Assembly: GCA_002104905.1 (NCBI GenBank)
Contig: MCFE01000078.1
Span: forward strand, 1 to 64,000
Source: Basidiobolus meristosporus CBS 931.73
Taxonomy: Eukaryota > Fungi > Basidiobolomycota
Direction: 5' to 3'
Length of the DNA: 64,000 bases
Part shown: one piece after another, positions 1 through 64,000 of the stretch
Position numbering within the stretch: the stretch's first letter is position 1
Layout: every line of letters starts with the position of its first letter
Notes under the pieces: model-generated
Databases searched by the model: none
Seen by the model: the letters and a program-made list of their open reading frames with translations, nothing else
Told to the model about the DNA's origin: nothing
Made by a program: the position numbers and the translations under genes

Positions 1-1586
1 TATCAATGAGCCCCAGACTGTAAAAGAGGCCCTAAATAGCCCACAGATAAAGTTTTGGAGATCTGCAATGACTGAGGAATATCAGGCCCTAATGGAAAAT
101 CAAATTTGGGACTTGGTCAAATCACCAATCAACCAAAAATCAAGTGGATGCAGTTGGGTCTTTGAGACAAAGTATAAGGCTAATGATACAATTGAAAGAT
201 ACAAAGCAATACTTGTGGCCAAAGGATACTCTCAAACAAAAGAACTTGACTATACTGAGACCTTTGCACCGGTTGTGAAGTTTAATTCAATAAGATTGAT
301 ATTGGCTATTGCAGCCAAATATAAGTTTTTTATTCATCAAATGGGTGTCAAAACTGCATTTTTGAATGAAGAACTTGATAAGGATGTGTATATGGACCAG
401 CCTGATGGGTTTGTTGACCAAGATGACCCCCATTTGGTCTGAAAGCTTAAAGAGTCTCTATATGGACTCAAACAATCACCAAGAGCCTGGAATTGCAAGA
501 TAGATTCTTATTTGGACTCTTTGAGTTTCAAAAGGAGTAATGCTGACTATAGTATAGATTATAAGCCAGATAGAGCAAATCCAGCTCTATTAGCTCTATA
601 TGTGGAGGACCTTATTATTGTTGCCAATAACCTAGCAACATTGGAAGAGACTAAACCAGCTTATCTAAAGAGTTCAGGATGTCCAAACTAGGAGAATTCA
701 GTTACTACTTAGGGATAAAGTCCTCCATAGACAGAAGTACCCAGACAACTGCTCTAAGCCAGTCCAAGTATACTCAAGATATACTAAAGATGTATCAAAT
801 GCAAGGCTGTAAACCAGCAGCTATCCCAATGGAGACAAACATTGACTTGGTCAAAACTCAACTAAATCAAGAGAGCTTGGTGCCATCTGAAATCCCTGAC
901 TTTCCTTGGCAATCTATGGTTGACAGTCTGATGCATATCATGCTTGGAACATGTCTACATATCTCATATTCAGTGGGAGCTGTCAGACAGCATAATCAGA
1001 ACTATGGATCTGATCATATTGCAGCAGTTAAGCGGATTATTAGATACCTAAAAGGAACTGCTGATATCTGCTTAAGATACACTTATAAGCATTCAGAACA
1101 TAATCTTGTGGGATACTCTGATGCTGATTGGGACAAAACTTGGAAGACAGATGATCTACCACAGGATACACCTTTCTTTACTGTCAAGGAGCAATCTCTT
1201 GGAATTCAAGAAAGCAACCAACTGTAGCACTTTCCACCACAGAGGCAGAGTATATGGTGGCCTGTGAAGCTGCAAAAGAAGCAATGTGGTTAAGAAAGCT
1301 TTTTAACTATATAGGCTTAATTCAAAAAATTCTATTACTTTATTTCAAGATAATCAAGGATGCATACAATTAGGTAGAAATCCAACTTTTCATACTAGAA
1401 CTAAGCACATAGATATTAGACATCATTTCATAAGTAAAGCTATAAAGAACAACTTAGTTAACTTAGCCTACGGTCCTACAGATGAAATGATTGCAGACAT
1501 ATTACCAAACCATTAGCTAGAGACAAGTTTGAATATCTTAGGTCAAAATTAGGACTAGTCAGTATGAACATTTAGTTGAGTGGGAG
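1..1586 (+). mobile_element. Decayed Ty1/copia LTR retrotransposon: 3' part of pol (RT and RNase H), 5'-truncated by the window edge
   Basis: Copia RT motifs across frames: WVFETKYK..IERYKAILVAKGYSQ..LDYTETFAPVV, HQMGVKTAFLN, SLYGLKQSPRAWN, YVEDL, YYLGI, AVKRIIRYLKGT, LVGYSDADW. RNase H: VALSTTEAEY, FQDNQGCI..HTRTKHIDIRHHF. Internal stops (e.g. TGA at 440-442) and frameshifts. Confidence 0.95.
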
Positions 1587-1600
1587 TGCTGTAAAATCTG
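1577..1600 (+). other. Polypurine tract and probable start of the 3' LTR of the copia element
   Basis: TGAGTGGGAG (1577-1586) immediately followed by TG (TGCTGTAAAA from 1587) just after the end of RNase H, which is the typical copia arrangement. The LTR end could not be fixed. Confidence 0.6.
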
Positions 1601-1739
1601 TAATTCCACCTAAATATTCACCCAACTTAGTCACTTGTATCATTACCTTCAAATCCTAATGAATACTAACCAAAATCCTTCTTGGGATTTACTTGAAATA
1701 TTTTCACCAAAATATCAGGTACCCAGAACATGAAAATTC

Positions 1740-2170
1740 TCAAAGTTGTCCAAACAGCCCCAAACTTTGCACACATGCTCTTGGGACCTTCCTAAGCCTA
1801 CTCTATGTGATTTTATGCAATACCATGTAAAAGTATTAATACTACTTTTACATTCAATAAATCATTAAGTGAAAACCACATAATCTACTTGTTCTCCCAA
1901 TCACTTCCAATATTGCCAAGACTCTTACAGCTGTTTCCAGCATTTTATCATGCATATAATAGGAAGCTTTTCAAATATTCCAAATGACCAAATCTTTGCT
2001 CAGATGCTCTTGGGACTTTGCAAGCAAAATTTTTAGGCTTCTTCTATAGGATTATACCAAAGTATAGATACTGCCTTCATGTTCAGTGAATCTTTAACTA
2101 GAAACCACATGCAATCCACATGTTCTCCCAGCCACTATCAATATATCCCAAATCCTCATAGCAGTATGCA
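1740..2170. repeat. Diverged direct tandem duplication, period about 229-231 nt
   Basis: Matching anchors: ATGCTCTTGGGAC at 1775 and 2004, AAACCACAT at 1873 and 2102, GTTCTCCCA at 1891 and 2122. Confidence 0.7.
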
Positions 2171-2886
2171 GGTACTCTTCAACACATGTTCAGGGCAGAA
2201 TAAGTGGCCCAAGAATGTGTCTTCAGGTAGAGTAGAAAACCATCCAGAGCCCATAACACAAAAGATATGTTATCAGCAGATAGTGCAGGTGTGATATGCT
2301 TACTAGGAAAATGGCATGAATCCAATGGTCCACAGGTGAACAATATATTAGTGATGTGAATGCACCACATTCATTAAGGTTTGTGAGGATGAAGAATATG
2401 CGGACTTCTGCTTTGCTAATAAGTGTGCTGATTCCTACAAGACAACAGTTCAAATTCAGATGTTGACATCATGGATGGAGACATGAGGCCTCTGAGTTCA
2501 ATGGCAATTAGGAGGATTTACCCAAACATAAAAATAGATCGAAACTACTTTACCTATATGGGCCTATATAGGGACATGTCCTGAATTGGCGATGAGTAGT
2601 TACTGATGACAACTTCTATTATAAAGCGATTTCTATGATATACAGTAGCATGTGGGAGGAGGGAGTTCTATGGTTGCGTTGCTGTATAATCTACGGTTAA
2701 ACAAAGTCTATAATGCCAGTAAATGACGACGGCAAGGAGGGCGAATACAATCCATACAAAAGAATAAGGGCAACAACTTAAATACAGGAGGGGTTTTACA
2801 TAGGATGCCGTAAGAATGCATGCGTAGGCGCGCCACAACAAAGATAGATTACATCAGCAGTCGCTTGACTGATGAAACCATGAGGA

Positions 2887-4696
2887 TTAATCCAACATGC
2901 CAGCGAGCTTATGATACGGCGCTATGTAATCACGATCGGACTCTTGATACCACCAGGTATCTCCATAGATCCCGTGCTCGCGGATTTGACTGATGAGGCT
3001 GCCCGAAAGCCCACCTTTCACAAAGAAGCATTTTTGACAGTGTAGGTTAATGATCTGCAGGTTCGGCCGTAGAAGCAACAGGCTCAGCACATCCTCATCA
3101 CGCAATTTGGAGTTGTTGCAGAAACTGATGGCCCGTAAGTTCGGGCAATTCCTGGCCACCTCTTTACACAGCTTGCTGTTCATGATTCGCCCTCTCAGGT
3201 CCAGGAATTGCAGTTGCCCGCCGATCCCTTTGAGCAATGGACAAAGATTGGTATCGTCCATCATCGTGCTGAACGTCTGCAGTCGAAGGTTTCGTAAATT
3301 TTTGCAGTGCGTAGCGACCATGTGAACGATTTGCTCGTTAAGCCGGACGCCACTCAGATTTAAATACTTCAGGCCGCTTCTATTGGAGCAAACCATCGGC
3401 TCTATGGACTCCTTTGAGATCTTTGTCTTTGCGATGGAGAGGCTGTATAATGAGCGGCAATGACGGGCGACCAAATGGCCGATTCGGTCGTTCATCAAGT
3501 TGTTCCTTGAGATGTCCAAGACTTTCAGGCTAGAACCGCACCTGCAGAGTATAGCTGTCCATGCTCGTATCCCCGGCTTTTGATTGTGCATCACGTTTTG
3601 AAGACGCAATGTATGCAAACTCGATCCAATATGCTCGGCCAAGGATTTTATGTCGGCATTGGTCAACTTTGTGTTGTAAAGGCTAATGGATGTCACGGAC
3701 TTGCCGAGGGATTTCCAGAGAGCGCTGGAGGCATCTCGAACCGTCGACAACGAGATGCTGAGCTCAGTCAGCTGCTTAGGGAAGTAACGGGCGATATCTA
3801 GGCATATCTGATCGAAGAGCTTGAGCGTGTCATCGAACCGAATAAAATTCAAGGAGGTGATGTTTGGACAAGCATCGCTGATTTGCTCGATGTATTTGGC
3901 TGTGAAAACTCCGCCCGCAACCGTGAGCTTCGTCAGGTTGGGAATTCGAGGGAGTAGGAGCGAGAAAAGAAAATTCTCAACAAATGGGCCGGCTATCTCG
4001 AGGGATTTCAGGTGCTTTAGAGGGCCGATCTCTTCAAAGAGGCCCAAGGTCTCTTCGTTGAACTTGGGCTTTTGACAAATGTGATTGGAAGGATTAAAGT
4101 TCATTAGCAACTTGAGCTCTTCCAGATATGGGCACTGTTTGATAACGTATCCAATATCTACGATCAGGCTGTGGTCACATGTGGTTGCGGTGAAGGTCAG
4201 TCGCTTTAGACTAGGGAAGGTGAAGAAGAGGGACGAGAGGAAAGAGGAGCTTGGACGGCGCTGCATATAGTTGTCGAACGACAGGATGGAGAGGGTGTGT
4301 AAATAAGGCAGGAATTTGATCAACCGCTCTATCAGGTGCAGTGACAGGAGGTTTCCCTTGTATCTTTCCAGGTCCAGCTCGCGCACACAACGGGCGACTG
4401 CAAAGGGGGTGTCAGTACGTATGGAGTGGTGAGTCAGGGCATAGAAAAAACCGACCTTTGCTGTTAACCGCAACTGTATTCATGAATGAGATAAGGCTAT
4501 CTTTAGAATGGAAGACTGGCTTTCTCCACAGCAGATGGGTGGCAAAGGAGCTCCATTCTGTGTTGACGAGGGAACAGGAGTAGAGGTCTTTTGGGGAATC
4601 GATGAGGTATGTGAAAATCAAGTGTAGGAGCTCGCCATTGATACGGCTTGAGATAAACGGAGAAACTAAAGGTGGAAATGAATTGGAAGGTTTCAT
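2887..4696 (-). CDS. F-box / leucine-rich-repeat (RNI-like) protein, 2 exons
   Basis: F-box (INGELLHLIFTYL..PKDLYSCSLVNTEW..FATHLLW) in ORF 4412-4726 joins the LRR ORF through a 58-nt GT..TACTGAC..CAG intron (4455-4398). LRR units such as LKVLDISRN, LKYLNLSG, LQFLDLRG, CPNLRAISF. Confidence 0.9.
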
Positions 4697-7600
4697 TTGA
4701 TCAAGCAACCGGCCAGGACGGATCAAGGGCCAATTTATACGAAACCATTACAGCATATGGATTTCTTTGGAAATCGGGTAATTTGCTAAATCCATCAGTT
4801 GATCGCAGTTTCCCTTAGATTGGTCTCAGTAGTTTCGGCCGAGAGGATCCACCACCAGCTGGAACACAATGATCGATATTGCCATCAGCGGCCGTTCATT
4901 TGTGGACAGAAACCGATATAGCCCTGTAGATGTGCTTTTGGTCTTCCAGGACAATGTCATTTTCCAAGAGTATGTACACAGGCATACTCACAAGGTGGCA
5001 CTAGCCAATAAGAGTCTCGATCTGAGTGAAAGTCCCTAAATATTAAACTAGGGTTGGATAAATAGGAGTGGAACAAAGACATCACGACGAGATGAATGCC
5101 TTGTTCCTTGCTTGATGTCTCTTACTCTCATGAACGTTGTACATAAGGATACACTTTCGAATAAACATATCGGTATTGAATCAACAAATCCCAACGGCTC
5201 GATTCCATCCTGATGAGCAAAGTCTAGCCCGCAGCAATGCTCTCGCCGACACTTCCCTTGCTAACGCCAACCACCCAAAGGTCTGACCTTGAGTCTGCAT
5301 GCATTGCTCCTGATGCAAACGATCAATAGAAATATGCCTACAGGCGTTGGCCCTTGTAGGGAGATCAGAAAACATTATTCGATTCCCCGCGTGTCCCTTA
5401 ATGCCTGTACATCAAGCCTTACATTTACAATTCGGCCTTCACGGCCAGCTTTCCAACCATTCACCTACTTTTATGAGGAAGGCTGAAGAAACCTAGAAAA
5501 GGCCATCCAGTTTTATCCGAAGACGGTGATGTATGTTATCCACCGATTCCTCCAAGCAGACATCCATCTGTTCTTGAAGCCCGGTGCATGTCCCTGTAGC
5601 TGCTTCTACTCGATACTACGTCGCTGTCGTCATTGATACTGGATACATCCCTTGAGTGGACACGGCACAACTCCATCCCCCTTTTACATTCACTTTAGTT
5701 ACTGAAGCACATGATCTTTGAATTGGAACTGTCCATAAGAAAGGAAATCTGGATGCTCCAAGTCCGCATACTGGTATCGGCGTTCTTTAGGAAATGGCTG
5801 TTGTGGAACACCATACTCTCACATGATGCTGTAACCCACTCGAAACCATGGCCATCTACAGATCGAGAAGTGCGTGCTACTGGGAAGCGTAAATGTAGCT
5901 GCCACCAGAAAATATAGGTAATGTGAAGGCACCCAACACCTACGCCATCGATCTGCTATGATTATTGTCAAGCAATCATGACCAAATCAAATTGAATCTC
6001 CTACCCCAACAAATGAACTATTTTTCCTTTTAACTTCTCCAATACATGTGTAGCCCATTAGAATGCACGGGAATGCAGCTGTCTCCAGGCTGTACCTATT
6101 GAAATCCATTACCACTAGCAGCAACCACTGGTCTATTAGAGGTTCTGGACCCGCCGTCAGCATGGCAATGAATCTGTTGGTGTGATATTCTCGAAATGTT
6201 ATTTTTGATAATGCTGATATTGATGTTGCGTTGGCACTTATCAAGACGGGTAAATAAATCACCGGAAATTGGGCAATTGTTCGCCGCTGGGATTGGCTGG
6301 GGAGCAAGGTGTTTCAAAAGAAATCCGAATTATCCTGGGAAATGATGGGCATGTTTTGTCTCTTGAGGCAGGCAATTTCCCAATGTATGCATTCGAATGG
6401 CGACGTTTGTACACCAGCCAATGTTGGTGGCACATTCCTCAGTGTTCTTACAATAGTCGTCCGGCTTTCCATAAATGGTTTAGAATTAAGATTTTAACAG
6501 TAGAGTGGTTACACTGCCAACTACTGCATAGGATGTAGGGGGATGCAGGCGGCTTTTGGGCTGTAATATTACGCAGGTGAAGCCCGGTGATAGAATTGGA
6601 AATGAACCTGAATAATGGAAATCTCGATTAGCAGCCTTCTCAAGCCATCCTTACTGTGCACAAGTTGATTGTGGCCATGATCATCTGCTTATCAAGTACG
6701 CAAGGATGAGTGCGCCGCCGAGAAGGTTGGTCCATTCAAAATTGACGCTTACAAGAGCCAAGTGTTCATATGACCAGTATCAAAACATCTAGCCTTCAGC
6801 AAGCTCAAATGGCGGGTCAAACACGATATCGAAGGTAGATTCGCTCCTTTTCGCACTCAAGATCGATCAATTAGACTCTTTGTTTGATTTCCCTAAGAAG
6901 CAATCCAGCGGCCATTTGAGATTTACTTCGTATGCTTCGGCTCATTCTCCTCAATTGGATGCATCCCAGTCCGAGTAGATATATCGTCAGGTTTCATCCC
7001 AGGAAGTCAACCCTTGTCCTCCCATATTGGCTGCCCGCTTTTGGGTCACTGCATTCCTTGGCTTTCCCTAATTCATTCCACAGGACTGTCTAATAGAGCG
7101 GACCTCAATTGGGATATGAGATTGTCTCAACAGACCCATGTGTTTAGGAATGCTGATATTCAATGATGGCATGCATCAATAACATTCTTGTTTACCACCC
7201 CATGCAGAACTCGCAAATATGGAATCGATGGCGAATTCTGGATCTCGATTTGGCGCAATAACAAATTCCCCACTGTAACTCTTTCTAGTTTAATTAGTTT
7301 AAGGTCACGCATAAGTGATGTCGTATAAGAGATGGGATGCACGTATGTTTCACTGAGGTTAATTTAAACCGTTGAGGTTCCTTGCTGTATATTTCTTTGG
7401 CTGACTATTCAATCAGCGTGGGGCGGCCGTCGACTGAGACGACGGTAGTGACGGATGCAAGCTGACCTATAAAACACAACGTCGTAACTTCAAGATTTGG
7501 GGTCCCATGCTTGCCATATAAGGCCTTGCACAAGGGTAGAACATACGTGCGTTATGGTTGCCCGTCCTCTAGACGTACTGGGCATTCTGGCTCTTGAAGT

Positions 7601-9616
7601 ATCACAAAGCCACTCGACCGTAGGTGACCAATGTTCCCCTGAATCGACGCTTTCTGGAATTTATTGATAAGTGCCAATTCGGATGCTCAAGATGCCATTG
7701 TACCAGATAGCTGAATTATTTGGGGCGTGATCAAATTTGTTGTATTCTAGCAATCAGCAGTATGGCAGGAAATCCATTTCTCTTTCGTCAGTAAACTCTA
7801 TTGCAACCTTGATAAACAAGCCAAATACCATTCATACGTATGCCTCTCAAAAGCACTATCTGCTGGCCAGTATCACCAGAGGTTTTCCATATCAAGCCTC
7901 TGTATTTACCCTTACGGATGATGACTTTGCACAGCTCTGGCCTTGACTATTATGGTTTGTAATATATATCTCAACGAGCAGCCAACCCCACTCCGTTCTG
8001 CAATACATACATATCAGTGTTGGAGTGGTTTAGACACCCTAGCATTTAATCGATGAGAAGAGGATTAATATACTGATATATATATTGCTGCCAATATTCC
8101 GTAGCTGGTCTGAAGCACTGTTACACGTCCAAGTGAAAAGGCATTGTTACATAAAGTGAGGTAACAGTATTTGATTATAAATGATCCATTATCAAAATAC
8201 AATAGAGGTGCAGGCACTGAAGGGCCACCCATTGTGCTGAAAAATGTTTAGCGACTGGACGCTTGGGTACTATTTCCTGATGGTGTGCATCGCAAGAAGA
8301 TTCTGTAGGTTTTCCATCGTACTTTTCGTCTTTGAGTTGTGACTTGACAATTGATGAAATTGCAATTGGTGCGAAGGTTCCAGACCTTTCGGTGCCCAAA
8401 CAGAGAGTATGCCGTACCACTAGATAGAGCTCAGGAAACTAAGTGCTTCAGAGAAATGGGCTGTCACTCGACCCCAGATAGGCTCTTGGGAGGAAAGATC
8501 AATACAGGTACAATAGCACCTTTTCTTTATACACAAGTCAATCATACCGACGTTGCTCGATTCAAATACGACCTTCGGTTTACTCCAGCTACTCTGAGTA
8601 TGGGATCGAGATACGTAACAACCAATGGTTGATTGATCCCACCAAATTCCAATCACGCCTACGTTTATTGTTCGGAAAACGGCTGGAGTCATCCATATAG
8701 TTAAGATTTTCATACTCAGACATCTAATTGGGCTTGATCTAATGAAGACTGACAATGTGCCTGCACGTGTGCAGTGTCTCCACCATTGTTTTCTTAGTCT
8801 TCGAACAAGCCTAACGATGAATGTGTAGGCTTTTTATCGTATATGATTTGATGACAGACTTGGATTTACAATCAGATATTTATACTAATTTAGGCCAGTG
8901 ATAATTTTGCCAAGAATACCTGGGTTTTCTGGCCAAGAATATGGGCAAGGCTAGGGTGAGCCTATGAAAAGTTTTCCCTCTTGAATCATGCCTTCTTGGA
9001 CAACCTTGGCATTTCAAAGACCACTATCCAACTGGTTCTTTACCGAGGCCATCTGCAATCTTGGCATTTGAAGTCCACGTAGGCATCTATATGATCTGGG
9101 GTATTCTAACATGGGAACACAAGGGAAATTAGCATAGATCATCAATTATGTGAAATAGCATTGTAAATTTCGAACACCAATACTAAATCAGTCACCACAC
9201 TTTGCCAAGCCCACATTGTATTTTTCGTTGGGCGAAAACGGTCTTTCGCTGTATGGGCATTGATGTTCCTTGTTTCTATGATATCTCACTGATTTTATGG
9301 GATACCAGCTTCGCTATACAAATTTACACAGCCAGGGCATGTGTCATTAGACTCCACGACTTGGCAAGAAAAACCTGGTAATCGGATTTGTACTACAAAG
9401 CGGACTAGAAATGCTTAATACTCTAAATTTTCACCGACGCAAGAGTTGCTATACATTTGTATTGTTGTAAGCACTTTATATCAACCATGCAATTGAAAAG
9501 TTGGCCCCTCCAACCTCCCCCATGTGTTGGCAAAATGTCCCTACTCCCAGGTATATAATACCAGATGAACTCAGCAACTTCCATCAAACTCATCTCCTCA
9601 CTTCTCTAAAACAACC

Positions 9617-10024
9617 ATGTCTATCAAGAGCCTCATATTCTTTGCCGCAGTTTTGGCAGCAAGCCTACTTGGATCTGTTTACGTAGAGGCTTTATCGTGC
9701 CAGGATTGCCTGACCAATGTGCCTTATCAGTCTATGCCTGGCTGTGCGGCATATGATTCCAAGAAGGACATGTCTTTACCGCCTACAGACCTCGCAAAGA
9801 AATGCAACTGTGAAGTTGCCGCACATCCCGAATCCTTCAACCTGTGTAATACCACTTGTTCTCAATCCCTAATAGACTACCAGAAGGACCAAGTTGGAAT
9901 CATGAAATTCATGTTTTCATGCAAGAGTCAAGGAACAAATGGTGCATCCCACCTTACTCTTCAGAACGGCATTCTTTTGGGCTCCGCTATCTTCGTCGCC
10001 ATGCAACTGGTATTGGCATTATAA
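9617..10024 (+). CDS. Small secreted, probably GPI-anchored 8-cysteine protein (CFEM-like spacing)
   Basis: Signal peptide (residues 1-25). Eight Cys spaced C-x2-C-x11-C-x19-CxC-x11-C-x3-C-x20-C. Small-residue omega-like site (NGA) then a hydrophobic C-terminal tail. Single exon. Confidence 0.8.
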   Translation: MSIKSLIFFAAVLAASLLGSVYVEALSCQDCLTNVPYQSMPGCAAYDSKKDMSLPPTDLAKKCNCEVAAHPESFNLCNTTCSQSLIDYQKDQVGIMKFMFSCKSQGTNGASHLTLQNGILLGSAIFVAMQLVLAL

Positions 10025-10752
10025 ACATGCTTCACAGAACTACAGCCAATTGGTATCTGACAAAACTATTGCAATATCTGCCAAATTATCCATCAATTAT
10101 TCATACCCTACCTCTATTGCTACCAAAGCACTATATTAAACTCAAATAAACAACCCTGACTTTAGCTCATTCATTTTGTGTATTCAATGCTCATAACATA
10201 TCATGCCACTAGGCGTATTGGTGCCGCATCCATGATACTAGGAGCGAGGTCATACCGAGGGTGTTCTTTCGTGGCTTTCCATTGCTATGAAGACCATTTC
10301 TATCTCATTCCTTCCCTCATATGAGCATTGGAAAGCCATGCAAAATTCGTGCAAGAGTACATGAATGCGATCTAAATCCAACAATACGGAAGCGATTATC
10401 GAGGCTTCAAACCTTGGCGTACCTGCACCAGAGATTCCCTGGTAGTAAATAGCCAAAAGGTTTTGGCTTATTTCTGTCATCAAAAGCAATAAGCAGGGGA
10501 ATTCATCTAGATAACAACTGATATATTTATGAATGATAAATATGAAGCCATAAAAATATTAAGGTTGAACCATATGCGATTCTCATCTATCCTCATAATA
10601 AGCGGTCTAGTCGACTACTAGGCTCCGGCCAACCTAACTTGGCTGTGATTCTGGCTTGTAAAAACGGCACAACTGTAGCACTGAATGTCTTTATTTCCAA
10701 CATAAAACGGAAGAACAACACCGAAAATCTTGAATGTTTGGGCCGAAAGGGA

Positions 10753-13700
10753 TTAAATAAAAACACCCAAGGGGACAAACGATTCTTTGGAAAATGCGGT
10801 TGCACTCAAGTTCTCGTTCTGCAAAAACTTGGTGGGGAAAACCACCAGATGCCCTCGGACTTTACTCAGGATCTCTTTGATTTCCTCGTTGGATTTTGTC
10901 TTCAACGCACTGTGGCCCGTCATGACCAGGTTGGAATTAGGTACGAATCCTGTATACTCCGTCCAGTTGGTAACAGTATCATCTGGCACGCATCGGAATA
11001 CCATTCTATATATCTCAGTGTTGGTAGTGGCTGTCTTGGTCCATACGTCGTTGAAGAACCGATCCGATAGTGGATCCATGACTGGATTATCATTGGATTG
11101 TGGTGCTTGTTGTGGTGGTGCTTGTGGCACTTGTGGCGCTTGTGTCTCATTATTGCCACGATGGAAGTGTCGCTGGATTTTGTCACCAAGTGCGTGCGCA
11201 CTAAACATACGATGCGAACTGTCGCTGCTCTGGTAGTCGAATTGGCCACCGGGCGCTGGCATAGGCATTGGCATCGGCATTGACATGGGTGCTGGCATAG
11301 GCATTGGCATCGGGAATTGGTTGCCATAATCCAAAGGTCTCTCGGGGGTAGGCATCTGGAAGTGGGGCTCGGTGCCAGGAATTTGAGCGCTTGGTTTCAT
11401 TGGGTCTTGAAGTTCGTTCTTGGATTTTGTGTCATCATGCAAAAGGCCGACGTGCTCTTTGAAGATAGCGCAGCGAAGAGTATGAGCAAATTTGCTTGCC
11501 ATATACTAAAATGCCTTTAGTATCAATCACATTTGCTCCCGGCGAAATGTAAGGTTTACCTGCTCCCCATTCATGAACGATGGGACCTCCTCTTGGTCTT
11601 CAATAATAACAGCGATTTCTGAGTCTCTGTTGCCAAGCATAGAACGATCGTTGATGTTTGCTGAAAGAGAATCGATAAATCGTTGGGCAGGAGAAAAGGG
11701 TTGCGCATTGACCTACCTGAACCGCAGATCACAATACGGTCGTCCACGATCATGAGTTTACTATGAATGTAGGTGAGCTCGGTCACATATTCACCCTCTT
11801 TGTGCTCGTAGTTCGTCACCATATTCGAGGTTTGCATAGTGTTGTTGACAGTCGTGTTGCATGTTTGAGGATACGCGTTGGACAAGATCACGTCGTATGT
11901 TGTGACCATGTTGGTTTGATGTGGCTCGGGGATCACCTCGTGTCTGGTCACGTAATTGGAGAGAGGCTTGCTGTCTAATCTATTTTGCGAATACCTGTTA
12001 TCCCCTAATAACAAACGATCAAAACGAGAAGATATCTCGTCTCCGGAGAGCTCGTTCATAGCATTAGAATCAGAATATGGGTTTCGGATCATATCATAGT
12101 TGCGTAAACCATAGAAGGTGATGTAATCGGAGGGATTGATTCTTGCCTCCGCCAGCTTTTCGAAAATTGACGACCCGCCTCGGCCAATTGTGCGATACTG
12201 CCAATCCATGACAAGGCGAATGGTATTGGCATCAGAAGCATTCACCTCACTTTCGAACGCCGGCAGGAGGGGCATGGCAACAATAACACGGAACTTCGTA
12301 TTCTCTTGGTTGGCACGGATGATACGCTCGACAAGGGCCTAAAATCCATCACAACTAAGACACAATAGCAGCAATAGGCCCAGACACACAACTTACCTGG
12401 GCGATCTTGTTCTTGATCTCGTAAGTTTCGGAGTCGATGGTCGAAGAGACTGTGCGTAACAAAAGTGCGATGCATAGGATTAACGAGCCGTTTGCTTGGG
12501 CAATGGTACGAAAAGGCAAATTTACCAAAGAACTGATTCTCGATATAAATGAAGTGCTTGGCGTTGCGAATATTCTCCAGATAAGCCGTGTAAATGGAGT
12601 GCTATGGTACAGGATGAATATGGTTAGGTCACCGGGGAAAAGCATTTGTGTAGATATAAGGTGGCTACCTCAGTTTCGATTCCACTGCTCCACTGGCCAC
12701 CACTTCTCAACACCTGGATTTTACAAGAACCTTTGGCGTTCGCATAGTCGGGGTTCTTCTCTTTGAATACGTAGCTTAGAAATGCCATGTCCTTTTTCTG
12801 CATTCCTTTTTCGGATTTAATGAAATTCCAACGATCTACAAAATGACGCTCGACATCTTCAACCGGCGGACCGGTTATGCACAGCGCAATATCATGCCAT
12901 GGCATCCTGGCGACGTATTTGCGGTTGATAAGCTCTTGATAGTATTGGGACACTACAAGGGAAACACGTGTTTAGCAAAAAGATTTTGCCGCTACCCAAC
13001 GGTTATGATCTTAGGCATGTACCATTTGCAAAGTCCTTGACTCTGGGGTTGGAATAATCTTGCCCAGGCCATGTGTTATTCGCAGGGTCGTAATGATAGT
13101 CAGCCAATCGGTGCGAATGCGTATCAAATCGACTAAAGAAGTTTAGTAAGTCATCTGTACTCTGTGGCAACGTCATTACAGTGCTAGTGGTTACCCGTAG
13201 CATAAATCCAAACCGCCCAAGAAAGCAATCTTGGTGTCAATCAAGCAAATTTTCTGAATCCAAAATGTTACGGTCAGTAACGGTGTTGGTCTAGGTCAAT
13301 AATGGAGTCGACAACCCACCTCATGATGCTATAGTGTTGTAGGAAAATGATAGGCATTTGTAGGCATTAGTGACGGTTTGTGTAGATAGTGAGCAACTGA
13401 ATCAACATGGAGTCTTACGTACAGCCCAAAACATGGTTCCGCCAGCACCATGGTCAGGATGGCGCTGAACTGTAATGTTAGGATGCAAGGCCTGAAGTGT
13501 AAACTTGGTATAGTGGGAATCAATGGTCAAGGCCATCGACACCTCTTTGTAGACCATGATATTCACTATAACACCCTCTTCGGCTTTCTTTTTTAGCAGG
13601 CGGTCGAGGCGAAATTCTTGGTTTTCACTCGGTGGTCGACGAAGATACTATAACGGTGGGATCAAGATTAATGCTCTCGCGTAAATGAAACTGAATTGAA

Positions 13701-13919
13701 GAAATACGCTTCGGGTAGAACAGAAACGTAGCAAGCATTCTCAGGAGCACTAACCACTTCGGGACTAAGCCACCAATCCATGATGAAGATCGTTTCTTTG
13801 GCGTGTAGAATGGCTTCCGAGACTGCGTAAAAATAGTCCTTTCCATCAACGAACCATTTAGCATATGCTCCGTACCTCTCAGGTGCGAAGGAGGAATATC
13901 TGTTTGTGTTTTCTGCCAT
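10753..13919 (-). CDS. Phospholipase D (PLD1/Spo14-type catalytic core, two HKD motifs), 11 exons including a 9-nt micro-exon
   Basis: Exons deduced: 13919-13755, 13647-13423, 13328-13320, 13253-13195, 13132-13023, 12952-12669, 12601-12526, 12449-12397, 12338-11717, 11660-11560, 11505-10753. Motifs [27 protein letters not shown] (HKD1), [37 protein letters not shown] (HKD2), [18 protein letters not shown]. Confidence 0.95.
11251..11312 (-). repeat. Coding low-complexity Pro-Met repeat in the last PLD exon
   Basis: Hexamer-based repeats (ATGCCR-like on the minus strand) encoding [21 protein letters not shown]. Confidence 0.85.
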
Positions 13920-15223
13920 TCCGTTGGTACCTAAACTTTTCCGAGGTGAAAGGATTGAAAGGGCAATTTTGTGTAATCAACACTAGTTATAGAAACTTGT
14001 GAAATCCACAACCGCATGTTAGAACCCTTGATAAATGATCTCAACGATCATTAGCCCTCTGCGATAAAACGTAATGCAGGCCTGGCTGATATGGTGATCA
14101 TCGTGTTGGATCATAATTAATGAAATACCTTTTCAAAACAGATACTTACGTCATATAAGCAAATCAGTATCCAACGAATCCAGTTACATTTTCCCAATAT
14201 TTTACCAGCTGTGTAGCCGATTGTGCTCTACTGGAGCATGATATCTACGTAATGCGAGCGTTGACGTTTGTAACAGGCGCAGGGCACGGAAACGAGCACA
14301 GAAGACACCAGTGCTGGGGGATGTGACTTCTCGATGGTAACCCATAAAAGGCCGCAATACGCTGACTCCTAGACACCAGATAAACTTGATCGACCCTACC
14401 ACCTCAACACAATTCAGGATTCCCATACACTGAGCCTACTCGGTGCAGAGATAACACTCATTTCTATCAACTTGCTCCATAGCCATCTGCAACCAAGTCA
14501 ATTGCCAGGCTGAACCGTCAAATGCGACACCAATGTTCTCATCCAATTACATGCTGATTAGAAGGTGATCAGCCACTGATGTTCCATATTCCCATAAGCG
14601 TGGTATAGTCAGGCGCTAAATTCATGGATATTGCGTTTCTCTCATTTGCGAGCTCCGCCGTGCATGATTTTGGTTGGGATAGATATCCAGCGTATCCATA
14701 TTTATATGACCGCGAAATATCTATCTCGCGGATTACTAGCCCGCTCTAGAGGATGGGGCAACCTCATTGGATCGTGGAAGCAGACAGCATTAAATAGCCG
14801 CACTTGGTCGCAGAATGAAAACAATCGCTGCCACAAAATATTTGTATAGCTCATGGATAGCTCTAGTTTAGCCGGACCAAGAAATCTAGGTCGTTGGGAA
14901 TATGATCAACTGAGGTGACACATGAAATAAACCAGTCCTTCAATTCCGCTTTGAAACACTACTTTATTATATGCACCTATCTAATGCTTTCCCCATGCTT
15001 GTTATTGGTCACATCTTTGTATATCTCTAACCTGGCCCATACACAAGCTGCTGATATATCTTAAGTGTTGTAGCTACTTCCTAGCCAAGCATTCTCCCTG
15101 GCCGGTTCTATTGTGCTAGCGATTGCAAGTCAGCCTAGAACTCGTCAACCTGCTCCTGCAAAGCTTTATAGTGGTATACGTTCATATTCTTCAGTTACCT
15201 TTGGTTCGTCGGTATCCGCGGAA

Positions 15224-16822
15224 ATGTCGTTCATCTTACATCACCAGAGAGTCCTCCGAAAGTCTGCGGGTCCTCTACGGCTCTACAAACGTGTGTGTAC
15301 CCGCACACTGAGTAGCCGGTCTTTGCCTTCACTCTCCTCGCAGCAGCATTCGCAGCGTACCTTCTCTATGTATACATCTTCGCCACGCCGAGCACCTAAA
15401 TATCCAAACGAGCACCAACCAGAAAACAGTGCAGATACAAACTGGTGGATATATCTCCTAGGAGTGAGTTTGTTAGGAGGACTCGGGTGGGCCTATCAAC
15501 ATCACTTCAAGTATCACCATAATCCCACCCAGCCGGAGACTAGAGAGGAAGAGGAAGAAGATGGGCTCCTTCCCTCCGCCTCCATTAACAAGAAGCTGAG
15601 GAAACATGAAAAAACCGTCCTGACCAAGTCCTCGAAGATTCCCAGATTTGACACGAACCAATTGGCCTCGAATTCTCCTATCGAGGATTATCACACTGAG
15701 CTATCCAACGACTCCAAAGATGCATGGTATTTCGGTGTGTTCGATGGTCATGCCGGAAAGTATTGCGCCCAGAGGTTGGCTAATCAACTGGTCCAACAAG
15801 TGCGCGACAATGTCGAGAAAATGGAGGCCAGTAAAGATCAGGAGTTACCTGAGCAGATTGGCCAAACCATTGTTAAAACCTTTGAAAATCTCGATCGAGA
15901 GATCGTCTGGGGCTCCCTGGGTGAAATCATAGTAAACACTGAAAAGGCCGTCCAAGTAAGTATACCTGCAGCTATCTCTGGGAGCTGCGCGATCATTGGA
16001 TATATAGATACAAAAACCATGGACCTATACGTGGCTAACACAGGTGATTCACGGGCACTGATCGGCACCTTGGGCAACGATGGTAAGTGGAGCTCGGTGG
16101 AAATGAGCAATGACCAAAATACCACCAATAGCAAAGAGAGAGAGAGGCTGTATAGCGAGCACCCCGGCGAAGAAAAGACAGTGATATCCAAAGGGAGAGT
16201 TCTGGGATCTTTAGGTGAGGCTTTGGTTGGATATTACGCACCATGTAGGCCCGTTGCTAATCAATCATTGTTCCCACCTAGCCCCGACCCGTACATTTGG
16301 TATGAGCGTTTTCTGTCGCTTTACACTGCTAGGGAAAGCGTGCTGATGCACATTTATCTAGGCGACTCGCGATACAAATGGAGCACCCGTACCCAACTAG
16401 CAATCCGGGATAACTTCTTCCCAAGAATGCGCATCCCACCTCCACACTATTCGACACCACCATACGTCACCGCAACACCTGAGGTTAGACACCGACGACT
16501 TAATCCGCAAGATAAATTTATGGTGGTGGCAAGTGATGGGCTATTTGACATGTTGAGTAATGACGAGATAGTGTCTCTGATTGGAACCTATCTGCATGAT
16601 CGCAATCCCAAGCTTCCTGACAATGACCCCAATAGCCAGCCCGCCAAGAACAACAATTGGGCGTACATAGATGATAATGCAGCTACTCATCTGATCCGTA
16701 ATGCACTTGGTGGTAAGTCAAGGAAGGAGTTGAGCAAAATGCTGTCTGTCGAGGCGCCACACTCTAGAAGTTTGCGCGATGACATCACCGTGACAGTGAT
16801 ATTTTTCGAGGATTCAGTGTAA
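15224..16822 (+). CDS. PTC5: Mitochondrial PP2C-family pyruvate dehydrogenase phosphatase (Ptc5/PDP-like), 3 exons
   Basis: Arg/Ser-rich presequence, QLASNSPIED, FGVFDGHAG, LYVANTGDSRA, HPGE..VI..GRVLG, YVTATPEV, VASDGLFD, NAATHLIRNALGG, RDDITVTVIFF. Introns 16215-16281 and 16300-16361 flank an 18-nt exon that restores LAPTRTFGDSRYKW. ATG at 15224 is preferred over the non-ATG ORF start. Confidence 0.92.
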   Translation: MSFILHHQRVLRKSAGPLRLYKRVCTRTLSSRSLPSLSSQQHSQRTFSMYTSSPRRAPKYPNEHQPENSADTNWWIYLLGVSLLGGLGWAYQHHFKYHHNPTQPETREEEEEDGLLPSASINKKLRKHEKTVLTKSSKIPRFDTNQLASNSPIEDYHTELSNDSKDAWYFGVFDGHAGKYCAQRLANQLVQQVRDNVEKMEASKDQELPEQIGQTIVKTFENLDREIVWGSLGEIIVNTEKAVQVSIPAAISGSCAIIGYIDTKTMDLYVANTGDSRALIGTLGNDGKWSSVEMSNDQNTTNSKERERLYSEHPGEEKTVISKGRVLGSLGEALVGYYAPCRPVANQSLFPPSPDPYIWYERFLSLYTARESVLMHIYLGDSRYKWSTRTQLAIRDNFFPRMRIPPPHYSTPPYVTATPEVRHRRLNPQDKFMVVASDGLFDMLSNDEIVSLIGTYLHDRNPKLPDNDPNSQPAKNNNWAYIDDNAATHLIRNALGGKSRKELSKMLSVEAPHSRSLRDDITVTVIFFEDSV

Positions 16823-17554
16823 ATACTTGCCCTGTTAAACAAAGTCCAGTCGAACCATCAACCCCATAAAGGACCGAAGAACCGAGCTACACTCTATACC
16901 AGCGACTCTGATACTTCACTCGCATACCATTATTTAACAACAACCAAGTGAAGCTATCAGGTAATTCAAATTATACAATAACCTCAGCCTATAGGGAGAA
17001 AGTAAACCTCTCACGAACTCCACCTACACCCCCAAGATTTATAAAAGCCAAGTAGGGCGGGATATAGCTGCCTAACAACACCCATCATTTCGATGAACTA
17101 GAGCAGTTGAAGTGGTCACAAGAATGAGATGTATGTTATTTGAGATCAAGAGCGATAGCTCAGGTGCTGTTGAGGTGAGAAGCGATATCGGTACAGCTTA
17201 CTTGGCATTTCTATAGTTGAGAATCCACTGCATATCACTGGCCAAGTCCGGGTGGGTGTGCTAAAATAGTTGGCAAAATACAAGATCCTTGCGAAGGTGT
17301 ACATGCTGGCTCAATCTTCATTGAACCTACTTTGTTTATTGCATTCAGATAGGGCTGATACGCCATTACTGGCGTAACACCTGAATGAACATGATTATCA
17401 AAAGATGTTACAAGGTCCTGTTATGGATGTTTGAGAAATGTGTGTTGATATGCGAATTCGACAGTGTGAGCTTGCATAATATGTTGGGTTGTACAAATAT
17501 GTGATTTTCGTGACATCATTAAACAATTTCCGGAAATTCATCGGTCAAATGCGT

Positions 17555-18338
17555 TTACATGAACCTTCGGCCACGTAATAATTGCTTCTCACGGATTATC
17601 TCCAGTACATGGGACATTCCTTTACGGCTCTGGGAAAACCGTTAGAATGGAAGGAAACAACTCAGCTAGAGAAAATATGGCTCACCTTGACTGTGTTGTC
17701 GGCAAACTTCTTCACTCCAAATCCCTCCAATTTACCAGTTAGGCCCCAGCCAAAGTTCGAGATAATTCGCGCCTCGGTGGTTACTTGGGTCCTGAACATG
17801 AACATGGATATGATAAATTCAAGCACCAGACTGACCATAACTATCTCCAAACAATACCCACCACTGAGCCTGCTCCGGGTGAGGCCTGAATGTTTGTGTC
17901 TCTTCGATTTGCATTATGCGAGTGTGGTTGAGATTTTTGGTACGGGTGACCATGGAATTGTTGTGAGGATTGATGACAGATTCTTCAATAATAAAAGCCT
18001 GGTTATTTTTCATGATCTATTATTGCCGAAACTATTAGCGTTAGTCTCAAACAGAACGGTAAAGCCTCTGTACCTTAGTCCCCCACTTTGGAAGAACGCC
18101 TTTCTTCAAAAGGATACGGGTGGTGTGAAGGCATCCCTCTGAATCTACGTATCTGTCGAGAACATCCGCTCCCAGCACATGTGAAGCGAACGGATTGGGA
18201 TAACGAAGCCAGAAAGCTAGTGAGACATTTTCCCAAGGATGTCTTGAACAAAGAGCATTTGAATTACCACGTCTAGAAAGTAAAGCCCTTACAAACCACT
18301 TACTCATAAGAGAAGGTATTTTGATAAATTTTAACCAT
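17555..18338 (-). CDS. UPS1: PRELI/Ups1-like mitochondrial intermembrane lipid-transfer protein, 5 exons
   Basis: Spliced product: MVKIYQNTFSYE-HPWENVSLAFWLRYPNPFASHVL..D VLDR..LHTTRILLKKGVLPKW ... EESVINP..MVTRTKNLNHTRIMQIEE ... GWGLTGKLEGFGVKKF..N..KSRKGM..VL. Confidence 0.9.
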
Positions 18339-20165
18339 ATAAAAGTATGCCCGGAAACAAGGGAATTCGGCCAATGATAGGATGATACGGGGATTTCGCT
18401 TCCAGTTGAGAGAAACGCGCAGACTTCAATTATGTGAAGAAACGACCAAGAACGCAAGGATAACGCAATAAATGGTTGAGGAAGCTGGGGAAATAGAGTT
18501 GCAAACCACTTGGCGAGGCCCTCGACGCGGAAAAAAAACAGAATTCCCCCGAAATAAGTCGATCGAAGTCTGGAGGCATGAAGTCAGACTGAATGGTTCA
18601 TGTGAATTTTGGAATGAGACATGGAATAAAGGTATCGGATTAATAGTACCAGAATCAAGCAGTCTCGACAAGAATCTAGCCCGCATGAATGCTCTTTACC
18701 GTCAGCATCCAACCCATATAGATAATTACAACCAACAAATCTATGGATTTTAATCGAGCTTTTCGCTGGCATTCATCGGGGCCCCGTATTTGATGGTCAG
18801 GTGCAAGGCCCTGGATTGTACATATTCATGCTAGGAATATCGATCCACATCTGCAATGCTAAATCGCTAGAATGGTCCAAATCAAAATTAGCCCAACTTC
18901 GGTCTAGTGCTCCGCACCATGGAAAAACACAGTACCAAACAGTCCAAGAGGAGTGTGAAGGATTCATGTATGGGATAGCCTCTTTTATTGATGCTTTCTG
19001 GATTGGATAGTCTACCTGCTTTCCCCTTTTAAGCCGTCCTCGAAATCGCTCCGTGTAAGATAGGAGTTCTCGAATCCAATGGGCTACTGCGACTGATTGG
19101 CCAAGATTAATCCAGCAAAGATTTTGCATCATGCGCCAACTCTTGAAAGCCATGTTAAAGGTGGCCCCGAACATAGTTTTCCGCCTGTGATATGATATGG
19201 CTACCCCATCTCATCAGCTGAATGGGGAACATAGTCACTTGTTTTGCAATAGCTACAGAATCCGCAAATTCCGCTCTCAATGGCGAGTGAATCACACAAG
19301 TAGATGGTAAGCAAATGATGCTGGCATCTATGATATGCCAAGCACAATCGAATGATATTGATCTGTTTCTCTTTAAAGGGTGCAGGCACGAAAGTAGCTA
19401 GACAATGCATGAATTCAGGTATGTGACTTTACTGGCACTGTTCACATACGCTTGCGTTCTACGGTAGTGCATAGTGTTTTCACAAGCTCAACTGCAGCTC
19501 TGGCGTATTGCACTCTAGTATGAACGGAGGTATAAAGTATAGATGCCCGCTCGAGTGTGGAAATTACCAAGTAAAGCAAACTACTACTTTAAGATAATGA
19601 TCAGCGACATGAGTGTTGACAGGGTGACCACCAGACGGCGTGATAGTTTATAAGATTCAAACTGGCCAAGGTGCAAATTTCCGTTGGCAACCAGCGCATG
19701 ATAGCCGTTATTGCCTTGCATAGATTAACTTCGTTGCGGTACTACTGACATCACATCAGAAATGGTAAGGTGACATGTATGACATCATTAATTTACAGCG
19801 ATGCTGCAACCTTGTAGTGAAGTTTCTATACATTATTATGAGGCAATTTGTCATTTGATAGAGAATAATTATGCTGCATTATCAATGAAAGCGCTGTTCA
19901 TCTTGTGTCCAATCACAAATGCTGCAAGAATTAAAGTTGTAAACTGTATACAAATCAGCCACCCCTTCACAATGACACCCTATTTCATCTCCATCCTCTA
20001 GCCACACCACCTATAACTCAGCTCCCCGCCTCAACCTGCCCACTGTTTCTGAACTTTCTCTAATTCACCGCAGCTGTACTACACCACTAGTCCTATTAAT
20101 TCGTGACTTTTCTTCTCCCCTGCTCTGCCCCTTATCGCCCGTGTATTTAGTTCACCTACTTCAGA

Positions 20166-21051
<886 letters not shown>

Positions 21052-24034
21052 TCTAGAATATATTCCCCAACCCCTTTCATGATTCATGTCGCCAGCGGGT
21101 TAAGATAGCATACTACAAGGCAGCCAACAAATTTGATTTTCTTTGTATCGTAGATACCATTACACACCTCGTAATATATGAAATTAACTTAATCTCCCTC
21201 ATGTGCTTGAAGTTGTATAAGGACAGCTACACAATAGAGTATTATTTCCAAAGCTGGAAACATCCTAAATTTCGCAGATCCAAATTAGTCAACGAAGCCA
21301 ACCACCGCACATGGCTCGGCAAATAGAAATGAGAGAATTCGCCAGCGCACTCAATTCACCTCGGGTGTCTAAGAATATAAATTCTACACGATTTGAGATC
21401 TGCGAGGTGTCTTCTGGTGAAGGCCCCAGTTCGGGATCAGCAAATTGGGATCAAAACCCGACCTGTTGAAGAATAAGCCGTACCGCTGAAAATAAACGAA
21501 TACACAAACGCAGTAGACAGAGGGCCGAGGTTGGCCAGCCAGTCACACTCTCCGTAAAAATATGCGGATGATTTGAACAAGCGCCCTCTCGGTATTTTTT
21601 AGAACTGGAGGATACAAAACCATTTGGCGTTTTTTCTGATTGGCAGAAGTGCTGGGCAGGTCAAGATAAACGACAGGTCTAACCCGATACTGGTGTGTCT
21701 CTGCCAAGAGGATTAGCTGAAGGAGCAATGTGAATGCGAAGGGCCATACAATAGGCTTCTGAATGGAAATCACGCTCGTCAGACTCATCACCATTTGTTT
21801 ACAATAATACTCCGATTAATTTCTGGCCATTGCTTGCAAAGATACCTCACGTTCCATTTGACATGTGACTCTCCAATAAGTAGTTCGTTCAGGAGTGTGG
21901 GTCATTTCCCGAAGTCGCCACACAAATTGGATTATTGATGAAATCTCTATTCACCAATTGTGTTGATAGATCATATCTGGTTGTTTACCAAACGATTCGT
22001 AATTAAGTTTTGATGGAAAATATTCTCATTCGTTGGCTTAATAAATGAAATATTCTTCTGGAAAACCGGTTCAAATGAAATATCACATGAATCAGATAGG
22101 CGCGGATTGTCAGATTGGATTGATAGACTCCATCGTGAATGTGCTAGCCCAGTCTGCTAGCGAAGCAGGACACGGGTTAGGCCACCGCCCTCATGTCAGC
22201 GACAGCCGATTCACGCTCAGATACTTTGAGCAGTGGTTGACGGTGCGTCATCCAGGTGGAATCCTTCGATCTAACAGTGTGCACTTCGGGATATGCCAAC
22301 TATGAGGTCAGGATGATGAAGATTATTAGTCCCTGCGATATTTTAGGAAGAAGCATCGAACAAATGCAGCTTGACTCTATGACTTGGTTGAATATGGAAA
22401 GTTTGACCATGGCCAATTTTGAAATGCTGGGTAGCTTTGCGCTCCAGAAGCCACCCTTGAGCCGATTCTAGATTGGGATCATGTAACACCCATCCGAAAA
22501 ACTAAGATTAATTGCATGCAAAATAGGTCACCGGCTTACAACGTAGCTAGTCCAGAATCGGCTTAGATTGTATGAGTGATAACAGCATTGATTGTTTCCA
22601 GCAATATTCAGGCTATTATAAGCACCCCAATACGATCATTTTTACCAAATGCTGTAATTAAGTTACGCTTTTAGCATGAAGATAACGCTGTCGAATATGC
22701 TAAACGATACATTCCGCTTACACAAGAGTGATTGGATGCACAATCTAAAGGGTGAATACTGTCTAGTACATCTAAATATACTTGACCCCCTCCTATGTCA
22801 AAAATAAATATAGCTCAGTATATATTAGTAGTCGCACGAAATATACCTAGAAATGATTACATATCCGGATCTACATGGGTAGGGTGCCAATCTACTCAAG
22901 CCACCTTCGTTAATTTTGGCAATAGAGCTATGGAAATTTGGCACTGATGATTGGGAAGAAGCATAAGGAAGGTAGATGCTCTGACCTGAATATCGCTCCT
23001 GACGCTCGTCCACGGCGATTGGCATCATTCCAGGTTCTCTAGTCACCGTCACTTGAAAAGGTAGTTGTCGGGATTCAATCTGAATGACCCCCGGGCGAAT
23101 CAATTATTTACATTTACTTTCCAATAAACTTGGCTTTGAAGGTGCTTCATTTTCCTATTTGTTAGACGGGAGAGTAGCACGTTTGTTGATTACTCGGATT
23201 TTACTTGGTAGATTCCGTGTATACGAGCCACAAGTAGCCCATTTGAAACCTGAACACTGTCGAGTGGTTTTGCAGCTACCTGAGGCGAGGCCTTGAGCAT
23301 CATCATCGACTATGCGGATACGACACAGGTGCCTTTGGTTGCCTATCATGTGTGCCACCTGCCATTTCTCGCCCGCGTCAAGGACTCTGGCATTACGGTG
23401 AGCATCAGATATATTTGGGTCGATGTAGCATCCACTGGTCAAAATGGTGCAAAGCTCTATTGGGGACGGATTCTCCAGCCGCGGGGCCTGGCAACGGAAA
23501 CTTGTCTTTGGTACATCATTTTCCCATAAATTCATGCTCAATAGAATCAATACCAGCGGATCAGAGGTCAGGATCCTTCTGATACTCTAATGGTAGATCC
23601 GCACCATGTTCTTCAATCCGTAGACCATGGTCAGATTGATAATTCTGAGGGCAGAAGTGACTTTTTTCCCAAATCAAGGGAATGACCAGTATTAAAAAAT
23701 CAGTCTGTCCTGTCCTAATGGGTAAGTGATTGGCTCAATCTTCCAAAAGAAAACACGTAAATGGTTGGCGTAGCATACATGATTAAACTTATCCGAGTAA
23801 GCCTATACAGGTACAAAAAAAAACTTCTATGGATTCGATTCGAGACTGTGACAACCTCTGAATACTTAATTGGATTGAAAGTGATTTTTAGATGATGGCT
23901 TTCGATCTTCCTGATTTATAAAGAAGTCGATTGCCTCTAGAGCGGAATAATTCCCTGATCATTGAGATACATCAGATCATCTTTCAATTCACAGTGCGGA
24001 AAGATTCCTGTGAAGAAGCGAGTGTTCATTTTCG

Positions 24035-24945
24035 ATGTTATTGAGTACTGGCGAAAAGCCAGGTCGGGGAATATGGAAGCCTCCCGAGACGAAAAGATTG
24101 ATAGAAGTACGAAGAGAGCTTGACGACCTTTTCTTTTACACGAAAAAGAGAATAGTTGACGAGCAGTGGCAAAAGGTGGCGGAGCGTCTACAAGCCTCTG
24201 GCTTCAATAGAACCATGTTGGAATGTAAAATAAAATGGAAAAATCTACTTCAAAAGTTCAAGGTATGGCCCCTGACCATTTCACGAGAGTTTTAGGCTCC
24301 ACTTAGAGATGACTGGACTCGAAGAATCGGACCTGCTTTAACCGCGACTTCTTCTAGGAAACGCTTCAACCTGGATATAACGGCCCGTCATTTCCCTTCA
24401 GCGAAGACATGCAATGGTACGCAGCAAGATTATCCAGGGAAGGCAAGGAAGAGAGCTCAGAAACCCCAACCAGGGAGGGGAAAAGGCAGTCTCCGCCAGC
24501 CGGTGAAAGCTCACACACCTCTCATGATGCTCGCGCATCACTTCCTCTAATTGAATCTCGCAACGTATCTTCCCCTCGTGCTGCTCATAAGCTTTCCACT
24601 CCTCTTACACCGCAGGGAATAAGTGAGCCTCCACATGGGGATGCCAATCTGAAAAGTATACACTCAGCATACATGCCTACAAACGCATCCTATCAGGATA
24701 CTGCCGGATCGATGGATCCGCTGCCAGTTGAGCCCTCGGCAATCCATTATTCTAACCAGCCATCCGGATCAAGATCACCCCCGTTTCACGGCCACCAATA
24801 TCCAACCGTTTCTTCGCCCATTCCGATGTCTAAACGGCTTAAACCTACAAGATTCGAAGAGGTTTGTATATTTCAATCGTTTTTCTATTCATTTCCATGA
24901 ACTCCCCATTTTGATATATAGATCTTATTTAAAGTACACACGTAA
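24035..24945 (+). CDS. Trihelix / Myb-SANT-like DNA-binding protein; may instead be the 5' half of a fusion with the downstream GS-like gene
   Basis: WKPPETKRLIEVRRELD..F..KKR..EQWQKVAERLQASGFNRTMLECKIKWKNLLQKFK | ETLQ..FPFSEDM matches the trihelix pattern. Intron 24263-24357. Ser/Pro-rich exon 2 ends at a donor after 24861 (KRLKPTRFEE). The stand-alone model ends ILFKVHT* at 24945. Confidence 0.8.
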
Positions 24946-25140
24946 TGCTCCATATTGTTGCTTTACGCCCTTTATCATGACAAATATTCCACCAACGAGT
25001 ATGATACTTGTAGTTGGAGTTCGGATTAGCATGATTGTCACCAGATGAATCTGCGAGTCTCACTTCTATTCTTGATCTGAATTCATCACATACTCTGCTA
25101 CCTCATCACTCTAACCACGCCACATATTTCTATTTTTCAG

Positions 25141-26917
25141 TTCGAGCCACTTCTATCCTCTGTTCGTTATGACCCGCTGGAGGTGCAAAGGATGAACGAG
25201 ATCCTCAAAAACGATGAGCGCGTTAAAGTGGCAGGCATCGATATAGACGGCGTGCTACGGGAAAAGATCATGGTGAAAGCCAAGTTCTTGTCGATGCTTT
25301 ATGATGGCTTTGGTAGGAGCACACATACTGTGAAGCACGAGTTTAGAACTAACTCTGTCCTACAGGCTTCAGTGGTACTATCTTCGGTTGGGGCGAAAGG
25401 GAGGCATCTTCGCTGGGGTCGGAGTTTGAAGGTTGGTCCATCGTTTTGCCTAGTAAGTAATTCCTCAAACTTAGTCCATTAAAGCATACAGCTACCTCGT
25501 TGCGAAGGTGGATCTCGGTACCTTCCGAAGGATCCCGTGGGAAGAGAATCTTCCTTTCTTCCTAGTGAAATTTTTCACCAAGGAGGGTCAGCCAGTGAGC
25601 GTGTGTCCACGTCACATCCTAGGGAGGATCATTCATGAGTATCACTCGATGGGATTTGAGCCTTTGTGTGGTGTGAAGTACGAGTGGTACAACTATAAAG
25701 GTAAATTTTATCTACCCCCGAGGCCAAGTATTGCCTTCTTACACCCTCGGAAACCATCCTTGAATAGAAACGCCGTACACTTTACGAGAAAAGAATTTTA
25801 AAACCGAGCCGCTAACTTCGGATCTGTTCAATTTGGCATTGGATGATTTTCAGGGGAAAAGAGCGTATTTCAACGAATTGTTTCAGATGCTTCAGAAGTT
25901 CGACTGCCCACTAGAAAGCCTTTGTAGCGAAGTTGGTAAGCTATAAATGACGTATGTCTAGTGCGAAGTAGTGGTTCTGATTGGCCTCTCTATCCGCATT
26001 TGCTTGCTGCATCAGGTCCAGGTCTTTACCAAGGGGCACTTCATTATGGCTCCGCGCTAACAATGGGAGATCGCGCGCAACTGTTTAAGGTTGCAGTGAA
26101 GCAAATAGGGCTGCGCCAGGGCATCATGGCCTCATTCATGGCTAAGCCACATATGAGCATACCAGGATGCTCCGCACGTTTGCATTTCTCCTTGAAAGAT
26201 ATTCGGTCAGGCAAAAATATTTTCTCCAGGCGGAACGAGGTTGGAATACGAGAGCCACCAAGAGACGGTTTGGAGGATATGAGCCAGGTGATGAGTTGGT
26301 TTGTTGCTGGGTTGCTGAGAGGACTGCCCAGTATTTTGGCCATTCTGGCGCCGTATGTGAATAGGTAAGCACTCCGGATTTTCTGAGAGCAAATCGATGG
26401 TTTAGTAATCATTTCCTCAAGCTATAAGAGGTTAGGAGAGAATGAATGGTCGCCAATGATGGTTTCATGGGGGCACGAGAACAGAAATAGCGCCATTCGT
26501 ATCATCAGTTCACAAGCCGACGCTGAGTCTACTAGACTAGAAGTGGTGAGCAATGGTTTTCATGAGCATTATTTTCAATGGCCTAACAGGTTTTCGTAGC
26601 GGGTGTCCGGGGCTGATATGAATCCCCACTTGGCGCTTGCTGCTTTGCTGGCCTGTGGTATTTGGGGAATAAGAAACAAGCTTGCCATTCCGGTTCCTCC
26701 TAGCTCCGGAGTTATTGCCGGTGACTCGAGAGCCGAGAGATTTCCGAAATCGCTCTTGGAGGCAACGCAAAAAATGTTGGAGCCTGGAAGTGTGGCGCGA
26801 GAAGTACTTGGTGACGAATTTATAGATCATTACGGAAGCACACGACTCCATGAATGGAAACTGTGGGAACGAGCTATTACAGACTGGGAAACCAAACGGT
26901 ATTTCGAAATGGTGTGA
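25141..26917 (+). CDS. Glutamine-synthetase-like (GSI / gamma-glutamyl ligase family) protein with substituted metal ligands; 5' end uncertain
   Basis: VKVAGIDIDGVLREK, FGFSGTIFGW, DLGTFRRIPWE, CPR, GPG, ASFMAKP, APYVNSYKRL, WSPMMVSWGHENRNSAIRII, RLEVRVSGADMNPHLALAA, LGDEFIDHYGSTRLHEW..W..AITDWETKRYFE. Several introns; the frame is open upstream of ATG 25192 back to an acceptor at 25140. Confidence 0.9.
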
Positions 26918-28522
26918 TACAGGCAATTTGACATTGAAAAACTCCATCCATCCAATTACATTATTGTGCATGTTCTACATGAGGCCTTCTTGCAACAGCT
27001 TGACTGGTATTTTTGAATCATTTCTCCACTCAGACCAGATATCGACCATTCTTTCAACTTCGATTTTGATTACCACTTTCCCTAATTCTATATACTCATT
27101 TTCTCTATGTATAAACTTTTCAAAGATTTTTGATACGATTCATGACGTTTAATGATTACTGTGTCTTCTTTGTATTGTAGTCGGGGTATCATGCGTATTC
27201 CGAACGCTTTACGCAAATATATAGACCAACAAATCGTGCTGTACTTCTAATATGGAGTAGCCTACTTGCTCCAAAAACGAATACTGTCCTCGAATTGTGT
27301 AATCACTGAAAAGATAGAACCTCATCCCCCCTCAGATTTGTATAACCTTATAGAACTATACAAGTGAAAGATATTGGAAGATTTGGGTCATTTCCTACAT
27401 GTCTCATGTTTCCACAATTCTGAAGAGTTGGCAATTAGGTTTGCAAAATTAACTCCAATATTGTTGTAAAATGTTGACCTGTGTGAAACCACGAAATACA
27501 AATGATGAAGTACTAAGCTGGCTCAAACTAAGATATAGTTGCAGATTCTGTAAGCTATCAAAGGCAAGAATCCAACAGGACAAAAAACAATTACTGGTCG
27601 ATAACGTAATATTAAATATGTAAAGAAAAGGTTCGACTTTGTGGTGTCGTCAGGTATCAAGTCATCCCTACATATACATAAAAGAATATGTACCAGCAAT
27701 CCTCGGAATCGTTGTACTTTAATCACACAAAAATCGGAGCTGCTAGGCTCCTAGTACATAATTTGCCACATATATGGCCCTATCTGAGACTACAACCGGA
27801 CCTGATGTGTCAGTATAATAATACGAGAGTTCACTCTGCATAGTCTTGAAGTGTACTTTTATAATGTCCACAAAATCTTTCAATAGAAGGTGCGCTACAA
27901 TCTCCTGGTCTACCTACAGTAATCATCAAAATTCCATTGTTCATTTTTCATATATGGTATTTGTCGATCAACTCTGATTGAAAGCACAAAGCTGGTTTGT
28001 CAGACAATGAAAGGTTCCGTGATCATTTTTGCAGTAGTTCTATCATGTTCTTTTCAATATCAGTTGGTAAATTCAGTACGCGTTTACCAACCAGATGGGA
28101 TGATCTAAAACCAAGAGATCAGATGGTGCACAGCTCCGGGAGAGGTATGAGCGAAGTGTTTGAATACCTCTAACATCTCTCCGTATCCAATCCTTTTAAC
28201 CCTTGAAGCTTACGCCATGTCCCTGGGTTTGTTAAGAAATACTGGTCTATATATCGTTTCTCCTCTAATAAATTTCTGTTTAATACGCACTTCATGTCTG
28301 GGTAGGATGCGGAGGGGGGTTGGGTTTCTGGCAAATGAAGAATTGGTGTAGTGTAGATTTCTTACGATCGTTTGGCTGATAAATACGCAAATCTACAGAA
28401 TGATTTTTTTTCCACAACTGAATCATTTCCATCAAAATGTGCAAGAGTCATTTCTATTCTAGATGCTTGGTATCCAAGACAGGAAATATCTAGCTTTGTC
28501 CTGTTAGTTACTTAGTTACCTT

Positions 28523-29723
28523 ATGACCATCAGCGGGAACGAAATTAGAAATGAACCCGACGCACCGGTTACCAACATCAAGTTCGTGAATGACCTTTCC
28601 CGCTTACTCATGAAAGAAAAGGGAAGCGTCCTAGTGGAGGAAAAACTTCCGGTTATATTTCTGAACGAACGATTCCTGATAGTTGATAAACCGTAAGTAG
28701 TCCCAACACAGCACAGAAATACAGTTCAATACCTTTGCTCCTCTAGGTGGAAGGAACGGCAGTCCTCAACACCCTGCAAAGACACATGTAGAATTAGACT
28801 CAACGACATCGTTAATAACCCCGGCTCTTTCTGTATCTAGCGCCAATCTGCGTATTGATTGGCCAAACCCGCACAAACCTAGAGCAGGCGAAGTTATACC
28901 AGCGAACGACGAGAACACCCCCGCATTAGAAAGAGAAGTGAACGTATCTGATTTACTTCAGAGCAACTTCCCAGAGCTTTTTCCGAACAAGCATCCCTAC
29001 TTAGTACATCAACTAGACTATGCCACTTCCGGTATACTTTGCTTCGCCCTAAACAAACCCGCCGCCCGGGATATTTCCAAACTGTTCGACCGTAGGTTGA
29101 CAAAGAAAACATATCTGGCCCTGGTTCAAGGGGTTTGGGATGACGACAAAGTACTCGCACACTCGTTCGTTACTCGCGATGCCAAGCCTGGTTGGTTTTA
29201 CATCGATCTCGCTATCGGCAAGAACAGGGAGCATAGAATTGCAATGACCATCGACCCTTCCGAGAGCGATTTATTGAAGGTGATACTTCTAATGATCTAG
29301 CCTACTTACCGTTCACTCATTTATTACGCATCCCAGGAATCGCAAACACGAGTCAAACCATTAATGAGCGGCTACCTTAAGCACCCTTCGAGAGTCCCGG
29401 TGACCTTAGTAAAGCTGAAGCCATTTACCGGACGCACACACCAACTTCGAGTCCATCTTAGAGCAATTGATCATTCAATAGGTACGTCTATATACCCCAT
29501 GGTTCGTCGAGCACCGCTCTTAACAGCATTCTCGCTAGTTGGTGACCTGTTGTACGAAGAGCCCATAATCGATCCATTCCCAGGTAGACTAATGTTGCAT
29601 GCACACAAGCTCCGTCTGCCCTTCCAAAACGATCGACCCATTGTTCTGAATACTAAAAACCCATTCGAGGAATGGCTCGAGCCAATCGATCCCGCAAATA
29701 ACTCCGACCTCGGGCCACAATAA
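28523..29723 (+). CDS. RluA-family RNA pseudouridine synthase, RPUSD1-like
   Basis: VIFLNERFLIVDKP, HPYLVHQLDYATSGILCFAL (catalytic Asp in HQLD), KTYLALVQG, LKPFTGRTHQLRVHL, I(V)GDLLY, LMLHAHKL. Introns after DKP (about 28693-28840), near 29280-29335 and near 29481-29540. Confidence 0.9.
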
Positions 29724-29923
29724 AACCCCTTATCTGCCATTCACAATAGATCTTCTCTCGTGGCCGACAGCACATGCTGTTGCCATAGAAAACATGTAAC
29801 AACAAGGACCCGTTCCACGAAAGAAATGGTTTGAGCGATGGGATGATTGGAGGTATGAGTTGATTTGTGTATTGCAAAAGTGGATACAAATGATGTGTTG
29901 AAATAAAGAGCAACCTGTTAAAC

Positions 29924-30714
29924 TCAGATGGTTCGTTCCTCGAATACGTGTCGATACACACGACCAGGTGCTATCTCTTTTCGGGGGACGCTTCCAAATC
30001 TAGATGGCGGCCACACAATGGTAGACACCTTGGCTGTGATGAGTCCCAATGGTACCTGTGGTTCGTATCGCTTGTTAGGTTGATGTTTTGAATAAACGAA
30101 TGGTCTATTTGACTAACCGGTCCGTATACGTTACTATCTCGGCTATGCATTGGCTCATCCCCTTCAACCCAGCAGTAACCTCTGGGGATGCGAACTAGTG
30201 AACTATCTTCGTTGGGTGGAAATGTGCGTACCAAATCTCCCTCGACAGCAATAATTCTCTTGATCACCGTGCGATTAGGATCGATTGGGGACCTAAGGGG
30301 TGGGGAAATGGAATGTCAGCACAATAAAAAACGGGATACCAAAAGACGTGCTTACTTCAAGGCAACAACATCTCCAGTCGAGTAGTTTCGTCTAGAGGCG
30401 CTCCATTTGTTCAATATCACCTTGTCACGTTTTAATAGATTTGTGTCCGGATTAAAGGTAGGCTAAGGAAATGAGGTTTATTGAAATGGATTAATCGGCC
30501 AAGTTCCAAAACTTATTCACTGAGCATTTGTTGCAATACTGGCTGTCTTTCAACACCACAATCCGAGCAGAAAACAGAATGGTGACTATATGAAATGAAG
30601 TACCTGCATTGAGCGGCCCGAAACTGTAGCGACGCTACATATGTGGTCTAGGAAGAAGATGCTAACTGGCCCCCACTGTACAATTTTGAACAGCACTTGA
30701 CGTATATTCGACAT
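29924..30714 (-). CDS. IMP2: Mitochondrial inner-membrane protease subunit (S26 family), IMP2-like
   Basis: Spliced product: VSGRSMQ-PTFNPD..RDKVILNKW..GDVVALK-SPIDPNRTVIKRIIAVEGD..PRGYCWVEGD..HSRDSNVYGP-VPLGLITAKV..IVWPPSRFG. Catalytic Ser/Lys dyad present. Confidence 0.9.
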
Positions 30715-33700
30715 TGCTTCGTTGCTCTACTCCAACAATTCCTAAATGGAAAAATTCTTTGCTAAATGTATCCAGAATCGGGCGTTTCAAAACTCGTGAT
30801 TTTTCTAAGTATCTGGAAGCAACGGTAGTGGCCTGAGTCATATGATTGGCCAATGAAGCATAGATAGTGGATGGTTGATGGTGCATGCTGTATCTACGCT
30901 GGCATAAACAGTTGGAAGATTTCACTTCGCAGAAACCTGTTGAAGGCGTTGGTATGTTGCCAAACACTCAATACTCCAGAAGATCTCTATTCTGAATTTA
31001 CCTGCACGCCTCCTTCCGCAGATACTCGGTTATATGAGTTCTCACCCTTATAACATATGAAGTATTTGCAGTGATACATTTGAATTTGCTCGCAACTATC
31101 AAACCCGTGCAATTTACAACTCGGTATTTTCTTCTCGAATATCCAAAAATATGAAAGTCAAGTATGAGGAGGTATGGTGTTACTCAGACTTGGCCTAGGC
31201 TAGCTTCTAGCGCTGTCAGTGGTTTGGTTGTGCAATCGCTTGGCAAAACGTGTTGGTTAAGGCGGAGTAGTTTACACGATTCTATCAAGCATGTGGGATA
31301 CAGATGTCACGATGGTTGCTGTACAAAGTAGGAAAGAGTGTATTGGAGTCTCGTTGGAAGTGTACCCACCCACTCCATATGAGGCGAAAGAATGGAATTC
31401 CTATGGATTTTTGAGGGTATATTGCGTCCCAACTCAAACACAAACACTTCTAGGAAAGAGTAATCCAATGGACGGAATCAAAGCCTGGCAGTCATCCCAA
31501 TAATCCCATTGTCAATCGAGTGATCCATATCTTGGCAAATCACTTGAGGCCCTTACAACCCATTCATCATGCCAGATCCGATGGGATGTATGAGGAAATT
31601 ACAGATCTCCAAACCCAAGATCCGGCAGGAATATTCGACTTATACCTACCGAAGTGATACCATGAATTCGTCACTTTTTAAGTTGAGGTATGACACAACA
31701 TTAATTTGCATCCGCGGTTTGCCATATGCGGCCACACACCATCCAAACGCCAGCTCTAATAGGTGTTCACTCTAAAATAACTCAGTAACTTTATAGAATT
31801 CACTCAAGTCAAAAAGTACAAACATTAACAGACTTCAATCAAGGCAGCCTTTAGACATTGCCTGGAGAAATATACATCGAGAAGCAAGTAAAATGACATT
31901 AAACGTGTGGGTATTTATAGATGGACAGCAAGGAGTTGGGGGATCCTGAGGGAGACATGAGATATATCGCACTTGTTGGGATGAGCCAGCATTCCATTAA
32001 AGTGGTAGCTTCTGTTGTGGAGGGGGTGGGCTTGGATTGGTGATATGGCTGTGTCCAGCAAAGAACAGCTCCACCATGGCATCTCTCTCGCTCTGTGAGA
32101 AATGCGGCGTTGCATTGCAAGGGTTGGGTTGAACTTGTGGGGATCGATGCGAGCAGCCTTCTTGGTTTAGACAAGCAGCACAGAGTCTTTTTGAGCTATA
32201 GGGGTTGTTCATTTTCGGTGGAAATGGCTCTTTGGAAGTATCAGGGAATAGCAACTATGAGTTCGGTGTAAGGCGGTCCACACCATTTATACTTTTTCCA
32301 GAGAACAAACTCTAACGGGCCCCTGAACTTGAGTGTGGTGCTCGAATGCGATCCGCAGATCACGCAGGCCAATGAGGAATCGCTTACCCGCAACAGTTAC
32401 ACCACTGCAATTCTATATTTCACTCAATTAAGTGAGGGTAAACCTAGGCAGAGCGCGGTCCCCAAGACTGGTCCCAAAACTGAACAAAATTGAAATTAAG
32501 CCACAAATCAATGGAATCCGTCAATCCGTGGAATGTGAAAATCCACCAGAATATGTACCAGTTGTCAATCTAATGTGGGATTGCCGTATTATGTCCGTAC
32601 GAAAGAGTCCGGTTCGCCCATTGATCAAAAACAATCCCATCGAGACGCAAAGAATGAGCAATATAGTTGGCTCAGGTGTTGGAGCAAATATTTGAAGCTA
32701 GATATAGATCATTGTAGCATCCAACGATAAACATGTCGTCATAGCATGATCCATGCAGTTATTTCTAGGTGACCTGCATCCACAGAGCTAGCCAACTCCA
32801 CCAATGATCAAGGCGGCCCTATGATTAATCAGCGGAATATATGAGAGGCAAGTGTTCCTCTAGAGAATAGGTTTGCGAATTCCCTTGCGGCTGAATTAAT
32901 CGACATTGCACACATTTTCAATGAAAAAGATGGCATCAGGCTAATTAAGACCATTTCGGAATTTGGTTCCAGAATCGCTCATCAAATATATAGATTTACA
33001 ATACACCGGCCCAATAACGAAATTATCCTCTGGCAGGTAACACGTATTGGCTGATGTTGTCATAATGAGATTACTGAAGGGCAAAATCCCGACTTGCCAG
33101 AAACGTGGAAATTTGGGGATGAGCAGCCCACCAGGTGCTGATCATTGGCATGACTGGGTGAGGTAGTAAGGCTGGGCTACTGGTGATGAAATGTGACCAT
33201 ATAAATAAATCACCAAGCCCAATGATTGATGGTGCTGCACCGGCTGTTGGCTGAGCATAAGCTATGTTTTGTCCATGCCAATGGTCTGTCTTATTGCAAC
33301 ATGGGGAGGCTTCGCAGTGAATGATTGATCGAGAGGAGTAGATCGACGCTTTGATCACGAGGCCGTGTCTCGTTTAGGGGACATGAGGTAACCGGCGAGT
33401 GCCTCGGAGTGGGACTGCTTGCCATGTATTTAATGAGAAACGTCGAAAAGCCACATTTATTGGCCAAGAGCGATGAATATAATAACAGCCCATGGAAGAT
33501 CCTGATTTTAATCAACATGACTAAAGTTCTCAATATCCAACTGGAACGCGAACTGGATCGGGTCTCAATCTTGGGTTTGTTTTGTGATTGCAGCACCGGA
33601 CACCTTATTTCACCTTGGCCTATGGCGCTTATCTGTGCGCTCTCCAAGGGTGTTCCTCACATTACCGGCATCCCAGCAACTGCCAGTTATGGTAGTGCAG

Positions 33701-36639
33701 CTTTGTATCCCATTCGAAGCCAGGCAGGGCTGATCCCAGAATACTCCTAAATATACGTAGGTCAGGGAATTTGACAAACTGTAATCCAGAAAACCTTCTG
33801 CGCCATAGAAAGCGGATCAATCATGCATTATCATAAGCAGACCCTCAGTATCGTATCATTCGAAACTTCCGTCATTCCCTGTGAGGATTTCTGCACCCTG
33901 GCATGCCAGTCGTAGACTTCAGCCTGCAATGCTTGGCCCATTCGTTGCGAACTATTTTGTGCCGATGCCTTTCACCTATGGCGTGATGAAAGAGCACAGC
34001 CAGGATTCTCCCACCGTGTGGGTAGCAGATGTAATTGGCTCTGAGTAGCTCAATATAATGAAAACAATACAACAAATGGTTTATGAATCGAATGTTATAT
34101 GCTTTTGGTACAATTGATTGCAGATGATGAGACAGCTTGTCATGTGATATCCATTGAATGTTACATTAGAATTGAATGAGCAGATAATCTCCAATGTCAC
34201 TATCATGGTACACGAGGATTATGGGTCAGTTGATGGCAACATTGAGTTCCAAGATACAATGTAATAAGGCAGCACACCATTGATTCATCTGGCTAAACCT
34301 TTAAACAGCTCCCATTTTAGGTGCATCTGAAAATCAATTTGCGCGTGCTGATGGTGAATGCTCAGGACATATATGAAAATGAATATGTCATAGCGAGGGC
34401 TTTAAAGGTGGATGGATTCATGTATAGGTATATCTTCGATAGCCATAGGATGATCTGCGGACCAATTGCTTGAGACACAATAAAAACAGGATATTCAGCA
34501 TTGTTGAGAGCAGCACAATACCTTGAACGATGTGCTTCATTGGAGCCTCCCTCTCCGCGTATATGTGCTGATAATGATGAGCATCTAAGGCTAGTTTTAA
34601 TGATACTCACACATGATCAATTGGCCAAACTGCAATTTCTAATTTTTACTAATATCTTATACTTATTCCCTCAGATAGGACCATGCCAGGCAAGTTATTA
34701 TTACTCATAATGGCGGGGCTCAATCCCGGAGACAGAGTACCAAATTTGCAATCTACCCAACTACATGGATTGCTTGAAAAAAGTGTTGTACTTCAAGGCC
34801 CTGATCTGACATATATATGCATTTCTATCCATTGTACCATTCAAGAGACAGGTCTATTAGACAACAATCGCGAGCTTTTCTCACCACTTGGAGACCAGTG
34901 TATTAACGCTAGACGATGCCAATTCTCTAGATGTAGTGGCTAACGAGAATAGTTTATGCTATTACAAGAAACACCATTTCTGAAATAAAGATCAACACCA
35001 GGCGCTTCATATTTTTGATGGGACTATACTGTATAATTCATTATAGGGCAATGTTACAGAAAGCCTGGGAAGCATTTCCACCATGATTGGGTTTTCGGAT
35101 GGTTGCCATATACAAAGCCAAGCTTAATGGATAATTTGATGTTAAGCATTTGTAATAGCTGCCAATAACTTTCCTGTCTTGGAGGGTGTCCTTTGGATGG
35201 CGTTATATTAAACACCAGGAGTCGGGAGGCAACATTTCTTGGTATGGAAGTGCCAATATGGACAAATATGAATTTCAGGCGACAATAGAGATAGTCCAGG
35301 CTGGTGCTAGAGGATTTGTTTATATTGGCAAATTGGTTCTATGCATTGAAATATCTGGGATGAACAAACAGAGGCCTAAAAATGCTACACTGAATCTTTA
35401 TATAAGGAAAATACGGTTAGACAAGGCTTCTGACTGCAATAGCATTCTCATTGGGTCACCTAGTATTTGGATTCAGTGTTTCTGATGGTCTCACCTTCAA
35501 GCAAATCCGCATACAAAGGTATTCTACAATATCGCATAAATACACTGACTTCAAAGTACCAATACCTATGCAGAAAAGTATACATTGACCGTTAGGACGT
35601 GCGTGCTGTTTGCAACACCACATGATTATCTCCCCCAAGATTCGAATTGACATTTAAAGTAAGGGAAGCGAGTGAAGTACCATGGGCAATTATTAAACCG
35701 GCGCCATCCTGATGGTGAAAATTTTGTGTGCAACACACATGGACAAATTGGTTTTTGGAGAACAGGCTTTACATAATCGGCTAGTTTGGGGACACCACCG
35801 AATTGTATGTTGGAGCCAATAAGTATTACAAGAGTACAAATTTCTCCACCTAGCAGCAAAGGGCCCTGGACCAAGGACCTACGAAAAGATGTACTAATGA
35901 GCATACAGGGGTCACCATCAACCTAACGAGTCTTTATGCTACCTGCAGATGACTCTATTTAGTCTCTTATCGATGAGATATGATGCGGTGTTGCTCCAAT
36001 AGCCGAGCAAAGGCACCCAGCAAGATGATATATAATGATTAAGGGTGTGATCCACACGTATCCGTACCATTCGCTGTACATCAGCCGTTTCCAGAAAGCC
36101 TCTTTGCAGTGGTCTTTGAGGTCCAAAGGAGCAATAAAATAACTAGTGGAGCTAAGACATTGTTCAGTCAATTCATAATAGCCCCACCATTCATTATTCA
36201 CAAACTGTTTCAATTTCTCGCTATCTCCAATCTCAACCGGAACCTACCTAGCTAGTAATGGGTATGTGCTACATAGCAGTATACACAGTGTACTCATAAA
36301 ATCAAAAATAAATCTTGTGATATTTATAGTAACTAATCATCTGGTATGCCAGTCATGAATACGTACACTTGGTGATAAGCTGATTCGGGGTTCTCAGGTT
36401 ATGGCAAGAGTGTCGTCTTGCTACTTGGCCACAAGGTTACTGCCATTCCCAAAATGGAGTAGTTTGTAATGTGATTTTGATCTATGTCAATCTTTTGGTA
36501 AACGATATTGGAATGACCAATCGTAATGTAATACATGTGAGTAAATAGAGGGGCATTGCATATATAAGCAACGCACTGTAGCGAGCACCTTGGGTATAGA
36601 TCACATTTACTACGTCTCATTTCTATCCGTCCCACGAAG

Positions 36640-38443
36640 ATGAAATTCTTTTCCGAGAAGCATCTTGCCACCATCAGGAGAAAGAAATGGTGGTTCATTG
36701 GTGGTACGGCCCTCGTTGTTATTGCCATCATAGCGATTGTTCTAGGGGTTGTACTGACAAGGAAAGATAAAGATGGTATTATGCCCTCTATCTGCATTAC
36801 GGGTATGAACCAAACCAATTCGATCAATGGTGGTGGATCCACGCAGGTTGGCGAAATAAGTCCTGCAAGTAAATCTGGGACCAGTAACCTTATATCACTT
36901 GCTCCTAACTCAACAGCACTGTGTTACTCCGTTCTAAACAACCTCTACGACATAATTCCGGATTTCTCTGGAGTTGGATACAGAGCTGGTTTGGAGGATA
37001 TTCCGACAAGCATTTCTACTGTTCAAACACTCTCCCCCAGCACCGATGGCTCCGATGACACAGCACGTATCCAAAGCGCCATCCTGGAATTGGGAAAAAG
37101 GCCAGTTGGCCCAAATGGTTATCGTGGAGCACTGCTACTATCATCCGGTGTTTATCGGATCGGTGGCTCTATTAACATCACAGCCAGTGGGATTGTACTC
37201 CGTGGTGACTCCAAAGGGAATACAACATTGCTGGCTACCGGAAACTCCACCTACACCGTTATCCAAGTAAACGGACCGGTGAATGGACTCCAAAGCACCT
37301 CTTCTAGGTATAATATCGTTTCAAGCTACACCCCTCTGGGAGCCAGACAGGTCAATGTCTCCCCAAGTGATTCTCGAAACTTGCGTGTTGGTGATGAGAT
37401 CATTATAACTCGCACTGGGAACCAAGACTGGATCCAAGCCATTAATATGGCTAATCTCTCAAGCCGAGACCCTCCTGGGCGTCACTCCAAGAACTGGGTT
37501 CCATTTGAGCTACGATTCACTCGGACGGTCAAAGCGGTAGATTACAAGAAAGGAATTATTGGGTTGGATATCCCTTTAACCAACAGTATAGATCAGAAGT
37601 GGGGCGGTGGATACGTCCAAAAATTCACTCTACCAAACCGTTTGCAGAACATTGGAATCGAATACATAAACGGAATCTCCCAATTCGATCCTAGCAAGAC
37701 TAGCAGCATTGGTAGCCAGACACCTTACTTCTCCGATGAAAACCATGCCGATAAACTCATCACCTTCACCGGAGTACAGAACGCATGGGCTAGGTATATA
37801 ACCTCCAAATATTTCGATCATTTCATCGAAGCTGGTGCCAACGCCAAATGGATCACGGTAGAATACTGCTCATACTCGGATCCAGTTTCGGTCATCACTG
37901 GTGGACGTCGATACTCCTACCTCATCGAGTCCGGCGCTGAGCAGATTCTGTATCAGCATGTCACCGCTTCGGAAAGTCGTCATGCCTTTGCATACGGGTC
38001 TCACGTTACGGGCCCCAATGTTTTCTACAATTGTACAGCTCAAAAAGAATACGATACCAGCGGTAAGTCTTTTGGTGCTATCATAAGATCTCGAGATTAT
38101 AGGCTAACTTGTGAGATCAGAACCACATCTCTTGTGGTCAGTGGGCGGCCTGTATGACAATGTAAAATCGAATATCGCTGTTCAAGATCGCGAGTACTAT
38201 GGAAGCGGTCATGGCTGGGCCGGCGCTAATTATCTGCTCTGGAATACCGAGGGAAGCACCACAGTTCAACGTCCTCCTACCGCTTGGAATTGGGCAGTAG
38301 GTGTGGTGGGCAAACATGAAGATGGTGCTTTTGCCAGTGTAGCCCCGCAAGGATGGTGGGAGAGTTTTGGTAGACACGTCTCTCCCCAGAGTATCTACCA
38401 GCAGCAATTACGGGACCGCAAACAAGCCAACTCAAACCAATAA
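36640..38443 (+). CDS. Type II membrane-anchored right-handed beta-helix (pectate-lyase-like superfamily) protein of bacterial type, 2 exons
   Basis: N-terminal basic stretch plus TM helix; IPDFSGVGYRAG, DDTARIQSAI, GYRGALLLSSGVYRI, SGIVLRG, GRRYSY, SRHAFAYG, EPHLLWSVGGLYDN, GSGHGWAGANYLLWN. Single intron 38063-38120. Confidence 0.8.
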
Positions 38444-38911
38444 TTTCTCGTAAATACAAGAAGTATCTAAAAGATTTAGAGTGATGGTTTCTGTTGTACA
38501 CATGAGATATTGGTATGAATACCAAACTTTGTAATAACTTCATGTAAATACACACAACACACAATAAAATTTCCCGATTTCACCATATTCCACATTGGAT
38601 TCTGATATCCATTGTTACCTTATGACTGCGGAAAACCTCTGGCTTTATGCTACAGGCATTATTTTTATTGATATTTGATGGTTCTCATGAAGTCATATCA
38701 ATATATGTTGATCGGACTAGACCAGAGAGCGCATCTTGGTTTGTATATTGCTGCTAGGACATCAATTCTGTGAACAATAGACTTGAGTTCCGAGAAATTT
38801 ACTATATACATGATGTAGGATTGAAATGGGTTATATGCCAAGTGAAAACCTTATTGATCAGTAGAATGGCTGCTAAATATATGACACAAGCACAACAGTG
38901 ATAACTTGAGC

Positions 38912-40966
<2,055 letters not shown>

Positions 40967-41896
40967 ACTCCGGCATGCCTCCCGGATCAACTTGGCATAC
41001 CTAGCACGTACGAAATGACCAAGGAATTTATGGCTTATAAACTTGCTAAAGCGCATTGTATATAATCCTCAGCTTAAATCTTAAGAATTAGGCTGTTATG
41101 GTGAGGAATAAATCAATATTTGTTTAAGAAAGATGAGTTAGATGTTGGTGGATCGATTAAAAACCTTCGCTAACTAGCAAGGCTGACAAGGCGAAAAAAA
41201 TACGACTTCCAGGAAAGTACAGGTTCCTTGACCTAAGTCACAAAAGCTGTGGGAATGCGACTCGAGACCTCCAATAGCCTGTAAAAGGAAATGTGATATT
41301 AAACAATCAGCCTAACATAAAATAGAATTGAGTTCAAAGACAATTGTTTCAGATAGAATAGTAGTGATATTGGATTAAAATAGCATGAATCACCTTCAGC
41401 TTTCTAACCTGGACTCAAATTTCGCTTGACTCACCTGAGGTGTATGCGACAGCTAAGTGGCAATTAAGGAAAAGGACGACTGAAAAGGGGCGAATGATTG
41501 GCTATGGCACTTAATCAGAAGATGAAAGATTATCAAAACGGCAATGGACACTACGATAGGCTGTAATCTATTTTTACCATAATGGCCAAATCAACTCAAA
41601 TTCATATTGAGTCGAATTGCCATTCGCAACCGCGGCTAGTAACCCCACAGTTTGACAGTGTTGATGCACTATGTTATTTGTGATTACATTCAGTAGTATG
41701 TAAATACCATTCGTGCACTTTTCTACAGAAGTCGAAGTTTGCTCCATCAACCTATTCGAATAAGTATGTTTTCGGAACAGTAGTTGACTATCTTACCAGC
41801 ACTACTATGCACCTGCAGCATCTGGTGGCTATATCTGGTTAATTCTAGTTGGTGGACGGGCCCTATGATATATTGTCTAATAGATATATAGCTTTT

Positions 41897-42843
41897 TTAT
41901 TGAAACGCTTCACATATAGGTAGGAAAAACTCTTTCTGATCTACCACACGCAAAATAAAAATCAAGCCATCATCCGTATGAGTGATAACGGCCTGTAACT
42001 CGATATGTTGAAAAGTCGGGGTGGTCCAAGTAAACTCAATTTTGTTGCCGACAGATTCTTCGTATATTACTGATTTGAGTTCCTCACGGACTTCATTCAG
42101 GTCTTCGTAATGAACATGCTCGAAGAGAGAAGTATGTTTAAGCTCTTCTGGAGAAGAGCCGAGCATGTCTGTAGATAGTCTTGAGCAGAACACGATAGGG
42201 TAACCCTCCAGGTTATGGTCAACAATAATACAGACTCGTACTTCAGGAGGCGAGTTAGGGGTCTTTGAGGTTGTTTTTGATAGCGCTTGGTGGAGCTCTT
42301 TTGATGTACTGAAGGCATTTGGGGCTCCCTGTAGAGTTGGGATGAATAAGGCGGCTTCTTGCCGAAATGAAACGTATTACTTACCAGGACGTGGATGCTT
42401 TGGGTATTCCAGATAGTGATGATATCCTCGGCTAAGCATGTTCTATCTTTCACAGAGAACGTAGTGCTGTTAGTTGGGGTTTACAACAATTCAACGATTT
42501 GATAAGGAATAGTACCGAAGAGCTCGGGATAATCGGCTTCACGCAGCAGTCTATTAGAAGAGACGATAATATCGTAGCAGTAGTTAAAGGAAGCCTCTAT
42601 CAATACATATCCTTTAGCTGAAAGGACGCGGAAATATACAAGGGTGGCTATTTTTTGCAGCTCTACACAAGTTTTGATGATCATATAAAGCCCGCGGCGG
42701 TCTTCAGGATGAAACCAGTTCTCTGCATTTTTCCCTACCCATTGTTGCCCAGAGAATCCCAGTACATCCTTGCAACCATCTGATAGATAAATCATTTGCA
42801 TGCTATCTACACTTGCGATCGAGATAAACGATGCCTTTGGCAT
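41897..42843 (-). CDS. Tandem PAS-domain protein with no evident output domain, 3 exons
   Basis: PAS1: IYLSDGCKDVLGF..WVGK..WFHPED. PAS2: EVRVCIIVD..YPIVFCS..MLGSSPEEL..SLFEHVHYEDL..IELQAVITHTDDGLIFILR. Two short introns restore the frame. Confidence 0.85.
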
Positions 42844-43274
42844 TTATTAAGAGAATTATTGCGTGTGAAAGGGGTAAATATCAATCGACTCCTATAATAA
42901 CAGACTTATGTAATATGGAAAAATTGATGAAATAAAGATGAGAGGTAATTAAATAGTCTCTGATTGAGTGGGATGGAAATGGATTTGGAATTGTCAAAAT
43001 CTGGAGTGCGCCCATGTAATTGTGGAGGTTGATCAATTTTATTGATGCAGCTTACTTATATATACAAAAAAGTATTTTGTTCAGTATTAGAAGCGTCTTG
43101 TGTATATAAGATGTGGTAACTTCATGAATGGCCTCATTTGATCAATTGGCAGAAACTCAAGCGAAGCCTAGACCGTGCATGGACCTAGTGGCCAGAAGAG
43201 TGCCTGATATTAGCAATTGCCAGATTCAGTGACAAGAAGTACGGAAGTACAACAAACCTGATGGTAGCAATCTA

Positions 43275-44180
43275 CTACTTGACTGTTTCAGAACCACTAC
43301 CATCGTCAACTGGTGAAGTGATTCGTGTATCACCAAGTCTCTTCATACCGGTATAAACCATGTAGCTGGCAACCGCGTCTTGAGCTGCATAGACAACATC
43401 CTTCTCCCGTAGCTCGCGTTTGTCCCACCGCTTAAAGTGCAGGTGTTTATTGAGTTTCATATTTCCATATTTGTTTGCAAGTGACTTCAGAGTAGTATTA
43501 CGGTGGCCTAGCCTGAGGGCCATGTACTTGAGGTCTAAAACGTTTTCGCATTTGATGTTGTAGGAGTGTTTTAAAGCCCAGGAATCACGATGTGCACACA
43601 CTCCAACTTTCATTATATCGCTGTCTTGTAAAAATAGCTGCAGTGAATGGGGGAAGACAAGCCCTTCGTTGACAATTCGTTGAATGTAAATCACTAAGCA
43701 TATATCACGAGTGGCTATTTGAATCACCGAGACTTTGCTGAAATCACCATCTGACTTCGTTCTGGTTTCAGTGTCAAAGCCTACGACTTTTTCCGATTGA
43801 TGTTTGATATGTGCACGAAGTAGTTGTATTCCTTCCCTAACTTGCTGTTCGGTTTTAAGAGTGTAAACCAGAGTGCCGGTGAGTCCGGGTAGTTTTTGGG
43901 CCTTGGTTGACATAAAGACATTAATGATGGGCTTTTGAGGATCGGAATGGAGTTTTTCCTTTGAAACAGAAATGCTGCCAACGTCCGATCTTGGTGTAGC
44001 CTCGGTTGTTATGTCTAAACCACTAGCCTTTGCATTATTCTCTAAAGCGTTTCTCTCGTTTTGTGTACCTAGATGGAGGAGGGCTGTCTTACTTTCGAAG
44101 AATTTCAGTCTCCAGGGTCTGTATGAAACCGGACAAACACGAATACAGGTCTTGAAGCTCTTTGTGAGTATGGTTACCAT
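43275..44180 (-). CDS. DEDDy 3'-5' exonuclease (WRN/EXD2-like), single exon
   Basis: ExoI VVGFDTE, VSVIQIAT, KVGV..D (ExoII region), DLK..LKSLA, W..R.L..VYAAQDA (ExoIII). First true ATG at 44180. Confidence 0.9.
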   Translation of the reverse strand: MVTILTKSFKTCIRVCPVSYRPWRLKFFESKTALLHLGTQNERNALENNAKASGLDITTEATPRSDVGSISVSKEKLHSDPQKPIINVFMSTKAQKLPGLTGTLVYTLKTEQQVREGIQLLRAHIKHQSEKVVGFDTETRTKSDGDFSKVSVIQIATRDICLVIYIQRIVNEGLVFPHSLQLFLQDSDIMKVGVCAHRDSWALKHSYNIKCENVLDLKYMALRLGHRNTTLKSLANKYGNMKLNKHLHFKRWDKRELREKDVVYAAQDAVASYMVYTGMKRLGDTRITSPVDDGSGSETVK

Positions 44181-46090
44181 GAAATTACAATACAGGACCA
44201 AGCATCAAACCCTGCAATTTTTATCAATTTCAACTTTTTAATGGGGTTTACAATCAAATTACCTATCCGTATTATTTATCCATTTCATATTGATAAGTAG
44301 AGGCCCATGATCAAAAGAGATCAAACTTTAAAACAGATAAAAGTTTGCGTCATGCTGGTAGGCGTTTGTAATAGCGTACTTCATAACTAGAATACAGTCT
44401 ATTCAGTGGGGTTGCCTAGAAAAACCAGTAGAGCCTGAGAACACTCATAACAATGAGTGCCTATTCAAGGAAGTCCACTTCCAAGGTCGGGGGCACGAAC
44501 TAGTTTACATCCTCGGCGCTCTATGGTCGTATCAGACAGTCAAATATTTGATTGATCAGAATGTTAGTGGATTCTTGGATGGCTGCTGCCTGATGCATTG
44601 GCCAGGTATCTCAGGTTGCTCCACCTCTTCCCCCAAAATCAAGTAGATATCTACAACCATCAGATAATTTTGCTGCCCCAAGTCTTCTGGCAATTATGTA
44701 TAGCAATAGCAAGGCAATTGTGGCCCCGGACATATGCCTAATAGATTGCTGAAGATAGGGTTACTAATTATCCAGACAAATGTGATTTGACAATCGACTC
44801 AAATGAACTGTACATGGATGGAATGTAAGCATTGTAATGAAAAATACTGGTCTGTATATTGGCAAGTTAGCCACATGCTTCGAACATTTCATGGACACTC
44901 GACAGCAGTATACAAGATTATATGGTCTGATCTGTAAAACCGATTCTAAACTGTTACAAGATTAGGAATATTTGCTTCCCTGCATCCCCATCAACAATTG
45001 TTCAATTATGGTAAGTATGTGTCGAAAGCTGCCGATTTCTGCTTTCTTTGTGCTCTTATCACCCCAAGTTTACCGGGTGCTCATGCCTTCTAAGACATTC
45101 GCAAATCTTCGCTTGTAGGGAGAACTGGAGTAATTTTATGGTCAGACATTTGTGTACGCGTTCTAGAACCTCAGGCAGAATTATTTTCAAGATAGAATGT
45201 GATAAGAGTGCTTCGAAAAGATAAATGTGTGATGTGTTCCAACAACACTAGTATAGTTAGCTACTGATCTGCATCCAGGTATCTCTCCAAACCTATAATT
45301 GGTAAAATGGACGATTTCTTATTGCCCTCCTACGTTGCAGAGGCGTTACTGGAATTTAACGGCCGTAAGTTGAGTGTAAAGTCGTTGCATTATAGCCTAG
45401 ACTAGAGAGGTATTACCAATGTATCACAAACATCCACCTGTACTTTGATGTGAGATCACATATTCTAATTCACCATGACGACTCACCCACCGCCAATTTG
45501 AGTGAGGAGTGGCCCCGGGTAAAGTGACTGGAGGTGTTCCGATCATTACACTTCATCTGCAGTAGATCATTGTTAACAAATACAGTATCACAATACAAAA
45601 GGCACATCCAAATAGAAGCCTCTTGCTATTTCTTAAACATATCGGTGACAAACCATATATCAACTACTGGATAGCTATCTACTTATGAGAGTAACAGCCG
45701 AATTATGGAGGCATCTTGATAGCCACCAAATATGGAGGTAAAAGCGCTGAGCATATTTGATAGCTCAACGGGGCAGCTTAGTTCTTGATGCACCCACCTA
45801 CATATGCTTTCCATCGATTCTCGTCCATTCCCGGTGTCTCCAGGGACCTCGGATATCACCGGGCTTGGAGTTCCCAGTACATAGTGATATATTCATTAAG
45901 ATTACCTTAGTTGCCGTTTACCAATTTGGAGAATTCCAACTAACCAATTGTGAAACTTTTTGTAGGACGAACTCGGCTCTCAAGTATGCAAATTACACTC
46001 ACAAATAGATATAAGCAAGCTAGCCAGCGTTGGGAGCAGTAATACGAACTTCATACTTTCCTTGAACATCCCTTGCTTCTCTCATTAATC

Positions 46091-46483
46091 ATGACCATTC
46101 GGCCAACTACCCAGCCCGTTCTTGACGAAGCTTCTTTAGCTTTGGTATTGTCCTCCTTTCATGAATATAATTTGGCGGACACATGCATCAATAATTACTT
46201 CAGAAACTTGAATACCCAGACGATGCTTTCCATGCAGGCCAAGTTTCTAGCCCATGCATTAGGTGGAGCAAAGTTAAACCACAAGATAATGAGCATGAAT
46301 CATCGTCACCTCAAGCTACAGGATCATCATTTTGACGCAGTGATGAACAACTTGCACAAAGCTCTAAAGGACCACGATTTGACTGAGGCCGAAATCAATC
46401 ATGTTCTCATAGCTGCCGAAGGCACCCGAGACAGCATGCTTGGGAGGACTACTCGTAGAATCGTATCTTCAGATTTTGATTGA
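46091..46483 (+). CDS. Group I (N) truncated 2/2 haemoglobin, intronless
   Basis: SF-H..LAD..INNYF (B helix, CD1 Phe), QAKFLAHALGG (E helix plus GG motif), MSMNH (proximal His F8), LKLQDHHFDAVMNNLHKAL; 130 aa. Confidence 0.85.
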   Translation: MTIRPTTQPVLDEASLALVLSSFHEYNLADTCINNYFRNLNTQTMLSMQAKFLAHALGGAKLNHKIMSMNHRHLKLQDHHFDAVMNNLHKALKDHDLTEAEINHVLIAAEGTRDSMLGRTTRRIVSSDFD

Positions 46484-47360
46484 TATAGTAGCCGAAATTG
46501 ATAATACCATTGCTTATCATTTGAGGCTTGACCATCATTTAAGTTTGAAGATCTTATTCCTTATTATTGATTGGTTGCTCGACCCTGGGTTTCATGATGT
46601 ATCATATTATTTTCATATCCTTTCCTGGCTATTTAGATTTCTTGTGGTTTATAGTATTTACGATATCTACCCATTCACAGCATCAAATTCGAATTCATTA
46701 AAGGCCAAATTTCTCAATAGTTGAATTGGATCAGAAGCCAGTGGAGCCATCATTCATGGCATCCTTCCGATGAACCTTCAGCAGAAATTATCCAAGGTTT
46801 TGCGTGTTCCAATTACACAGTCCATCTCAATGAGCATATTACGGCAGTTAAATGGAGGTGTTGTGTGCACGTACTCCGATTGGCCTCACTCAGTCTCACA
46901 CATTCAACCGAGTATCTGGTTACTTATCTATGTTGAAATTTCACGATTAATCATACCTAGTTTGACGCAGACTGACAGTGATGTAGAGTCGACTGCGGAA
47001 TTGCTGCTGCTTTGTTTATCTGATTTATTTTCGACAGGGGTCATAATCCGTCATTGTCATATACAACGACTAAAATATGCCGCAGTTATATCAGAAATGC
47101 TCAAGATAAACATGATAAATTTGTACCCATATCCCGGGCTGATTGGATGGTACATTCAAGGGAGCCAGGTTTATTTAGTGTTGTTTGCCCAACTTGAGCC
47201 TCTTCAACCATATCTCCTACCATACCATCCTGCCTTCACACAATTTTTGACTCAACTCTAGTTCTCAAGAGTCTCAGCCTTTTCTTTGGGAGCTCACAGT
47301 GTCCTTGAACTATTTTTTTGATACTTTTGCGTGTCACAAGCTCCAAAACTAACGTGAATT

Positions 47361-50025
47361 ATGAGACGAAGCCAAGCTCCTAGTCAGGTGCACCTCAACG
47401 TAGGGGCTTCTACTACACCCCGCTTCAATTCCCCCTTTAAACTTGGAAAGCCATATACTTCACCCACTACACCTTCTACTACCCCGTCGAAAGAAAGCAA
47501 GTCATCCGCTGTACGTGTTTCGAAGCGAGTTTCTCCCAAGCGCAAACAACTTTCCAGTTCTTCTCAATCGTCTTGTGAAGGTGGTTCCGAAGAAGAATCA
47601 ACTTCAGATCAACGCTGTCCATCAGACTACGAATTAGAGGAAGATTCCGAACAGTCTCCGAGTGGAAAGCGCAAAAAATCGACACCTCAAAATACTCCTC
47701 GTACTCCTTTATCTTCAAAGACTGTTGATAATGAACACAATCGTGGCTCGGTTACTCCACGCCCAGGTGGCATAAACGTTCTAAGCAAAGCGTTTAGAGT
47801 TCCCACGATGAAAAATGGGAGTCCTGCGTTGGACCCTAGCCAGCGTCTCCGTCCGTTGACTTTAGGTGTACGTAGAAGACCTGCGGTTATGTGCCGTCCG
47901 TTACATGACCCTGAAGAAGAAGGCGCTCTCATATTATACGTCCCCCCTGTTCTGAGTCTAACCGAGCAACTCGAGCAGCTAAAGAGCAACGCGAAAACTA
48001 CGGATACTGAACCAAAATCGCCCGCCACAAAGCAACCCCCGCCACAAGTTCATGTAGTTGTCGATCCCAAGTTAACTAAGGTTTTGAGACCACATCAAGT
48101 TGAAGGTGTGAGATTTCTTTATGAGTGTGTTACAGGTCAACGAGTGGAAGACGCATATGGCTGTATCATGGCTGATGAAATGGGACTTGGCAAGACTTTA
48201 CAATGCATCACGTTACTATGGACATTAATTCGACAATCCCCGGAAGCTGGAAAACCTACAATAGACAAGTGTGTAATTGTCTGTCCAAGTAGTTTAGTGC
48301 GGAACTGGGCCAATGAATTAGGTAATGTGTGATGCCATAATTTCCATTTATTCATTATTGCTAATAGCTTGCATATGAAGTTAAATGGCTAGGCCCCAAT
48401 AGTATTAACCCACTCGCGTGTGACGGGAAAGGTACTAAAGAGAAAATTACCCAAGAACTCCAGAAGTTTGTATCTGGTCGTGGCCGCATGAATATATACC
48501 CCGTATTGATCATATCATACGAAACTTTACGGATACATGCACAGCTTCTTCAAAAAACACCAATTGGACTTTTACTCTGCGATGAAGGACATCGTTTGAA
48601 AAATTCAAACTCGCTGACATTTCAGGCATTGAATCTTCTTCAAGTACAACGAAGAGTCATCTTGTCAGGCACACCCATCCAAAATGATTTGTCTGAGTAC
48701 TTTAGTCTTCTAAATTTCGCAAACCCCGGTTTGTTGGGATCACCAGCGGAGTTTCGAAGAAACTACGAGAATCCTATTCTTCGGGGCCGTGATGCTATGG
48801 CAACACAACACGAGAGAGACATCAGTGACAAGAAGCTGACGGAACTGTATGCGATTGCAAACAAATTCATTATCCGGCGAACAAATGATCTACTCTCCAA
48901 GTACTTGCCATTGAAGTACGAACATATCGTATTCTGCAAGCTCAGTTCGCTTCAACTGGATTTATACAACCTCTTTGTCAATTCAAAATCAGTCAAGAAA
49001 TTGCTATCGGGATCAGGGTCACAGCCTCTAAAAGCAATCACTATGCTGAAGAAACTTTGTAATCATCCTGCCTTGTTGAATTTGCCCAAAGATCTGGAAG
49101 GCTCCGAAGAGTTACTACCATCGAACTATTCAAATCAAGTACTCGACGCTCAACTATCCGGAAAGATGTTGGTCCTTGAGCGAATGCTGATCAACATCAA
49201 AAGTAAAACTGATGACAAGATTGTACTTATCAGTAATTACACACAGACTCTAGACATATTTGAAAGAATGTGCAGAGCCAGAAGGTCAGTCCAGTGCGAC
49301 TTCGCTTCGATTATTATTTGTTACATTATACTAAAAACCTGTTTCAGGTTTCAATTTCTCAGGCTAGATGGCTCCATGACTATCGCCAAACGACAACAGC
49401 TTGTAGACAAGTTCAACAATCCCCAAGGTCCAGAGTTTGTCTTCCTATTAAGTAGTAAGGCCGGTGGCTGTGGTCTTAATTTAATAGGTGCCAATCGTTT
49501 GGTGCTTTTCGATCCTGATTGGTAAGTCTTGGAAGCTGGATGCTTCGTCGTGAAATTCTAACGATGTCGTTGAAATCTAGGAATCCTGCCTCGGATCAGC
49601 AAGCGTTGGCACGTGTGTGGCGAGATGGACAGAAGAAAGATTGTTTCATATACCGATTTATTGCTACTGGATCAATCGAAGAAAAGATCTTCCAGCGCCA
49701 GTCTCACAAACAATCGCTCAGCAGTTGTGTCGTTGATGAAGAGGAAAACGTAGAGCGGCACTTTTCACTGGAAAACTTGAGACAACTATTCAAACTGAAC
49801 ACCGAAACGATGTCCGAAACACATGATACATATAAATGCCGTAGATGTCTAAAGGGCCGTCAGCATCAAAATGCCTCGGAGCCGATGTCCTATGGTGATA
49901 GCTCCTCATGGGATCATTACAGTGAATTGGAGTGGATGAAGGTGTATGATAGTATACTTCGAGAAGCAGGAAAAGGAACTGCCTCGTATGCTTTCCAATT
50001 CAAATCCCAAAGATTAGGCTCCTAG
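47361..50025 (+). CDS. RAD54: SWI2/SNF2 DNA translocase Rad54
   Basis: [156 protein letters not shown]. Confidence 0.97.
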
Positions 50026-50336
50026 GACATTTCACCTGTTCTCATCTTTGAGGTCTAGTCATTCCACAATAGAGAATTTAACTTCGACAACCTTACCACT
50101 TCATGTACAGCCGAGATCTACTTTGGAACTCTATCCTGATTGTTGTATTATTAGTATCATATTATATAAATATTAGCAATTTAATGCAGTCGATTTTTGA
50201 TAACTTCTCAAGCGGGGCTGATTTGTTTATTAATTGAAAAAGATAACATCAGATGAGATGTGAGACTTTGATTCAAATCTATAAAGTGTAAAAAGTGGAA
50301 CTGCACATAACAAGCGAAACAGGCAGGAATGTCACA

Positions 50337-53300
50337 TTAGCTAAGAATTTCTAAGAGAGCAGGACGGCATGACATATTAGTAGTTCCCCGGATCAGAACA
50401 AACTGCTTCAACGATCTGTTATAAACAGCGGCAAAAGATTAATTGACGCGCCTACAAGTGCTTGAATATAAGCCTACCTTTGTCTAGTCTGATAGAGTTT
50501 ATGAAGTCCGGTTGTGGAGCAACATCCAATGGCGAACCCTTGTCCTTGTGTGAATGAATATCGCCCGTTAGTGACATATCCAATGATCGACTCGGAAGAA
50601 GGAATCGTGTTTGGCTATTGCAATGGTTAGTACGATGATTGTGCGGCTATACACAGTAAATTGAACGTACAACGGGGTTTTCCCGGGAGAATTCGACTTG
50701 CTTCTTCAAAGAAAGATGCTTCTCCCACGCGTCGTAATCCGTATTCGATGGGACATAGATCAGAGAGTGAGATCCAGGTGTTCCACGATCCAGCATTTTG
50801 ATTCTTACACAAACGACAGCTCTCTGAGCATCTGGCACTTCCTCCAATTTGATACCGCGAGTCTCAGTGGCATTAGTGATATTCTCAAGAAGTTTCTTGT
50901 TGATGATATCAAAGGAGGTATTCAAATTTGACTCCTCGAACCCACCTCTCAGAAGAGAGGTTGCTTTCTTGCCTCGAAGTATCCAGAGCTTGTCTTTGGA
51001 TGTAGGTTGCTTGCTTCCTACCAATAAATGGAAGGGCGCTTCGAATGGATGCTCAATCTTTAGTTTTTCATAATTGGGCCTCTTGGCCGGAGGTTTTTTG
51101 TTAAACATTTCCTCTGCCTTGGCTTTATGTTTGTCGCTAAATTCACGGTAGGCTTTGGTTCCAGGATAATCGTAAGGGAAGCATGGTAGACCAGCCTCAA
51201 AATGCATGGCATCACGTTCACGAAGTCCTACATCAAATAATATGTTATACAACTAAAGTAGCAGTATGAATGAGATATCCAACTAACCTCCAAATCGAGC
51301 ACCAGCAAATATGAACGATTTCCAGAAAGCCATCCCCCAGCCTGAAGGGATTATCAAATTCCAGCCATTGCTCCATTCTGGCGAAGACAAAGAATTGGTT
51401 GTGAATGCCAATCCATTTCGTTGAATCAGCAAAATAGGGATCTTGGCATCATAAATTTCGGGCTTGAGCTTGGTTCCAGGTATCAGGTTCTGTAGAAAAT
51501 ACGTCAGGATCTGGCTCGAGGCAAAGTAATTACATGTAGGATTACATCATTTCGACGTTGATTCAATTTTTCCTCGGATATCATCTCGGAAATCAACTTT
51601 CTTCTAGTCTCCGAATTCCAGATATCGGAATCTGCAACATTGTCAGGCCACTCATTCAATATGTGATTGAGATCATCAACTTTATCCTGAGGGGTATCTT
51701 CATAGCGAGAAGGGACTTTTTGAGGAAATCTATGGAAAAAGGAAAGCATCAAATGAGACAAGCGAATCGTGAGGAAATATGCGTTCGCTACTTACTGAAG
51801 ACGAGGATCATCTACAAGAAGGCCGAGGACACAACCAGGCGGAAGTGAGGAAGTAGAGCGAAGGCAGGACAACTTCTTCCAGACCTAGAAATTTTATAAC
51901 ACGTTAGAAAAAGCATTTGAAAACCAACACAAGATAAACTACCTCTGCATTTAAGCTCTCGCCAGATACTGAGAAAACTGCATCAAGAAGTGCTTGCGTT
52001 CTTGGTCCAGTTAATTCAAATTGAACCAGTTCATCACGAAGATCTTCAATTTCAATATCTATATGGTATACGTATTAATTCAGCCGTATCAAACGAGAGT
52101 CCAAGCTGCAATGTACCATCAGATAACTCTAGCTTCTCTATAGCATCCAGGAGAGCTTCATAGCTCTCCTCATAAGTGGAGGGATGAACCCACATCCAGA
52201 CGAATCTCTTGTTTGAATTTTGAGAAACTGGACGCCAGATTAACGTAACTGGACATATAGCAGCTGACGGATAGCCCATATATCTATACAAAAAAGTAGA
52301 GCATTGACGCTTGCCAGTATTGTATCTAATTCCCCCAACTGATGGGCCATTGGGGTCGGTAAGTGAGTTCAAGACATGTGTGATAGCCTTCTCGGAGCCA
52401 GAGAGCTGAATACAGCCAAAGTAAGATGCATCGTGAATCAATGATAAATATGAACTGGCTTTATACGAGCTTCGAATGCTTTTTTCGTTCGGGTGTTCCG
52501 CCTAGGTAGAGTAAGGGGAATTAGCGCTAATCGGTATGTGGATTTAATGCTGCTATCTGCTGGTCTACCAATCTATATCCCCATCTTTCGACCATCTTTG
52601 CTCTTTTTGAATGCCAGATGTGAGTTTCCAACCACCTCTTATTTACTAGCGACAAGGCGTTAGAATTTCACCGTATATGCGGTAATCATCTTTCATCTAC
52701 CTTGTCTTCGTTTGTATTCGTCCATGATGGATCCCGGTCGCCTCTTTTTGCGCCGGCTCGGTCCTTTCTTGCTGATTGTATTATCATTTGCCATCTAGAC
52801 GCAGCACAAAGATTGATTATGTAAGATATCCTGAGAAAAGTTCAGTTCGGAAGGTTGAATAATTACTTCTCTCAGAGCTTTTTCTCTCAGTCTAACGGGA
52901 AGTCTCTTGACATTGTGACTGGCTGCTCTTCTACGAAGGTGCCGAGGAAGACTTTGAAAAGCACGTTGAACAGCCCCTTCCCTGATTTTTTTAAATGCTA
53001 GGCATGAGCATCAGCGCATAGCAACAAAGTTGGAAAACTCACTTAGCGCGACGGATGGCATTTTGCATAGCATTAATTTCAAAAGAGCGCGCCTAATAGT
53101 AAGATATGCCACGGTTGGGTTGAAGGTGAGTTCTAGAACGGATAGGTCGTATATTACCAAAATATTGGCAACGAACCTCGGCGAAATCAACCACATCAAT
53201 AGTTCGTGGTGCTCTTCCGATTTGCGTTTCAATTCTTCTCGATTCTTGGTTGCGAGCTTAAAAATCACATTCCAATAGGTAAATAACTTTCTATCGAAAC

Positions 53301-53398
53301 AGTCCAACTGCGGTATATAAATCACCTCGCTTCTTTTCCCTTCCGGTTAACTCGGAAGGATTAACATTCCTTTTCATTCCTCGTTTATCATCGGACAT
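50337..53398 (-). CDS. POP1: RNase P/MRP protein subunit Pop1
   Basis: RAFQSLPRHLRRRAASHNVKRLP, HDASYFGCIQLSG, WMWVHPS, POPLD domain (GLRERDAMHFEAGLPCFPYDYPGT), C-terminal IIGYVTNGRYSFTQGQGFAIG; multi-exon. Confidence 0.93.
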
Positions 53399-54032
53399 AT
53401 CCAGAACGTGTGATAAAGAAACCAAGTATTCAGATTGACACAAATAATCTATTTTTTTGTCTAGTGAATTCCACTCGATCCGAATTTTGGTAAGATTTTA
53501 CCAGTAAAAAGAGTGCCGGAAGAAAATCTTTTTTTTTGAATCTGGTCTGTTTGATGTTTAATGGTTTAGCTTGAATGACATAAAACAAATGAACAATAGA
53601 AACAGTTAAGCCAACCGGTTCACCATATCGTCATATCGTCATAATGTTATACTTGACAACTATCAAGAAACACGACCTAGTCTAGAAATGCCAATGCCAG
53701 GAACAGGGACTTGTACAACAGAAACCAATATTCATTTCAGGATAGTCAGTTATGCTGCAGACCCGAAAAGTGCGATACATTGACCAGTATGAAGACTGGG
53801 CGCCAATCATGTCCCAACCTTTCTGCATATTTCCTGGTGTAGACTTCAATATATTGTGTATAATATCCTACAAATCATACCATCTTAATCCCATACACCT
53901 AAAACAACTGTAATTTCCATCCAGTATCATTCATAATGGTAGACTGTTAATCGCATCGATGAAAAGTTGATCATCTCCGTATGAACTTTCAGTGATAGCA
54001 TAGCCTACCATTGCAGCAAGTGAGCCATCACA

Positions 54033-57000
54033 ATGAGTTCAGAATCAAACGTCGCAGAATTGCGTGCAGGATTAGTGTCTCTTAGAGCAATAATAAGCAA
54101 GCCAAAAACGCCCCTTCAGGCTGTTCGCGACAGTTTAAGGGAGCCACTTCAGTTCCTGGGCAAAGATAGAAGTCCAGTTATACCTCTAAAGCATCTACCT
54201 TCGCCTACCCCTTTTCTTCAAAGGTATTTCCTAGACCGCCTACTTCCAGGATTTCAAGACTTCCTTTTGGAAAATGTTGTTGAGGACTGGCTAGTGATTT
54301 TTGACGAAGCAGAGCGGAAGAGTTTATTCGATAATTATTTTGTTGGTTCAGAAGAGTGTGGAGCATACAACAAAATCATCGCTTTCTACGCTATTCAACG
54401 ATTGGCGAAAATCAGTAGCAGAAAAGCTTCTTTACACACGCACGTAATTACAACTGTTCTCAGGTTACTACGTACAATATTTACGAGATACACGATCATC
54501 GACTTCTTGCAAGTTTTAGAAGAAGATTTTGATAAAAGTAGAGAACAGATCCGTTGGCTACAATACCAAGATTTTATAAGCTTGGTATGCTCCATACCAA
54601 CCAGAATGGCAAATATGTTAAGCGGAAATATCCCAGAGTTATTTCGCTCAGAGTATCTTTTTTGTAGATATATTGGTTTTCATCAATCCACAGCCTTGCA
54701 GCCTTAACTCTATTTTTGCAAAAGAGTATTTATTACTACGATTCTACAACAATGTGACACGGCAATCGTATGGTATGCCAAGCAAGAATTAACTGGTATA
54801 TTGCTACTCTGGCATTCTAGGGTGATAACCGTGATAGTAAATTACATTTGCCATAGTCAAACGGGCCACCTGGGTCAGTAAATGTATTGGTGAGCTGTAT
54901 CAGAAGATAGGGCGCCTGGGTCATGGAAGTAAGTATTTCTTATGATGATTGTTGAGGAGATTTGTATTCAAAAATCGAAAAATTTAAACCCAGAGCTCTT
55001 TGGGAGCACCCTATACTCTGGTATGAGGAGGAATTTCCTAAGTGTATACTCTGCTAACTACCGAGCCATTTATGAAAGAGTACTGGTGAGCATGAGTGAG
55101 CTCGAAGTGGACAAGTTTTTGGATTCACTGTTGAGATATTCGGTTCTACACGAGTCACACTGCCTTCAGGGTACGTCTAACAACCGAACTTTTTCTCCAG
55201 TTAGCTTACTAGTATATTTGCACAGAACAAGCGAGCGCCGTAACTAACAGCCTGGTAGTCAAACGGGTGGCAAATTTCTTTTCCACTCTCCTACAGCGAT
55301 TTCTGTTTGAAGTGGATTTGCAAGAGGATGAGATATTATGCTCTGAGAATATCAAATTCTTGTTCACTGAGAAGTACTTCATCAACCGCACTTTTGAAGC
55401 TGAGGCTTTACGTGCTCAGATATGTGTATTATCAGGATATCCGGACATTGCAGCGAATCCAAGTAATCAGCCATTTAAAGAATTGAGATTTGAACTCATC
55501 TAACTCTCGTCTAGCAAAACCACTCCTTAAGAAGACTTTCATGAAACTGCTTAAGACATGGACTGATCCGATCTTTATTCAGCATAGTGCAATGAAGCAG
55601 CATCTATGTAAGCTATTGATTCCATTTTCATTTCCGACCTGTGCGTAATCCATCATTCTGTCCACTATCTAGATATTACCATGGCCATACTGATTACACT
55701 AGGCTATCTCGAGAGGTCTGAGATCGAAGAGCTAAATGCTGCAAGCGTGTTTATGCCCGGAGTTACTCGTTACTTGGGAAATACAAATCCTTCAGTACGC
55801 AAATATGGAATGGTACAGCTCAGCCAACAAGCATTTACAACAATTCCGTTCGTCAAGCTTACGGTTTGAATCAGGTTACTGCGGAGATACTTGCAAAGAA
55901 AATAAGCGCCAATATGGATTCCTCAAAGCCACTTGATTTTGGATTAGATGAAAATGACACGGAAATCCATATGCTCAGGACGCTAGCTGAGTTACCTGAC
56001 GGTCTAATTTCGGAAGAGGATTCTGGTAAATTATTCAATGCAACAACCATTTGAATCACACCTATAGCTGACAAATATTCTCCCAACAAATAGACCACAA
56101 GGGCGAGCAAGAGCTGGATGCTGATACACATAGTGAGAGAGATGTTAGCGTTAGTGGTGAGAATTCCGATGATGAGTGGGACCCTGACAGTACAGAGATT
56201 CTAGAGCTGGGTATTACTACTTCCGTTTGGAGTTGTGGTATTGCAGAGTCTAACCTTTTGGAAGATCCAGATGAAGAGGAACAACTTGATGAAGACGATG
56301 ATCTAGAACCTTATCCTATGGAATCCGAAGATGAAGATGAAGGCATCGGAAAGAACAAGCTGAAAAAACCCAAGTACTCTCTATTTCGTGTCAATTGAAC
56401 ATTTCCTGAACACAGCCTCATTTCAATCCATCAAGATACTTGTCCGAGTGCTTAAGTTATCTAAAAGCTGACGAGGAGCCGGATAAAATCGAAACTGGGT
56501 TAGATATAGCCGCGGATATGATACAAAATGCCACTGAGCACGAACTAAGTAAGCCAAAAACACAGACGTTTTCTAGGATAATACTGACATGTTTGCTTTA
56601 GGTGTCTATGGACAACAATTCGCAGGAAAACTTCTACGACTACAAGACACATACGAGTTACCAAATTTCGAAAAGAACCGTACACATGCCCTAATAATGC
56701 TAATAGTGATGTGCCCAAATATCACAAATAGCTATCTGATAGAGCAATTCTATGAACGCGATTATTCGATGTCTCAGCGCTTCCTGATCTTGAACTGTCT
56801 AGTAATAGCAGCACAAAGATTATCTGAGATCACCAAGAATGATGAGACATCTTCGGTAAATACATGAACAACTTCACGCGATACACTTACTAAACAGCAT
56901 TCTCTAGAAGAAATCGGAAAACACTATCGAGTATGACGAGAAAATGCTGGATGCTATGGTGAAGGATATACAAAATATAGGGATAGGAAATGGAAAAACA

Positions 57001-57704
57001 GTGTGGGCCTCTAGACGCCAAGAAGTAGAGAGAAATAGAGGGCCACCAAGCAAAAATAGATTTGCCCAAGTGACCGGTAGATATTTCTTCTTCCCATTGA
57101 TTCACGGGGTAGGAGCGTCTGCAAGGTAACCGATTTTTTTGGTATTATCTCGTAAGGCAATTTCATTGATCATAAAAATCACCAGTGATATTTTCAATGT
57201 TCTTGGCCATCCGGTTCTACTGGAAAAATTCGTCACAACATTGGCCACGATTCTCTATTTATCTGGTAAGTTATTTCATTGCAACTCAGACATCGCCCTT
57301 GGGGCTAATATGAAATCAACCAGCTGGTGCACCTGATTTTTCGAAAATGTGTAGAGAATTCTGGGATTTCTCAAGGTCATTACAGCATTATACTCACGAG
57401 GGCGTGATCTCGGGCGTGATATTTGGCTTATTGGCGATTGTAACGATATTACCCGGAAATACTCTGGTTCACGAGTATCCCAGAGAGCTGAGCGAAGTAA
57501 AGGAATGGGCCACCGGTAAAGACGATTGTTTCAAGATCGCTTTTTTATATATTCTCACAACCCATGTAATGCTTGTTAGGTTTGTTTGACAAAACCCAGA
57601 ACGAAAAGTTGAAATCACAATGCTTAGGCTTGCTGATGAAATTTCAACAAATTATATCCGAATACCAGAGAGAGCTCTTTGTAGAGGCTGGTGTTGTGAT
57701 GTAA
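54033..57704 (+). CDS. TEL2: TTT-complex subunit Tel2
   Basis: S(I)PTRMAN, GVTRYL..VRKYGM, acidic DEDDDLEPYPMESEDED segment, PKYLSECLSYL, RLQDTYELPNFEK.R..AL, YSMSQRFLILNCL, NRFAQV..YFFFPL; many short introns. Confidence 0.88.
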
Positions 57705-58294
57705 AGCCGGGTTTCTAGAAATCAACTTCACTTGACACCATCCTAACTATCCAATCAATAAAGAATGAACTAGTCATAGATAACTTGGGCTCAGATATTT
57801 CCAAACAATGGATCAGACTAGTGTATGACAGTTGTGTTTTCGCACATGAAGTGTGTGGCGAAAGCAAATAGGCCTTGAAATAGATTAGTGAAAGCCTCCA
57901 AACAAGACATTACACATTATCTAGACTAGCGTCTGCTTTGCCAAGATTTTAGTGGGCCGACGTGGATTCGCACAGTATTAGAAGACGAATTGGCATGCCA
58001 TTGAAAACTAAACGAATGTGTTTCAGCCGGGATTTACTGTTAGCAAAGGATTCTTGTTCGCAATCAGAGTGCCCAAACTAGACAAAATACTGACTGGTGA
58101 GATTAGAAGATCACGTTCCAAAGGGATATGTAGGCTTGATGAGAAAGCTGAGACAACGTACGAACTCCATTTGGCGGATCCTGTTTCACGCCTCTACAAT
58201 TCCGATGTGACCAGTGCTTCACTTACAATTTAAAAGTGGCCTGGAGGACTTCGGGATGGCAACGCTCTATATCGAGAACAATTCGCTCATCATC

Positions 58295-59602
58295 ATGCAT
58301 TTATCGATCGCTAGAATCATTACCTACTCGATGTATACTTTTTTAGTGCTGTTATTTTTCCATGGAGTCTGCAGTGAACGAGATTTTGACCAAAACGCAG
58401 CAGACGGGGAAATTGATGAAGAGCAGGTCAATCAAGCACTGGAGCTAGCAAGAGCCCTTTTGGGTGCCCAAGAGGCTGAAAATGTCGAGCAAGACCCGCC
58501 CAAGGTAGCCTTGGCGCTAGATCCTAGGCAAAAGGTCTTCGACCCTGAAGAACCTCCAGTAGCTGACTACGAACAAGATTCAGATGACAATTCCGATATG
58601 GAGGATTCAGAATCCGAGGAACCCGAACAAGTGGTCGAGTTTGAACAATATCCCTCACCTAACAGATATGTCGATTCGTATGTCACATATCAACGACCCA
58701 GGATTAGACGAGAATTTTCTTACAGACCGAATTACTACTACCCAAAACAAGCGGCCTACCGTCGCCAGAGCCAACCACATCTCGCAAGCCCTGCAGCTGG
58801 TTATGCATATCGTGGTCCTTATTACTCAAGACAAGTGCCACGTTATCTACCCAGAGTTTCATATCGCCCATCAGCTCCATATGCAGACTATCCACTCAAT
58901 CCAAAGGTGAACTACAGGAGAATAACTGAGACAAACAACCAAGATGTATCCTCCTCACGACTAATGCAATCCATTTCCACTCTTCGTCAAGAAATCAGAA
59001 GACTAAGATTGAATAATAGAATGGCAAAGCAAACAGTGGCCGACCTACAGCAAACTACGAAGGATGTCGAGGAGCTCAAAGCAATTGTGAAGCGAATCTT
59101 GACTAATCAAAAAGCCACACCCTCTTTTCCACCCCTAGAACCAGGGAAAACGGATAGCCCAAAGCCCCTTGTCGACTCCCTACAGGGTCAGAAGCCCAGT
59201 ATATACTCGGATGTGGTCAATTATTATGCGAAGTTGGGGATGAAGGATTTTGATCTGTACTCTGAACCATGGAAAAAACCCCAAGCATCCAAGCAACCAC
59301 CAACCCTCTCCAAGAGTAGCCTAAATCTGATCTCGCTACCAAAAGAATTGCAGAAGAAGCTGGATACTTCCAAACTGCTGCCCAGTCCAGGAGGCTACCT
59401 TACTGGAGACGGATTTGTGTACAAAGATGGGTATTGGTACAAAGATGGGTATTGGTACAAAGACGGGTATTGGTATAAGGACGGGTACTATTGGGAGGAT
59501 GGCAAATGGTATAATAGCGTTACTGAGGTGATTCCTCAGAAGAACTGTACATCTACCCTACCCTGTCGACTGGGGTTTCCGCCCGAAACTCCGACACTGT
59601 AA
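58295..59602 (+). CDS. Uncharacterised, probably secreted Tyr/Arg/Pro-rich protein with a coiled coil and C-terminal YKDGYW repeats, intronless
   Basis: Long open frame. Hydrophobic signal-like segment (MYTFLVLLFFHGVCS, alternative ATG at 58331), acidic block, Y/R/P-rich block, heptad segment (ISTLRQEIRRLRL..VEELKAIV), then tandem repeats. Confidence 0.75.
   Translation: MHLSIARIITYSMYTFLVLLFFHGVCSERDFDQNAADGEIDEEQVNQALELARALLGAQEAENVEQDPPKVALALDPRQKVFDPEEPPVADYEQDSDDNSDMEDSESEEPEQVVEFEQYPSPNRYVDSYVTYQRPRIRREFSYRPNYYYPKQAAYRRQSQPHLASPAAGYAYRGPYYSRQVPRYLPRVSYRPSAPYADYPLNPKVNYRRITETNNQDVSSSRLMQSISTLRQEIRRLRLNNRMAKQTVADLQQTTKDVEELKAIVKRILTNQKATPSFPPLEPGKTDSPKPLVDSLQGQKPSIYSDVVNYYAKLGMKDFDLYSEPWKKPQASKQPPTLSKSSLNLISLPKELQKKLDTSKLLPSPGGYLTGDGFVYKDGYWYKDGYWYKDGYWYKDGYYWEDGKWYNSVTEVIPQKNCTSTLPCRLGFPPETPTL
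59420..59491 (+). repeat. Coding 18-nt tandem repeat x4 (YKDGYW)
   Basis: TACAAAGATGGGTATTGG x2, TACAAAGACGGGTATTGG, TATAAGGACGGGTACTAT. Third-position variation among copies. Confidence 0.95.
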
Positions 59603-60856
59603 CCACGCTGGGCTAGGTTTTTTATTTAGCGAACAATATCCTAATGCAAGTCCAATTCTACATACATAAAATGGCATTTATAATAAAACCCTACCATCAT
59701 TCTCGTAGCTGATGTACTGTTGAGAGGGATGCACACCATATGCAAGTTTGCTGTCCAACTGCTCTCTACAGTCGCTGTGATGATGTGTCACGACACTGAA
59801 ACAAACCACAATGACCAATGCACAAACAAGATTCATTGTTTACAACTGATGGAGCAGAGACAGGTTATTTACATCGATGCAAAGCACGTGGTGTAAAATT
59901 CATTATGTATTGCCGAAGAATATTGCTGCCACTTGGATGAATAGCCAGATTTCTATTTATATCCCTGGAGCTTTTGAATAGGTATATTTATATGCATGTA
60001 GAGCAGTACCAATGGGATTGTGGGCCACTTTCAGATTAATGCTTAGAGGATCCTATCGTGACCAGAGCTGTTGGTACAGCTGTATAATCAGCGAGGAGCA
60101 CGAATGGGCATCCTCCCCAAACGCTCCTTATGAAACCACCATATGGACATGTGTTGTACGCAAATTTGATCAGCAGAAAATCTCGAGCAGCATAGAGATT
60201 GTCGATTTCTACTTTGGCGAGAACAACCATACCTGGCAATGCAAACCCGTGCAAATACCCGATATTATGCAACTAAGGCGTGGCGAAGATAGTCGAGGCT
60301 ACGGGTAGACCTGATCACCATTGAAATTTGTTTGCTAGAAATCGCTAAATAAAGTATTGAAGAACCAGAGCCCAGTGGAGCTGTGACCTAGATGTATTGG
60401 TGTAACCAAAGTGGGAGATACGGTACAAAACCTTCAAAAGTTGCTATCGATTGTGAAATTCCTGGAGGCTCCAACTGAGAGTAGTGAAATGAACTCACCC
60501 AACCATATTGCTTACAGAAAGTCCCGTAGCACCTTCTGATGTATGTATCAACATTCTCGTCAATGACCCATTAGTATAGCATCAGCGTAATACAGAGTGC
60601 TCTTACTTGATAAACTCCTCGAATACTCGCCGGTCATTGCAACCGGCTGAGCATAACATAAATCTAGGGACCACCTTCAATGGTACCCCAATTGATAATT
60701 CCCATGTTGTTTCAGAGATGATGTGGGTAACACCAAGACTTAATAAAGTTTCGTTCCGCTCTGTTGATATCAGCATTGGGTTTATAAATTGCCCGGATCG
60801 CTTCACTAGTAACCTCATCCAGCCTTCTACAACTATCATACTCCGTAGCATCCCAT

Positions 60857-61876
60857 ATGGCTATGGCGAACACTGGCGACGAGACTCACAATGCAGAACC
60901 TCATGATTTTATGAGCTTCGATGAGCAGAGTGGAGTTCCGTTGTTTACTCAATTGACTATCAATTTTATGAAGACCGGCCCATCCTACGAGACTGCTCTA
61001 GCGTATGTTCCTCGCGATAACGATGTTTTTGTTACTACTTACGCTAGATCAGGGACCACCATGATCTTACAAACGGTGTATCAAATGGTGACCGGAGGAG
61101 ACATGAATTTCAAAGAAATGAACGAAGTAGTTCCTTGGATTGAAGTGTGCTCAATGCTGGGGCAGAAGTTGAACGATGATTTTCCGAAGACAAACCCTCG
61201 CGTTTTCAAAACTCACCTATCGTTCGACGAGATTCCAAAGCGAGTTGGAGGGCAGCAGAAGTATATCTACATGTATCGCAACCCTGAGGATGTTGTAGTG
61301 TCCTATTTCCATTTCATCACCCCTATCCTTTACGCCGGCCGGGAGCCAGATTTCGAAGACACTTTCAATGGCTTCTTGTATCAGCCATCAGAAGATGAAA
61401 GCCCAAATTACTTCCGCAACGTTGCCTCCTGGTTGGAGCACCTGAATGATCCTAACGTATTGGTGCTCATATATGAAGATACACGCAAAGATCGTGAGCT
61501 GACTCTCAAACGGATTGCCAAATTCTTGTCCACATCTGAGCATGAATACCCAACAAATCCCCAAGATCCACTATTTGAGATGGTGATGGAGCGTTCGAGC
61601 TTCGAATACATGAAGAAACACGAGTCACATTTCGGTGATCGCATGATCCATGTGGATCTTAAGGGTATGCCAAAGGCATGGTACAATATGCCCCAGAAAA
61701 TCCGCACCGGAGCAGGATCCAATGATCACTATCTCAACGATAGCAAGCGTGAACAAATTCGGAAGGTGTGGGGGAAATGGGTAGGCTCAGCGTTGGGTCT
61801 GGGAGAGGAGGCCACCTATGAGGATGTGAACAATGTGGTTCGCAAAAGCTTCGCTGCCAAAGGGTTGGAATTCTAA
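60857..61876 (+). CDS. Cytosolic-type PAPS-dependent sulfotransferase (Sulfotransfer_1-like), intronless
   Basis: PRDNDVFVTTYARSGTT (5'-PSB loop), VVPWIE, PRVFKTHL (catalytic His), YMYRNPEDVVVSYFHF (3'-PB), W, YED..D..LKRIAKFL, SSFEYMK, KIRTG. Confidence 0.9.
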   Translation: MAMANTGDETHNAEPHDFMSFDEQSGVPLFTQLTINFMKTGPSYETALAYVPRDNDVFVTTYARSGTTMILQTVYQMVTGGDMNFKEMNEVVPWIEVCSMLGQKLNDDFPKTNPRVFKTHLSFDEIPKRVGGQQKYIYMYRNPEDVVVSYFHFITPILYAGREPDFEDTFNGFLYQPSEDESPNYFRNVASWLEHLNDPNVLVLIYEDTRKDRELTLKRIAKFLSTSEHEYPTNPQDPLFEMVMERSSFEYMKKHESHFGDRMIHVDLKGMPKAWYNMPQKIRTGAGSNDHYLNDSKREQIRKVWGKWVGSALGLGEEATYEDVNNVVRKSFAAKGLEF

Positions 61877-62563
61877 TATCCAGAAAACCATACACAACAT
61901 ACACAGGTTTCATATAAGCATCTACCTGGTGTCTGTCTAATAAATTCTCTTCAAACCCGAGACGGGTATTTTGCTGCTTGATCAATATGCGTATAGTTCC
62001 AACTCCATACTGGCTGCATTTTTCCGCCAACTGCCGAAGGTTGTACATTACTTATAATCCTACACCCATCTACTGTGCTGGGCAGTGTAACATGACGAAT
62101 GGAGCCTTATCACCACTTGCTTGATGTCATTTCTAGGCCTTAATAGTAGGGCTGGTTCTAAATTTGGACGCCAATGATAATTCTGGATATAATCATTCAT
62201 TTTCGTAAGTTGACGTGCTACGATCCATATTAATGGCGATGGCTCATACGTTTATTTATTCTTGGCGTATATTATTGACCTTACCCTGCCTTATCTAAAC
62301 AATCGTGGAGTCGAGGCTGGCCAATACGAAAGCCTGAAATGCTAATTTGTTTCTCAATATTTATTAGACAATATTAATAGCAGGTGTAACGATTAATTAT
62401 TGGACATTTAGTAGACAAGTTGGGTTGACATACCAATTTCGAGAGAGGATATCAAAGAAAGGAACAAGGAGTCGGATGAGATTAAGGAAAAATACAATAG
62501 AAAGAGTGGGAGGGATTGTGAAATGCCAAAGAAATAAAATATCTATGCTATTATATTATGGGA

Positions 62564-64000
62564 TTAAGCGTGATTACTGACTTTGAGAAGCATTCTATCG
62601 CCTATTTCATTGATTTGCTCTAAAGCCCAGTCCAAATCCTCCTTGGTATGTGCGGATGAGAGGCAGAAGCGAACTCGGCCGCTTACAATAGGTGTCGCGG
62701 GATAGGCTACGACCACAACAGCAATTCCACGCGCGAGACACTCACGAGAGAATGCTGGGATCTTAGCAGGGTTAAACAACATCAAAGGAACAACAGGTGA
62801 CTGTTCGTGACCATAAATGATGAATCCCATTTCTCTAAGTCTCTTGGCGAAGTAACGGCCGTTAAACGCAAGAGTATCCAATCGCTTTTTACCATCGTCG
62901 GATCCATCCTCACCCATAATGATGGTCATCGAGGTAATCACTTGCTGGAGAACTGGGACCGACATTGGCTCGGCATAAACAGAGGAATGGCAAGTAAGGC
63001 GAAGATGATCAATCAAATTCTTGTTGCCAGCAATGTAGCCTCCAGCAGCACCGAAGCTCTTGGTGAAAGTTCCCATCAAGATGTCAACCTCGGCAGGGTC
63101 AACTCCCCAGAAGTCACAAACACCTCTACCTTTAGGGCCCAAAGCACCAATAGAGTGAGCCTCGTCGACATAGAGGTAGAACTTGTACTTCTTCTTCAAT
63201 TCAATAATCTCGGGAAGGCGAACAATGTTGCCTTCCATACTGTATAGACCTTCCACGATAACCATGATCTTCTTCCATGGGCGGTGTGTACGTGGTTGAC
63301 CTTGAGAGATAGACTCACGGAGTACGTTCTCCAAGCTCTCCATACTGTTGTGCGTGAAAACGCGGATAGCAGCTCCGGATAATCTGGCACCGCTCACGAT
63401 AGAAGAATGATTGAGCTCATCAGAGATGATCAAGCACCCTTTAGAAAGAAGAGAAGGAAGTGTGGTAGAGTTGGTGGCAAATCCCATGCTAACGATAATA
63501 GCATCCTCCTTGCCAACAAAGCGGGCGACCAATGCTTCGGCTTCCTGATGGAGTTGAGTAGTTCCAGCCTCCATACGGCTACTGGCGAGTGAAATACCGT
63601 ACTTGCGAATGGACTCCTCAACTGCATCTGCGCAAGCACCTTCACTTTGAGCGAAACCCAGGTAATTGTAGGAGGACAGATTCAGAACACTACGTGTTTT
63701 GCCGGTGTATCTGAAGGTGGTATTGAAGTCGTGACTGACACGTTCAATGAGAGTTAGAGTGCGACCAGGAACACCAGTAATGGGGCGGTTGAAGCAATCA
63801 CTAATACGACGGTACAGGCGACGACGGTAGAAAGATTCAAAATCCGAGAGGACGGGAGCATAGCCATTCTGGAAAGTGAACGGAACATACTCGGCGCTCT
63901 TAAACCTCTTTCCGAAAAAGTCACGAATATGGCCAAACATGATAAGAACAATGTAGCCGAAGTATGTAGAAATCAAGATGAACAGTGGCACATTCTCAAG
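62564..64000 (-). CDS. LCB2: Serine palmitoyltransferase subunit Lcb2 (5' end beyond the window), no intron in the visible part
   Basis: LNLSSYNYLGFA, SDELNHSSI, VEGLYSMEG, YVDEAHSIGALG, MGTFTKSFGAAGGYI (PLP Lys), VVVAYPATP..RVRFCLS. The frame stays open to the window edge. Confidence 0.96.
   Translation of the reverse strand, partial: LENVPLFILISTYFGYIVLIMFGHIRDFFGKRFKSAEYVPFTFQNGYAPVLSDFESFYRRRLYRRISDCFNRPITGVPGRTLTLIERVSHDFNTTFRYTGKTRSVLNLSSYNYLGFAQSEGACADAVEESIRKYGISLASSRMEAGTTQLHQEAEALVARFVGKEDAIIVSMGFATNSTTLPSLLSKGCLIISDELNHSSIVSGARLSGAAIRVFTHNSMESLENVLRESISQGQPRTHRPWKKIMVIVEGLYSMEGNIVRLPEIIELKKKYKFYLYVDEAHSIGALGPKGRGVCDFWGVDPAEVDILMGTFTKSFGAAGGYIAGNKNLIDHLRLTCHSSVYAEPMSVPVLQQVITSMTIIMGEDGSDDGKKRLDTLAFNGRYFAKRLREMGFIIYGHEQSPVVPLMLFNPAKIPAFSRECLARGIAVVVVAYPATPIVSGRVRFCLSSAHTKEDLDWALEQINEIGDRMLLKVSNHA

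Follow-up and report, generated by a model that had tools for sequence, protein, structure and literature searches.

The stretch 24035-26917 on the forward strand is one nine-exon gene of Basidiobolus meristosporus rather than two, and we consider it fairly probable that this fusion gene encodes a DNA-binding regulator in which a non-catalytic glutamine synthetase (GS) module is the regulatory part. The gene lies in the window, the whole stretch of 64,000 nucleotides of contig MCFE01000078.1 of strain CBS 931.73 that was analysed. That it yields one transcript and one protein, as the sequence-only reading had supposed, is backed independently by a spliced contig in sequencing run X3, by the fused paralogue P0151, by the exon structure in B. 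ranarum and by purifying selection across the seam between the two parts.

A 2275-nt contig in run X3 mapped onto the window with 0 mismatches and a depth of 308. All eight GT..AG introns, that at 24862-25140 among them, are spliced out of this contig, and it gives a single 714-aa ORF that runs from the trihelix through a disordered Ser/Pro linker with KRLK to the GS-like domain. It is the only X3 contig over the locus, it has the joined form, and X3 depth is zero inside the junction intron (24870-25123). Its first base is the ATG itself; the record's 3' end lies at 27047, and a 3' untranslated stretch (26918-27047) is thereby carried by the spliced contig. Since the ambiguity at the joint is only 2 nt, a repeat-driven misjoin is ruled out. 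Six runs were found, none of the six recorded as RNA; X3 was cDNA-like when mapped to the window, and, its library kind being unrecorded, this nature is deduced only from the absent introns and the absent coverage of introns and spacer.

The splice signals that had been read from the sequence are present: a phase-0 donor that ends exon 2 (RFEE followed by GTTTGT, after 24861), an acceptor TTTTTCAG whose last base is 25140, with a CTAAC some 30 nt before it, and a frame that is open from 25141 (FEPLLSSVRYDPLEVQR) ahead of the Met at 25192. The X3 contig joins 24861 to 25141 exactly as had been predicted. The join does make one in-frame protein, of 714 aa where about 690 aa had been estimated. 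The junction intron, if retained, brings in-frame stops. At 279 nt it is the longest of the gene, the remaining introns being 53-95 nt. Because contigs drop rare isoforms, the window copy may also give a minor stand-alone GS transcript. Among the three copies of the gene described below, the window copy alone has both a Met at 25192 and the longest junction intron.

Exon 1 (24035-24262) contributes the start codon and the greater part of the trihelix (Myb_DNA-bind_4), as seen with Pfam PF13837 and the X3 contig. Intron 1 (24263-24357; 95 nt, GT..AG) is absent from the X3 contig, and L001 and L002 have an intron at that position too. Exon 2 (24358-24861) carries the end of the trihelix, with its fourth helix, the Ser/Pro-rich linker and the VSSPIPMSKRLKP block, and is followed by the phase-0 junction intron (24862-25140), which the X3 contig skips exactly. 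The GS-like module starts with exon 3 (25141-25312), and the Met annotated as its beginning (25192-25194) lies inside that exon, as residue 262 of the protein. Exon 4 (25366-25431), a part of the GS N-terminal beta-grasp region, is present in the X3 contig and conserved between loci. The X3 contig likewise carries exon 5 (25485-25700), with the region of the E-x-E metal motif, and exon 6 (25768-25935), which is also placed by the site table. Exon 7 (26016-26364) rests on the site table and on a Pfam Gln-synt_C match of 5.6e-18; exon 8 (26422-26545), with the NSYKRL and ENR motifs and the E357-equivalent Glu, matches Gln-synt_C at 7.8e-9; and exon 9 (26600-26917), which completes Gln-synt_C at its C-terminal side and carries the stop codon, is covered by a Pfam match of 4e-20 and by the X3 contig. 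A start of exon 5 at 25492 was tried and gave frame errors, the actual start being 25485, after a 53-nt intron (25432-25484). The X3 contig uses that intron instead of the 32-nt intron annotated at 25453-25484.

The GenBank models on MCFE01000078.1 split the locus into a 251-aa trihelix protein and a 460-aa GS (P0152), and in these models the junction intron is divided among the 3' end of the trihelix gene, a spacer and the 5' part of the GS gene. The stand-alone trihelix model closes on a 24-nt terminal exon (24922-24945) that encodes ILFKVHT and a stop, an end that had already been remarked upon as abrupt. This mini-exon is unsupported: no X3 junction or coverage was found for it, it has no counterpart in L001 or L002, and organism C carries deletions of 3 nt (24928) and 1 nt (24933) within it. 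At the annotated start Met of the GS (25192) the other two copies carry Val or Ile, the paralogue carrying Val. In the 51 nt before this ATG, identity between the window and B. ranarum is 0.94, 1.00 and 0.24 at the first, second and third codon positions, respectively. Exon 3 begins 26 residues ahead of the RVKVAG motif, where the annotated model has only 9; stand-alone orthologues mostly have 15-27, which fits the exon 3 start. In B. ranarum, model P0001 spans this junction as well and lacks exon 1, which is intact upstream in the genome. Three public gene models are thus corrected, namely the two proteins of the split window locus and the B. ranarum model that misses its first exon.

Residues 1 to about 100 form a predicted GT-1-type trihelix DNA-binding domain. 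Exon 1 alone matches PF13837 at 6.8e-14 (52.5 bits, cut-off 27), and the paralogue matches it with 54.3 bits over residues 13-95, covering profile positions 3-87 of 89. Three spaced tryptophans, W14, W45 and W68, are encoded at 24074, 24167 and 24236, and residues 13-79 match the DNA-binding domain of Arabidopsis GT-1 (2jmw/2ebi) with an E value of 4e-9. The AF2 model of the paralogue shows a helical N-domain, with helices at 19-50, 55-79 and 91-105 and pLDDT of 45-74; confidence is only moderate here, since the trihelix is covered by just two sequences. Residues from about 100 to 244 are a disordered Ser/Pro linker that ends in VSSPIPMSKRLKP. The linker is about 145 aa long, Ser and Pro make up 31% of it, and the paralogue's residues 97-247 have pLDDT below 50 in a model whose GS fold is confident. 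The KRLK basic patch, which had been placed between the trihelix and the GS, was found at 24832-24843, within the conserved block at the linker end.

The same architecture occurs at two other loci. The paralogue P0151, from the same genome, is a 714-aa protein with 79% identity to the window product in a gapless alignment, and is already annotated as a fusion (PF13837 and PF00120). The B. ranarum locus has the same nine exons, and exon lengths are identical across the three loci. They also share the phase-0 position of the junction intron, which measures 279 nt in the window, 83 nt in the paralogue and 207 nt in B. ranarum. When the three junction introns were compared for an internal promoter or a micro-exon, their sequences proved unalignable and only the splice sites were conserved. 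Coding conservation, by comparison, continues across the seam. Between copies dS is saturated, which leaves most dN/dS ratios not calculable, and dN is only 0.04-0.10, whether taken for the trihelix, for the seam or for the GS module; between the window and organism C, 12 of 12 indels fall outside exons. The alignments indicate three anciently diverged copies held under strong purifying selection, with the same metal-site replacements. In the GS tree, the Basidiobolus clade has a long stem (0.99) and short tips, and the GS module nests inside the stand-alone GS-I-like family.

The trihelix-GS fusion was found only in Basidiobolus. When proteins of 393-1250 aa were searched with the trihelix part, only P0151 was returned, and the long matches from an exhaustive search (P0002, P0019, P0032, P0054 and P0095) have no DNA-binding domain. 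A trihelix neighbour of the GS-like orthologue was sought in Thamnocephalis, Lobosporangium and Dispira and none was seen, nor any unfused precursor arrangement. The literature searched yielded no paper on the trihelix-GS architecture. To that extent the earlier statement that no such fusion is described still holds, but the paralogue's fused model was already public with both Pfam domains.

Residues 245-714 have a type-I (FluG/GlnA-like) glutamine synthetase fold. Beyond the matches of the later exons given above, P0152, the GS part of the window gene, scores 246.7 bits against PF00120 over profile positions 2-344 of 344. The NCBIfam models for GlnA, type III GS and gamma-glutamylputrescine synthetase give 157-179 bits, under their cut-offs of 429-650. 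In the whole protein, Pfam finds only Myb_DNA-bind_4, Gln-synt_C and a sub-threshold match to the related Myb_DNA-bind_6. The metal sites are degenerate, as had been suspected from the sequence, with three of six ligands replaced. Positions E129, E131, E212, E220, H269 and E357 (S. typhimurium numbering) are K, E, E, Q, R and E in all three Basidiobolus copies, whereas they are invariant as E, E, E, E, H and E in 54 of 54 homologues, the bacterial ones included. In the window gene, Lys (K388; 25676-25678) takes the place of the first Glu of E-x-E (E129), Gln at 26030 that of E220 and Arg (R506) at 26177 that of H269; a Cys at 25923 also stands in place of a conserved His. The second Glu of E-x-E is kept at 25682, as are the equivalents of E212 (Glu, 25929), H271 (His, 26183) and E357 (Glu, 26540). 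All the residues that hold nucleotide and glutamate in true GS, the equivalents of R321, R339, R344, R359 and H271, are kept. Both metal sites of GS are needed for phosphoryl transfer, as established by enzymology, and the module would no longer carry out ATP- and metal-dependent ligation. Altered chemistry is possible, because three metal ligands and the substrate-binding arginines remain.

We think it unlikely that the fusion, though real, uses its GS module purely as a structural hexamer or dodecamer scaffold that multimerises the trihelix with no ligand sensing. The GS-I fold is known to be obligately oligomeric, lengsin is a catalytically inactive dodecamer, and the long disordered tether of the Basidiobolus protein suits multivalent DNA contact. 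A pure scaffold has no need, however, of the nucleotide- and glutamate-binding pocket residues, which are invariant, and dN is equally low for the C-domain as a whole and for the DNA-binding domain.

It is quite unlikely, too, that the GS module of a real fusion is still an enzyme, namely a gamma-glutamyl ligase for amines or polyamines that works by altered or single-metal chemistry and that the trihelix recruits to DNA or chromatin. The three replaced positions do not vary among the homologues, the adjacent conserved His and Gly are also changed, the requirement for both metal sites speaks against such catalysis, and the long stem of the clade points to a shift in function. Against this must be set the retention of E131, E212 and E357 together with the pocket residues, the fact that the family is as close to gamma-glutamyl-amine ligases as to GlnA (NCBIfam GGputSyn 4.4e-46, below cut-off), and the chance that Lys and Arg side chains might replace a cation.

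Two independent neighbouring genes as annotated, joined in frame by coincidence or rare read-through, are highly improbable and this reading is largely refuted: it can draw on the split GenBank models, on the in-frame Met 25192 of the window copy and on a gap far longer than the other introns, but the sole X3 contig is joined and deep with zero depth in the intron, the paralogue's 83-nt intron has no promoter room and the paralogue reads Val at the "start", coding conservation continues from one side of the seam to the other, and both the annotated tail exon and the 32-nt intron are contradicted by the X3 contig.

We favour the reading that a GS enzyme fold was probably converted into the regulatory part of a transcription factor. 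Both domains lie in one transcript and one frame, as in a one-component regulator (X3 contig; frame conserved at three loci). The protein would be a nuclear DNA-binding regulator, with a GS module that may act by binding a small ligand such as Glu, Gln, ATP or an amine. Alternatively to a ligand, the module may assemble the ring oligomer typical of the fold; several trihelix domains would then be displayed by the ring on long tethers, and the avidity of DNA binding would be set in this way. As for origin, the fusion probably took place in the Basidiobolus lineage, between a trihelix gene and a GS-like gene downstream of it, and the spacer would have become the junction intron. The protein may be a sensor of nitrogen or amines with a direct link to DNA binding, as the sequence-only reading had in mind. 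In its fullest form the proposal is speculative and we advance it only tentatively: a cis-wired eukaryotic counterpart of GS-TnrA/GlnR, in which a dead GS ring would bind Glu, Gln, ATP or an amine and switch up to 12 tethered trihelix domains, as a Basidiobolus-specific one-component nitrogen or amine sensor.

In Bacillus, feedback-inhibited GS controls DNA binding by the MerR-type factors TnrA and GlnR. B. subtilis GS (4lnf) and the GS module of the window gene align at 9e-41, and both systems tie a type-I GS fold to a DNA-binding protein, by which nitrogen status could reach transcription. Bacillus, however, has two proteins in trans, a fully active GS and a MerR-type HTH partner, whereas in Basidiobolus there is one polypeptide with a trihelix and half of the metal ligands lost, and any regulatory coupling is putative. 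Related to the module are stand-alone fungal and amoebozoan GS-I-like proteins, those of Mortierellomycota, Mucoromycota, Zoopagomycota and Dictyostelia, named "glutamine synthetase/guanido kinase" or "type-1 glutamine synthetase 2". They show 44-50% identity over the full length and share the N-terminal helix and the motifs, but they are 455-530 aa long, carry no DNA-binding domain and keep the six metal ligands intact.

Aspergillus FluG and plant NodGS are also fusion proteins that end in a eukaryotic GS-I-like domain, and they serve development or regulation instead of bulk glutamine synthesis. Their N-terminal partner is an amidohydrolase, a domain that was looked for by Pfam in the Basidiobolus protein and was not found, the partner there being a DNA-binding domain. 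Lengsin, the pseudo-GS of the vertebrate lens, similarly keeps a class-I GS fold under selection despite lost catalytic residues, but it has no DNA-binding domain, its role in the lens is structural and its loss was independent. The trihelix resembles those of the plant GT-1/GT-2 factors in PF13837 and in the recognition-helix motif C-x-x-K-W-K/R-N-L-L-x-x-F-K (GT-1 alignment). Plant factors combine it with coiled coils or a second trihelix and, to our knowledge, never with a GS fold, whereas the Basidiobolus protein is fungal and has one. An ESM Atlas cluster from Candidatus Omnitrophota (HTH_17 and Gln-synt_C), a structural neighbour of P0151 residues 183-714 and a lead only, likewise places a DNA-binding domain N-terminal to a GS fold; it is bacterial, its DNA-binding fold differs and HTH_17 is present in just 28% of its members.

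GS folds have been reused as non-enzymes without a DNA link, as in lengsin and the FluG C-domain, and we know of their regulating transcription only in trans, through Bacillus GS with TnrA and GlnR. In Basidiobolus a probable GS-like pseudoenzyme is covalently joined to a DNA-binding domain, in a fusion long kept and duplicated in one genome. The finding adds an early-diverging fungus to the range of trihelix factors, which have been studied almost exclusively in plants, and the Basidiobolus fusion offers a simple, testable system for how an enzyme fold turns into a regulatory domain in a eukaryote.

The region 24035-26917 (forward strand) is eukaryotic in character, with short GT..AG introns, and its nine exons can be read as one gene. 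The N-terminal 244 aa, ending in ..KRLKPTRFEE, come from exon 1 (24035-24262) and exon 2 (24358-24861), and a GTTTGT donor follows immediately after 24861, where the sequence-only reading had placed a phase-0 exon end. Exon 3 starts at 25141 behind the acceptor TTTTTCAG|TTCGAG (25140/25141). The glutamine synthetase (GS)-like frame is open from there, as had been claimed, and FEPLLSSVRYDPLEVQR is read between the acceptor and the Met at 25192. Seven GS-like exons lie past exon 2, one of them starting at 25485, and extend to the stop codon at 26915-26917. Joining 24861 to 25141 gives an in-frame product of 714 aa; the proposal of a single in-frame protein therefore stood, but its suggested size of about 690 aa was too small. 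By Pfam, exon 1 contains Myb_DNA-bind_4 (6.8e-14) and the later exons Gln-synt_C. The N-terminal domain matched the solved trihelix domain of Arabidopsis GT-1 (2jmw, 4e-9) and resembles it in three spaced Trp residues and the recognition-helix motif.

A single GS exon (window 26018-26362), used as query in an exhaustive HMMER search, matched P0001, a 620-aa Basidiobolus ranarum model, at 91% identity. With P0001 as query, B. meristosporus CBS 931.73 yielded two hits, namely P0152 (460 aa, with Gln-synt_C as its sole domain) and the paralogue P0151 (714 aa, Myb_DNA-bind_4 and Gln-synt_C). Of these, P0152 represents the GS model of the window itself (locus L003, contig MCFE01000078.1). It is 99.8% identical, the sole difference being a 7-aa insert (GWSIVLP) that stems from an annotated 32-nt intron at 25453-25484; this intron was rejected, since the spliced contig of run X3, the paralogue and B. 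ranarum all use a 53-nt intron (25432-25484 in the window). P0151 lies on a different contig (L002) and aligns with the window's joined product without gaps over 714 aa at 79.4% identity. Given that P0151 is annotated as fused and the window copy as split, the annotation of one genome treats its copies differently. The P0001 model, which takes a Met inside exon 2 as its start and lacks exon 1, is N-terminally truncated, since the trihelix exon 1 is intact about 120 nt upstream, at L001:5602-5829, and has a proper donor. In the AlphaFold2 model of the paralogue, the N-terminal domain is helical with moderate confidence, residues 97-247 have a pLDDT <50, and the GS fold is confident.

Run X3, whose library kind is not on record and was deduced from the missing introns, shares its study with the runs from which the assembly was probably made; none of the runs found is registered as RNA. 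One 2275-nt contig (2145-nt coding sequence plus 130 nt of 3' UTR; depth 308) mapped to the window in nine blocks with zero mismatches. It omits 24263-24357, 24862-25140 and six GS introns, with GT..AG at every skip, and so spans the 24861/25141 junction at which the fusion was to be checked. Because the ambiguity at this joint is only 2 nt, misassembly via a shared repeat is impossible. Depth was zero within the 279-nt junction intron and over the annotated tail exon of the stand-alone trihelix model (24922-24945). As the contig is intronless and the run has no intron or spacer coverage, the contig must be derived from spliced RNA, although contigs of this kind can conceal rare isoforms. The contig has no 5' UTR, its first base being the A of the initiating ATG (24035); this would reflect a very short leader or clipping of the contig at its 5' end, and the first AUG may be poorly positioned for scanning.

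The proteins were mapped back to the DNA of the window, the paralogue (L002) and B. ranarum (L001). All three loci share a nine-exon structure (228, 504, 172, 66, 216, 168, 349, 124 and 315 nt; exon 2 is 501 nt in B. ranarum). The junction intron occupies an identical phase-0 site between ..(F/Y)(E/D)E and FEPLL.., and measures 279, 83 and 207 nt in the window, the paralogue and B. ranarum, respectively; aligning the three introns revealed no similarity beyond the splice sites. At the GS start Met of the split annotation, the paralogue has Val and B. ranarum Ile, and the 51 nt upstream of this codon show identities to B. ranarum of 0.94, 1.00 and 0.24 by codon position. Counted from the exon 3 start, 26 residues precede the RVKVAG motif, against mostly 15-27 in stand-alone orthologues and 9 in the split model. 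Synonymous sites are saturated between copies; dN amounts to 0.04-0.06 for the trihelix, 0.04-0.09 at the seam, 0.06-0.10 in the GS module and 0.18-0.31 in the linker, where LPVEPSA, HQYP and VSSPIPMSKRLKP are among the islands that remain conserved. A contig from run X4 (organism C, a closer relative) covers the whole locus (window 23600-27235) at about 92% nucleotide identity, and all 12 indels fall outside the nine exons. Two of them lie inside the annotated tail exon, in keeping with the earlier doubt about the stand-alone trihelix ending. Organism C carries the same species label as the source run despite this level of identity.

Taken together, the spliced contig and the comparison across loci show that the open frame is not due to chance, and the X3 contig, the fused paralogue and the B. 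ranarum structure uphold the 24861/25141 join. We are thus highly confident that the locus is a single gene with a single spliced mRNA and a single conserved frame. Two independent genes, as the annotation at L003 has it with a separate 251-aa Myb_DNA-bind_4 gene directly upstream of P0152, are very unlikely in view of the joined contig and the frame, exon structure and junction site kept in three loci.

A gene for a 192-aa Ras-family GTPase lies upstream in all three loci (window 20166-21051, L002:3024-3854, L001:1616-2523). Downstream, L002 and L001 have genes in common as well (GIDE/RING, RPA_C, Myb, WD40), whereas the window copy has different ones (PseudoU_synth_2) and hence looks like a translocated duplicate from an old segmental duplication. 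B. ranarum resembles the paralogue more closely (85.6%) than the window copy does.

Among 97 relatives (341-1085 aa), both domains were present in P0151 only. The remaining fungal members have 404-533 aa and Gln-synt_C alone, except for one 708-aa lichen-fungus protein that adds only PF01738. No further long protein emerged from a search limited to the trihelix portion, no DNA-binding domain was found in the long proteins from the exhaustive search, and no trihelix gene adjoins the GS-like orthologue in Thamnocephalis, Lobosporangium or Dispira. The proposed domain architecture was therefore recovered in the paralogue but in no relative searched beyond Basidiobolus, to which the fusion is confined within the genomes and search sensitivity covered. 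In the ESM Atlas, a bacterial cluster (Candidatus Omnitrophota, about 555 aa) combines HTH_17 with Gln-synt_C in 28% of members and may be an independent, analogous fusion of a DNA-binding domain with GS. Our literature search found no paper on a trihelix-GS architecture, of which the sequence-only reading likewise knew no description; it is already in public databases for the paralogue, yet undescribed. Three giant predicted proteins, P0002 (4424 aa, six tandem Gln-synt_N plus Gln-synt_C units), P0019 (2757 aa, three such units) and P0054 (1434 aa, RasGEF plus part of a GS), probably result from the merging of gene models or from tandem arrays.

The GS module matched structures of GS-like proteins and true GS (5dm3, 11zs and B. 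subtilis 4lnf; 1e-43 to 1e-41), and it reached the cut-off of no NCBIfam equivalog model. In true GS, two metal ions are bound by E129, E131, E212, E220, H269 and E357. This is the established S. typhimurium numbering, and the motifs were checked against the 4lnf and 5dm3 alignments. The six positions are invariant in an alignment of 54 homologues, whereas all three Basidiobolus copies have K, E, E, Q, R and E; an adjacent conserved His is replaced by Cys and one conserved Gly by Ala. Residues equivalent to R321, R339, R344, R359 and H271 are retained. In the tree, the Basidiobolus copies form a clade within the fungal GS-like family, with a long stem (0.99 changes per site; median tip, 0.22) and very short tips of their own, which fits change in a burst and constraint afterwards.

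In the product, a disordered tether connects a trihelix domain to a GS fold in which three of the six metal ligands have been exchanged, so that the predicted arrangement, including the KRLK patch and the degenerate metal sites, holds. A non-catalytic, regulatory GS module is the reading we moderately favour. It includes a pure scaffold, which is rather unlikely; a residual enzyme tethered to DNA, with half of the ligands still in place, is a little less likely again. A specific ligand sensor is conceivable, at tentative confidence. Under the regulatory reading, the protein would be a nuclear DNA-binding factor whose KRLK patch might act as a localisation signal, and the GS module would perform no ligation and act as a regulatory part. 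Regulation could then proceed through ligand binding in the retained pocket, through ring assembly that would make the DNA-binding domain multivalent, or through both.

What the first reader, a model, noticed from the sequence alone, without database searches (positions are those of the whole stretch)
25261..26620. GS-like protein has lost half its metal ligands, two replaced by basic residues (pseudoenzyme or metal-independent site)
Seen, aligned by motif to Salmonella GS numbering: E129 is K (GVKYEW, AAG at 25676), E220 is Q (GPGLYQGAL, CAA at 26030) and H269 is R (PGCSARLHFS, CGT at 26177). E131, E212, E357 and the substrate/nucleotide Arg residues (YKRL, ENR, IR, EVR) are kept. The N-terminal GW-D..D and G-Y-x-D acidic positions and the RGK motif of related fungal GS-like proteins also differ (GWGERE, AYSY, LREK). 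The frame is otherwise intact, with no stops. Inference: Lys and Arg at the two n2 positions could mimic the missing cation charge, giving a ligand-binding but non-catalytic module maintained by selection.
Basis: partly seen in the sequence, partly recalled or inferred. Interest (0 to 1): 0.7.

Follow-up and report, generated by a model that had tools for sequence, protein, structure and literature searches.

The report
Disabled glutamine-synthetase domain on a DNA-binding protein
In the fungus Basidiobolus, a glutamine-synthetase-type enzyme domain has lost three of its six metal-binding residues yet is kept under strong selection and sits in one gene with a Myb-type DNA-binding domain, so it probably now acts as a regulatory or ligand-binding module, not a normal enzyme.

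Summary
The window is Basidiobolus meristosporus CBS 931.73, contig MCFE01000078.1. After splicing, the GS-like frame is intact.

- **Substitutions.** Aligned to E. coli GlnA and 119 relatives, E129 is K, E220 is Q and H269 is R. Family-invariant H210 (C), the residue aligned to D64 (Y), Y179 (L/T) and the N-domain acidic loop are also changed. The relatives are canonical at 118-119 of 119.
- **What is kept.** E131, E212, E357, H271, S273 and all five Arg (321, 339, 344, 355, 359).
- **Conservation.** The same states occur in a syntenic paralogue and in B. ranarum. Synonymous sites are saturated but pN/pS is 0.08-0.11, and the K and R codons vary synonymously. This is not a pseudogene.
- **Origin.** The clade sits on a long stem (1.05 substitutions per site) inside a pan-fungal gamma-glutamyl-ligase-type family.
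All three loci encode one 713-714 aa protein: a Myb_DNA-bind_4 domain, a Ser/Pro-rich linker and the GS-like domain. The public annotation splits the window's copy.

Loss of catalysis, charge mimicry by K and R, and a sensor role are inferences. The scan found this before on another piece of this genome.

The parts
24035..24262 (+). Exon 1: start codon and first 76 residues, the main part of the Myb/SANT-like (Myb_DNA-bind_4) DNA-binding domain
   Evidence: Pfam PF13837 E=6.8e-14. Conserved in L002 and, unannotated, in L003:5602-5829.
24358..24861 (+). Exon 2: end of the Myb_DNA-bind_4 domain, the Ser/Pro-rich linker, and a conserved basic patch (SKRLKP)
   Evidence: In the paralogue P0158 the Pfam domain spans residues 13-95, across the exon 1/2 junction. 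Linker pN/pS is 0.24-0.31. The splice is in frame.
25141..25312 (+). Exon 3: 17 conserved codons (FEPLLSSVRYDPLEVQR) upstream of the annotated Met at 25192, then the start of the GS N-domain (VLREK instead of the family's RGK)
   Evidence: The annotated start Met of P0159 is V in L002 and I in L003, while the upstream codons are conserved. This supports one fused gene.
25366..25431 (+). Exon 4 (66 nt): remodelled acidic loop, GWGERE instead of the family's GWDxxD
   Evidence: A 66-nt exon is found in both L002 and L003. The public model runs on to 25452 with a 32-nt intron. The extra residues have pLDDT below 50.
25485..25700 (+). Exon 5: YSY (family-invariant Asp aligned to E. coli D64 is Tyr, TAC 25493-25495) and GVKYEW (E129 to K, AAG 25676-25678; E131 kept)
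25768..25935 (+). Exon 6: remodelled Y179 loop (family GMFGYS reads DLFNLA here) and LCSEV (H210 to C, TGT 25923-25925; E212 kept, GAA 25929-25931)
26016..26364 (+). Exon 7: GPGLYQGAL (E220 to Q, CAA 26030-26032) and PGCSARLHFS (H269 to R, CGT 26177-26179; H271 and S273 kept)
   Evidence: Pfam Gln-synt_C E=5.6e-18 on this exon alone.
26422..26545 (+). Exon 8: YKRL (R321), Trp at the E327 flap position, ENR (R339), IR (R344) and TRLEV (R355, E357)
26600..26917 (+). Exon 9: R359, the C-terminal helices and the stop codon
   Evidence: Pfam Gln-synt_C E=4e-20.

Best explanation
The window carries one gene of nine exons (24035-26917, + strand) for a 714-aa protein. It has an N-terminal Myb/SANT-like (trihelix-type) DNA-binding domain, a fast-evolving Ser/Pro-rich linker with a basic patch, and a complete two-domain GS type-I fold. 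The GS part is the Basidiobolus version of a pan-fungal gamma-glutamyl-ligase-type family (Trp at the E327 flap position, no D50). On the Basidiobolus stem the two-metal centre and the amine pocket were rebuilt. The n2 site lost E129 (to K) and H269 (to R), and the n1 site lost E220 (to Q). H210, the Asp aligned to D64, Y179 and the GWDxxD loop were also replaced. The glutamate- and ATP-contacting residues stayed. After that burst the new states were frozen by purifying selection. Inferred: the domain no longer runs the canonical two-metal ligation. It binds a small ligand (a nucleotide and/or a glutamate-like acid), with K and R taking the place of the n2 cation, and it couples that binding or its oligomeric state to the DNA-binding domain. 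That would make it a cis-fused sensor built from a retired enzyme.
For: - **Shown, residue mapping:**
- **Shown, family invariance:** 118-119 of 119 canonical at the changed ligands. 5 of 28 fully invariant columns are changed, all in active-site motifs.
- **Shown, three copies:** the same states occur in the window, the L002 paralogue and B. ranarum L003.
- **Shown, selection:** pN/pS is 0.08-0.11 for the GS domain, 0.06-0.08 for Myb and 0.24-0.31 for the linker, with pS about 0.8. The K codon reads AAG/AAG/AAA and the R codon CGT/CGA/CGA.
- **Shown, tree:** stem of 1.05 against tips of 0.03-0.09, on a tree that otherwise follows fungal phylogeny.
- **Shown, fold:** AF2 pLDDT 86.4 and pTM 0.91, with TM 0.80-0.85 to solved GS and 1-naphthylamine GS.
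- **Shown, fusion:** P0158 is annotated with PF13837 plus PF00120. Exon structure and in-frame junctions are conserved at three loci. The annotated Met of the split model is not conserved.
- **Shown, GGL signature and importance of these residues:** Table 3 and the alanine mutants in PMC6478659.
- **Inferred:** loss of catalysis, K/R charge mimicry, ligand sensing and nuclear action.
Against: - There is no biochemical data.
- Gln at position 220 can still ligate Mg, and E131, E212 and E357 remain, so a one-metal or metal-independent reaction is possible.
- The retained ATP and Glu contacts fit an active enzyme as well as a sensor.
The public annotation splits it into a 251-aa Myb gene and a 460-aa GS gene.
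- DNA binding by the Myb domain is untested.
- GSI folds form large oligomers, which would be an unusual format for a transcription factor.
- Only three sequences from two species support the selection analysis.
Confidence: 0.6

Rival explanations
1. It is still an active ATP-dependent ligase with altered chemistry. It would use one metal at n1 (E131, E212, Q220), with K and R replacing the n2 cation to hold the ATP phosphates. A remodelled amine pocket would give a new acceptor substrate. The Myb/SANT-like domain would tether the enzyme to chromatin or to a partner.
For: Every Glu- and ATP-contacting residue is kept: R321, R339, R344, R355, R359, H271, S273, E207, G127 and Y225. Selection is strong. 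The gamma-glutamyl ligase PA5508 structure shows only one Mg (PMC6478659). The amine-pocket changes are coordinated rather than random.
Against: Three of six ligands that are invariant in 119 relatives are gone. Even the longest-branch relative, Tieghemiomyces, keeps them all. Alanine changes of several equivalent residues in FluG, including the E212, H269 and E357 equivalents, impair function. I know of no GS-family enzyme working without the n2 ligands, though that rests on my own knowledge.
Confidence: 0.22
2. It is a purely structural or oligomerising scaffold, lengsin-like. The GS fold would only multimerise the Myb domains and bind no small ligand.
For: GS type-I folds assemble into rings. 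A pseudo-GS with a structural role exists in the vertebrate lens (lengsin, from my own knowledge). The fold is confidently predicted.
Against: A scaffold role would not need the full set of substrate-contacting Arg, His and Ser to be retained, nor the new K, Q and R to be fixed across synonymous saturation.
Confidence: 0.12
3. It is a decaying pseudogene, or the substitutions are an alignment or annotation artefact.
For: The public models disagree with each other (460, 620 and 714 aa), and one uses a doubtful 32-nt intron.
Against: The spliced frames are intact at three loci. pN/pS is about 0.1 with saturated dS. Independent alignments (MAFFT, and HMMER to PDB chains) give the same residue mapping.
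Confidence: 0.02

Closest known systems
Pan-fungal GS type-I-like / gamma-glutamyl ligase family ('glutamine synthetase/guanido kinase', 'Type-1 glutamine synthetase 2'; e.g. Podila P0160, Neoconidiobolus P0190)
   Same: 44-53% identity over the full two-domain GS fold. It shares Trp at the E327 flap position, Pro at N264, lack of D50 and all the Arg contacts. The Basidiobolus clade nests within this family on the tree.
   Different: The family keeps E129, E220, H269, H210, Y179 and three acidic N-domain residues in 114-119 of 119 members. Basidiobolus has K, Q, R, C, L/T and G/S, E, Y. None of the 120 listed hits outside Basidiobolus carries a Myb domain, and a word search with the Myb region found no other protein of 393-1250 aa.
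FluG C-terminal domain (Aspergillus nidulans) and bacterial gamma-glutamyl ligases (PA5508/4HPP, PuuA, GlnA3, 1-naphthylamine GS 8wwu)
   Same: GSI fold with Trp in place of the flap Glu and no D50. FluG has a regulatory/developmental role. The best-rmsd structural matches include 8wwu.
   Different: FluG and the GGLs keep every metal ligand, and FluG mutants of several of them lose function. FluG is fused to an amidohydrolase, not to a DNA-binding domain.
Lengsin (vertebrate lens pseudo-glutamine synthetase)
   Same: A GSI-type fold kept by selection after loss of catalytic residues (my own knowledge, not tested here).
   Different: It is a different lineage and tissue role. It has no DNA-binding domain and, as I recall, a wider loss of substrate-binding residues.
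Bacillus-type GS with GlnR/TnrA (feedback-inhibited GS controlling a DNA-binding protein; PDB 7tfa, 7tf6, 7tf9)
   Same: A GS fold whose ligand state controls a transcription factor. These complexes are among the structural matches.
   Different: There the GS is a fully active enzyme acting in trans. Here the GS fold has a broken metal centre and is fused in cis to a Myb-type domain.

Membership tests
Glutamine synthetase superfamily (Pfam Gln-synt_C fold) | Significant match to PF00120 over the full catalytic domain, and a GS fold | tested here: met
   P0159 scores E=4.6e-73 over profile positions 2-344 of 344. The AF2 model has TM 0.80-0.85 to solved GS.
Catalytically competent GS / gamma-glutamyl ligase | Six metal ligands: E129, H269, E357 (n2) and E131, E212, E220 (n1) | tested here: not met
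   Three of six are replaced (K, R, Q) in all three Basidiobolus copies. The family is canonical in 118-119 of 119.
Catalytically competent GS / gamma-glutamyl ligase | Glutamate- and ATP-contacting residues R321, R339, R344, R355, R359, H271, S273 | tested here: met
   All are kept.
True glutamine synthetase (GSI sensu stricto) | D50 and the E327 flap for ammonium handling; score above the TIGR00653 cut-off | tested here: not met
   Trp stands at 327 and there is no D50 equivalent. TIGR00653 scores 186 bits against a cut-off of 429.
Gamma-glutamyl ligase (GGL) type, pan-fungal clade | Trp at the flap position, plus the family-invariant amine-pocket residues (GWDxxD, GYxD, GMFGYS) | tested here: not met
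   The Trp is present, but the pocket residues are replaced: G/S, E, Y, and DLFNLA. By descent it belongs to the clade. By active site it does not.
FluG | N-terminal amidohydrolase domain fused to the GS-like domain | tested here: not met
   The N-terminal part is Myb_DNA-bind_4 plus a linker, with no amidohydrolase hit.
Myb/SANT-like (trihelix-type) DNA-binding proteins | Myb_DNA-bind_4 domain above the Pfam threshold | tested here: met
   52.5 bits against a cut-off of 27 on window exon 1. Residues 13-95 in P0158.
Myb/SANT-like (trihelix-type) DNA-binding proteins | Sequence-specific DNA binding and nuclear localisation | not testable with these tools
   Needs EMSA, DAP-seq or microscopy.

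The most novel reading that the evidence does not exclude
This is a eukaryotic one-component-style regulator. A GS-fold domain with its n2 metal replaced by a Lys/Arg pair would sense a nitrogen-status metabolite (glutamate, glutamine, 2-oxoglutarate or ATP/ADP) without turnover. It would directly gate a fused Myb-type DNA-binding domain, which is the cis equivalent of the Bacillus GS-GlnR/TnrA circuit.
Probability: 0.35. Interest if true: 0.75.

Novelty: new variant of a known kind. Interest (0 to 1): 0.55.

Why it matters
Pseudoenzymes derived from core nitrogen-metabolism enzymes are rare. One fused in cis to a DNA-binding domain in a eukaryote would give a directly testable case of an enzyme fold turned into a metabolite sensor. 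The Lys/Arg-for-metal replacement is a clean natural experiment on the GS two-metal centre. In practice, the three public models of this gene are named 'glutamine synthetase' or 'glutamate--ammonia ligase'. Two of them are mis-structured (split or truncated), so metabolic reconstructions of Basidiobolus would count a ligase that is probably not one.

Tried and rejected
- **RNA evidence.** I could not test the fusion junction (24862-25140) or the choice between the 32-nt and 53-nt intron with reads.
- **Joined model.** The joined 714-aa window protein has no reference, so it was never sent to a search or fold tool. Exons were searched by reference, and P0159, P0158 and P0001 stood in for the whole. 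The joined model was used only inside scripts, for alignment and pN/pS.
- **dN/dS.** Biopython NG86/YN00 failed or gave unstable values because dS is saturated. I replaced it with explicit pN and pS.
- **Other Myb-GS fusions.** A word search with the Myb region found only P0158 itself. Sensitivity is limited.
- **Canonical Basidiobolus member.** None appeared in the top 120 hits of two searches. This is weak negative evidence, not proof.
- **Literature.** Searches for GS pseudoenzymes or DBD-GS fusions returned nothing on this protein.
- **Model coordinates.** None were available, so I could not check whether K and R reach the n2 site.
- **Rejected readings.** Pseudogene, alignment artefact and FluG membership.

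Full report
**What is at the coordinates**

The region is an intron-containing fungal gene. Reading three frames and applying GT..AG boundaries gave a 7-exon, 460-aa model for 25192-26917. That model is letter-for-letter the deposited protein P0159, 'glutamate--ammonia ligase' of Basidiobolus meristosporus CBS 931.73. It lies on contig MCFE01000078.1, whose coordinates equal the window's.

Pfam Gln-synt_C matches exons individually and the whole protein at E=4.6e-73.

**Are the changed positions the metal ligands?**

I fetched E. coli K-12 glnA (L001). I aligned it by MAFFT with the three Basidiobolus proteins and 119 family members found by searches. Mature E. coli numbering returned E, E, E, E, H, E at positions 129, 131, 212, 220, 269 and 357, which validates the register.

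| Position | Basidiobolus | Family |
|---|---|---|
| E129 | K | E in 118/119 |
| E220 | Q | E in 119/119 |
| H269 | R | H in 119/119 |

- Kept: E131, E212, E357, H271, S273, R321, R339, R344, R355, R359, E207, G127 and Y225.
- HMMER alignments to solved GS chains give the same pairing.
- Further family-invariant positions are also replaced: H210 to C, the Asp aligned to D64 to Y, G268 to A, the GMFGYS loop around Y179 to DLFNLA, GWDxxD to GW(G/S)ERE, and RGK to REK.
- Of 28 columns invariant in all 119 relatives, five are changed, and all five are in active-site motifs.
- Even the longest-branch relative, Tieghemiomyces, keeps every ligand.

**What family is it derived from?**

The relatives form a pan-fungal clade covering chytrids, Zoopagomycota, Kickxellomycotina, Glomeromycota, Mortierellomycota, Mucoromycota and Dikarya. 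They are 44-53% identical to the window protein. They have Trp at the E327 flap position and no D50. That is the signature of gamma-glutamyl ligases and FluG, not of true glutamine synthetases (PMC6478659). NCBIfam equivalog scores are far below cut-off.

On a maximum-likelihood tree the family follows fungal phylogeny. The three Basidiobolus sequences form one clade (support 100) on a stem of 1.05 substitutions per site. Comparable phylum-level stems are 0.27-0.48. The tips inside the clade are only 0.03-0.09. This is a burst of change followed by a freeze.

No canonical Basidiobolus member appeared among the top 120 hits of two searches. The clade therefore looks like the orthologue and not an extra copy, but that absence is weak evidence.

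**Selection**

I threaded P0158 and P0001 onto their loci (L002 and L003) and built the homologous window CDS in a script.

| Region | pN/pS |
|---|---|
| GS domain | 0.08-0.11 (pN 0.06-0.09) |
| Myb domain | 0.06-0.08 |
| Linker | 0.24-0.31 |

Synonymous sites are saturated, with pS about 0.8. The new residues are held through synonymous turnover. The K codon reads AAG/AAG/AAA, the R codon CGT/CGA/CGA, and the Y codon TAC/TAT/TAC. Neutral decay is refuted.

An earlier scan note on this stretch (s1-202253) suggested a trihelix fusion, and I tested it.

- Exon 24035-24262 matches Myb_DNA-bind_4 at 6.8e-14.
- It splices in frame to 24358-24861, which holds the end of the domain and a Ser/Pro-rich linker. 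That exon splices in frame to 25141.
- The paralogue P0158 (714 aa, L002) is annotated this way, with PF13837 at residues 13-95 and PF00120 at residues 363-710.
- B. ranarum has the same Myb exon, unannotated, at L003:5602-5829.
- All three loci share the eight-intron structure and the upstream synteny PP2C-PRELI-Ras.
- The public annotation splits the window's copy into a 251-aa Myb gene and the 460-aa GS gene. However, the GS model's start Met is V or I in the other two loci, and the 17 codons upstream of it are conserved.
- The public model's 32-nt intron adds seven residues that are absent from both relatives, which have a 66-nt exon there. Residues 62-66 within that insertion are modelled at pLDDT below 50.

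I therefore read the gene as nine exons encoding 714 aa.

**Fold**

An AF2 model of P0159 with a 39-sequence alignment has pLDDT 86.4 and pTM 0.91. Foldseek gives TM 0.80-0.85 to solved type-I GS. The lowest rmsd is to 1-naphthylamine GS, a gamma-glutamyl-arylamine ligase. The ESM Atlas model of P0158 agrees.

**Mechanism: what is shown and what is inferred**

- **Shown.** The n2 site has lost two of three ligands to basic residues. The n1 site has lost one to Gln. The amine pocket is rebuilt. The nucleotide and glutamate contacts are retained. The domain is fused to a Myb-type domain. All of this is under purifying selection.
- **Inferred.** The canonical two-metal ligation is lost. K and R neutralise E357 and contact an anionic ligand or phosphate. 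Ligand binding or oligomeric state modulates the DNA-binding domain.
- **Not excluded.** The retained contacts argue against a pure scaffold but fit an altered-chemistry ligase equally well. I cannot exclude that reading (0.22).

**Limits**

- Another follow-up on a different piece of this genome reports that the paralogue is transcribed (s1-202194). I did not verify this.
- The scan has found this feature before on other DNA of the same genome (s1-202371 and s1-202194).
- The joined window protein was not sent to any search tool. Exon references and deposited protein ids were used instead.
- No literature on this protein was found.

Noticed in passing
window 24035-24945 and 25432-25452: The public annotation splits the gene into a 251-aa Myb gene and a 460-aa GS gene. 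It also uses a 32-nt intron that adds seven residues absent from both relatives. The B. ranarum model (620 aa) omits the Myb exon.
   Followed up: yes
window 15764-21054 versus L002:1-3860 and L003:1-2560: The block PP2C-PRELI-Ras-MybGS is duplicated within B. meristosporus. Downstream genes differ: pseudouridine synthase in the window, GIDE/RPA_C in L002. On the tree L002 groups with B. ranarum (support 97), so the duplication predates that species split or reflects hybrid ancestry.
   Followed up: partly
P0002 (4424 aa) and P0019 (2757 aa), Candidatus Auribacterota: Giant bacterial proteins with six and three separate GS-like stretches, respectively, matched exon 7 (33% identity; E=2.2e-43 and 2.2e-18). 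Multi-GS-domain giants are unusual and unexplained.
   Followed up: no
ESM Atlas cluster, Candidatus Omnitrophota (structure row 3): In a bacterial cluster of GS catalytic-domain proteins of about 555 aa, 28% of members also carry an HTH_17 DNA-binding domain. This may be an independent DNA-binding plus GS-fold architecture.
   Followed up: no
P0231 (Aurantibacter) and P0334 (Olivibacter): Bacteroidota proteins are 43-52% identical to the fungal family over the full length. I used them as the outgroup. This hints at an old inter-domain transfer for the whole family.
   Followed up: no
window 24862-25140: The intron joining the linker to the GS part is 279 nt here, against 83 nt in L002 and 207 nt in L003. 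It is long for this genome, whose other introns in the gene are 53-95 nt.
   Followed up: no
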